Shown here: in pieces, positions 1 through 34,771 of the stretch
Position numbering within the stretch: position 1 is the stretch's first letter
Layout: each line of letters opens with the position of its first letter
Origin: Candidatus Thorarchaeota archaeon
Lineage (GTDB): Archaea > Asgardarchaeota > Thorarchaeia > Thorarchaeales > Thorarchaeaceae
Direction of reading: 5' to 3'
Length of the DNA stretch: 34,771 bases
Assembly (NCBI GenBank): GCA_048882385.1
Contig: JBHLRQ010000016.1
Location: 1-34,771, forward strand
The notes under the pieces: model-generated
Told to the model about the DNA's origin: nothing
The model's input: the letters and a program-made list of their open reading frames with translations, nothing else
Databases searched by the model: none
Program-made: the position numbers and the translations under genes

Positions 1-591
1 AGAATTGATGACAAGATCCACATGCAAGTTGCTGCAGCTATAATCTCCAGTAAGACAAAGGACAAGGATGAGTATGCCAATGTCATGGAGGGAATTACAG
101 ATCTTGTGAAAGATCTTGCGGTCAAAATCACAGATATGGAAACTGAGGTCAGCGTCAACACTGCCGATAGTCCTGAAGATGGTCTATTCTATCTGACAGT
201 AACTGGTACATCTGCTGAACATGGAGATGATGGTCAGGTTGGTAGAGGCAATCGTGCAAACGGATTGATAACTCCATATAGACCAATGACCCTTGAGGCT
301 GCAGCTGGCAAAAATCCAGTATCACATGTAGGTAAGACTTACAATGTAGCAGCAAGAGAGATCACAGAGAGGGTCTACAAGGAACATCCAGACCTCTCAC
401 AAGTCTATTGTTATCTTGTCAGTCAGATTGGTGCACCTATCACTGAGCCAAAGGCAATCAATGTAGAGCTCTATGGGGATTGTGATATTGAAGTTGTGAA
501 GAAATCGGCTGAATCAATTACAGAGGAAGTCATTGCCAAACTACCTAGAGTCTGGGAAGGATTTGTCAAGAGACAATATCAACTCTGGTAA
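1..591 (+). CDS. mat: Archaeal-type S-adenosylmethionine synthetase, 5'-truncated by the window edge
   Basis: Frame is open from base 1. Motifs [28 protein letters not shown] and [17 protein letters not shown] are characteristic of archaeal MAT. Confidence 0.93.
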
Positions 592-615
592 TCAATTTAT
601 TCAAAAAATAAGCGA

Positions 616-639
616 GTAGGGCAGTAACATCTGCCCTAC
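616..639. terminator. Hairpin between convergent mat and M3 peptidase genes, possibly bidirectional
   Basis: gtagggcag-taacat-ctgccctac forms a perfect 9-bp stem. A-tract at 603-611 gives a U-tract on the minus strand, and tgtttt follows on the plus strand. Confidence 0.6.
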
Positions 640-650
640 AATGTTTTGAC

Positions 651-2633
651 TTATTCTTTACTTAGTCCAAGAGACTTCATGAATGCATCAGTGTTCATTT
701 CTCTACCAAGGAAACTCTTAACCATCTCATCAGGATCAAGACTTCCTCCAGGAGCAAGAATCTTCTGACGGTACTCAACACCAGTCTTGGTGTCCATGAA
801 ACCGTTCTCTTCGAACTTGGTGAAGACATCCTCAGCGTAAGCCTGTGACCATAGGTAGCTGTAGTAGCCAGCAACATATCCGGGATTCATCAAATGACCA
901 AAACCAGCATCCATCCTTGTTCCTTCAGGCATCTGAATTCTTGTAATTTCTGCTAACATTTCATCAAACACCTTGGTAGTGTCTTCAGCACCTTCAGTAT
1001 GATAGAGCATATCGACCAGTGAGAAACAAACTTGTCTAAGGTAGAAGGAGCCTGCATCAACAAGCTTGGCAGCAATCAGTTTCTTGATCAACTCAGAAGG
1101 CAATTTCTTGGATGGATTCTCAAAATGTCCAGAGATGTCTGTAAGAACCTCCTCCTTCCAAGCCCAGTTCTGAAACATCATCGAAGGAGTTTCAATAAAG
1201 TCAGGAAGTACTCCATCAAGACTGAAACTAGCATATTTAGATTGGTTACTGATGACATGCATAAGATGGCCAAACTCATGAAAGAATGTTTCAACCTCTG
1301 AGTGATTAAACAAAGATGGTTGACTCTCAGAAGGTTTCTGATAGTTTGAAACCATCGCACATATCGGGAGTAGCTCTTCACCATCTTTGACACGGCGATT
1401 CATGAAATCAAAGACTGCGTAATGCTTGAACTTTCCTTCCCTTGGAAAGAGGTCCAAGTAGAATATGCCCAAGGTCTTTCCATTAGTATTGTCAATTACT
1501 TTGAATTCTCTTACATCCTCATGCCAACTATTTGGTGTCTTTGATTCTTCAAAGTCAAGATTGAGAACTTTTTGATAGACCCTGAGAACACCATCAATCA
1601 CTGTGTCAGCTGGGAAGTATTTCTTGACCTCATTCTGATCAACAGCATACTTCTCTCTCATTAGCATCTCGTGATAATAGAATAAATCCCAGATTTCGAT
1701 CTTGGTATTTTCTAAAGGTAGATTCTGTTCCTTTGATTTGAGTTCCCTGAGAATGACCATTTCTTGCTCCATAAGAGGAGTGAGTTTTTTCTTGAGATCA
1801 TTCATGAAATCGATAACTCGTTGTGGAGTCTTGGCCATCTTTCTCTGAATTGCATACTCTGCATAGTTCAAATTACCAACAAGCTTGGCAAGTCGGTCTC
1901 TAAGAGCAATCGCATCAGAAAGCTTCTCGCTATTCTCTTTTCCACCACGATGATAGAATGGGATTAAGACTTTCTTACGTGTTTCAGGATTGGTAGCGTA
2001 TTCTCTGATTGGAACAACAACCGGATAGTCAAGGGTAAGAAGATAGTTGTCACCATCCTTCTCTAGATTCTCGTATACAAATGGAGGAACTCCATCAAGT
2101 TCTTCAACCTTGCATGGCACTGTTGTTGTAATCTCATTGAGAACCCTACCAAATTCAGATTCAAGAACTGAGATATTGTTAGCTATCTCAAGGAACTCTT
2201 TCCTCTTCTCGTCTTCAAGAGCTGCTCCTCTGTGTCTGAATTCTTTGAGTGTCTTATCAAGAAGCGTTTTCTCTTCTGGTTCGAATGTATCTATTAGAGG
2301 TTCAAGGCGAGCTAATACATCATAGAGGTCCTTTCTTCCCCAAATCTCGTTGTCAAATTTATGAGCATCTTTTTCTACCTCATCAGCAATATCCCTCTGT
2401 CCTTTGTCTGGTGAGATGTACTTCAAAAAGATGAATGGACTGAGAACCTCGCCTGTAGCACCTGTTACTTCCTCAAAAGCCCGAAGGGTCTCTAGACTCT
2501 CATCACCAGGAGCTGTTTTGGCAATCTCGTTAAGCTTCCTCTTTGCCTCTTCAATTGCTTCATCCGCCTTGGACTTCATCATTGCAGGTTCAATCTTCCA
2601 GTCCGGTTTGCGGATTGTACCCTTCTTTGTCAT
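651..2633 (-). CDS. M3A-family Zn oligopeptidase (thimet oligopeptidase/neurolysin-like)
   Basis: FFHEFGHLMH (HExxH), DFIETPS third-ligand region, YLDLFPREGK, FGHL..GY.AGYYSYLWS and ILAPGGS; 660 aa. Confidence 0.93.
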   Translation of the reverse strand: MTKKGTIRKPDWKIEPAMMKSKADEAIEEAKRKLNEIAKTAPGDESLETLRAFEEVTGATGEVLSPFIFLKYISPDKGQRDIADEVEKDAHKFDNEIWGRKDLYDVLARLEPLIDTFEPEEKTLLDKTLKEFRHRGAALEDEKRKEFLEIANNISVLESEFGRVLNEITTTVPCKVEELDGVPPFVYENLEKDGDNYLLTLDYPVVVPIREYATNPETRKKVLIPFYHRGGKENSEKLSDAIALRDRLAKLVGNLNYAEYAIQRKMAKTPQRVIDFMNDLKKKLTPLMEQEMVILRELKSKEQNLPLENTKIEIWDLFYYHEMLMREKYAVDQNEVKKYFPADTVIDGVLRVYQKVLNLDFEESKTPNSWHEDVREFKVIDNTNGKTLGIFYLDLFPREGKFKHYAVFDFMNRRVKDGEELLPICAMVSNYQKPSESQPSLFNHSEVETFFHEFGHLMHVISNQSKYASFSLDGVLPDFIETPSMMFQNWAWKEEVLTDISGHFENPSKKLPSELIKKLIAAKLVDAGSFYLRQVCFSLVDMLYHTEGAEDTTKVFDEMLAEITRIQMPEGTRMDAGFGHLMNPGYVAGYYSYLWSQAYAEDVFTKFEENGFMDTKTGVEYRQKILAPGGSLDPDEMVKSFLGREMNTDAFMKSLGLSKE

Positions 2634-2705
2634 AGCTTTCGTAGCAGCAATACTGCATATTTAAGCCCAGCCATGTACGCTGGTAGCTGTTTGAATGAGG
2701 ATGAG

Positions 2706-2727
2706 CATGTTGTGACATGTTTTTTAA
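2706..2727 (+). promoter_or_regulatory. Candidate TATA region with an adjacent CATGT-n4-ACATG inverted repeat
   Basis: catgttgtgacatgttttttaa lies about 75 nt upstream of ATG 2802. A similar string precedes the SPFH gene. Confidence 0.35.
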
Positions 2728-2801
2728 GGACTCAAGTATAGTCCCAAGCAGGTCAACTCCATATATCACAGGGGTTGCAAACACTCAGGAGAATTATCAG
2801 C

Positions 2802-3362
2802 ATGGGCAAAATAACCGACCCCATTGCCAAGCGAATTAGAAAGAAGGCTGCCAGGGATATCAAGGGAGGCTTCTTTGGCAAAATTACTCACTACATACCC
2901 GGCTGGCACGGGTATCAAGAGAAGGAAGAAAGACGCGCCGCAGATAAGGTCCTTCGAGAGTTCATGGCTGATCAGCTTCGCCTGGTCAAGCAGGACTTGG
3001 AGAAGCTCCAGATGATGGCCGTCGATTATAACTTGACCAAGACCTGGGAAACATTCGACAGGATGCTTGCGCTCACAGACAAGATTGAATCAGCCATCAG
3101 ATACGCCGATTATGGCTACGCTGCTTGGGGTTCAAAAGAGAAGATCAATGAAAGAGAGCTCGATCAGGTATACGAATTCGATGCAACTCTCATTGACGAC
3201 ATTGGTGATATCAACGACGTCGCAGAAGAGTTCCTGGACAACATGAATCAAGGCAAGTTTGACGATGCCTGGAACTTCACTTACCGAATGTGGACCATCA
3301 TGCAGCGTCTCGAAGAGAAATGGAATCAGCGAGAAGGCTACATGAAAGGATATCAAGACTAA
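2802..3362 (+). CDS. Conserved alpha-helical hypothetical protein (IPGxxGYxxxExRRxxD type)
   Basis: ATG 2802 is preceded by an AGGAG SD, so it is preferred over the ORF-track TTG 2775. Motif IPGWHGYQEKEERRAADKVLRE; strong codon bias; 3' hairpin. Confidence 0.85.
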   Translation: MGKITDPIAKRIRKKAARDIKGGFFGKITHYIPGWHGYQEKEERRAADKVLREFMADQLRLVKQDLEKLQMMAVDYNLTKTWETFDRMLALTDKIESAIRYADYGYAAWGSKEKINERELDQVYEFDATLIDDIGDINDVAEEFLDNMNQGKFDDAWNFTYRMWTIMQRLEEKWNQREGYMKGYQD

Positions 3363-3374
3363 TCCATTTTCATC

Positions 3375-3411
3375 ATTCCGGAGCACACGCTCCGGAATTC
3401 TAATTCTTTTT
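3375..3411 (+). terminator. Hairpin plus U-tract
   Basis: attccggagc-acac-gctccggaat forms a perfect 10-bp stem, followed by tctaattcttttt. Confidence 0.65.
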
Positions 3412-3458
3412 GTATACTATATGACAAGAACTAACTACGTATACGAGTAGTAAGGAAT

Positions 3459-3779
3459 ATGCAGAGTGGTTACCTGGTTATCACTTTTGGATTCCAATTC
3501 TTCCTTCTAGTTGGATATCTGTTCTACTTCCTATTTCGAAAGTGGGTGGTAGTTGATGATCAGATAGTGCTCTTGTCTTGGGTGGCTGGTTTTTTAGGGC
3601 TTCTTACAATTGGGCTCTTATTGATAGTTGCAATTATACTTCCAAGGATGGTGATTGCAGAGGCAATTTTCGCATCAGCAATTGTTGCTCTAGATTTGAT
3701 TGGACTCTATCTCCTTGTTAAAGAAACGTGGAATAGAAAGATGACAATCGAGCATGGCTTTCTAGACGAAGAAACTTGA
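3459..3779 (+). CDS. Small membrane protein, about 3 TM, function unknown
   Basis: AAGGA SD before the ATG; three hydrophobic stretches. Confidence 0.75.
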   Translation: MQSGYLVITFGFQFFLLVGYLFYFLFRKWVVVDDQIVLLSWVAGFLGLLTIGLLLIVAIILPRMVIAEAIFASAIVALDLIGLYLLVKETWNRKMTIEHGFLDEET

Positions 3780-3857
3780 TGCGAAATCAACGAGAGAATT
3801 CAGTAGGTGCTATAGAAAGGAGCATTCTCACTATGGAGTGGGTGTAATGAATCAATC

Positions 3858-4250
3858 TCATTTGTCAAAAAGTCTTGATTTGAAATCGTCCCAGGTCATC
3901 CCATCGTATTCTTCAAACCAAGAGGGAAACTTGGCAATAGTTTCATCTGCATTTAGGACTGTGATTTCGTGATATGGAGGTCCAGAAACTTCTAGCTCTA
4001 CATACTTCGCAACATCTATTGTATTTTCATTGCTGAGAAATTGTTCGATCAAGAGTATCATTCGTTCTTCAGTCATGAATTCTAATGGATCATCAAACTT
4101 TTCCAACAAATCCCACAGCTCTTCGAGTAACAAAAAAGTGACCTTCTTTTTGTAAAAGAAATCTGAAACAGTATTAAGAGTGATTTCCATTGAACCTCTA
4201 TCTGGAATGAGAGTCCAGCTGTCAATAATGTCAAAGAGGGATCGCTTCAT
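3858..4250 (-). CDS. Acidic hypothetical protein (130 aa)
   Basis: ATG start, non-overlapping ORF, globular-protein composition; no motif recognised. Confidence 0.75.
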   Translation of the reverse strand: MKRSLFDIIDSWTLIPDRGSMEITLNTVSDFFYKKKVTFLLLEELWDLLEKFDDPLEFMTEERMILLIEQFLSNENTIDVAKYVELEVSGPPYHEITVLNADETIAKFPSWFEEYDGMTWDDFKSRLFDK

Positions 4251-4307
4251 GAAATAGCATGGAGAATTAAGATTGAAAAACTAATCCCTATGAGATTTTG
4301 ATTTGCA

Positions 4308-4586
4308 TCACATCTCAGTGATTTCGTATGACAATATACCGAGATCTCGAAGTGCTCGTTGGACCAGTCTCATACTGAGATATTTGTCGCAGTTATTACA
4401 AGAGAAAGTATCTGGTCCCTGCCATTTTATGTGCTGATTGAAGTCTATGGTACTTTTGCAGGACGGACATTCAATTTGATTACTAAGTGGAGAAGAGAGA
4501 AACTTCCTAGTAAAGGATTCGAAACTTGGTAAGGTCTTGCTTGGAGAATTCAAGGGAACGGTATCAGCAACTGCTTTCTCTTCCAT
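4308..4586 (-). CDS. Small zinc-ribbon protein
   Basis: CPSC...CNNC pair after a Ser/Pro-rich N-terminus; 92 aa. Confidence 0.75.
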   Translation of the reverse strand: MEEKAVADTVPLNSPSKTLPSFESFTRKFLSSPLSNQIECPSCKSTIDFNQHIKWQGPDTFSCNNCDKYLSMRLVQRALRDLGILSYEITEM

Positions 4587-4749
4587 CTCAATTCACAATT
4601 CCAGATCATTGCTGATTTTCCTATAAGACCGAGCAATACATTGAACGCAATGCTACATCAAAGCATCTTCACTGTTGCTTGAAAAGAAACTACATTATTA
4701 TTCGTTATATGAAATCAATAATTCCATTCCATATCCATTTGAGGAACTT

Positions 4750-5616
4750 ATGATGGCAGATAAATCGAAAGTAATCGCTTTGCTAATTGTCGCGCTCGTG
4801 ACAGGTTTTGGAACATACTTTGGTTTGGCGTCACTCTTGACACCACCTAGCTCATTCGGGAATACAACAGTGACAACAACTACTCCTCTAGCTACTCCGC
4901 CCATTGATGATACAGTGGAACTTAGTCCAGATATTTTCACATATAATGGAATTGAATTGATGTGGATAGTCATTGGTGGATTTAAGCTAAAATTCAATGA
5001 TACAGTAGTCTATATTGATCCGTCTAATATCGAAGACAAAGAAGACCCTGTTCTGGAAACTGCAGATTATATAGTAATCACACACGACCATTCTCCACAT
5101 TTTTCCATTTCCGACATATTAGCATTATCAGATAATGAAACCCTAACAATTTCTTCACGCATACCAGCTGGATTTCTCAGGCCGGACTATACTGTATATC
5201 CAGGTGACTCATTGGATTTTCCAGATGTGAAATTCGAATTTGTCGCGTCATACAACGTTGACAAGTTCCGACCAGGGACAACAACTCTCTTTCACCCACC
5301 AGGATCGGACAATATTGGAATAATCACTGAATTCAATGGAACCAGAATCTATCATGCTGGGGATACTGACAGAATTCCAGAGATGCAATCAATAGACACA
5401 GATATTGCACTCCTTCCCGTGAGCGGTTATGCATGGATGGAACCAGAAGAGGCCGCTGATGCGGTTAAGGATCTCAAGATCTTTTCTGATTTAGCTTATG
5501 CGATACCGATTCACTGGGGATACAATCAAGGAACGAGATGGCATGCAGAACGTTTTGTTGAACTAGCCAACTGTACTACAATAATACTAGAGAAACTGTT
5601 TGAGAGGTATGGATAA
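4750..5616 (+). CDS. Membrane-anchored or secreted MBL-fold metallo-hydrolase
   Basis: GAGG SD at 4741 before ATG 4750/4753. N-terminal TM, Thr/Pro linker, then YIDP, ITHDHSPH, YHAGDT and PIHWG. Confidence 0.85.
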   Translation: MMADKSKVIALLIVALVTGFGTYFGLASLLTPPSSFGNTTVTTTTPLATPPIDDTVELSPDIFTYNGIELMWIVIGGFKLKFNDTVVYIDPSNIEDKEDPVLETADYIVITHDHSPHFSISDILALSDNETLTISSRIPAGFLRPDYTVYPGDSLDFPDVKFEFVASYNVDKFRPGTTTLFHPPGSDNIGIITEFNGTRIYHAGDTDRIPEMQSIDTDIALLPVSGYAWMEPEEAADAVKDLKIFSDLAYAIPIHWGYNQGTRWHAERFVELANCTTIILEKLFERYG

Positions 5617-5659
5617 TTAAAATAAAGAAAGAGGGATGGGAGAAACACTCCCTATCCCT
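5617..5659 (-). terminator. Hairpin plus U-rich tract downstream of the minus-strand membrane gene
   Basis: agggatgggag-aaaca-ctccc(t)atccct at 5632-5659 with one bulge. The A-rich segment 5617-5630 is a U-tract on the minus strand. Confidence 0.55.
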
Positions 5660-5671
5660 TATTCTGCTTGA

Positions 5672-6517
5672 CTATTGCTCGAACTTGCCAGCTATCTTGC
5701 CCATACCATAAATGAATAGTATGATTAGCAGGATTCCTCCAAGGTTCGAATTCCCTAGTAGATAGAGACCGGCGAAGAAATCAATGGATCCGGATGCAAA
5801 TGGAAGTGTTGCACCCCATGGATTTGCAGGTCCTATGAGTCCTACAATGTAACCAGTTCCATTGAATACTATGCCCAGAAGGAATACAAGCACCATTAGC
5901 ATGTAGAAGATCTTTGCAAGGTCTCCAAAATATCCTCCAATCGTATCACCAGTATACATCTTGAAGATGTTGAAGAGACCATACAACATGAGAGTCACTG
6001 CAAAAGCAATCATTATACCCCCACCCATGTAAATGAACTGAGGCATAATGTGGTTGGCACTCGTGTCTCCAATCATATCATCAATACCGAAGTTAGCATA
6101 GAACGCAACAGCTAACATTAGGAAGAGGCCCTTTAGGAAATGAAACAGGTTTCTCACAAGATCCCAATTTCCAACTCTATTCTTCAGGAATGGGCTAATG
6201 AAAAACAGAAGGCCTACAATGAGAACTAGAGCTGCCGCAACTGCTTGTGCAGCATCCAGAACCATCCAAATTACCGAGTTAATGATTAAAGATAGACCTA
6301 GACAAATCCATGCCATGTTTTCCTTCCCAATTGCATAATACATCGGGAACAGTAGTCCTATAACGAGAGTAAAGTAATACACCCAAGTCAGTGCTGCATC
6401 AGCGAGCACTGCATTTGTCATATATGTCCATGGAAGATAGATCAAATAAAACAAAGCAAGCGCAATTGCTGATAAGTACTGAACAAGTGTCTTTATATCA
6501 TACTCACTCAATTTCAT
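5672..6517 (-). CDS. Polytopic membrane protein (about 8-9 TM), function unknown
   Basis: ATG 6517 (MKLSEYD) is preceded by AAGGAG. The ORF-track extension to 6607 looks non-coding. Many hydrophobic helices. Confidence 0.8.
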   Translation of the reverse strand: MKLSEYDIKTLVQYLSAIALALFYLIYLPWTYMTNAVLADAALTWVYYFTLVIGLLFPMYYAIGKENMAWICLGLSLIINSVIWMVLDAAQAVAAALVLIVGLLFFISPFLKNRVGNWDLVRNLFHFLKGLFLMLAVAFYANFGIDDMIGDTSANHIMPQFIYMGGGIMIAFAVTLMLYGLFNIFKMYTGDTIGGYFGDLAKIFYMLMVLVFLLGIVFNGTGYIVGLIGPANPWGATLPFASGSIDFFAGLYLLGNSNLGGILLIILFIYGMGKIAGKFEQ

Positions 6518-6811
6518 ACACTCCTTGGCCCGTAGGCCCACGCAGTATTTCAGATAGTAACATGCGAGTATAAATCGCTGTTGTTTTTGAAAAAAAGTCA
6601 TCGACAAAAGCCGAATTTAAGGCGCGAAATGGAAACAATATTTCATCGGAAAAAACGTTCAATATTTAGAACCAGTTGTTCAAAGATTAGATTATTGTCT
6701 TAGTGTATGCTATAATTTTGGACGTTGAAGAATATCATTCTTCATGTGTAGAGAGGAGAACAAATGGAGGTTTATGCAACCTCTCCAATAGGACTGAGGG
6801 GAGTGGATTGT

Positions 6812-8782
6812 ATGAATGAACGAAACACTGTACCGGTAGTAGCAGTATTGATAGTAATCATACTCTTTGGAGCCTCTGTACTTAATCTACAGATAACACC
6901 AAAAACACTCGCAGGACAGACAAAGGTCCTCTCCGATGGTGGAAAGATCGATCCGTATGAAGTTTCGATTCGTGGGAGTATAGTTGACAATTATGCAAAC
7001 CTGACCTATACAATGCTTTACGATAACTACGCTTCTTCGACTGCCAATGAAGTAGATTGGTTCTTAGGCTTGCAAGATGGTCTCAGGTTAAGCAATATTT
7101 CAGTTGTGCTAGAATCAATTGTTTATTGGGGAAGGGTGTTTCCAGAACAGCAAGCTGTCCAAATCTATGACGATAGTGTTGAAGCTAACAAAAGTGCAGT
7201 ATTAGTTCAACGATACGATAATGGATACTCAGTAAAAATGAATGTGGAGGCAGGTGCTGAAGCCACACTTACAATCTTTATTGAAGGATTGCTTACTCGT
7301 AAGAATGGTTTGTATATCCTAGGATTACCTGTAGGTAGAAACGGAATTGTAAATACAGGGTTTTCGTTTGAGCTTGAGATCATCTCTAATTTCCTACCTA
7401 TTGCTGGATATTCTGTACGTGGACTTTCGAGTCTGACTGTCACCGATCTTCTCGATGGAGTCAGGTTAGAATATTCAACATCATCACTGACAATTGAAGA
7501 GATGATTGAAGTTTCATATGCGTTGGACCGGCAACTGGGAGGAGCTCAGCTTCTAACCTATACTAATGGGTCAGAGAATTTCTTTGTGTATCTATTGGCA
7601 CCTAGCATAATAGAGGATACAGAGAGTGCAAGAAGGCAGTATGTTTTCGTTCTTGATAAGTCAGGCTCTATGGGTGGTACAAAGATAGTACAAGCAAAAA
7701 CTGCTTTCAACGCAATGGTTGGAGGTCTTCGTTCAATTGATATCTTCAATGTGATTGCTTTCGATACTTCAGTACAAGCATTATGGGCCGAACCCCATTC
7801 AGGTTCAGAATCTAATATTGATGAAGCGCAGGATTGGATTCAGTCACTCTCTGCAAATGGAGGTACAAACTTTCACGGTGCTGCATTAGAGGGGCTAGGG
7901 ACATTTACTGAGGGGGACAATGCAAAAGCTATGTTGATTCTCTCTGATGGGCAACCAACTGCTGGTGATATCCAAGACTCACAAGGAATTTTGGCTGCCA
8001 TTTCAGAGGCTAATAGTCTCAGCGTTTCAATAGCCACTGTTGCTTTTGGCTCAGACGCTGATGAGAACCTCATGGCTAACATCGCGGCGCAAAACGATGG
8101 TTTCTTCGAATTCATTGAACCAGATGAGGAAGCTAGTTCAAACCTTCTTGATTTCTACAAAACCTTCTCAGTACCTGTAGCAGATAACTATGAGGTTGAT
8201 TTCAGTGGGGCACTTGAAGTCCTTTCTCTCTCACCTTTGGAGGAGTCTGTATTTCTCAATGGCACTGAGATCATTGTAGCAGGAAGATATGTTGAAGGAA
8301 TGACTGTCACAACATCAATAGACTATGTGACTGGTCCTGTAGTCTATACGGACACGATTGGTGCAGCATCACTTGATAATGAACATGTTGAATTTATTTG
8401 GGCTCAACAGAGAATTTCTTGTCTTCTAGATCAAGTTGAAAAATCTGGGGATAGTGACACACTAAGGAGACAAATCGTGGGCATTGGTATGCAATATGGA
8501 ATAGCGATTGCAGATTATACAGCAATGGTGTTGACAGCTTATGATGATGAGTCATCTGAAGAACCCCCTGATGATGACTCAGGAACTCTTGATGGTGATC
8601 CGTATGCTACTCCACCCGCACATACAGCATCACCAGCACCAACTACTGCAACAGCTCCAACTCCAACTCCAGCTCCAGCTCCAGCAGCATTGGACCCCTT
8701 ACTGATGAGTCCCGTATTCTTCTACGGTTTAATTGGAACAGTATTAGTTGTTCTCCTTCTTTCGAAATTGAGGAGGGGGTAG
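6812..8782 (+). CDS. Surface-anchored VIT + vWA domain protein (inter-alpha-trypsin-inhibitor heavy chain/VWA5-like)
   Basis: GGGGAG SD before ATG 6812. Signal/TM segment, VIT-like N-domain, MIDAS motif VFVLDKSGSM...GGTN...LSDG, WAQQRI motif, acidic and PT/PA linker, C-terminal TM followed by KLRRG. Confidence 0.88.
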   Translation: MNERNTVPVVAVLIVIILFGASVLNLQITPKTLAGQTKVLSDGGKIDPYEVSIRGSIVDNYANLTYTMLYDNYASSTANEVDWFLGLQDGLRLSNISVVLESIVYWGRVFPEQQAVQIYDDSVEANKSAVLVQRYDNGYSVKMNVEAGAEATLTIFIEGLLTRKNGLYILGLPVGRNGIVNTGFSFELEIISNFLPIAGYSVRGLSSLTVTDLLDGVRLEYSTSSLTIEEMIEVSYALDRQLGGAQLLTYTNGSENFFVYLLAPSIIEDTESARRQYVFVLDKSGSMGGTKIVQAKTAFNAMVGGLRSIDIFNVIAFDTSVQALWAEPHSGSESNIDEAQDWIQSLSANGGTNFHGAALEGLGTFTEGDNAKAMLILSDGQPTAGDIQDSQGILAAISEANSLSVSIATVAFGSDADENLMANIAAQNDGFFEFIEPDEEASSNLLDFYKTFSVPVADNYEVDFSGALEVLSLSPLEESVFLNGTEIIVAGRYVEGMTVTTSIDYVTGPVVYTDTIGAASLDNEHVEFIWAQQRISCLLDQVEKSGDSDTLRRQIVGIGMQYGIAIADYTAMVLTAYDDESSEEPPDDDSGTLDGDPYATPPAHTASPAPTTATAPTPTPAPAPAALDPLLMSPVFFYGLIGTVLVVLLLSKLRRG

Positions 8783-8796
8783 TACCCACATACACT

Positions 8797-8849
8797 GAGT
8801 CAGAGCGATGACCCTAGTCCGAAGTTATCGCCCTGACTCTTCTTTTTTC
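8797..8849 (+). terminator. Long hairpin plus U-tract
   Basis: gagtcagagcgatgac pairs with gttatcgccctgactc (16 positions, one mismatch, one G-U), followed by ttcttttttc. Confidence 0.65.
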
Positions 8850-9006
8850 ATTGACCTTGTCAGGGTTATTCATTCAAAATATACAGATTCGTGAGAATAT
8901 GAGAAGTGCCAGTTATATAGTGCTTTGTGAATGAACGGATAAGGTGACATGCTTGTACCAAAAAGGTACTGATGATGAAAAGCACTCATTTGATTTAGAA
9001 GAGAAT

Positions 9007-9333
9007 ATGGGAACTCAATTTGTTTCAGAAGCTAAGAGTATGACGGGTTTGGTATTGAAAGATGCAGGCATGCAAATGGACAGGAATATCCTATTCAAGC
9101 AGCAAGAGAGCCTGGAAAGAGCTCTGGAACGAGTTTGGTCCGGTGTTGAGGAAGGTAGAATCGAAGTTGAGTGCCTGCCTGTACTTCGACTTGTTCGAAG
9201 TATCTCTTTTCCTGAAATAAGTCGCAAGTTAAGAGCACCTGAAATTGACCATGCGAAGATAATAAGAGAACTTCGACTAATGGTAAATACATTCCAATAC
9301 GTGATTAAACCCAAAAGTTCTCACTATCTTTGA
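9007..9333 (+). CDS. Hypothetical helical protein; start uncertain (GTG 8944 or ATG 9007)
   Basis: ORF fills the gap between the vWA and MBL genes; no motif recognised. Confidence 0.6.
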   Translation: MGTQFVSEAKSMTGLVLKDAGMQMDRNILFKQQESLERALERVWSGVEEGRIEVECLPVLRLVRSISFPEISRKLRAPEIDHAKIIRELRLMVNTFQYVIKPKSSHYL

Positions 9334-9386
9334 TTATCATTCCAGAACACTGAATACATACCTAGCATCAAAACTCTCTGGTAAAG

Positions 9387-10142
9387 ATGAGAGTAGTTCT
9401 ACTTGGTACAGGTACTTCATATCCAGACCCGCAACGAGTTCAATCAGGCGTACTTGTTGAATATGACGATAATAGAGTATTATTTGATGTTGGTTCCGGA
9501 ATACTTCATAGACTAACTCAGCGTGAGATTGATTTGAAGACTCTTGATGCTGTTTTTCTTAGCCATTTTCATATTGATCATTGCTCTGATTTCCTGACTC
9601 TCATTCAGAGTCTTTGGCTAGCAGGTTATGAAAGAACACTCAAACTATTCGCTCCACCATTCATTCGCGAATGGTCTCGGGGCGTTAATGATGTTGCTTT
9701 CACATATTTGCGAGAAAAGATATTGATTGAAACTGCTGTTCTCAAGGAAAATCTTGCTGTGCATCAAGGTGAGATTGTTATTACGAATACATCCACCCTA
9801 CATGGGAGTATGGATACGCGAGCTTTCAGGATTGAATATGAAGATCAGACTCTTGTGATATCGTCAGACACAGCACCGTGCAAAGAAATAATCGATATTG
9901 CAAAAGACTGTGACATATTGATCCATGAATGCAACTGGTTAGATGGGACACATCCTGAAGGGGTTCATACAAGCCCAAGTGAACTCACGCGAGTTGCGGA
10001 AAAAACCAATCCAAGGAAACTCGTCCTGACTCATGTTTCACCAGAGGTCGTCGCTAACCAGAAGAAAGTTGTAGATATTGTTAAACGACGAACAGATGCA
10101 GAAGTCATTGTTGGAGAGGACCAAATGGTTCTTGAGTTCTGA
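9387..10142 (+). CDS. RNase Z/BN-like MBL-fold hydrolase
   Basis: LLGTG, LFDVGSG, SHFHIDH, SSDT, LIHEC, HTSP and LTHVS. It appears to lack the long flexible-arm insertion of true tRNase Z. Confidence 0.85.
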   Translation: MRVVLLGTGTSYPDPQRVQSGVLVEYDDNRVLFDVGSGILHRLTQREIDLKTLDAVFLSHFHIDHCSDFLTLIQSLWLAGYERTLKLFAPPFIREWSRGVNDVAFTYLREKILIETAVLKENLAVHQGEIVITNTSTLHGSMDTRAFRIEYEDQTLVISSDTAPCKEIIDIAKDCDILIHECNWLDGTHPEGVHTSPSELTRVAEKTNPRKLVLTHVSPEVVANQKKVVDIVKRRTDAEVIVGEDQMVLEF

Positions 10143-10143
10143 C

Positions 10144-10590
10144 TCATGGAAAGGAAAAGGAAGTCCTTTGAGGACCATACATCCTTTTGATGTTAGCAAC
10201 GCCAAACACTCCACCAAGTATGAACATTGGAGACCATGAAGCTAACTCCGTGAACTCAGGCCAAATAACTGGTGGTAACCCGCGACTCAATGCAAGGCCG
10301 TTCACGACAAGAACAACGAAAAAGGTCAGAGAATAGGCGAGATTGATTACAGCAGCTTTTCTGGCAAATGAAATTTCATAGGTCTTCACAATGTGAATAG
10401 TATCACGTATGAGGATGATAACAAAGAGCATGGTAAAAGCAATCAGTGCGGGATAATGGAACAACCAAAATAGAACATAACCCACCATCACCAGTCCTGT
10501 ATATATTGCATATGTGGCTAGAGGGTTGAAAGGTCTCTCCTGATGTCGTGGCTTTTCAGTAGGTTCTTGCTCGGAAGTGTCCTCACTCAT
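10144..10590 (-). CDS. Membrane protein, about 4 TM
   Basis: ATG start preceded by GTGAG; hydrophobic segments. Confidence 0.75.
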   Translation of the reverse strand: MSEDTSEQEPTEKPRHQERPFNPLATYAIYTGLVMVGYVLFWLFHYPALIAFTMLFVIILIRDTIHIVKTYEISFARKAAVINLAYSLTFFVVLVVNGLALSRGLPPVIWPEFTELASWSPMFILGGVFGVANIKRMYGPQRTSFSFP

Positions 10591-10757
10591 AAGAACTCAC
10601 ACTTTTGATAATCCTCATTTCATATAACTGAGAGCTTAGGAGCAAATGTCAGATTTATGCATCAAAACATTGCTCAGAATTTGCCATGTGAATGTTTTTA
10701 ACGCATGACACATCTATCCATCGTAGAGCTCGAATAACGAAACCGAGTCGATGAATC

Positions 10758-11636
10758 ATGGCCGATGCAATAGAATGGTCAAACGCCAGTCCAGAACACA
10801 TTGTCTGGCGTTATCCGGATAACAGAATTAGGTGGGGCTCACAGCTCATAGTTATGGAGAACCAAGCAGCTATCTTCTATAGAGATGGAAAAGCCTTGGA
10901 CACATTTCTTGCTGGCCGCCACAAGCTAACAACTAGTAGCATGCCAGGTCTTGTGGGTTGGTTGCAGAAGAAGGTCAAGGGCGATGTCTTTGAAGCCACT
11001 TGTATCTTTATTTCACGCTCACAATTTCAAGGCAAGTATGGAGGCAGGGGACAGACAAGTGATCTGGCACCCCTAATGTTCCATGGCAATTTCTGGTTCA
11101 GAGTTAAAGAGCCAAAGATTTTCGTGAACGAGGTTGTATCCAACCAGAATGCCTTCAGTACGAAGAAGGTCAATGACTTCCTGCGTTCATTCATGAACGA
11201 AAGAATCATTGACGAGTTCGCGCATTACGATCTCCAAGCTGTATTCACGCAGCTTGATGAAACCTCCCTCAAGGTGAAGACCAAAGTTCGAATGAACTTC
11301 GAGAGAATTGGTCTAGAACTTGTGGATCTTAAGTTTGAAGGTCTTGATACAACTGAGAAGTATCGTGAGCGTCTCTTCTTCATGAAGACAGGAGGAGTAA
11401 GTGGACAACAACTGATGGGTGCTGAAACCATGAAGGATGCAGCTGAGTCTCTCGGCAAGAGTCCTGGTGCTGGTTTCGGTGCGGGAATGGGCTTCATGGG
11501 AGCAATGGGTCAGCAGATGCAGGGCGGGCAAGGAGGACCAGCAGGAACTCCAGCAGGTGCTAAGTTCTGCGCAAACTGCGGCACAGCTCTTAATGGTGCC
11601 AAGTTCTGTCCGAATTGCGGATCTAAAGTAGGATAA
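10758..11636 (+). CDS. SPFH-domain protein (YdjI/COG4260-like) with a C-terminal zinc ribbon
   Basis: IVWRYP..I.WGSQLIVMENQAAIFYRDGK; Gly/Met-rich GAGFGAGMGF linker; KFCANCG...KFCPNCG. Confidence 0.9.
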   Translation: MADAIEWSNASPEHIVWRYPDNRIRWGSQLIVMENQAAIFYRDGKALDTFLAGRHKLTTSSMPGLVGWLQKKVKGDVFEATCIFISRSQFQGKYGGRGQTSDLAPLMFHGNFWFRVKEPKIFVNEVVSNQNAFSTKKVNDFLRSFMNERIIDEFAHYDLQAVFTQLDETSLKVKTKVRMNFERIGLELVDLKFEGLDTTEKYRERLFFMKTGGVSGQQLMGAETMKDAAESLGKSPGAGFGAGMGFMGAMGQQMQGGQGGPAGTPAGAKFCANCGTALNGAKFCPNCGSKVG

Positions 11637-11647
11637 TTACATAACGG

Positions 11648-11684
11648 GTGGACGGAGTATTCCGTCCACGCGAGTCTCTTTTTC
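11648..11684 (+). terminator. Hairpin plus U-tract
   Basis: gtggacgga-gtat-tccgtccac forms a perfect 9-bp stem, followed by gcgagtctcttttt. Confidence 0.65.
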
Positions 11685-11794
11685 ATGGTATAGTGTAATA
11701 GAAGGACTCACTTCTACCCTAGTGCCGTTCTTGTTATATGGAGCTATTCTTCTTGAAATGGTAAGTAATCATATGAAGCAAGAGTTGCATCAAG

Positions 11795-13645
11795 ATGCGC
11801 CAAGACTTTAGCTATCAAACGGTAGATGAAGAAACCGTGGAGTCGGCTAGGTCTATTAAGAAGAGTACAGGATCATATTATACTCCAGACCATCTTGCCA
11901 ACCTTATATCTAGAGATACAATCTTCGCATGGCTATCAGACCAAGTAGGAAAAGAGATTCAGAATTTTGAGGACATAACAAATCTTTCTTCGGAGGTGAA
12001 AAGGCATCTTCTCAAGAAGACCAGAAAAATCACGATCCTTGATCCTGCAGTAGGAGAAGGAGTATTCCTCCTAGCAGTAGGGGACCTTCTTGTTGATATT
12101 CTCTCTGCTCTTGGAGATAAAACAAGTGACGAGAAACGCAGGTTCAATGTTGCTACAGAATCTTTGTTTGGAGTTGACCTTGCAAGTCATGCAATTGAAA
12201 CAACTATCAATCGAATCGGAACTTGGGCGGAATCTTTTGATTTCCCAAACATAAGGCAGGGCAATAGTCTTGTTGCATTTATTGATTCCTCTGAAAATGG
12301 ACTCGAATTGGAAAAAGCACTGCATGAGAATTCAAAGCCATTTCTCTGGAAGAAGGAATTCCCTGAAATGTTCACCGGATTGAACAAAGGATTTGACATC
12401 ATAGTTGGAAATCCTCCCTATGGGAATATTCTGGGTCAGATTGAGAGAATTCACATTTCGAAGTTCTATCCATTTAACGTTGGAGGAAATAGGACAGGTA
12501 CATGGAATAGTGCGGCGCATTTTATTGTGAGAGCCATATCTTTATTGAATGAAACCGGACATCTTGGTTTCCTTGTTCCTAACAGTATTTTGAGAGTAAA
12601 GCAATTCACAAAGACTCGGGATTTTCTCCTCAACAAGACCAGACTATGGAAAATTGTAGATGAAGGAAGCCCATTTGACGGGGTCACTTTGGAGATGGTC
12701 AGCCTCTACTGCAAGAAAACAAAAGAGGAAATAGAAAATGTAGTTGTCGAATCAAGGAGAACCGGTCTTGAGCAATCAAATATTATTGACATTTCAGTTC
12801 TCAAAAATTCCAATGTTCTTTCAATTTACCATGACCATATATTCAGCACTATTCTTTCTAGGGGAGAAAGATATCGTCTTATAGCAGGACGAGGCCGAGA
12901 TATTCCAAAAAAACATACAAGAAAGAAAATTCAAGGTGAATTCAAAACGCCTTACATAACAAGTGGCAGAAGTGTTCGAAGATATCATCTTAATGAGGAT
13001 CATATCTCCTACGCAGATGATTGGTTTCTTCAAGATTTGGCTTTGAGAGCATCTTTTGAAAATGAATTTCTTGTTGCCACTAAGAACTACAGATACCCTC
13101 GATGTGTTCTCAAACCTAAAGGAGTAGTTCACGGGGGAGGAATTGTTAAGATCAGTCCACAATATACTAACGCAGACCTTAGGGTCTTGGGATTAATCCT
13201 AAACTCAAGTTTAGTACGTCATGTCTGTATTAGATACCTCACTAATTACTCGCAATTGACATGTTGTCTTAACACAGGAATAATGGAAGAACTCCCAATC
13301 ATACTCCCAAAGAAACCAGTTCCATATTCAACCCTCTTTGATATCTTGACAGCCATCTATTCTGATGTCGAGGTTCAGGATCCTGAGATCAGAATTATGC
13401 TTGAACGCCTTTCAGACGCTCTTGTCTATTCATTATACCTTTGCGAAGATGACAGATTGGAAGAAGCTATTGATGAAAGGATATCGAGAATTGGAAAAGA
13501 GAAATTGAATGTGGTCAGATTATATGATGCACTCAATACTGTTGAAATAGGGAAAATCATCGATGAGATTTCTAGTGAGAATATAGTTAGAGAGCTTGAA
13601 CAATTGGGAAACTTTCCAAAGACAAAGAAATCTCTTAGATACTGA
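11795..13645 (+). CDS. Solitary N6-adenine DNA methyltransferase (gamma class, Eco57I/TaqI-like)
   Basis: GSYYTP, ILDPAVGEG (motif I), FDIIVGNPPY (motif IV), GFLVPNS, and a C-terminal TRD-like region (LGLILNSSL...ELPI). Confidence 0.88.
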   Translation: MRQDFSYQTVDEETVESARSIKKSTGSYYTPDHLANLISRDTIFAWLSDQVGKEIQNFEDITNLSSEVKRHLLKKTRKITILDPAVGEGVFLLAVGDLLVDILSALGDKTSDEKRRFNVATESLFGVDLASHAIETTINRIGTWAESFDFPNIRQGNSLVAFIDSSENGLELEKALHENSKPFLWKKEFPEMFTGLNKGFDIIVGNPPYGNILGQIERIHISKFYPFNVGGNRTGTWNSAAHFIVRAISLLNETGHLGFLVPNSILRVKQFTKTRDFLLNKTRLWKIVDEGSPFDGVTLEMVSLYCKKTKEEIENVVVESRRTGLEQSNIIDISVLKNSNVLSIYHDHIFSTILSRGERYRLIAGRGRDIPKKHTRKKIQGEFKTPYITSGRSVRRYHLNEDHISYADDWFLQDLALRASFENEFLVATKNYRYPRCVLKPKGVVHGGGIVKISPQYTNADLRVLGLILNSSLVRHVCIRYLTNYSQLTCCLNTGIMEELPIILPKKPVPYSTLFDILTAIYSDVEVQDPEIRIMLERLSDALVYSLYLCEDDRLEEAIDERISRIGKEKLNVVRLYDALNTVEIGKIIDEISSENIVRELEQLGNFPKTKKSLRY

Positions 13646-13685
13646 CGCTTAAATACAGTAACAGTTGGAAACAGCAGGAATCAGA

Positions 13686-14297
13686 ATGTTCGATGAAGAC
13701 AATGATTCCGAAGAAATGGCTGATGAGTTGATTGATGCAATTGACGAGGAAGCTGATAGTGGTGCAGCAGATGGGCTGACCAAGAGAGAAAGGGAAATTG
13801 AGGTCGGTCGAGAATCTGAGCGACAAAAGAAAGCTCAAGAACTCAAGAAGCAGTTAAGAAGACGTCAACTTGGATTAATCAATTATCGATGGCCTGCAGC
13901 AGTATTGATACTGGGAGGAATCATGGCAATAGTCACTGAATTCCTAACTGTTATGTATCGAGACCCAGCTGTTATTCCACCAGAAGTCGGATTCGATACT
14001 TTTCCAGAAGCTTTCATACGTGTTGGGGGTGTCATCTATTTATTCCCCCTGATTTCAGGAATACTGATGATTATACTCAGTTACTTTGCGTACTCGAATC
14101 CTAGAGCAACTTGGTTGGCACTAATCCCAGCATTATTTCTCATAATGTCAGGAGGAACTGTATACTTCCTCATAACATTGGCAGTCACAGCTGAACCAGC
14201 CTATACGGGGTATATCTATGCAACTGCAACTCCAATCTCAATGGTTATTGCAGGAGTTGTAGCGTTACTTGCTATTGCAATGAAAGAAGCTGAGTAG
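13686..14297 (+). CDS. Membrane protein with an acidic/coiled-coil N-terminus and about 4 TM
   Basis: ATG 13686 follows AGGA; D/E-rich head, charged helix, then four hydrophobic segments. Confidence 0.78.
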   Translation: MFDEDNDSEEMADELIDAIDEEADSGAADGLTKREREIEVGRESERQKKAQELKKQLRRRQLGLINYRWPAAVLILGGIMAIVTEFLTVMYRDPAVIPPEVGFDTFPEAFIRVGGVIYLFPLISGILMIILSYFAYSNPRATWLALIPALFLIMSGGTVYFLITLAVTAEPAYTGYIYATATPISMVIAGVVALLAIAMKEAE

Positions 14298-14867
14298 TTA
14301 ATCACTCAAGAACTCGTCGAGGCGTCCCTCATCTTCCAACATGCTCATCCAGTCTATTCTCGTTGGAGTCGGAGAATCCTTCATCAGGTCTTCAATCAAT
14401 GTCGCTGTTTCAGGCGCACTCAGTTTAGAAGTGTCAATCTCGAATACTTTTTTCTCACCAAACGCATCAAGGGCATCAAGTTGACACACTCCAAGAACTT
14501 CTGCCTCTACATTCTCGTTGATCTTGTCCTCGGAGTATTTTCTTTTGGATAGTCGGTCTCTGAGTTCTTCAGGGTGAGTTCGCAGAATGAACACAAATTG
14601 GACTGAGCTACTTGGAACCAAATCTATGTAGTGACCTTCAATCACAAGTCTCTTAGATTTGTCCTCTGTTAAATCAATTAGTGCATCAACAAGGCAATCT
14701 TCATTGATGATTCCTGTCTTTCGAGCTTTGTCCTGGGCAGAGATGCATCCAGATTCATCTGCTAGTTCACCTAGTGATATGACTTCAACACTCAGCTTGC
14801 TTCCAAGAATCTTCGCAACCCTAGTCTTTCCAGTTCCAGGTGTTCCTCCAAGAAGTATCACGGACAT
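14298..14867 (-). CDS. Atypical adenylate kinase, AK6/Fap7 family
   Basis: GGTPGTGKT, IEGH, and RLSKRKYSEDKINENVEAE lid motif. Confidence 0.9.
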   Translation of the reverse strand: MSVILLGGTPGTGKTRVAKILGSKLSVEVISLGELADESGCISAQDKARKTGIINEDCLVDALIDLTEDKSKRLVIEGHYIDLVPSSSVQFVFILRTHPEELRDRLSKRKYSEDKINENVEAEVLGVCQLDALDAFGEKKVFEIDTSKLSAPETATLIEDLMKDSPTPTRIDWMSMLEDEGRLDEFLSD

Positions 14868-14983
14868 ATCTCAATGTCAAGACATATTCAAGATAAGCTT
14901 TGAGAAGCAGACTCATTGATCATCATCCAAAGTGAACCTTACATAAGTGATAAAAGAAGTTCAAAGTTTTGCATTTTGTGACC

Positions 14984-15490
14984 ATGAATAGCTCATATAC
15001 TCTTAGACAATTTCACCCTGATGATATCAAGGATGTCGTTTCGATAAACCAAAAATGCCTTCCTGAGAACTACCCAGACCAGTTCTTCTTGGGGCTTCAC
15101 TATCACGCTCCAAAGGCATTTTTCGTTGCTGAATATGAAGGTGAAATAGTGGGTTACATCATGTGTAGAATTGAAAGGGGGATATCTGGTTTCGGGAGAT
15201 TACCTGCAAAGAAAGGACACATTGTTTCTGTTGCAGTGCTCCATTCAATGCGTGGCAAAGGAATTGGAACAGCACTCATCAATGCGGGGATGGAGGGGAT
15301 GACAGAGTATGGAGCGAGTGAGTTCTTCCTTGAAGTCAGAAAAAGCAATGAACCAGCAGTATCTATTTATGAAAAACTAGGGTACACAGTGCGAAGGGTA
15401 CTTAGAGGGTACTACAGAGATGGTGAAGATGCCTATTTGATGGTCAAAAAGGGGGAATACGCCATAGAGGATGGTCCAATAGATGAGTGA
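14984..15490 (+). CDS. ard1: N-terminal protein acetyltransferase, Ard1/RimI family
   Basis: CLPENY, GYIMCRIE, GHIVSVAV, RGKGIG, LEVRKSN and YYRDGEDAYLM. ATG 14984 is preferred over TTG 14969. Confidence 0.92.
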   Translation: MNSSYTLRQFHPDDIKDVVSINQKCLPENYPDQFFLGLHYHAPKAFFVAEYEGEIVGYIMCRIERGISGFGRLPAKKGHIVSVAVLHSMRGKGIGTALINAGMEGMTEYGASEFFLEVRKSNEPAVSIYEKLGYTVRRVLRGYYRDGEDAYLMVKKGEYAIEDGPIDE

Positions 15491-16394
15491 TTCTATTAAG
15501 GTCCCGCTAATTCCTCAATGCTCAGCATGTATAGTTAACAGCTTGAAGACACTCATTCCACTCCTCACATCCGATAAAGAGAATCAATACAATCTCTTTA
15601 GATCTGCTTACAAACGGTTGTCAGAGGGGTACGCGAAAAACCTCACGCCAATTATCCTTTCAGTGAATCTCTATCGAGAGCTCTACGAAAAAGTAGGAGC
15701 TGAGGATCCCTATAAGGAAATTAAACGTCTAAGTAAACAAGCAGCGTTGAGCGTACTCCCTTTAATTGAAAAGCAGATTGAACAATTGGAAGGAAAACAG
15801 AGATTTCTAGCTTGTTTATCAGCATCTATAGCAGGCAATGTTATTGATTATAATACAGCCGAACATAGTCCAGATCTAGATTCGTTAAAAGAGGTTTTTG
15901 ATAGGATTCAAAATGAGGGATTAGATCTTGATGATTCCAACTTCCTATGGCAATCACTAACGACACGTTCAGGTAAACTGCTCTTTATTGCTGATAATGC
16001 TGGAGAAGTAATTCTAGATATTCCTCTTCTTAGATACCTGAAAGAGCTTGGGTGGAATACGACTTTTGTTGTTAAAGGCGGAGCTATGATCAATGATGCA
16101 ACACAAGATGATGTTGAAGGAACAGAAATTGAAAAACTAGCTAATATCGCAGATAGTGGTGCGTGGGCACATGGGGTCCCTATAGAGTATGTAAGCAAGG
16201 AATTTCTCAATCTTTTCAAAGAGAGTGATATAGTCATATCAAAAGGTCAAGCAAACATTGAAACCGTTCCTGTGATTCAAGAAATGACAGGTACAGAAAC
16301 ATACTATATCACTAAGGCGAAATGCTCACACATTTCTCAGGCCATTGGTGCAAAGAAAGGAAGTAATGTAGTATTGCGGCATCCTAAAGTCTAG
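15483..16394 (+). CDS. ARMT1/DUF89 damage-control phosphatase
   Basis: CSAC, DPYKEIK, GNVID, DNAGE, NDAT, SKGQAN and KC motifs; overlaps ard1 by 8 nt. Confidence 0.9.
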   Translation: MSDSIKVPLIPQCSACIVNSLKTLIPLLTSDKENQYNLFRSAYKRLSEGYAKNLTPIILSVNLYRELYEKVGAEDPYKEIKRLSKQAALSVLPLIEKQIEQLEGKQRFLACLSASIAGNVIDYNTAEHSPDLDSLKEVFDRIQNEGLDLDDSNFLWQSLTTRSGKLLFIADNAGEVILDIPLLRYLKELGWNTTFVVKGGAMINDATQDDVEGTEIEKLANIADSGAWAHGVPIEYVSKEFLNLFKESDIVISKGQANIETVPVIQEMTGTETYYITKAKCSHISQAIGAKKGSNVVLRHPKV

Positions 16395-16538
16395 TTTTTT
16401 GACATCTTTGACAAGCTTTAAAAACAAAGGAAAGAAGGTCCGAATCAGACTACATGTACCCGAAGTGCATGTACAGTTTTACATTAGTAACGTTTCACTA
16501 CTTCATTATAGGAATGAGACTAAATCGGAGGAATAAAC

Positions 16539-18176
16539 TTGAGTCAACAAGTACCGGTGATTGTTCTAAGAGAAGACACCGAGAGAACGCGTGGTCGTGA
16601 TGCTCAAAGAAATAATATCATGGCCGCAATTGTGATTGCTGAAGCAGTCAAGTCCGCTTTAGGTCCTAAAGGCATGGACAAGATGTTGGTTGATAGCTTT
16701 GGTGATATCACAGTTAGTAATGATGGTGCAACAATCCTCAAGGAGATGGATGTTGCTCATCCAGCAGCTAAAATGGTGATTGAAGTCGCAAAAACCGTTG
16801 ACGCAGAAGTTGGAGATGGTACAACCACAGCAGCCATCCTAACTGGAGACCTTCTGAAGCAGGCAGAAACCCTTCTTGACCAGAAGATTCATCCAACTAC
16901 AATCATCAGCGGATACAGGAAAGCAACTGAAAAAGCACTCAAAGTCATTGAAGAGGTTGCAGAAACTGTAGATCCAGCCAGCGCAGATTACAAGAAGATC
17001 TTGATTGATGTTGCAAAGACATCCATGTCCAGCAAATTCGTTTCGGGATCACGTGACCCACTAGCAAGAATCGTCGTTGAAGCAGTACTTGCAATCGCTA
17101 AGGATTTACCCGAAGGCGAGGAACTAAGCGTTGACAGCATTCCACGTCAGAAACAAGTTGGAATGACTGTTGATAGTACTGAGCTTGTGAAGGGACTCGT
17201 TCTTGACAAAGAGGTCGTTCACGCAGGAATGCCAAAGAAGGTTACTGGAGCAAAGATTGCACTTCTTGAATGTGCACTGGAAGTAACCAAGACCGAGTTT
17301 GATGCCAAAATCTCAATAACCGATCCTTCTGCAATGCAGAGTTTTTTGGATGAAGAAGAACGTATGCTCAAGGATATGGTTGACAAGATTGTTGAAGCTG
17401 GAGCTAACGTGGTAATTGCACAGAAAGGCATTGATGATGTGGTTCAGCACTTCTTAGCAAAGAAAGGAATTCTCGCAGTCAGGAGAATAAAGAAGTCTGA
17501 TGTCGAGAGGATCCATAAAACCACCGGAGCTACAATCATTTCAAAGATTCAGAATCTCACAGCTGCAGATCTTGGTAAAGCAAAACTAGTCGAGCAGAGA
17601 GAGGTTGCAGATGACAAGATGCTCTTCATAGAAGGCACTCCAAAGTCAAGTGTGGTGACCTTGCTTGTCAGGGGTGGGACCGATCACATTGTTGATGAGG
17701 TCGACCGTGCCCTGAATGATGCTCTTAATGTTGTACGGGACGTTTTGATACAGCCCGCAGTCACCTACGGTGGTGGTGCACTTGCTGCGGAAATTTCAAA
17801 GCAGCTAAGAGACTATTCAGCAACACTCGAAGGTCGTGAGCAATACGCAGTCAATGCATTCGCAGATGCTATCGAATCCCTTCCAAACACACTCGCTGAG
17901 AATGCTGGCCTTGATCCCATCGATGTAATCGTCAACCTCAGAAAAGCACACACAGAGGGGAAGATTCATCACGGCATCGAAATCTCAAAAGGCAAGGTTG
18001 ATGACATGAAAAAGGCTCGAGTAGTCGAGTCAGCTCTTGTCAACAAGCAGATAGTCATGTCAGCAGCTGAAGCAGCTCAGATGATTCTCAAAATCGATGA
18101 TGTCATTAGTTCGAAAGGAGCCCCTGACATGGGTGGCGGCCCTGGTGGCGATGGCGACTTCGGTGATGACGAATAG
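16539..18176 (+). CDS. ths: Thermosome (group II chaperonin) subunit
   Basis: [32 protein letters not shown] and ILKIDDVI; TTG start with a GGAGG SD. Confidence 0.97.
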
Positions 18177-18212
18177 AAAGAGTCAAACGTAGAATGAAAT
18201 CAGGTGTAGCTC

Positions 18213-18890
18213 ATGTCAGAAGGCTCTGAACCAAATGAAAATGGGTCTGAAGAGGGTGAAGAAGAACCCATCACAACAATGGAGGAAAATGTTGCTCTAT
18301 TGACAAACATTCCTGGAGTAGGACCAAAGACCGCGGAGAAACTTGTCGCTGCAGGCTTTGACACCATTGAGAAAGTTGCTACTGGAGACAAGGAAGAACT
18401 TGCACAAGCAGTTGCAGGTCTCAGTGTTTCAAAAGCAGAGGCAACTATAGCTGAAGCTTTGGATGTTCTTGAGAAAGTGAAATCTGGAGCCCTAGATTTA
18501 AGCGGTAAGAAATCTAAGCGGAAAAAAGCACCAGAGCCGGAACCGGATAGGCACGAGCTAGAACCTCTAAAGGCAATGGATAAAGCTGAGGAGCGGAAGA
18601 AACTTGTCACGGGTTATGACAAAGAGAAAGCCGAGATGGGAATCCCTGTTGGTCCTAAATGGCTAACTAAGTTCGAGAAAGCTCGAATTATTGGTGCAAG
18701 AGCACTTCAAGTTTCGATGGGAGCTCCAGTTCTTATTGACATGAAGACTGCACCAAAGGGACGTTTCGGATTTGCTGAAGCAGAACTAAAGTCTGGTGCC
18801 CTCCCGATGACTGTCCGACGGACTCTTCCGACCGGAGAATCATTTGATATACCACTATCTATTCTATTAGTACACACTAGGTTGGACTAG
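18213..18890 (+). CDS. rpo6: RNA polymerase subunit Rpo6/K with an N-terminal acidic tail and tandem HhH domain
   Basis: C-terminal [24 protein letters not shown]...[19 protein letters not shown] is Rpo6/RPB6. N-terminal [12 protein letters not shown]...[12 protein letters not shown] is HhH-like. AGGTG SD before ATG 18213. Confidence 0.92.
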
Positions 18891-18915
18891 TTCCAACCTA
18901 TCTACTTCTTTTTTT
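18878..18915 (+). terminator. Hairpin plus U-tract ending the ths-rpo6 unit
   Basis: taggttgga-ctagt-tccaaccta forms a 9-bp stem spanning the stop codon, followed by tctacttcttttttt. Confidence 0.6.
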
Positions 18916-18997
18916 AATCTCCAAGTAATTGATGTGCAATCATACGACGCCTTAAAAGCATGTTATGCATGAGATAGAATTCCTAGTAGTGGTTGCA

Positions 18998-20317
18998 ATG
19001 CAGGTATTACTTCCTAGTGCAGAATTGGTTGTCAAGATTCTACTAGGATTTGTTGTTGGCGCGCTCATCGGACTCGAAAGACAGAAAAAAATGGAATCCG
19101 AAAGAGTTGCAGGAGTTAGATCATTTGGTCTTCATAGCCTTTTAGGAACATTGACTGCATATGCCTATGAGATTCTCAGTGAGCCCGTAATTCTTGTCTA
19201 TGCAATTGTGATTTCAGGAATCTTGGTTGCCACCCAGATATATTACAAAATGTTCCGCACAATGGGAAGAGGTCTGACCACTCCACTTGTTTTTGCAATC
19301 TCGTTTGTGCTAGGAGTTCTTGTTGGTCTTGATATTCCTGCAGAGGGGCAATATATTGGAACCCTCGGAGTCTTCGCAATGACCGTATCATTCGGGGTGT
19401 TTCTAGTCCTTAGTTTTAAAGAGGAGCTTGCTCATGCTGTTGAAGTAATAACAAGAGATGAAATGATTAGCGCAGTAGAGTTGGGTGTCATCATTTTGTT
19501 CTTGTGGCCAATAATTCCACAAACAGTTCAAATTGGAATAATCGAGCTTCCATTATTTCAGATCTACCTTCTAATTGTCATTCTACTAGGTGTAAGCTTT
19601 GCCAACTATCTGTTAGTCAAGAAATACAAGGATCGTGGAGTCTACTTCTTTGGTCTATTTGGAGGATTAGCGAATAGTGAAGCTGCTGTTTCAAGTGTAA
19701 CTGATTTCTATGTCAAATCGGAAAGAAAAGGTATAGGGCGAATCTCGGGATCTGTACTTCTAGCGAATGTTGCCATGGTCCTACGAAATGGATTCCTACT
19801 GCTGCTGATTGATTGGACTTTCTTTCTCTTTCGGTTGTACTTGATTCCAATTGCTATTCTGTTGGTAGCAAGTATGACGAAATTGTTACTGGAGAGTAGA
19901 AAGCAAGGAAACCTTGGTGAGCCGATGTTTGACACCCGGCTTGTTTCCCCATTTGAGTTCGGACCAGCCCTTAGATTTGGAGCGATATTCACTGGAGTCT
20001 ATCTCGTTCAGCTAATCTTTACTGCAACTTTTAGTGACATTGGTTTGGTTGTGGCAGCGTTGATTGGTGGAATCGTTTCAGCAGGTGCAGTTGTGGCTAG
20101 CGCAGCTACATTGTTCGTTACCGGAGAAGTTACTTTGTCTATTGCAGCCAATGCAGTTATTATTGCCACTACAATGTCTGTTCTCAATAAAATGATCTAT
20201 GTATATTTGGCAGATCGAGAAACAACTTTATTGAGGACAGTTGCCCGTGATTCTGTAATTGTCGGAAGTCTCATCCTATTCTATCTTCTACTGCTATCAC
20301 TCGGACTTTTAGTATAG
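18998..20317 (+). CDS. MgtC/SapB-family membrane protein with DUF4010
   Basis: GALIGLERQ...AGVRSFGL, GLFGGLANS and SPFEFGPALRFG; start at 18965 or 18998. Confidence 0.88.
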   Translation: MQVLLPSAELVVKILLGFVVGALIGLERQKKMESERVAGVRSFGLHSLLGTLTAYAYEILSEPVILVYAIVISGILVATQIYYKMFRTMGRGLTTPLVFAISFVLGVLVGLDIPAEGQYIGTLGVFAMTVSFGVFLVLSFKEELAHAVEVITRDEMISAVELGVIILFLWPIIPQTVQIGIIELPLFQIYLLIVILLGVSFANYLLVKKYKDRGVYFFGLFGGLANSEAAVSSVTDFYVKSERKGIGRISGSVLLANVAMVLRNGFLLLLIDWTFFLFRLYLIPIAILLVASMTKLLLESRKQGNLGEPMFDTRLVSPFEFGPALRFGAIFTGVYLVQLIFTATFSDIGLVVAALIGGIVSAGAVVASAATLFVTGEVTLSIAANAVIIATTMSVLNKMIYVYLADRETTLLRTVARDSVIVGSLILFYLLLLSLGLLV

Positions 20318-20478
20318 TTACATATTGGTTTTTCAACACAAAACTTAAAGTTGAATAAACCAGACTCGCTGTTGGTGACAAATGTGATAGTTGGTGGATT
20401 TGTTCATCCAAATGAATAGTATTAGTGGAACCTCCATCAACTCCGCCTGCGACCCATACGAATTCTGGAGGAATTTCG

Positions 20479-21792
20479 ATGAGTGAGATGAGAACAGTCA
20501 GGGGTATGAGAGACCTCATGGGCCCTGAGATGCAAGTAAAGAATTACCTCATGGCTGTTGCTGTTGAGATCTTTGAGCTATATGGATATGAGCCCCTAGA
20601 CTCACCAGTTATGGAGCTCTGGGAAACATTGTCAGCAAAAGGCGGAGAAGAAGTCGAGGCTGAAACATTCAAGTTCACAGACAAAGGTGAGCGAGAGGTC
20701 GGATTACGTTTCGATCTTACAGTACCGCTCGCACGGATTGTCGCCACAAACCCACATTTACCAAAACCATTCAAACGGTATGCTCTTGGAAAAGCCTGGA
20801 GATATGACAGACCTCAAGCTGGACGCTACCGAGAATTTGAGCAAGCAGATGTGGACATAGTAGGAAGTGAAAGTCCTGCCGCTGATGCTGAAGTTGTCTT
20901 AATTGCACTAGAATTTCTTCAGAGGATTTTGGGCTCAGACTACATCATTAGAATCAATAACCGCAAGGTCCTTCGAGGTATGACAGAGAAGGCTGGGGTC
21001 TCTGATGAGCTTGCTTTCGAGTGCTTTCGAGCAATAGACAAACTAGACAAAATTGGTAAGGAAGGAGTTTTGAAAGAGCTCGACGAGAGGGGTATAGGAA
21101 AAGAGCAAAGCAGTTTCCTTATTGACGCCATAACAATCAAAGGTAAAGGAACGAAAATCCTTGAAAAATTCAGAGAGATTCTCAAAGGTTCTGATGTTGG
21201 AATTGAGGGTGTTGATGAACTTACTCTAATGGCAGAGATATTTGAAGAGAGTGGCGTATCAGATTGGATTGAGTTCGATATGTCGTTAGCTAGAGGTCTT
21301 GACTACTATACAGGTCCAGTCTTTGAAGGAAGATATCTTGGTCAACCAGTAGTAGGTTCAATCCTTGGTGGTGGTCGTTACGATCGTCTTATTGAGAAGT
21401 TTGGCGGTCAAGCAACCCCTGCAACTGGTGTCTCTCTGGGCATTGGAAGGATGATTGAGGTTGTTCTTACTAGAGGTACTGTAAAAGATCTGACGAAGCA
21501 ACTCGATGTCTTCATAGCTCCCATCAAACGTCCCATGTTGAAGTATGCCACCTCATTCCAGTCAAAACTCATTCAATTAGGTGTGTCCTGTGAGGTTGAT
21601 CTCATGGATAGGAATCTAAAGCGGCTCCTTCAACAGGCTGATTTAAAGAATGCTAAGTTTACCGTCATTGTTGGAGAGCGCGATATAGCTAAAGGAATGG
21701 TCAGTGTTCGAAATATGACTACAAAGGAAACCAAATCAGTCAAAATAGACGACTTAGTAAGTTATTTGCACGATGGTCTTGGTCAAGACTAG
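20479..21792 (+). CDS. hisS: Histidyl-tRNA synthetase
   Basis: VRGMRD, LRFDLTVPLAR, RYDRPQAGRYREFEQ, LARGLDYYTG and GGGRYD; GGAGG SD before ATG 20479. Confidence 0.97.
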   Translation: MSEMRTVRGMRDLMGPEMQVKNYLMAVAVEIFELYGYEPLDSPVMELWETLSAKGGEEVEAETFKFTDKGEREVGLRFDLTVPLARIVATNPHLPKPFKRYALGKAWRYDRPQAGRYREFEQADVDIVGSESPAADAEVVLIALEFLQRILGSDYIIRINNRKVLRGMTEKAGVSDELAFECFRAIDKLDKIGKEGVLKELDERGIGKEQSSFLIDAITIKGKGTKILEKFREILKGSDVGIEGVDELTLMAEIFEESGVSDWIEFDMSLARGLDYYTGPVFEGRYLGQPVVGSILGGGRYDRLIEKFGGQATPATGVSLGIGRMIEVVLTRGTVKDLTKQLDVFIAPIKRPMLKYATSFQSKLIQLGVSCEVDLMDRNLKRLLQQADLKNAKFTVIVGERDIAKGMVSVRNMTTKETKSVKIDDLVSYLHDGLGQD

Positions 21793-21807
21793 TAACGAGT
21801 TCTGACA

Positions 21808-21838
21808 GGTCTCTCTAGATGATACCTCTAGAGAGACC
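21808..21838 (+). terminator. Hairpin between hisS and the MEMO1 gene
   Basis: ggtctctctaga-tgatacc-tctagagagacc forms a perfect 12-bp stem; only a weak U-tract follows. Confidence 0.5.
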
Positions 21839-21882
21839 AAAGGCTTTTCTCATAGGATGCCTATGTTGTCCTCGGGATTACT

Positions 21883-22722
21883 ATGGTTCGAATGCCAGTT
21901 GTTGCGGGACGATTCTATGAAGGAAAAGAGGACCTATTGCAGGAGCGTTTGAAGAACTGTTTCTTGGGATCACTTGGTCCAGGTAGACTTCCTGAAGGAA
22001 CACCTGGATCCACTAGAGCACTCAAGGCTGCTATTGCTCCTCATGCTGGATACATGTATTCAGGAATGCCTGCAGCTCATACATACTTGAGTATCTTTGA
22101 TGATGGAATTCCAGAACACATTGTTATGCTGGGACCAAATCACACTGGAATCGGTGCCAGACTTGCTGTATGTAATGATGACTGGCAAACACCTCTAGGT
22201 ACAGTTCAATTTGATGGGGTATTAGGTGCGGCTATTGTTGAAGAGGACGAATATGCAACAAACGATTGTGTTGCACACAGCAACGAACACTCATTGGAAG
22301 TCCAAGTCCCCTTTCTTCAGTATACACTTGGACCAGGAATCAACTTTGTGCCAATTTGCATCTCAGATCAGTCTTATGCAGTATGTGAATCAATTGGATT
22401 GACATTGGCTAAACTAGCGGATGAGATGGATATTCTTGTTTTGGCGAGTTCAGACTTCACTCATTTTGAAACGGCAGAGAGTGCTCGAAAGAAAGACAAT
22501 CAGGCCATAGAATATCTTGATTTTCTTGATCCGGAGGGATTCCTTTCATTTGTGCAAGGACACCGAATCAGTATCTGTGGTGCAGGACCGATTGCTGCAG
22601 CGATGATTTTCGCAAAGGAAAGAGGAGCTTCTCAGTTCAGTGTCTTGAAATACACAACGTCGGGAGATATCACTAAAGATAACTCAAGTGTTGTAGCCTA
22701 TTTAGCAGCCACAATCAGATAG
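21883..22722 (+). CDS. MEMO1-family protein (AmmeMemoRadiSam protein B)
   Basis: VAGRFY, PHAGYMYSG, GPNHTG, EHSLEVQVPFLQ, SSDFTH and SICGAGP. Confidence 0.93.
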   Translation: MVRMPVVAGRFYEGKEDLLQERLKNCFLGSLGPGRLPEGTPGSTRALKAAIAPHAGYMYSGMPAAHTYLSIFDDGIPEHIVMLGPNHTGIGARLAVCNDDWQTPLGTVQFDGVLGAAIVEEDEYATNDCVAHSNEHSLEVQVPFLQYTLGPGINFVPICISDQSYAVCESIGLTLAKLADEMDILVLASSDFTHFETAESARKKDNQAIEYLDFLDPEGFLSFVQGHRISICGAGPIAAAMIFAKERGASQFSVLKYTTSGDITKDNSSVVAYLAATIR

Positions 22723-22732
22723 ACTCGATGTC

Positions 22733-23995
22733 TTAGTCCAATTGCTGATTAATTCCACGTGTGTCCTTGCTTGCAGATCCTGGTAGGAATACTGCTGCTA
22801 CAACTCCACCAGCGACCGATACACCACCAGCAAGAAGGAGACTGAATGCAGCTGAACCTGTGTCATCAAATATCTGACCACCTATTAGAGGACTTACAGC
22901 ATATGCACTGTTGCTCACAGCACCAAAAACACCCATCATTGTGCCATATGCACTCGGATCTGTGATGTCAGCTATCAGAGCCTGAATTGCAGGACCTCTC
23001 ATAGCCATACCAATTGAAAGGATAATCCCTGCAACTAAGAGAGCCATGGTATCTTGTGCAAGCATGAACATTCCCATCGCCAGCGCACCAATCATTGCGC
23101 CAATTACGATGAGCCACTTTCTTCCTCGGATATCAGAAAGTTTTCCAAACACTAGATTACCAACCATCATTGTTATGCCGATTACACCAAAGAAAATTCC
23201 TATTTCATATGGTTCAACACCGATATTGATCACAGCATCAAGCATAAACGCAACTTCTAAAATTCCCATTGCAAACATATTCGCAAACATTGCCACTCCT
23301 AATGCTCCGTAGCTTGCTCGCGCTCGTCCAATAATCTCGCGAATAGGCACCTTAGGCAGAGATTTTTTGATGGTCTTCTTGACTGGCTCTTGAACAAGTA
23401 TGTAAACAAGACCCATGGTGATTAATGTGGCAATTCCAGCAAGAATGAATGGCATCCGAAACCCTAGATATTGCGCCAAAAAGCCCCCAAGAGCAGGACC
23501 TACCACAAATCCTACCATGTTTCCCATGCTGAGATAACCCATGGCTGTTCCTCTGTTCTCAGGAGTTGTAACATCAGACACGAGTGCGTTGGCAGCTGGG
23601 AAAAATCCTGCAGAAACTGCTCCCTCAAGTGAACGTGCAGCTACCATCACAATGACATCATATGCATAGGCATAGACAATATTCGAGAATGCGAAACCAA
23701 GAAGCGAGATTATCAGAATAGGTTTCCGTCCTACTCGATCAGAAACATTTCCCATTGGACCTGCGAGGAGAATTCGAGCAATCGCAAATGAGGCAGCCAG
23801 AGCTCCGAGCTCAATTCCAGCCATTTCAAGTGATTCAATATAGAATGGAAATATCGGAGTGACGATGCCGAAACCGATCTGTAGTATACTGAGGGATATT
23901 GCCAACATCCAGACCTGATACATTCCTTGAATTTTGGTTTCTTCAGCCAAAACATCAGGTTCTATTGGCAATGCTACTTCGGTTTCAGGGTCCAT
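22733..23995 (-). CDS. MFS transporter (DHA1/TetA-like)
   Basis: Motif A twice (GNVSDRVGRK and GKLSDIRGRK); about 12 TM. Confidence 0.92.
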   Translation of the reverse strand: MDPETEVALPIEPDVLAEETKIQGMYQVWMLAISLSILQIGFGIVTPIFPFYIESLEMAGIELGALAASFAIARILLAGPMGNVSDRVGRKPILIISLLGFAFSNIVYAYAYDVIVMVAARSLEGAVSAGFFPAANALVSDVTTPENRGTAMGYLSMGNMVGFVVGPALGGFLAQYLGFRMPFILAGIATLITMGLVYILVQEPVKKTIKKSLPKVPIREIIGRARASYGALGVAMFANMFAMGILEVAFMLDAVINIGVEPYEIGIFFGVIGITMMVGNLVFGKLSDIRGRKWLIVIGAMIGALAMGMFMLAQDTMALLVAGIILSIGMAMRGPAIQALIADITDPSAYGTMMGVFGAVSNSAYAVSPLIGGQIFDDTGSAAFSLLLAGGVSVAGGVVAAVFLPGSASKDTRGINQQLD

Positions 23996-24058
23996 CTAAA
24001 AACACTCTATAGTTCGCAATCCCAACACCTTTTCAAGCTTCGTAATCAGGATTCTTAG

Positions 24059-24568
24059 CTACTTGTCAATGATGACTTTACGAACTCCTTTGATATCAGC
24101 GAGCGTTTCAATAACTTTGCCAGGAAGAGGATTTTGAGTGATGACCTTGAGACACGGTTCTTGATATATTGCAACATCTTCTGCAAGGACCTGTCTGATA
24201 GGAATTCCATAGCCAGCAATCATGGAGGTCACCTCAGATAGAATTCCCGGCGTTTCAGGAGAATCGACGAAAATGGTAACTACACCGTAACCAAGCACAT
24301 CTCGGACCTTTTCAAGCGAAGGTCCAGCTGGTCGGAGCAATGAAAAGAACTCACAGAGTCTTTCATCCTCACAGATATCCTCAGTAGTAGCTCTCACAGT
24401 TCTACGATCAATTCCTAAAGCAGTACCTAGTGACTTCAAAGGGATTCTAATGTCTCCACACTTTATCACTCCAGGACCTTCAATATGGAATCCGTGTCTT
24501 ACTATCGCCTCTGCAACCTTCAATCTTTGCGGAGACTCACTTAGGTAATCAACAATTGTTCGCCACAT
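24059..24568 (-). CDS. Archaeal ACT-domain regulator of amino-acid metabolism (COG2150-like)
   Basis: N-terminal HTH-like segment (ALGIDRRTV) and C-terminal ACT domain (PGILSEV...IRQ). Confidence 0.85.
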   Translation of the reverse strand: MWRTIVDYLSESPQRLKVAEAIVRHGFHIEGPGVIKCGDIRIPLKSLGTALGIDRRTVRATTEDICEDERLCEFFSLLRPAGPSLEKVRDVLGYGVVTIFVDSPETPGILSEVTSMIAGYGIPIRQVLAEDVAIYQEPCLKVITQNPLPGKVIETLADIKGVRKVIIDK

Positions 24569-24587
24569 GCTAGAGCACCTTGCTCTA

Positions 24588-25121
24588 TCATAATGATAGC
24601 TTATATTCCATTAGCACTTCGTCTATAAAGCCCTTCGGCATGTTGAAATGATTCTTACGAATGCCCACTTTGCGATAGCCAAGGGATTCGTAGAGTTGGA
24701 TCGCTATCTTGTTGTTTGCGAAAGTACTGAGAATTATTTTTGTGTATGCTTTTTTGGATGCAATAGAGTGACCAGAGAGCATGAGAGCTTTACCCACCCC
24801 AACACCGCGACACTCTTTTCTAACTATTACCCCAAGCTTTGCTACATGTTGAGAAGCCTGCCATTCTTCAGGTTGTAGTGAGAGGTGTCCTGCATACTCC
24901 CCCTCAATATGGGCAACAAGAAGCACCTCTCTATTTTGATTTGTTCGCTCAATCCAGTGAGTCCAGTCAGTCACGTGAGAATTGGGAGTGAATGTTGGAA
25001 ACCACATGTGTTCCTCAACAACTTCTTTGAAGCCTGAATGGAAATCTGGAGCATCATCTCTTATGGCTGTACGCACCGTTATTTGGCGACCATCTTTTGA
25101 CTGATACTCCCACGAGGTCAA
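24588..25121 (-). CDS. GNAT acetyltransferase
   Basis: CRGVGVGKALM, N..AIQLYESLGY and DEVLM. TTG 25121 follows an AGGTG SD, so it is preferred over 25190. Confidence 0.88.
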   Translation of the reverse strand: MTSWEYQSKDGRQITVRTAIRDDAPDFHSGFKEVVEEHMWFPTFTPNSHVTDWTHWIERTNQNREVLLVAHIEGEYAGHLSLQPEEWQASQHVAKLGVIVRKECRGVGVGKALMLSGHSIASKKAYTKIILSTFANNKIAIQLYESLGYRKVGIRKNHFNMPKGFIDEVLMEYKLSL

Positions 25122-25241
25122 ATTCCAAGCACCTGAAAAGGTGCGCCATGCAACAAGAAAAAGGCTTACGGTGTGACGAAAAACGCTCAAAACTATTGTA
25201 AGATCATCGGAATGTCGACTCTCTCACCAGGAAAACCAATC

Positions 25242-26213
25242 TTAACCACAAGTTTTGACATCCTGTTCAACTGTTTCATTTTGTTTTGAATTTCTGGTCA
25301 TGCCTGACCAAACAACGTTCGAGAGGCCTTCATCACGTGCAATCTGTGCAAGGTGTTCCATCGTTTCCTCAGAAACTAAGTCATAGTCTTTGAGTGGATA
25401 TTCCAAGTCAAATAGTGCATATTTGTCAATACACATTCTATTGAACGCAAGAAGATCGTACCGTTCAACATGCGGCATATTCTCAAGGATGAAACGAGCA
25501 ATTCCGCGAATATTGTTTTCATCATCAGTGTGTTCCGGTATAATTGGTGTTCGAATCCAAACAGGTTTCTTGCTTTCAGAAACAATCTTGGCATTCGAAA
25601 GAACTGTGTCAAGTGATACACCAGTAAACTCCTTGTGCTTGATGGGATCCATTTGCTTCAAATCGTATAAGACCATGTCAACATGAGGTAGAATATCTCT
25701 GAGAACTTTCTCGCTACAGTAGCCGCATGTGTCAAGTGCAACATGAATATCTGCTTTTTGCAGACTCTTTGCAAGTTCAATAGCAAAATCAGCTTGATAT
25801 GTTGCTTCTCCTCCTGAAAGTGTTACACCACCATTAGAAGTTTCGAAAAACACCTTATCACGAAGCAATTCTTGAACGAGGTCTTCCGAAGACCAAACCT
25901 TCCCCATTACTTTCACTGCACCTGTTGGGCATTTGTCTTCGCAAATTCCGCAAACAACACATTTCTCTCTATCAATCTTCAAGCCATCAGGAGTTAGTTC
26001 AAGGGCTTCTTCTGGACATGCTCTAACGCACGCCTCATCACCAATACACTTCACTGCGTACCAAACAATTGTTGACTTCGGATCAATTGCTTCTATATTG
26101 TGGCACCAAGTACACGACATTGGACAACCTTTGAAGAAGACTGTAGTCCTTATCCCTGGTCCATCCTCAGTCGAACACCTTTGGATATTGGTGATTATTC
26201 CAGACTTGGTCAT
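25242..26213 (-). CDS. Glycyl-radical-enzyme activating protein (radical SAM with a ferredoxin insert)
   Basis: DGPGIRTTVFFKGCPMSCTWCHN (CxxxCxxC), ferredoxin Cys clusters (CVVCGICEDKCP), GGVTLSGGE and DTCG. Confidence 0.93.
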   Translation of the reverse strand: MTKSGIITNIQRCSTEDGPGIRTTVFFKGCPMSCTWCHNIEAIDPKSTIVWYAVKCIGDEACVRACPEEALELTPDGLKIDREKCVVCGICEDKCPTGAVKVMGKVWSSEDLVQELLRDKVFFETSNGGVTLSGGEATYQADFAIELAKSLQKADIHVALDTCGYCSEKVLRDILPHVDMVLYDLKQMDPIKHKEFTGVSLDTVLSNAKIVSESKKPVWIRTPIIPEHTDDENNIRGIARFILENMPHVERYDLLAFNRMCIDKYALFDLEYPLKDYDLVSEETMEHLAQIARDEGLSNVVWSGMTRNSKQNETVEQDVKTCG

Positions 26214-26311
26214 TAGCGTGAGTGCTCCGTCCTAGTAATGATTTCTTCCTGTACTTCTCTGCTAACTTGCGTAAAGAATGCATTGTATCATGAAACTAGC
26301 ACTATAAGATT
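26213..26311 (-). pseudogene. C-terminal remnant of a glycyl radical enzyme (PFL-like) with an in-frame TGA
   Basis: Manual translation gives NLIVLVS*YNAFFTQVSREVQEEIITRTEHSR*, matching the GRE C-terminal consensus DLIVRV(S/A)GY.AYF..L....Q.EII.RT. Its TAA overlaps the activase ATG (TAATG). Confidence 0.85.
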
Positions 26312-26720
26312 TGAGTTGCAAATGACTGAATTTTGAGTCCTTTTTATTAGTATCCAAGGAGGATGGAGTGAGGGATTTGCATTAACAAATGAAGAAATAG
26401 AGAGATTTGGAAAAGAAGCGAAGGTCCAATTATGGTCGGGTAAAGGGTTCTTCTCTTGATGCTATCGTATCTTGTTGGTAGGGAATTGATATTCGTGTCA
26501 GATTTTGATTTGACTTTTGTTGCGTATTTGATCTTACTATTCTTCACAACCACAGGAGGGTATCTTCTAGTTAAGGGACTGCTTCATATAGTGAATGATT
26601 CGAGTCGTGATTAATTGATTCAGGTACGACCATGCAACTGGCGCTAGCCTTAAAAGCAGTCCCAGTCCTCTGGCCCCATCCGCCCGAAGAGAGATTACTG
26701 GGTATCAGGAAGGCTCTAGA

Positions 26721-28886
26721 ATGAATAGAACGAGTAAATTGTTTGCACTCCTTGTTATCACAATGATGTTTGTAGGAGCCGTACAAACTCAAATGCAAGC
26801 TTCAGTTGTAAGTCATGAGAACCTGATAACACCAACTGAGAGAATTGTCTTCTCAGGCTATGATTCTCCCAATATCACAGTGGTTCATAATAGCCCGGCT
26901 AATGGGAGTACTCAATCAGGAACTTTCAACATTAATATCGATACTACATCAGACTATGGCTCCCTGAACTTAACTCTCTATGTTGAAGGCGCAGTATATA
27001 GTGGACATGATCACGAAAACCTCACTGATGGAAATCATAATATCAATGTGGATTCGACAACTCTTGCTGAGGGGATGCTGAACTTTACTCTCCTCTTTGA
27101 GTTCTTGGCGGAGAGAGAATCTGTCTATCTGCTTTATTTTGTTGACAATGAGGTGCCAAACTTTGAGTTTGCCCTATACAATCCTGCTAATGGAACGACA
27201 ATCAGTAGTGTAGTCAGTATAAATATCAACGCCACACATGACTTTGGATTTCTGAATCTCACAGTACTGGTTGATGGAGTGGCTCAAGCACCTTATGATC
27301 CCTTACTCATTCCGTCAGGGGACACAAGCGTAATTATAGACACTAGCACTCTCTGGGAAGGATACAATAACTTCACTCTACTCTTTGAGTACGATGTCTT
27401 GGTAACCAGCTTCACTACAACCATATACCTCGAATATTTGGTTGACAATGATGGTGAACCAATTTCTGTTGATCATCAATCACCAGCATTTGGGTCAGAG
27501 GTGTCTGGCTCATTTGACTTGGTTCTGCTGATTGGATCTCAATACGAGCCATTGAACCTTACTCTCTATGTAGAAGGAATAGTTCAAGAAGGTTTCAACA
27601 AGACTCCAATAGGAATTCGTGAACAGACTATTTCTGTAAACACAACTGGATTGCCAGAGGGTTCTCTCAACTTCACACTGGTATTAGAGTACAATGTGAC
27701 TGGTGAGAACGCGAGAGCAGTTTACTATATCTTATTCACTGTAAATAATCATGGACCGCCAGGATTGGAATTTCTTGCTCCTGCAGAATTCGAAACCATT
27801 ACAGGATTGGCGGATCTATATCTGAATATTAGTTCAACATACGCCTATGGCGACATCTTCCTGAACGTAACTGTTGATGGACAGTTAGCAGACGAATTCA
27901 GAGGAACTCTTGTGGCGGCGGGTGCCAATAACTACACATTGAACTCAAGCCGATATGAAAATGGCAATCATATTGTCACTGTCACCGTCTACACGACAGA
28001 AGGTGAACAGATTACAATTACTCGTGAGTTTGTTTTCTTGGACTATGTCAGAGCTTTTGTATCACAATTAGCTAATTTTGAGGAAGTTTCTGGAGTTGCG
28101 CAAATCAGACTAAGGGTTGAAACACCATATGATAATGCTACAGTTTCTCTATACATTGATGATGTTCTAGCACAAGATGTTTCCAATATCACAGTTTTAC
28201 CGGGTGTGAACATTGTTCCTGTGAACACAACTGTGTTCCCAGAAGGCGAGTCGGTTTTCACTTTCTGTACATATGACGGATTAGGTCATGTCTGGAAACA
28301 TACGATTACATTGATAATAGACAACCATGGACCACCTGTGCTTAGGTTCGCGACAACTTCTGATGTTTTGGTGGGTCTTGCAGAGTTTGTCGTTGATGTT
28401 CAGACGGAGTTATCAAATATCTATGCCTCTGTTTATGTTGATGATGAACTTCTGGATGATTATGTGAATGAAAGTATAGACGTGAGTGGTGGAACATTCA
28501 CATTTTACATTGATGTAGGTGCTTACAGCAAAGCAGAACATATTGTGACGGTTGTCATGTTCACTGAAGAAGGCGAGAGGTCTGAGGTAGAAAGAGCATT
28601 TGGGTTTGCTTCATTCCGAATCGAAGAGATCGTAAGTGGAATAATTCTACTTGGTGTCGCGCTATTCATTCCTCTGTACAGATGGAGGAAGGGACAATCT
28701 ATGCGACCAGCAATTATAGTCGACCTTATTTTCTTCGCGGTTGTTGCGGCTGCATTCTTTATCCTAGGCATCACAACAATTCCGTTTCTGTTATGGCACA
28801 TAAATCTGGCCAGCATTTGGGCTATAGGAAGTGCTCTAATCTTTGCTAATTGGGTCTTGCCAATAGTAATGATGGAAGAGGAATAG
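26721..28886 (+). CDS. Surface glycoprotein with about six Ig-like repeats and a C-terminal 3-TM anchor
   Basis: Signal peptide; roughly 100-aa beta-rich repeats (SPANGS...LNLTLYVEG...VDN); about 20 N-x-S/T sequons; three C-terminal hydrophobic helices. Confidence 0.85.
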   Translation: MNRTSKLFALLVITMMFVGAVQTQMQASVVSHENLITPTERIVFSGYDSPNITVVHNSPANGSTQSGTFNINIDTTSDYGSLNLTLYVEGAVYSGHDHENLTDGNHNINVDSTTLAEGMLNFTLLFEFLAERESVYLLYFVDNEVPNFEFALYNPANGTTISSVVSININATHDFGFLNLTVLVDGVAQAPYDPLLIPSGDTSVIIDTSTLWEGYNNFTLLFEYDVLVTSFTTTIYLEYLVDNDGEPISVDHQSPAFGSEVSGSFDLVLLIGSQYEPLNLTLYVEGIVQEGFNKTPIGIREQTISVNTTGLPEGSLNFTLVLEYNVTGENARAVYYILFTVNNHGPPGLEFLAPAEFETITGLADLYLNISSTYAYGDIFLNVTVDGQLADEFRGTLVAAGANNYTLNSSRYENGNHIVTVTVYTTEGEQITITREFVFLDYVRAFVSQLANFEEVSGVAQIRLRVETPYDNATVSLYIDDVLAQDVSNITVLPGVNIVPVNTTVFPEGESVFTFCTYDGLGHVWKHTITLIIDNHGPPVLRFATTSDVLVGLAEFVVDVQTELSNIYASVYVDDELLDDYVNESIDVSGGTFTFYIDVGAYSKAEHIVTVVMFTEEGERSEVERAFGFASFRIEEIVSGIILLGVALFIPLYRWRKGQSMRPAIIVDLIFFAVVAAAFFILGITTIPFLLWHINLASIWAIGSALIFANWVLPIVMMEEE

Positions 28887-28889
28887 TTC

Positions 28890-29753
28890 CTAAAGCAAAC
28901 GCGTGACTGGAATATCGGTCGATGTTTCAGAGGTCCACTTGGCGAAGGAGGTAAATATACCCAGTTGGTCCTTTGGGATTATTGACCGAATTTTCTTCAC
29001 CTTCCATCTTGAAGATACTCCCGCAGTTCGTGAGATGACAATATCTGCAAACTCCAAACCGTGCCTTGTAACATCTGCTACGAACAATGCAGTCTTTTTG
29101 TCTTCCTTCGAAACTACTCCGACACCTACCAATCTGTTGTCTGAATAGAACTCAAGCAAGTTTCCAACTGTTTCGTGGTCTATTACTCTTCCAGCAAGCT
29201 CGGCCAATGAACCGGGATAGGCAATATTAGAAAACCTCATTGATTTTGGCAGTTTGGCAGCATCTTTCAGATAGACTGTCTTTACCTTAGTAGTTCTCTT
29301 CTGAGGAATCTTTGAACTGGACAGATGAACATTCATAATTGAACCACGGGCAAAGTAATTCACCTTCATCCAATAATTATATGCAGATGGGGGTGTGGTT
29401 GCGATGACTCGAACAACCTTCTTTTTTCGAAGAACCTCTTCTGCAGCTCTAGTTAGTTTAGTACCAATCATTGATTTTTGGTTTCTAACATCAATGTCTA
29501 GGTTTCGAATTATTCCTACTCTACCACTTACTGGATTCTTCTCATATCTGAACACTATCTCTCCAACGACTCTGCCCCTTTCTTCTGCTACAAGCCAACC
29601 CCATCTCTCAAAAGCTGCCCCTCGATGTTCATCTTTTACTTGCTCAAGAGTTGTGTACCCTCCATCTTGTACTCTATGAAACCAACGAGTTCCTTGGTAC
29701 ACTTCTAGAAGATCCTTGCAGTCCTTCATTACACCTTGTCGTATGGTGACCAT
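28890..29753 (-). CDS. GNAT-domain protein with a basic C-terminal domain
   Basis: VTIRQ, WLVAEERGRVVG and IRNLDID...QKSMIGTKL; ATG 29753 follows AGGTG. Confidence 0.78.
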   Translation of the reverse strand: MVTIRQGVMKDCKDLLEVYQGTRWFHRVQDGGYTTLEQVKDEHRGAAFERWGWLVAEERGRVVGEIVFRYEKNPVSGRVGIIRNLDIDVRNQKSMIGTKLTRAAEEVLRKKKVVRVIATTPPSAYNYWMKVNYFARGSIMNVHLSSSKIPQKRTTKVKTVYLKDAAKLPKSMRFSNIAYPGSLAELAGRVIDHETVGNLLEFYSDNRLVGVGVVSKEDKKTALFVADVTRHGLEFADIVISRTAGVSSRWKVKKIRSIIPKDQLGIFTSFAKWTSETSTDIPVTRLL

Positions 29754-29820
29754 TGCTAGAAACACCTGACAGATTGTATTTGATTTGTGAATAACATAAA
29801 ATCATGTAAGACATCCTGAT

Positions 29821-30753
29821 CTAAGGGACTAGATAATCACTCAGTTTTAAGCTGCGTTCGCTCAACTCCTTGGCACTAGGACCAAAGAGATACAAGATTG
29901 GTTCGACACCTATTCCTCCCGGAACATGGATAGCAGGATAGATAGTTCCTTTGCTTGGTAATTCTGGTGCAGTCTTCAATGATTTAATGATTCTAGACGT
30001 TAAGCTCTCTGGGTCAGGAATTGACACAACCTTGAAACCGCTTTTTCTTGCTGCATGAATGACTTCGCTCCTACCACTCACACACAAGCATGCTCTTACA
30101 CGGTTCCAATCCTTTCTTGCATGCAATAACAACTCAGCGGTATGTGTTGATGCTCCGAATTGTGGACTAACGAGTGCTCTAGCATATCCATCAACTACTG
30201 TAATACGTCCTGGAACACCAACAACTTCTTTCACGGATTTAGCTTGTTCATTGCAGGCTACGAAATTAGCTCGAACTTGCGGTACGATTGAAGGAAAAGT
30301 TCTGGACTGTTCAATAATACGAAGAGCATCAAGTATGTCACTAATAACTATGGCTCGTTCGGCCAGACTGTCATCTCTTCCACCTAGGAGCTTGGAGCAT
30401 ACTTGGCAATTTGCGTCCTTTAGAGAAGGAACACTCTTCTGATGCATTTCACACAGTGTAGATCCAATCCGAGAACGCATACAAGTTGAGCATATTTCTT
30501 GAACAATTTGATCTTCTGTGTAATCACTGGTCCTCATCAATTCAGTGAGTTTCTCAGTGAGGAATCCGATTTCGTTTCCAAGTTTTGATTTTATAACTGG
30601 CTCACTTAGGTACTTGCTTATGGCAGCTTGTGTCATGTTCATCTTGGAAGCGATTTCTGTTTGTGAGAATCCCTCATCCTTGAGAGAACGTGCAACAAAT
30701 ATTCTGACGACTCTCAGAAAGTCTCTCTGTACGATTTCACATGGAGGTTTCAT
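29821..30753 (-). CDS. thiR: ThiR thiamine regulator (HTH + Cys/His linker + ThiN-like sensor domain)
   Basis: MKPPCE...SQTEIA...TQAAISKY HTH; ThiN-like GVPGRI, PQFGASTH and GGIGVEP; divergent from a thiamine ABC transporter. Confidence 0.88.
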   Translation of the reverse strand: MKPPCEIVQRDFLRVVRIFVARSLKDEGFSQTEIASKMNMTQAAISKYLSEPVIKSKLGNEIGFLTEKLTELMRTSDYTEDQIVQEICSTCMRSRIGSTLCEMHQKSVPSLKDANCQVCSKLLGGRDDSLAERAIVISDILDALRIIEQSRTFPSIVPQVRANFVACNEQAKSVKEVVGVPGRITVVDGYARALVSPQFGASTHTAELLLHARKDWNRVRACLCVSGRSEVIHAARKSGFKVVSIPDPESLTSRIIKSLKTAPELPSKGTIYPAIHVPGGIGVEPILYLFGPSAKELSERSLKLSDYLVP

Positions 30754-30772
30754 CTCAAATCACACCACTTTC

Positions 30773-30803
30773 TATAACACTGTTATAAGAAGCGTTATAA
30801 GAA
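30773..30803. promoter_or_regulatory. Candidate ThiR operator overlapping divergent TATA boxes
   Basis: Perfect palindrome TATAAC-act-GTTATA (30773-30787), plus direct repeat GTTATAAGAA at 30782 and 30794. Confidence 0.65.
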
Positions 30804-30834
30804 TGCTTGCATGTCTTTCATTTGGTGACGCACT

Positions 30835-31959
30835 ATGACGGAGTACCCTGTCAGAAGAGACCCTCGACAAATTATCGCTGTTGTTTCAGTCGTAGTAGTT
30901 TTGTTGGTTGCTACATATGCAATAGTGACTTGGTGGAAACCGAGGTTTGTAGTCTATACATATAGTAGCTTTCTCGATTATGGTGACGAGGGTGCTGAAG
31001 CCGTATTAGAAAGAGCCTTTGCCGCGTTTGAAGCCCAATATGGAATAGATGTTGAGATCATCTTGCTTGATGCTGACGCAAATGGCATCATTGCGAAGTT
31101 GAATGCCGAATCAGCGAATCCAATCGCAGATGTTGTCATAGGCATAGACAACATTCTCATTCTCCAAGAGGCTGCAAGAAATGTTCTTGAGCCATATATT
31201 TCACCGAACCTCAACCTCATCAACGAGTCATTTGCAGAAGCCTTAGATCCCGATCATTATCTCACACCTTTTGACTTTGGACTTGTCACGTTGATTTATT
31301 CCACTAGCACAATCAACACCACAACTCATCCACAACTTGGGAACCTTACTTTTGCAGACCTAGAATCTTCAGAATTGGCTTCTTCATTAGTTACTGAGGA
31401 CCCACGCTACAGCAGTCCCGGTCTGGCATTCTTACTCTCACAAATTGCGGTCTATGAAGAAATACTCCATGAGGACTGGACTACTTGGTGGGAAACCATC
31501 AAGGAGGATATAGATGTTCAAGAGGGGTGGTCTGAGGCATGGGAATTATGGACTAATGACCCAACAAAGCACTTGATGGTCAGCTATGGTACAGATCCAG
31601 CATATTCTTCAAAATGGCTTGGCGGTGCAGAGCCTGATACTCGAGTTGCTCCATTTTACTACAATAATGAGTCATGGGCTTGGATGCAGGTCGAGGGAGT
31701 AGGGTTAGTCAAGAATGGACCAAATCCAGAATTGGGAAAGGCATTCATAGATTTCTGTCTAAATGAATCTGTGCAAGTGGAGATACCACTCAATCAATGG
31801 ATGTTTCCAGTGAGAACTGATTTGACTCTTCCCAGTGTCTATCAATATGCAATCCATCCAGATGAAATCAGCTTACTCAATGACTTATTGAATCCCACAG
31901 TGATATCCGCAAACCTCACGATTTGGCTTGATGACTGGTTAGCAAAAAGAACTCCATAG
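30835..31959 (+). CDS. thiB: Thiamine ABC transporter substrate-binding protein
   Basis: VYTYSSF, ADVVIGIDN, PFDFG, DPRYSSPGLAFL, GWSEAW, VSYGTDPAY, QVEG and NQWMFP. Confidence 0.9.
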   Translation: MTEYPVRRDPRQIIAVVSVVVVLLVATYAIVTWWKPRFVVYTYSSFLDYGDEGAEAVLERAFAAFEAQYGIDVEIILLDADANGIIAKLNAESANPIADVVIGIDNILILQEAARNVLEPYISPNLNLINESFAEALDPDHYLTPFDFGLVTLIYSTSTINTTTHPQLGNLTFADLESSELASSLVTEDPRYSSPGLAFLLSQIAVYEEILHEDWTTWWETIKEDIDVQEGWSEAWELWTNDPTKHLMVSYGTDPAYSSKWLGGAEPDTRVAPFYYNNESWAWMQVEGVGLVKNGPNPELGKAFIDFCLNESVQVEIPLNQWMFPVRTDLTLPSVYQYAIHPDEISLLNDLLNPTVISANLTIWLDDWLAKRTP

Positions 31960-31970
31960 GTGGAAATCTA

Positions 31971-33620
31971 TTGGACAGACAGAAATTGATGAGATATGCA
32001 GTGTTAGCGCTCCCAATGATTCTTCTAGTATCATTTCTTATAGTCCCCGTCCTAACGGTTATTGCTCAGGGTCTAATGTCAGAGAGCGGAACTTCTCTAA
32101 TTGAAGTAGTTTCTTCACCGTCTACTCAGTTTGGGATTCAGTTCACAATAATCCAAGCATCACTGAGTACACTCCTGGTTATCATTCTTGGTCTTCCAGG
32201 AGCATTCATTCTTGCTAGATTACGCTTTCGTGGGAAATCACTTGTGAGAGCACTAATGATAGTCCCTTTTGTTCTGCCGCCAATTGTTGTAGTCATTGGA
32301 TTCAACCAGATGTTTGGAGCTTATGGTGTCATTGATTCAGTTATGATGTGGATTCAGTCCTCAAGTCTATCAGTTTTTAATCTGGCTGAAGGGATTCCAG
32401 GAATTATCCTTGCACACACTTTCTATAATATACCCTTAGTAATTCTCATGGTTTCAGCATCTCTAGAAAGATTAAACCCTGAAATTGAGGAGAGTGCGGA
32501 GCTGTTAGGTGCTTCATTCCATCAGAAGTTCAGGAGAATCACTCTTCCGCATATTATACCCTCGCTACTTGCATCAGCCATACTAACATTCCTCTTCTGT
32601 TTCATGTCTTTTCCAATAATCCTTGCATTTGGTCAAGGAAGATACCTGACAATTGAAGCACAGATATGGAATGCCTTCAGGTTTTTTGATTATGGTGAGG
32701 CAAGCTCTCTTACCCTGATTCAGATTCTTATCACTTTATCATTAGCATTCGTCTATGTCAGACTCGGTCGCCAATCAGCTAGTAATGAAGGAGTCACAGC
32801 TTCGATTAAGACCATTGACTTCAACCAATACCTTCTAAGAGAACGATTGTTGCTGGTATCGTATATCCTGTTGATTATTGTGTTAATCATCGGGCCCATT
32901 GTAACAATCATTAGAGCTGCTATCTACAACCCCAATAATGGCTTGTTGACCTTGGATGGATTTTATAATCTCTTAGTAGGTGGAAGTCGAGGTGGATTCA
33001 CTCAATTCGTTAATTCCATATTCTATGCGGGTTTGGCAACCCTATTTGCTGTAATCCTTGGTATTCCTCTTGCATTGGCAATGCGTTCAAAGTCAAGGAC
33101 TATTCCTACCTTGGCTTCAACGATGATTTTCCTACCTCTTGGTGTTTCATCAATTAGTGTTGCATATGGTCTTATGCTGACCATTGCCGTACCAACAGGT
33201 CTTGTGACAAATCCATGGCCAATTATTGTGATTGCCCAAACAATCATCGGATTACCATTCAGTGCGAGAGCAATTGAGATATCAATGAGAAATATCGATC
33301 CAGCATTGTTAGATCAAGCAGACTCTCTGGGTGCATCAAGAATGCAGAAACTATTGTTTGTCGAATTGCCGCTTCTTGCACCCGGCGTACTTGTGGGTGG
33401 CGTGTTTGCATTCGCTATGGCAATCGGAGAAATGTCAGCAACATACCTCATCGCCCTACCTCAGAACTACACTCTGGCTGTAGCAATATACGAGAATTAC
33501 GCAAGTAGACATTTTGTAGAAGCTGGAGCAGCTGCACTCATCCTTGTCATCATGTGTGTTATTGCGTTTCTACTAATGGAACGGATATCTGAAGGAAGTA
33601 CAACAGGAGGTGCACTTTAA
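31971..33620 (+). CDS. thiP: Thiamine ABC transporter permease (fused double TMD)
   Basis: PFVLPPIVV, LAHTFYNIP, and two EAA loops (EESAELLGAS, DQADSLGAS). Confidence 0.9.
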   Translation: MDRQKLMRYAVLALPMILLVSFLIVPVLTVIAQGLMSESGTSLIEVVSSPSTQFGIQFTIIQASLSTLLVIILGLPGAFILARLRFRGKSLVRALMIVPFVLPPIVVVIGFNQMFGAYGVIDSVMMWIQSSSLSVFNLAEGIPGIILAHTFYNIPLVILMVSASLERLNPEIEESAELLGASFHQKFRRITLPHIIPSLLASAILTFLFCFMSFPIILAFGQGRYLTIEAQIWNAFRFFDYGEASSLTLIQILITLSLAFVYVRLGRQSASNEGVTASIKTIDFNQYLLRERLLLVSYILLIIVLIIGPIVTIIRAAIYNPNNGLLTLDGFYNLLVGGSRGGFTQFVNSIFYAGLATLFAVILGIPLALAMRSKSRTIPTLASTMIFLPLGVSSISVAYGLMLTIAVPTGLVTNPWPIIVIAQTIIGLPFSARAIEISMRNIDPALLDQADSLGASRMQKLLFVELPLLAPGVLVGGVFAFAMAIGEMSATYLIALPQNYTLAVAIYENYASRHFVEAGAAALILVIMCVIAFLLMERISEGSTTGGAL

Positions 33621-34675
33621 TGGCAAAAGTTGAGCTTCGAGGTCTGGTGAGAGAGTTTGACGATGGAACACGAGTCGGACCGATTAATCTCACTGTGAAC
33701 GATGGGGAACTGCTTGTCCTTCTAGGTCCATCAGGAAGTGGTAAAACGACCACACTCAGAATGGTCGCAGGTTTTATCGAGCAGGTTGAAGGAAAATTGC
33801 TGTTTGATGGACATGACATGATTGATGTACCACCCCGAAAGAGGAACATAGGTATGGTCTTTCAATCAGTAGCACTATTTCCAAACATGAGTGTCTATCA
33901 AAACATCTCCTTTGGACCTGAGATGGCTGGGTGGTCACGAGAGAGAACTATTGAGCGAGTTGAGGAACTTGCAGACCTGCTAGGGATTCGACACCTCCTA
34001 TTGAGAAAAATCAATGAAATTAGTGGTGGAGAGGCTCAACGTGTTGCACTCGCACGAGCATTGGCTAAAGAACCTGAACTTCTTTTACTTGACGAACCAC
34101 TAACTGCTTTGGATCCCGAACTGAGAGAGAAACTTCAGACAGAGATAAGGCGCATTCAGAGAAAACTGGAGATTACTACGATTTACGTCACACACAGTCA
34201 AGATGAGGCGTTTGCGATATCTGATAGAGTTGCAATCTTAGATGATGGGATTGTAAGTCAAGTTGGAACTCCTGAGGAACTCTATGATTCTCCAGCCAAT
34301 GAGTTTGTAGCTAGATTCCTGGGAAGTGGCAACATCTTTAGAGGAAAGATTATTGAGAATAACGATGGACAGCTCTTAGTTCAAGTAAATGAAAGTAAAT
34401 TCCTGTTCCCAGGGGAGGGGGAAGTAGGAGAACATATCACATTCAGTGTGAAACCAGAGGATGTTTTTATCTCAGCAGAAGAGAAAGAGGATTGGGTGAG
34501 GGGATATATTTTGTCCATTACGCCTCAAGTCGGTTCATTCAAGATAACTATCAATTTCGAAGATAGTCATATCATTGCTCTGACGACTGATGAACGTTTA
34601 GTCAGACAACTGAGAGCAATGAGTGACTATGGTATTTACTTTGCCTTTGATGCTGAGTCAGTTTTCATCTTCTGA
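33620..34675 (+). CDS. thiQ: Thiamine ABC transporter ATPase
   Basis: GPSGSGKT, ISGGEAQRVALARAL, LLLDEP and YVTH; TAATG coupling with thiP. Confidence 0.9.
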   Translation: MAKVELRGLVREFDDGTRVGPINLTVNDGELLVLLGPSGSGKTTTLRMVAGFIEQVEGKLLFDGHDMIDVPPRKRNIGMVFQSVALFPNMSVYQNISFGPEMAGWSRERTIERVEELADLLGIRHLLLRKINEISGGEAQRVALARALAKEPELLLLDEPLTALDPELREKLQTEIRRIQRKLEITTIYVTHSQDEAFAISDRVAILDDGIVSQVGTPEELYDSPANEFVARFLGSGNIFRGKIIENNDGQLLVQVNESKFLFPGEGEVGEHITFSVKPEDVFISAEEKEDWVRGYILSITPQVGSFKITINFEDSHIIALTTDERLVRQLRAMSDYGIYFAFDAESVFIF

Positions 34676-34771
34676 CGGCTCGGAATATTCTCCTGGTGGC
34701 GGAGGGATGTGATCACGTTTGGTTTCAGGCATTGGTTCATATTCAGGTTCTAGTTCAGGTTCTGGTTCAGG
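34658..34771 (-). CDS. 3' end of a gene entering from the right edge, with a Pro/Glu-rich tail
   Basis: Manual translation gives PEPEPELEPEYEPMPETKRDHIPPPPGEYSEPSEDEN*; overlaps the thiQ end by 18 nt. Confidence 0.7.
   Translation of the reverse strand, partial: PEPEPELEPEYEPMPETKRDHIPPPPGEYSEPSEDEN

What the first reader, a model, noticed from the sequence alone, without database searches (positions are those of the whole stretch)
18213..18890. RNA polymerase Rpo6 fused to a tandem helix-hairpin-helix module
Seen: 225 aa comprising an acidic tail (about residues 1-25), two HhH-like motifs ([12 protein letters not shown]; [13 protein letters not shown], about residues 28-88), a basic patch KKSKRKK, a charged linker, and a complete Rpo6 core (about residues 145-225). 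There is a good SD at the first ATG and no internal stop. Known: typical archaeal Rpo6 is well under 150 aa, and eukaryotic RPB6 has an acidic disordered N-tail. (HhH)2 modules bind DNA or protein in the RadA N-domain, bacterial alpha-CTD and NusA AR repeats. Inference: this RNAP may carry a tethered alpha-CTD-like DNA- or factor-binding domain near the stalk, an architecture I do not know as characterised.
Basis: partly seen in the sequence, partly recalled or inferred. Interest (0 to 1): 0.75.

Follow-up and report, generated by a model that had tools for sequence, protein, structure and literature searches.

The report
RNA polymerase subunit Rpo6 carrying HhH domain
In one whole family of Asgard (Thor) archaea, the small RNA polymerase subunit Rpo6 is made as one protein with an extra helix-hairpin-helix domain of a DNA-binding type, probably a flexible tether from the polymerase to DNA or to a partner; a 2026 paper had already noticed it briefly.

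Summary
ORF 18213-18890(+) encodes 225 aa: an acidic tail, one (HhH)2 domain (Pfam HHH_5, E 2.5e-12), an invariant KSKRKK patch with a conserved PEPEP linker, and a complete Rpo6 core (NCBIfam RpoK, E 6.5e-26). It is the only Rpo6 match in the genome.

The fusion is found in 80 of 86 genomes of the window's family. None of the other six shows an intact short Rpo6. The sister family keeps the same gene order but has a 153-aa Rpo6 without HhH. Listed Rpo6 frames from other Asgard families are 90-159 aa, with one outlier.

The HhH part is under purifying selection as strong as the core (dN/dS 0.06 against 0.07). The first ATG and a GGTG upstream are conserved; Met142 is not.

A second, opposite-order fusion (Rpo6 then HhH) exists in a Heimdall-like metagenomic lineage, and close relatives carry lysine-rich tails instead.

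The nearest paralogues of the HhH module sit on Topo VI-A and ribosomal protein eL32 of the same genome.

Most likely function (inferred, about 0.45): a non-specific DNA tether on RNA polymerase. The main rival is a factor-docking module.

A 2026 paper mentions the extension briefly and does not characterise it. This is a new variant of a known kind, of moderate interest.

The parts
16539..18176 (+). Thermosome (Cpn60/TCP-1) gene directly upstream. It lies 36 nt from the rpo6 start, so the two genes are probably one transcription unit.
   Evidence: Pfam Cpn60_TCP1 E 2.9e-176. The same order thermosome -> rpo6 -> MgtC/DUF4010 -> hisS is seen in sister-family locus L068.
18177..18212 (+). Conserved 36-nt spacer with the SD-like AGGTG at 18202-18206.
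   Evidence: The spacer is nearly identical across orthologous loci. A GGTG/GAGG-type word at -16..-4 is present in 32 of 33 loci.
18213..18290 (+). Acidic, variable, probably disordered N-terminal tail (residues 1-26). The start MSEGSE is conserved.
   Evidence: pLDDT is below 50 for residues 1-21. dN/dS is 0.50. Mean net charge is -6.5. M1 is invariant in 61 sequences.
18291..18482 (+). (HhH)2 domain (residues 27-90): five helices and two hairpins (PGVGPKT and AGLSVSK).
   Evidence: HHH_5 E 2.5e-12. Helices 23-30, 38-47, 52-57, 60-66 and 72-90 in the model. Foldseek matches RadA 2f1h at rmsd 1.2 over 57 columns with 44% identity, and Topo V 8df9. dN/dS 0.061. Invariant residues I33 G35 V36 G37 P38 T40 K43 A64 G69 S71 K74 A75 I79.
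18507..18527 (+). Invariant basic patch K99-K105 (KKSKRKK).
   Evidence: S101 K102 R103 K104 K105 are invariant in 61 sequences. Net charge of residues 97-106 is +5 to +6 in all of them.
18528..18647 (+). Conserved acidic PEPEPD...RHEL...AEER..LVTGYD linker (residues 106-145).
   Evidence: E108 P109 P111 L116 E126 L131 T133 G134 G143 are invariant. dN/dS of residues 91-145 is 0.087. pLDDT is 50-64 with two short helices.
18648..18890 (+). Rpo6/RpoK core (residues 146-225) and stop codon.
   Evidence: NF002207 E 6.5e-26. Foldseek matches Rpb6/Rpo6 chains at rmsd 1.2-1.5 over 66-73 columns. pLDDT is 83-92. It is the only Rpo6 match in the 3.7-Mb genome.
18878..18915 (+). Hairpin plus a run of seven T (18909-18915) after the stop: terminator-like.
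   Evidence: Consensus scan and the sequence itself. This is a pattern match only, not shown to act as a terminator.
18200..18610 (-). Antisense 136-aa open frame over the HhH-coding part, read as a shadow ORF and not part of the feature.
   Evidence: Listed. In 15 of 33 orthologues the antisense frame is open for fewer than 100 codons, whereas the + frame shows purifying selection.

Best explanation
**Shown.** The gene encodes the organism's only detected Rpo6 (RpoK) subunit of RNA polymerase, made as one polypeptide. It has an N-terminal acidic tail, a single (HhH)2 domain, an invariant KSKRKK patch and a conserved linker of about 40 residues in front of the Rpo6 core. This architecture is a shared trait of the whole family (named Thorarchaeota in source annotations). 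It is absent from the sister family and from the listed Rpo6 matches of the other Asgard families.

**Inferred.** The Rpo6 core anchors the protein in the polymerase as in solved archaeal and eukaryotic enzymes. The HhH domain and the basic patch then hang on a flexible arm of about 55 residues. They bind the sugar-phosphate backbone of duplex DNA without sequence preference, either downstream or promoter-flanking DNA. This would raise the enzyme's hold on the template (affinity, processivity or salt tolerance). It is the natural counterpart of Topo V's HhH repeats and of engineered polymerases carrying a tethered DNA-binding domain. In logic, but not in ancestry, it resembles the bacterial alpha-CTD.

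The confidence given is for the mechanism. The anatomy itself is near certain.
For: **Anatomy and translation**
- Domain matches.
- Only Rpo6 match in the genome.
- 80 of 86 family genomes carry the fused frame with no internal stop. 78 of them match from residue <=28 to >=223, and 2 are cut by contig ends.
- dN/dS is 0.061 for HhH, 0.087 for the linker and 0.068 for the core (32 unique sequences).
- M1 and the upstream GGTG are conserved. Met142 is M in only 20 of 32 sequences.

**Fold**
- Five-helix HhH in the model.
- It superposes on the RadA N-domain (rmsd 1.2, 44% identity) and on DNA-bound Topo V.

**Pointers to nucleic-acid binding**
- Both hairpins and the lysines next to them (K39, K43, K74) are invariant or nearly so.
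- An invariant +6 patch follows the domain.
- A profile of this HhH finds as its nearest paralogues in the same genome the two HhH modules at the N-terminus of Topo VI-A (52 and 42 bits). Next come the eL32 N-domain (39 bits), the tail of a membrane protein (34 bits) and RadA (31 bits).
- Convergence: a second lineage has Rpo6 followed by one or two HHH_5 domains at the C-terminus (6 clusters). Its close relatives carry an AKK-repeat tail instead.
- The HhH-plus-linker module is duplicated in tandem in P0016 and P0019.

**Literature (passages seen)**
- Topo V (HhH)2 domains touch only the phosphate backbone (PMC9489208).
- Tethering a non-specific DNA-binding domain to T7 RNA polymerase through a linker of 30-50 residues gave salt tolerance (PMC12630135).
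Against: - No binding was measured.
- The Rpo6 HhH domain is acidic in all 61 sequences (net -2 to -6, mean -4.1). The Topo VI-A, eL32 and membrane-protein modules are +2 to +9.
- The whole N-terminal arm is net negative, -5 to -18 in the three family loci listed. That fits protein docking or DNA mimicry as well as it fits DNA binding.
- The linker is far more conserved than a passive tether needs to be. This hints at a specific docking surface.
- HhH confidence in the model is only moderate (pLDDT 58-71).
- In the T7 study the single Topo V HhH chimera did not give the salt tolerance that Sso7d gave.
- Where the Rpo6 N-terminus lies relative to DNA in this enzyme was not modelled here.
Confidence: 0.45

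Rival explanations
1. Factor-docking platform. The HhH domain and the conserved acidic PEPEP/RHEL linker bind a protein, such as an initiation, elongation or termination factor, a repair factor or a chromatin protein. They recruit it to RNA polymerase, as the acidic N-terminal tail of eukaryotic RPB6 binds TFIIH p62.
For: - The HhH domain and the arm are net acidic.
- The linker motifs are invariant, like short docking motifs.
- The eukaryotic RPB6 N-terminal tail is a binding platform for the TFIIH p62 PH domain (PMC8754651, passages).
- PMC13257274 proposes extra Rpo6-Rpo5 contacts and factor binding from AlphaFold3 models (section 2.2.2 read; figures not seen).
Against: - No partner has been identified.
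- The nearest paralogous modules sit on DNA- and RNA-handling proteins with lysine-rich flanks.
- The convergent lineage alternates between C-terminal HhH and AKK-repeat tails, which are typical nucleic-acid binders and not docking motifs.
Confidence: 0.27
2. RNA-binding arm. The module contacts the nascent transcript, or another RNA, near the RNA exit or stalk side of the enzyme.
For: A related module sits on ribosomal protein eL32 of the same genome and on Haloarcula L32e chains in the PDB. Those proteins work in an RNA setting. The basic patch would bind any polyanion.
Against: HhH domains in the solved complexes matched here contact duplex DNA backbone (Topo V; RadA-type N-domain). Nothing in the sequence is RNA-specific. 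The best paralogues are on Topo VI-A, a DNA enzyme.
Confidence: 0.12
3. Intramolecular regulator or DNA mimic. The acidic tail and acidic HhH fold back on the basic patch or enter the DNA cleft of idle polymerase, gating template loading or helping assembly and solubility.
For: Charge pattern of -6.5 (tail), -4 (HhH), +6 (patch) and -5 (linker). The tail is disordered.
Against: This is pure inference. A folded HhH with both hairpins kept is not needed for charge mimicry. The tail is poorly conserved (dN/dS 0.50).
Confidence: 0.1
4. Annotation artefact. The true Rpo6 starts at an internal codon near residue 142, and the upstream part is untranslated or a separate product.
For: A Met at position 142 precedes the core in this window.
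Against: - Met142 is M in only 20 of 32 unique orthologues (L in 7, I in 5).
- The HhH region has dN/dS 0.061 in the + frame.
- No stop separates the parts in any of the 80 matches.
- The SD-like word lies before the first ATG in 32 of 33 loci.
- An additional minor internal start cannot be excluded.
Confidence: 0.03

Closest known systems
Canonical archaeal Rpo6/RpoK and eukaryotic Rpb6 (RPABC2)
   Same: The core (residues 146-225) matches the RpoK model above its cut-off. It superposes on Rpb6/Rpo6 chains at rmsd 1.2-1.5. It is the single copy in the genome. Like Rpb6, it has an acidic disordered N-terminal tail.
   Different: It carries a folded (HhH)2 domain, a basic patch and a conserved linker, about 145 extra residues in all. 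Listed Asgard Rpo6 frames outside the family are 90-159 aa, with one outlier. Of 80 archaeal species-representative loci, 76 give 80-138 aa.
Thorarchaeota Rpo6 as described in PMC13257274 (Int J Mol Sci 2026)
   Same: It is the same protein family. [quoted passage not shown]
   Different: The paper gives one example. In the sections read it offers no distribution, selection analysis, paralogues or convergent forms, and it names the fold loosely.
Bacterial RNA polymerase alpha C-terminal domain
   Same: It works alike in concept: a small helical HhH-like domain on a flexible linker attached to an assembly subunit of RNAP, able to reach DNA or factors.
   Different: It is not a member. There is no PF03118 match at E <= 1 for this protein. 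It sits on the omega/Rpo6 homologue and not on the alpha/Rpo3 homologue, and at the N-terminus. Its nearest sequence relatives are the archaeal RadA, Topo V, Topo VI-A and eL32 HhH modules.
Topoisomerase V (HhH)2 repeats and engineered polymerase-DNA-binding-domain chimeras
   Same: The same domain type (Topo V chains at E 3.8e-7; Foldseek 8df9) is used as a non-specific DNA tether. Tethered domains on T7 RNAP worked best with linkers of 30-50 residues (PMC12630135).
   Different: Here there is one domain and not 12. It is acidic and not basic. It is natural and sits on a multisubunit RNAP. The effect is untested.
RadA/Rad51 N-terminal domain
   Same: This is the best structural match for the HhH part (2f1h, rmsd 1.2, 44% identity). 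RadA models match residues 30-91 (E 1.1e-9). The charge is similarly acidic (own RadA N-domain -3).
   Different: There is no recombinase core. The genome's own RadA is only the fifth-best paralogue by profile score (31 bits).
HhH-extended ribosomal protein eL32 (Haloarcula L32e type)
   Same: It has the same module order: an N-terminal HHH_5, then a lysine-rich linker, then a small conserved core. It is present in this genome and in PDB L32e chains.
   Different: The host machine differs (ribosome). The eL32 module is basic (+4, linker +25), while the Rpo6 module is acidic.

Membership tests
Rpo6/RpoK/Rpb6 RNA polymerase subunit | Match to the curated family model above its cut-off | tested here: met
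   NCBIfam NF002207 scores 90.4 bits against a cut-off of 71, and NF002208 scores 70.3 against 57. Pfam PF01192 alone scores 21.8, under its cut-off of 26.
Rpo6/RpoK/Rpb6 RNA polymerase subunit | Rpb6 fold | tested here: met
   The model core has pLDDT 83-92. Foldseek matches Rpb6/Rpo6 chains at rmsd 1.2-1.5 with probability 1.00.
Rpo6/RpoK/Rpb6 RNA polymerase subunit | Serves as the genome's Rpo6, with no separate short copy | tested here: met
   There is one match in the 95%-complete genome. No family genome shows an intact short copy. The one extra short match (G327) is cut by a contig end.
Rpo6/RpoK/Rpb6 RNA polymerase subunit | Assembles into RNA polymerase between the two halves of the largest subunit | not testable with these tools
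   Inferred from homology only.
(HhH)2 domain (Pfam HHH_5) | Model match above the cut-off | tested here: met
   47.5 bits against a cut-off of 27, residues 29-81.
(HhH)2 domain (Pfam HHH_5) | Two hairpins with the Gly-hydrophobic-Gly/Ser signature in a five-helix bundle | tested here: met
   G35-V36-G37 and G69-L70-S71 are invariant or nearly so. Five helices in the model. RadA and Topo V structural matches. Confidence is moderate (pLDDT 58-71).
(HhH)2 domain (Pfam HHH_5) | Non-sequence-specific binding of the DNA backbone | not testable with these tools
   The domain is net acidic, so binding must be measured.
Bacterial alpha-CTD (PF03118) | Sequence membership | tested here: not met
   No PF03118 match at E <= 1. 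Only the functional analogy stands.
RadA/Rad51 recombinase | RecA-type ATPase core after the HhH N-domain | tested here: not met
   RadA models match only residues 30-91 and score far below their cut-offs (38 bits against 361). The rest of the protein is Rpo6.
Eukaryote-type Rpb6 acidic N-terminal tail | Disordered acidic segment before the core | tested here: inconclusive
   An acidic, low-pLDDT tail is present. No sequence homology to eukaryotic tails was shown. The sister family has a 71-residue acidic extension without HhH.

The most novel reading that the evidence does not exclude
One lineage-specific HhH-plus-charged-linker cassette has been grafted onto three core machines of the same cell: RNA polymerase (Rpo6), the ribosome (eL32) and Topo VI (subunit A). 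A Heimdall-like lineage independently fused HhH to the other end of Rpo6.

The boldest reading not excluded is that these cassettes form a shared anchoring system. It would hold the transcription, translation and topology machines on the same chromatin or DNA scaffold, or couple them to each other. The Rpo6 copy would be an archaeal, independently evolved equivalent of the bacterial alpha-CTD that contacts both DNA and factors.
Probability: 0.1. Interest if true: 0.75.

Novelty: new variant of a known kind. Interest (0 to 1): 0.5.

Why it matters
Core RNA polymerase subunits rarely gain folded accessory domains.

Here a DNA-binding-type domain is built into the polymerase of a whole Asgard family, the archaeal group closest to eukaryotes. 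A second lineage reached a similar solution from the other end of the same subunit. That points to a recurring need to tether the enzyme through Rpo6, the subunit whose tail in eukaryotes recruits TFIIH.

It gives a simple, testable case of how polymerases acquire promoter-independent DNA contacts or factor contacts. It also offers a natural template for engineering tethered polymerases.

The organisms are known here only from metagenome-assembled genomes, so the tests must be recombinant.

Tried and rejected
**Steps that gave no answer**
- Complex prediction of the Rpo6 arm (residues 1-148, alignment A1) with one of the genome's two Rpo5 paralogues (alignment A3). Verdict 'no answer': score 0.30 against a mark of 0.32, controls not run. 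I do not use it either way.
- RNA evidence: no RNA holder was listed for window 17600-19200.
- Lineage of the opposite-order fusion: a single-protein scan of genome contigs found no relative. The alignment scan found only plain Rpo6 genes, the nearest in MAGs titled Heimdallarchaeota at up to 70% identity. The lineage call therefore rests on similarity only.
- Literature: the search 'L32e' + 'helix-hairpin-helix' found 0 papers. Two searches brought up only PMC13257274 as bearing on this fusion. Its figures 7C and 8B are not held. They may contain more on distribution or on the modelled contacts.

**Readings rejected**
- Antisense ORF 18200..18610: a shadow ORF.
- Assembly or gene-calling artefact: 80 genomes carry the fusion.
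- Internal start as the main product.
- Alpha-CTD membership.
- A short second Rpo6 in G327: the match is cut by a contig end.

**Donor of the module.** Profile scores point to the Topo VI-A and eL32 modules and not to RadA. A tree of 60-residue domains was not attempted, as it would be too weak.

**Recalled and not seen in any call**
- DNA binding by the human Rad51 N-domain.
- The original Topo V HhH-polymerase chimeras.
- The placement of Rpb6 in the 'shelf' module near the clamp base and stalk.

Full report
**1. Observation**

Window 18213..18890 (+) is an uninterrupted ATG-started ORF of 225 aa.
- Pfam finds HHH_5 at residues 29-81 (E 2.5e-12, over its cut-off), plus a weak RNA_pol_Rpb6 match that is under its cut-off.
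- NCBIfam RpoK models match residues 137-224 (NF002207, E 6.5e-26, over its cut-off).
- Against PDB sequences, residues 141-210 match Sulfolobus Rpo6 (E 6e-13) and many eukaryotic RPABC2 chains. Residues 29-98 match Topo V, Pyrococcus and Methanococcus RadA N-domains, and Haloarcula L32e.

**2. The gene is real and translated from the first ATG**

- The genome holding the window (3.7 Mb, 256 contigs, 95% complete) has one Rpo6 match, and it is this gene.
- A search with the whole protein over the 87 genomes of the order gave fused matches without stops in 80 of the 86 genomes of the window's family.
  - 78 of them cover residues <=28 to >=223.
  - G378 and G381 are cut by contig ends.
- Of the other six family genomes, G323 has only a contig-end fragment of the core. 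G340, G355, G363, G365 and G380 (62-92% complete) show no Rpo6 at all.
- A second short match in G327 also abuts a contig end.
- On 32 unique orthologous coding sequences, median pairwise dN/dS is 0.061 for the HhH part, 0.087 for the linker, 0.068 for the core and 0.50 for the acidic tail. These sequences come mostly from the window's genus and a few neighbouring genera.
- Met1 is invariant in 61 proteins. Met142 is M in only 20 of 32 sequences.
- The 36-nt spacer after the thermosome stop, with AGGTG at 18202-18206, is almost unchanged among loci. An SD-like word is present in 32 of 33.
- The antisense 136-aa frame is a shadow ORF. It is broken to fewer than 100 codons in 15 of 33 orthologues.

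**3. Distribution**

I scanned 400 genomes of the phylum with the RpoK model. 373 have a match, and the 150 best matches are listed.
- The 43 listed rows from the window's family have open frames of 220-251 aa.
- The single sister-family genome has 159 aa.
- The 106 rows from other families have 90-159 aa, except one of 536 aa (G052).
- 226 matches were not listed, so these are counts within the listing.

The sister-family locus keeps the gene order thermosome, rpo6, MgtC/DUF4010 protein, hisS. Its Rpo6 is 153 aa, with an acidic extension and no HhH. The HhH therefore entered an existing N-terminal extension at the base of the family.

Source names for the fused proteins are 'Candidatus Thorarchaeota archaeon' RpoK.

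In a library of 1.84 billion cluster representatives, only three clusters (P0122-P0124) are full-length fused forms of this type.

**4. Structure**

AlphaFold2 on a 61-sequence alignment gave mean pLDDT 70.5.
- The tail (1-21) and residues 98-105 are below 50.
- The HhH region is at 58-71, with helices at 23-30, 38-47, 52-57, 60-66 and 72-90.
- The core is at 83-92.

Foldseek matched the core to Rpb6/Rpo6 chains at rmsd 1.2-1.5. It matched the HhH part to RadA 2f1h (rmsd 1.2 over 57 columns, 44% identity) and to DNA-bound Topo V 8df9.

**5. Conservation pattern**

Invariant residues cluster in four places:
- the two hairpins (I33 G35 V36 G37 P38 T40 K43; G69 S71 K74 A75 I79);
- the patch S101-K105;
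- the motif E108 P109 P111 ... L116;
- the segment just before the core (E126, L131, T133, G134).

Net charges over the 61 sequences are: tail -6.5, HhH -4.1 (range -6 to -2), patch +6, linker -4.8, core +4.8.

**6. Relatives of the module**

A profile of the Rpo6 HhH searched against all open frames of the genome gave this ranking:
- two modules in the N-terminal, lysine-rich extension of Topo VI subunit A (52 and 42 bits);
- the N-domain of ribosomal protein eL32 (39 bits);
- the C-terminal tail of a multi-pass membrane protein (34 bits);
- RadA (31 bits);
- one further frame (23 bits).

The Topo VI-A frame is cut by a contig end here. It is seen whole in L072 and L073 and in P0125 and P0129, which have 4-7 HHH_5 domains.

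Those modules are basic (+2 to +9), while the Rpo6 one is acidic, like RadA's (-3).

Two metagenomic Rpo6 proteins (P0016, P0019) carry the whole HhH-plus-linker cassette twice.

**7. Convergence**

The representative search also found Rpo6 proteins with the opposite order: the core first, then one or two HHH_5 domains (P0134, P0147, P0272-P0275).
- One lies on a 9-kb contig among ordinary cellular genes.
- Their closest relatives (78% identity in the core) end instead in AKK repeats (P0276, P0277).
- The nearest named genomes are MAGs titled Heimdallarchaeota, up to 70% identical in the core, with plain Rpo6.

Two independent HhH fusions and a lysine-repeat alternative on the same small subunit are the strongest comparative argument that the appendage binds a polyanion, most simply DNA.

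**8. Mechanism**

*Shown:* one polypeptide, conserved, selected, and the sole Rpo6.

*Inferred:* the core docks as in solved polymerases. The arm is flexible, judging from the low pLDDT at 98-105 and the charged linker.

The best reading (0.45) is a non-specific DNA tether formed by the hairpins and the KSKRKK patch.
- This fits Topo V, whose (HhH)2 domains contact only the phosphate backbone (PMC9489208, passages).
- It also fits engineered T7 RNA polymerase, where a tethered DNA-binding domain on a 30-50-residue linker gave salt tolerance (PMC12630135, passages).

The acidity of the domain and the unusually conserved linker keep a factor-docking reading alive (0.27). Its precedent is the eukaryotic RPB6 tail that binds TFIIH p62 (PMC8754651, passages).

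RNA binding (0.12), an intramolecular or DNA-mimic role (0.10) and an internal-start artefact (0.03) follow.

**9. Prior knowledge and novelty**

PMC13257274 (abstract, sections 2.2.2 and 3, and legends read) states that Thorarchaeota Rpo6 has a long N-terminal sequence with a fold it cites to the HhH literature. It suggests that this may stimulate transcription. It gives one accession and AlphaFold3 models.

The following are not in the parts of that paper that I read:
- the family-wide distribution and the selection data;
- the conserved linker motifs;
- the paralogous modules on Topo VI-A and eL32;
- the cassette duplication;
- the opposite-order fusion.

Searches found nothing else on these points.

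It is a new variant of a known subunit, already sighted in print and functionally open.

**10. Limits**

- No RNA or proteome data could be used.
- The complex prediction gave no verdict.
- The lineage of the opposite-order fusion rests on similarity alone.
- The position of the arm on the enzyme comes from recalled structural knowledge, not from a computation made here.

Noticed in passing
G000:C4, locus L066 1486-2313 (+): Ribosomal protein eL32 of the same genome is 275 aa: an N-terminal HHH_5 domain, a very lysine-rich linker (+25), then the L32e core. It lies in the S8-L6-eL32-L19e operon. Other family genomes have the same arrangement (L069), and one metagenomic form has four HHH_5 domains (P0127).
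   Followed up: partly
G000:C233 (L063, cut by the contig end); whole in L072 1873.. and L073 2143..; P0125, P0129: Topo VI subunit A in this family carries an N-terminal extension of lysine-rich stretches and 2 HHH_5 domains, and up to 7 in P0125. These are the closest paralogues of the Rpo6 HhH, and the arrangement is reminiscent of Topo V.
   Followed up: partly
G000:C10, locus L064 1483-3057 (-): A multi-pass, transporter-like membrane protein ends in a cytoplasmic HhH domain and a KKSVKKKK tail. It could tie DNA to the membrane.
   Followed up: no
G000:C161, locus L155 385-1029 (-) and 1026-1589 (-): There are two tandem Rpo5 (RpoH) paralogues of about 187 and 214 aa. Each has an N-terminal Mrr_cat-like (restriction-endonuclease fold) domain before Rpb5_C, a eukaryote-like two-domain Rpb5. 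The long form matched in 72 of the 87 genomes of the order, including the sister family, and the tandem pair is seen in several genera.
   Followed up: partly
P0251 (553 aa); G052:C157:4665-4916 (open frame 536 aa): In another Asgard family, an Rpo6 core sits at the end of a long open frame that begins with lactate racemase (LarA) domains. This is either a real fusion or a lost stop or gene-call artefact.
   Followed up: no
P0276, P0277; locus L188: Heimdall-like Rpo6 proteins end in long AKK/PAKK repeats, a histone-H1-like basic tail. Their close relatives have C-terminal HhH domains in that position.
   Followed up: partly
window 18177-18212: The 36-nt thermosome-rpo6 spacer (AGAAAGAGTCAAACGTAGAA...) is almost invariant across genera, well beyond the SD-like word. 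It may hold a processing or regulatory signal.
   Followed up: no
P0016 (320 aa), P0019 (325 aa): Metagenomic relatives carry the whole HhH + basic patch + PEPEP cassette twice in tandem before the Rpo6 core.
   Followed up: partly
loci L007-L010, L014, L018 (other Asgard families): Several non-Thor Asgard Rpo6 open frames show lysine-rich N-terminal stretches (for example KKRVAKKPAVKK). The start codons were not verified.
   Followed up: no

Follow-up and report, generated by a model that had tools for sequence, protein, structure and literature searches.

The window analysed here, a stretch of 34,771 nucleotides from a Candidatus Thorarchaeota archaeon, carries on its minus strand at 26214–26316 what is almost certainly the 3′ remnant of a deleted PFL2-type glycyl radical enzyme (GRE) gene that encoded a protein of about 800 amino acids. 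About 34 codons are left, and they lie directly upstream of an intact gene for a GRE-activating enzyme. Our account of the locus as a whole is that the remnant is the fossil of a GRE deletion, of which the last ~75 nt were probably kept for cis-acting signals of the activase. It is ordinary gene decay, and what makes it modestly interesting is the comparative pattern. Repeated loss has spared the same block, in-frame mini-ORFs are found in sister species, and a PNPOx-like gene was lost together with the GRE.

Direct translation of the minus strand from 26311 to 26211 gave NLIVLVS*YNAFFTQVSREVQEEIITRTEHSR*. The glycine loop of GREs has the motif RVxG[FWY], and its glycine carries the radical. 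The loop RVSGYAV is quoted in a passage of a review (PMC13450708). The window does not have this loop, as it reads LVS*Y where the relatives have RVTGY or RITGY. The stop codon TGA (26288–26290, minus strand) stands at the radical-glycine codon, which is GGA, GGG, GGC or GGT in the alignment of the relatives, and CTA (Leu, 26297–26299, minus strand) stands at the conserved Arg codon of RV(T)GY, which is CGT, CGA, CGC, CGG or AGA in the relatives. On the same strand, the stop codon TAA of the remnant frame overlaps the activase start as TAATG (26211–26215), the last A of TAA being shared with the ATG. This reading, the two odd codons at one G-to-T step each and the stop/start overlap had been described in the initial annotation, and all of them were reproduced when we read the sequence directly.

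In a blastx search of the upstream DNA against nine full-length orthologous GREs, 43 residues were aligned with 63% identity (E 4.5e-11), and a DNA profile made from the 3′ ends of nine intact orthologues matched the window at 26210–26316 with an E value of 2e-26 (nhmmer). When the three GREs of the genome itself were searched against the 3.7 Mb genome by tblastn, the remnant came out as the best match after the paralogues themselves (E 0.044, 0.22 and 0.50). These alignments covered the last ~32–47 residues of the paralogues, to the very end. The initial annotation had regarded a non-match to the Gly_radical model as speaking against its own proposal, and a non-match is what we found. Pfam hmmscan of the 32-aa read-through gave zero families at E ≤ 10, and a six-frame PF01228 search of the genome at E ≤ 10 listed the three full GREs, with the remnant absent. 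We explain this by the fragment being short and decayed, and we let the orthologue evidence override it. Upstream of 26347, blastx found no GRE similarity in any frame, as had been noted before for the frame of the remnant, and the ~650-aa PFL-like barrel is absent; the DNA there corresponds to the spacer of the relatives. Taken together, the blastx alignment, the DNA profile and conserved synteny support the descent of the fragment from a GRE gene. The remnant itself falls outside both the GRE and the GrcA family, as it has no glycine loop, no HMM match and no ORF.

The orthologous activase was present in 21 of the 24 same-genus genomes, at 73–84% protein identity. The locus was read in 20 same-genus relatives, with upstream DNA in 19 of them plus G017, and G024 is known only by a Gly_radical match that lies at the end of a contig, immediately upstream of the activase. 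In 17 of the 20 relatives, an intact GRE ends in ...NLMVRVTGYNAFFTQVGRELQEEIITRTEHSL* at exactly the position of the window's remnant, with the frame open onto the activase ATG, and the other three carry different truncations. The GRE frames of the relatives close with ...YSNLMVRVTGYNAFFTQVGRELQEEIITRTEHSL and minor variants of it (also written ...RV(I)TGYNAFFTQ...TEHSL), directly on the activase ATG. The openness of the 17 frames refers to the end of the fetched DNA (253–499 codons), and full length was checked in the nine loci fetched with long flanks, where the GRE has 799–826 aa. The initial annotation had postulated the deletion of a GRE of approximately this size and had suggested looking for an intact copy upstream of the activase in related genomes; these loci bear it out. 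The GRE of one relative matched the Pfam PFL-like domain at 1.7e-152 and Gly_radical at 2e-27. The same intact orthologue is nearest to the PFL2/dehydratase subfamily TIGR01774 (543 bits), at a score below every equivalog cut-off. It shares with PFL2/glycerol-dehydratase-type GREs and their adjacent activases both Pfam domains, the RV(T)GY loop and the stop/start overlap, whereas the window keeps only ~34 codons, with a stop at the glycine, Leu for Arg, and neither a start nor the catalytic body.

We considered whether an assembly or sequencing artefact, that is, a chimeric join or base errors, had made the junction, the TGA and the CTA. The assembly is fragmented (256 contigs), and in one contig of the X1 data set 26289 is instead joined to 26624, one side being only 23 nt long. 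However, the same TGA and CTA were found in Logan contigs, not raw reads, of three studies (the assembly may derive from one of these), and the junction is bridged by a single contig in two of them (X1 and X7). The X1 contig spans 26010–26662 with 0 differences, and the X7 contig spans 26161–26719 with 1 difference, at 26317. The X2 contigs cover 26070–26304 with 0 differences and 26313–26900 with 2 differences. Moreover, the DNA on both sides of the junction is syntenic with the relatives. An artefact is therefore highly improbable, and the confirmation of both codons and the junction that had been called for was obtained at the level of contigs. The alternative joint in X1 (26289–26624) may be another allele of a related strain or species.

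In the relatives, the locus in the activase direction starts with a ThiN-type regulator (310 aa), a 287-aa protein and, in the opposite orientation, a ~720-aa protein. Next comes a conserved ~110-nt element, followed in many of them by a small two-helix membrane ORF that is also oppositely oriented. Then come the GRE, the activase and a 276-aa protein, whose start overlaps the stop codon of the activase, and after these a GNAT acetyltransferase, a TrpY-family regulator and an MFS transporter. The window shares these neighbours, minus the GRE and the 276-aa gene. The small membrane ORF, which the relatives have between the 721-aa gene and the GRE, is decayed in the window (26333–26623, plus strand) and contains an in-frame stop. 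The stretch 26333–26466 aligned to the small-ORF spacer of G013 (64% identity, E 5e-9), and this alignment ends ~83 nt before the G013 GRE start. The GRE 3′ homology stops at 26316 by nhmmer, and the spacer homology with the locus L030 stops at about 26333. These homology limits place the deletion junction at 26317–26332 on the minus strand, with the GRE 3′ end to its right and spacer-homologous DNA to its left. The limits were taken from blastn and nhmmer; a global pairwise alignment was set aside because it spread the spacer across the entire GRE gene.

With a 5′ profile covering the native GRE promoter and start, the other three truncated loci were matched and the window was not. Together with the end of the spacer alignment, this result suggested that a deletion of ~2.4 kb took the native promoter box, the start codon and ~765 codons. 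We also considered, and dropped, a deletion running from AATCTTAT in the native promoter box to AATCTTAT in the codons Asn-Leu-Met, because the ACTCA to its left matches the 3′ side of the gene and the 5′ profile misses the window. Right after the activase stop, the DNA reads ...PGERVDIPMILQ*, which resembles residues 263–272 of the 276-aa protein (10-aa match, 80% identity, E 0.07). This match is weak alone and correctly placed, and 25193–25240 (minus strand) is probably what is left of the 276-aa PNPOx-like gene, its last ~15 codons. The genome has no other copy of this gene at E ≤ 1e-3. The 276-aa protein has a sub-threshold PNPOx_N match only, and its look-alikes in the atlas are PNPOx-domain clusters, which we take as a lead only. 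We propose that the ancestral operon of the genus would have consisted of a ~800-aa GRE of the PFL2/dehydratase type, the activase and the 276-aa PNPOx-like protein. In the lineage of the window, besides the ~2.4-kb deletion of the GRE promoter, start codon and ~765 codons, a second deletion, flush with the activase stop, would have taken out the 276-aa gene. Being no longer translated, the ~34 leftover GRE codons would then have decayed, with Arg becoming Leu and Gly becoming TGA among other changes.

The initial annotation had mentioned, as less likely, that the fragment is a recoded or mini spare-part glycyl-radical peptide, in which TGA is read as Gly or Sec and which acts like GrcA. The TGA falls exactly on the glycine codon, and ARAGORN called a tRNA-SeC in the genome. 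However, TGA is the commonest stop of this genome (582 of 1549 long ORFs; TAG 500, TAA 467), the relatives have GGN at the glycine codon, and TGA ends their GRE gene in 15 of 19 loci. An alternative code in which TGA is Gly (NCBI table 25) or Sec does not fit with a TGA that is a general stop. The genome is archaeal, since TBP is present and the TBP control search was positive in archaea only. In this frame, a GTG at a distance of four codons is the only start ahead of the TGA, and no ATG, GTG or TTG follows the TGA. As for the spare-part function, GrcA/YfiD is a short protein homologous to the GRE C-terminus, as the remnant is, and GrcA-type models align to residues 726–798 at the C-terminus of the intact orthologue. 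On the other hand, GrcA/YfiD requires a translatable ORF of ~80–130 aa with a glycine loop. The window has neither an ORF nor the glycine, its frame continues for only 24 codons past the stop, Leu replaces the Arg of the motif, and the coding constraint is relaxed. Such spare-part proteins are described as known only for formate lyases in a portion of the review PMC13450708. With no usable start, no glycine, relaxed constraint and TGA as a normal stop, we reject the recoded or GrcA-like peptide as very improbable.

The activase (25242–26213, minus strand) is intact and has 323 aa, with a TIGR02494 score of 317.8 bits against a cut-off of 174.35. It also carries the Pfam Radical_SAM and ferredoxin-type cluster domains, and CPMSCTWC, the CxxxCxxC motif, is found at residues 30–37. 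It is the sole GRE activase of the genome: only 1 of 29 TIGR02494 matches is above the cut-off, the next one scores 30.3 bits, and the next tblastn match to the activase covers 101 aa at 31% identity. In comparison with the relatives, dN was 0.10–0.20 with dS saturated, and dN/dS was 0.03–0.06 in the 6 of 20 comparisons where it was computable. The activase is under strong purifying selection.

In this genome (3.7 Mb, 256 contigs, 95% complete), three full-length GREs lie on other contigs (C52, C3 and C57), with open frames of 797, 778 and 795 aa ending in ...VRVAGYS... The genomes of the genus have 1–6 Gly_radical matches each, mostly 2–4, and mostly one activase. Judging from gene content, the single activase presumably serves the three intact unlinked GREs. 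We suggest that it has been retained because it is the only GRE activase and the three unlinked GREs apparently depend on it. The specificity of GRE activases is described as little studied in a passage of the review PMC13450708. In the available part of a study on mangrove-sediment Asgard archaea (PMC8163825), several PFL2-like GREs, there named Ass/Bss-like, are reported, and five of seven genomes have one activase gene each, with the CxxxCxxC motif and extra cysteine-rich boxes. This agreed with the set found here, namely several GREs and one activase with the motif and cysteine-rich boxes, whereas gene remnants like that of the window are not mentioned in that part of the paper.

The truncated alleles of the other three relatives differ from that of the window. 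In G016, the native start (TTG ACA GTT ...) is joined to the last 23 codons at a 4–5-nt microhomology, ACAA[T], and the result is an in-frame ORF of 29 codons. In G011, TTG ACC and the Gly-Tyr codons meet at a microhomology of 6 nt, TGACCG, and the in-frame ORF has 27 codons. The G020 allele, in which codon ~7 is joined in frame to the last ~83 codons, is a collapse to GrcA size, but it is followed by a frameshift and stops. The four truncated alleles thus have different junctions, and at least the last 24 GRE codons are kept in all of them. Where nearly the whole gene was lost, the right-hand ends fall inside the last ~105 nt of the 2.4-kb gene. G016, G011 and G020 keep the native GRE promoter, which is lost in the window, so an internal one is not strictly needed at these three loci.

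In a maximum likelihood tree of activase DNA (21 rows), G016 grouped with the intact G022 and G008 with a support of 99/98, and the other three truncated rows formed an unresolved comb. The grouping of G016 with intact loci means that at least two GRE losses are forced by well-supported branches, and four are required in the best tree. G016 and G011 lack the 276-aa gene as well, and it is present in G022, the sister of G016. The activase-linked GRE and its PNPOx-like neighbour were therefore lost together at least twice, which suggests a functional tie, and because of this co-loss the pair looks like one functional module.

The 3′ end of the GRE gene was also conserved at the nucleotide level where the gene is intact. 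As a measure of synonymous conservation in nine intact clade-1 genes, we took, in 12-codon bins, the fraction of same-residue pairs that use the identical codon. This fraction was 0.77 in codons −24 to −13 and 0.64 in codons −12 to −1, compared with 0.36–0.54 in 18 other GRE bins and 0.37–0.58 in 24 activase bins. In 15 intact loci including a distant clade, the third-position entropy was 0.82–1.12 at the gene end against 0.98–1.59 elsewhere, which is a modest drop. The changes at codon positions 1/2/3 numbered 13/8/15 in the truncated copies and 11/3/44 in ten intact clade-1 loci, counted against a clade-1 consensus that was built from those same ten loci. The spread in the truncated copies suggested that the peptide is no longer under selection, although the DNA persists. 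The truncated copies differ from the clade consensus at 7–10 of 76 positions, and the intact genes at 3–8.

Within this block, ACGGAGCA (26223–26230, minus strand) contains GGAG (26225–26228), the likely Shine-Dalgarno of the activase. It is invariant in 20 of 20 loci and sits at the upstream edge of the genome-wide Shine-Dalgarno peak, a G-rich peak at −14 to −6 before the start codons of 1549 long ORFs. Consensus folding of −78 to +30 in 20 loci found no conserved RNA fold, and the window's own fold was no stabler than shuffles (z +0.7 to +1.7). ARAGORN found no tRNA at the locus. The one Rfam hit in 26000–27000 was sub-threshold (plant-virus xrRNA; 23.1 bits, gathering score 31, E 0.033), and we take it as chance.

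Since the GRE 3′ end is constrained in intact genes and kept by all truncated alleles, its simplest reading is as an expression region of the activase. The last 24 former GRE sense codons (26216–26287, minus strand) are thus a candidate internal promoter or leader of the activase. From these sequence comparisons, we consider it fairly probable that the remnant was retained for cis signals of the activase. The initial annotation had attributed its survival to the Shine-Dalgarno of the activase, and the invariant ACGGAGCA, the synonymous constraint and the presence of the same codons in every truncated allele all agreed with this. In addition to the Shine-Dalgarno, an internal promoter and/or an unstructured leader most likely lies within the block, as suggested by the synonymous constraint and the repeated survival. 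An internal promoter would be sensible because the activase is needed whether or not the linked GRE is transcribed. In the window, another promoter would be needed because the native GRE promoter is lost, unlike in the other three truncated loci.

The promoter candidates were picked by eye. The first is CTTATAG (26302–26308, minus strand), a TATA-like box peculiar to the window, as the relatives have CTTATGG, CTCATGG and similar; by eye, it resembles the boxes upstream of the tRNA genes of the genome and the native GRE promoter box. The second is TTCTTTAC at about 26271–26278, inside the constrained block. Upstream of the 1549 long ORFs, there was a Shine-Dalgarno peak and no positional TATA peak; a genome-derived promoter matrix could not be built from these ORFs, and the upstream regions of tRNA genes were read by eye. 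The arrangement resembles that of overlapping operon genes in which signals of the downstream gene are embedded in the upstream coding sequence, with a shared overlap, an invariant Shine-Dalgarno in the upstream CDS and synonymous constraint. It differs from embedded ribosome-binding sites in that the constraint reaches ~75 nt upstream, beyond what a ribosome-binding site needs. In E. coli, the activase gene pflA reportedly has a promoter of its own.

Another possibility is that the remnant is a real GRE remnant and a neutral leftover, where the deletion ended by chance, little time has passed and only the GGAG matters. Pseudogene remnants are common, and the truncated copies are only slightly more diverged than the intact genes, so that recent deletions could explain the retention. 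It is also consistent with such a leftover that the constrained block 26216–26287 shows no obvious strong TATA box and that the native GRE promoter is present in three of the four truncated alleles. However, the synonymous constraint in intact genes is limited to these 24 codons, and the four alleles, with their different junctions, all stop short of the block. The right-hand ends of the near-complete losses also lie within the last ~105 nt of a 2.4-kb gene. We therefore regard a purely neutral leftover as unlikely and prefer retention for the signals of the activase.

The remnant behaves as other gene remnants do when they harbour the ribosome-binding site or the promoter of the gene that follows, and the finding leaves the knowledge of glycyl radical chemistry and of the genetic code unchanged. 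For annotation, the fragment should be marked as a GRE pseudogene remnant rather than as a recoded gene or a small protein, and the activase should be read as shared by three unlinked GREs. The genus can be viewed as a natural experiment in which every loss left the activase in place together with ~75 nt of the 'coding' DNA upstream of it. This sparing points to the site of activase expression signals in an uncultured archaeal lineage.

We tentatively put forward, as a serious possibility, that the last 24 GRE codons are dual-use DNA, which would serve at the same time as the C-terminus of the enzyme and as the internal promoter or leader of the sole activase. If this is true, the activase would be expressed independently and serve the unlinked GREs, the block would be effectively undeletable, and each independent GRE loss would leave the same fossil. 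The microhomology-mediated in-frame collapse in G016 and G011, from 800 codons to 29 and 27, would then represent the birth of a leader ORF. The mini-ORFs of G016 and G011 keep the native start and the stop/start overlap with the activase.

The glycyl radical enzyme (GRE) gene is also truncated in three relatives of the same genus. At loci L027 (G016) and L029 (G011), all that is left of the 800-codon GRE is an in-frame mini-ORF, of 29 and 27 codons respectively, 80–90 nt upstream of the gene of the GRE-activating enzyme (activase); the deletions ran between microhomologies of 4–6 nt. The native promoter box and TTG start survive at both loci, and the stop of each mini-ORF still overlaps the activase start. 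The truncated GRE of G020 (L028) is located ~290 nt upstream of the activase, and an in-frame internal deletion has brought codon ~7 next to the final ~83 codons. Judging from the sequence, the in-frame product would be GrcA-sized with the glycine loop RISGY retained, but this copy is now frameshifted, with two TGA stops and one TAG.

The GRE stub in the window contains a perfect 8-bp palindrome, AATGCATT (26277–26284, minus strand), which covers the codons Asn-Ala-Phe and falls within the stretch of the stub that is under the strongest constraint. It is invariant in every stub and throughout clade 1, the group of relatives' loci that includes ten intact GRE copies. The palindrome could be a regulator-binding site. 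A gene for a TrpY-family regulator is found two genes downstream.

The genes on both sides have been affected as well. In relatives, a 276-aa PNPOx-like gene overlaps the stop of the activase; it was deleted in the window and in G016, while G011 keeps a 5' remnant. The ~15 codons that follow the activase stop in the window (25193–25240, minus strand), ending in PGERVDIPMILQ and a stop codon, are probably the end of this gene, and no second copy was found elsewhere in the window's own genome. On the other side, a small two-helix membrane ORF of ~90–100 aa is present in G013, G010, G018, G002 and G001, and in duplicate in G020. Its remnant in the window (26333–26623, plus strand) is interrupted by an in-frame stop, leaving only a 52-aa ORF at 26456–26614, and the GRE deletion presumably also took the promoter region of this ORF.

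One contig of X1, a run whose assembled contigs match the window locus, joins 26289 to 26624 and skips 334 nt, its shorter side being only 23 nt; it could come from a related strain or species that carries a shorter allele of the spacer, or else be noise.

ARAGORN called only 20 tRNA genes in the 95%-complete assembly of the window's own genome, including one tRNA-SeC and two to which it assigned no definite type. Archaeal tRNAs with introns probably escape this count.

The ~110-nt element at 26624–26733 shows 96–97% identity to G013 and 75–85% to other relatives, and its plus strand carries the TATA-like CTTAAAAG. It had neither an Rfam nor a tRNA match. The element adjoins and slightly overlaps the start of a 721-aa protein gene (26721–28886, plus strand), whose position is conserved across the genus, and probably represents the promoter of this gene together with its 5' leader, or else an unknown small RNA. 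The 721-aa protein, which had no match in NCBIfam, has a signal-like N-terminal segment followed by repeated ~90-aa modules with many N-x-T/S sites, and C-terminal membrane helices.
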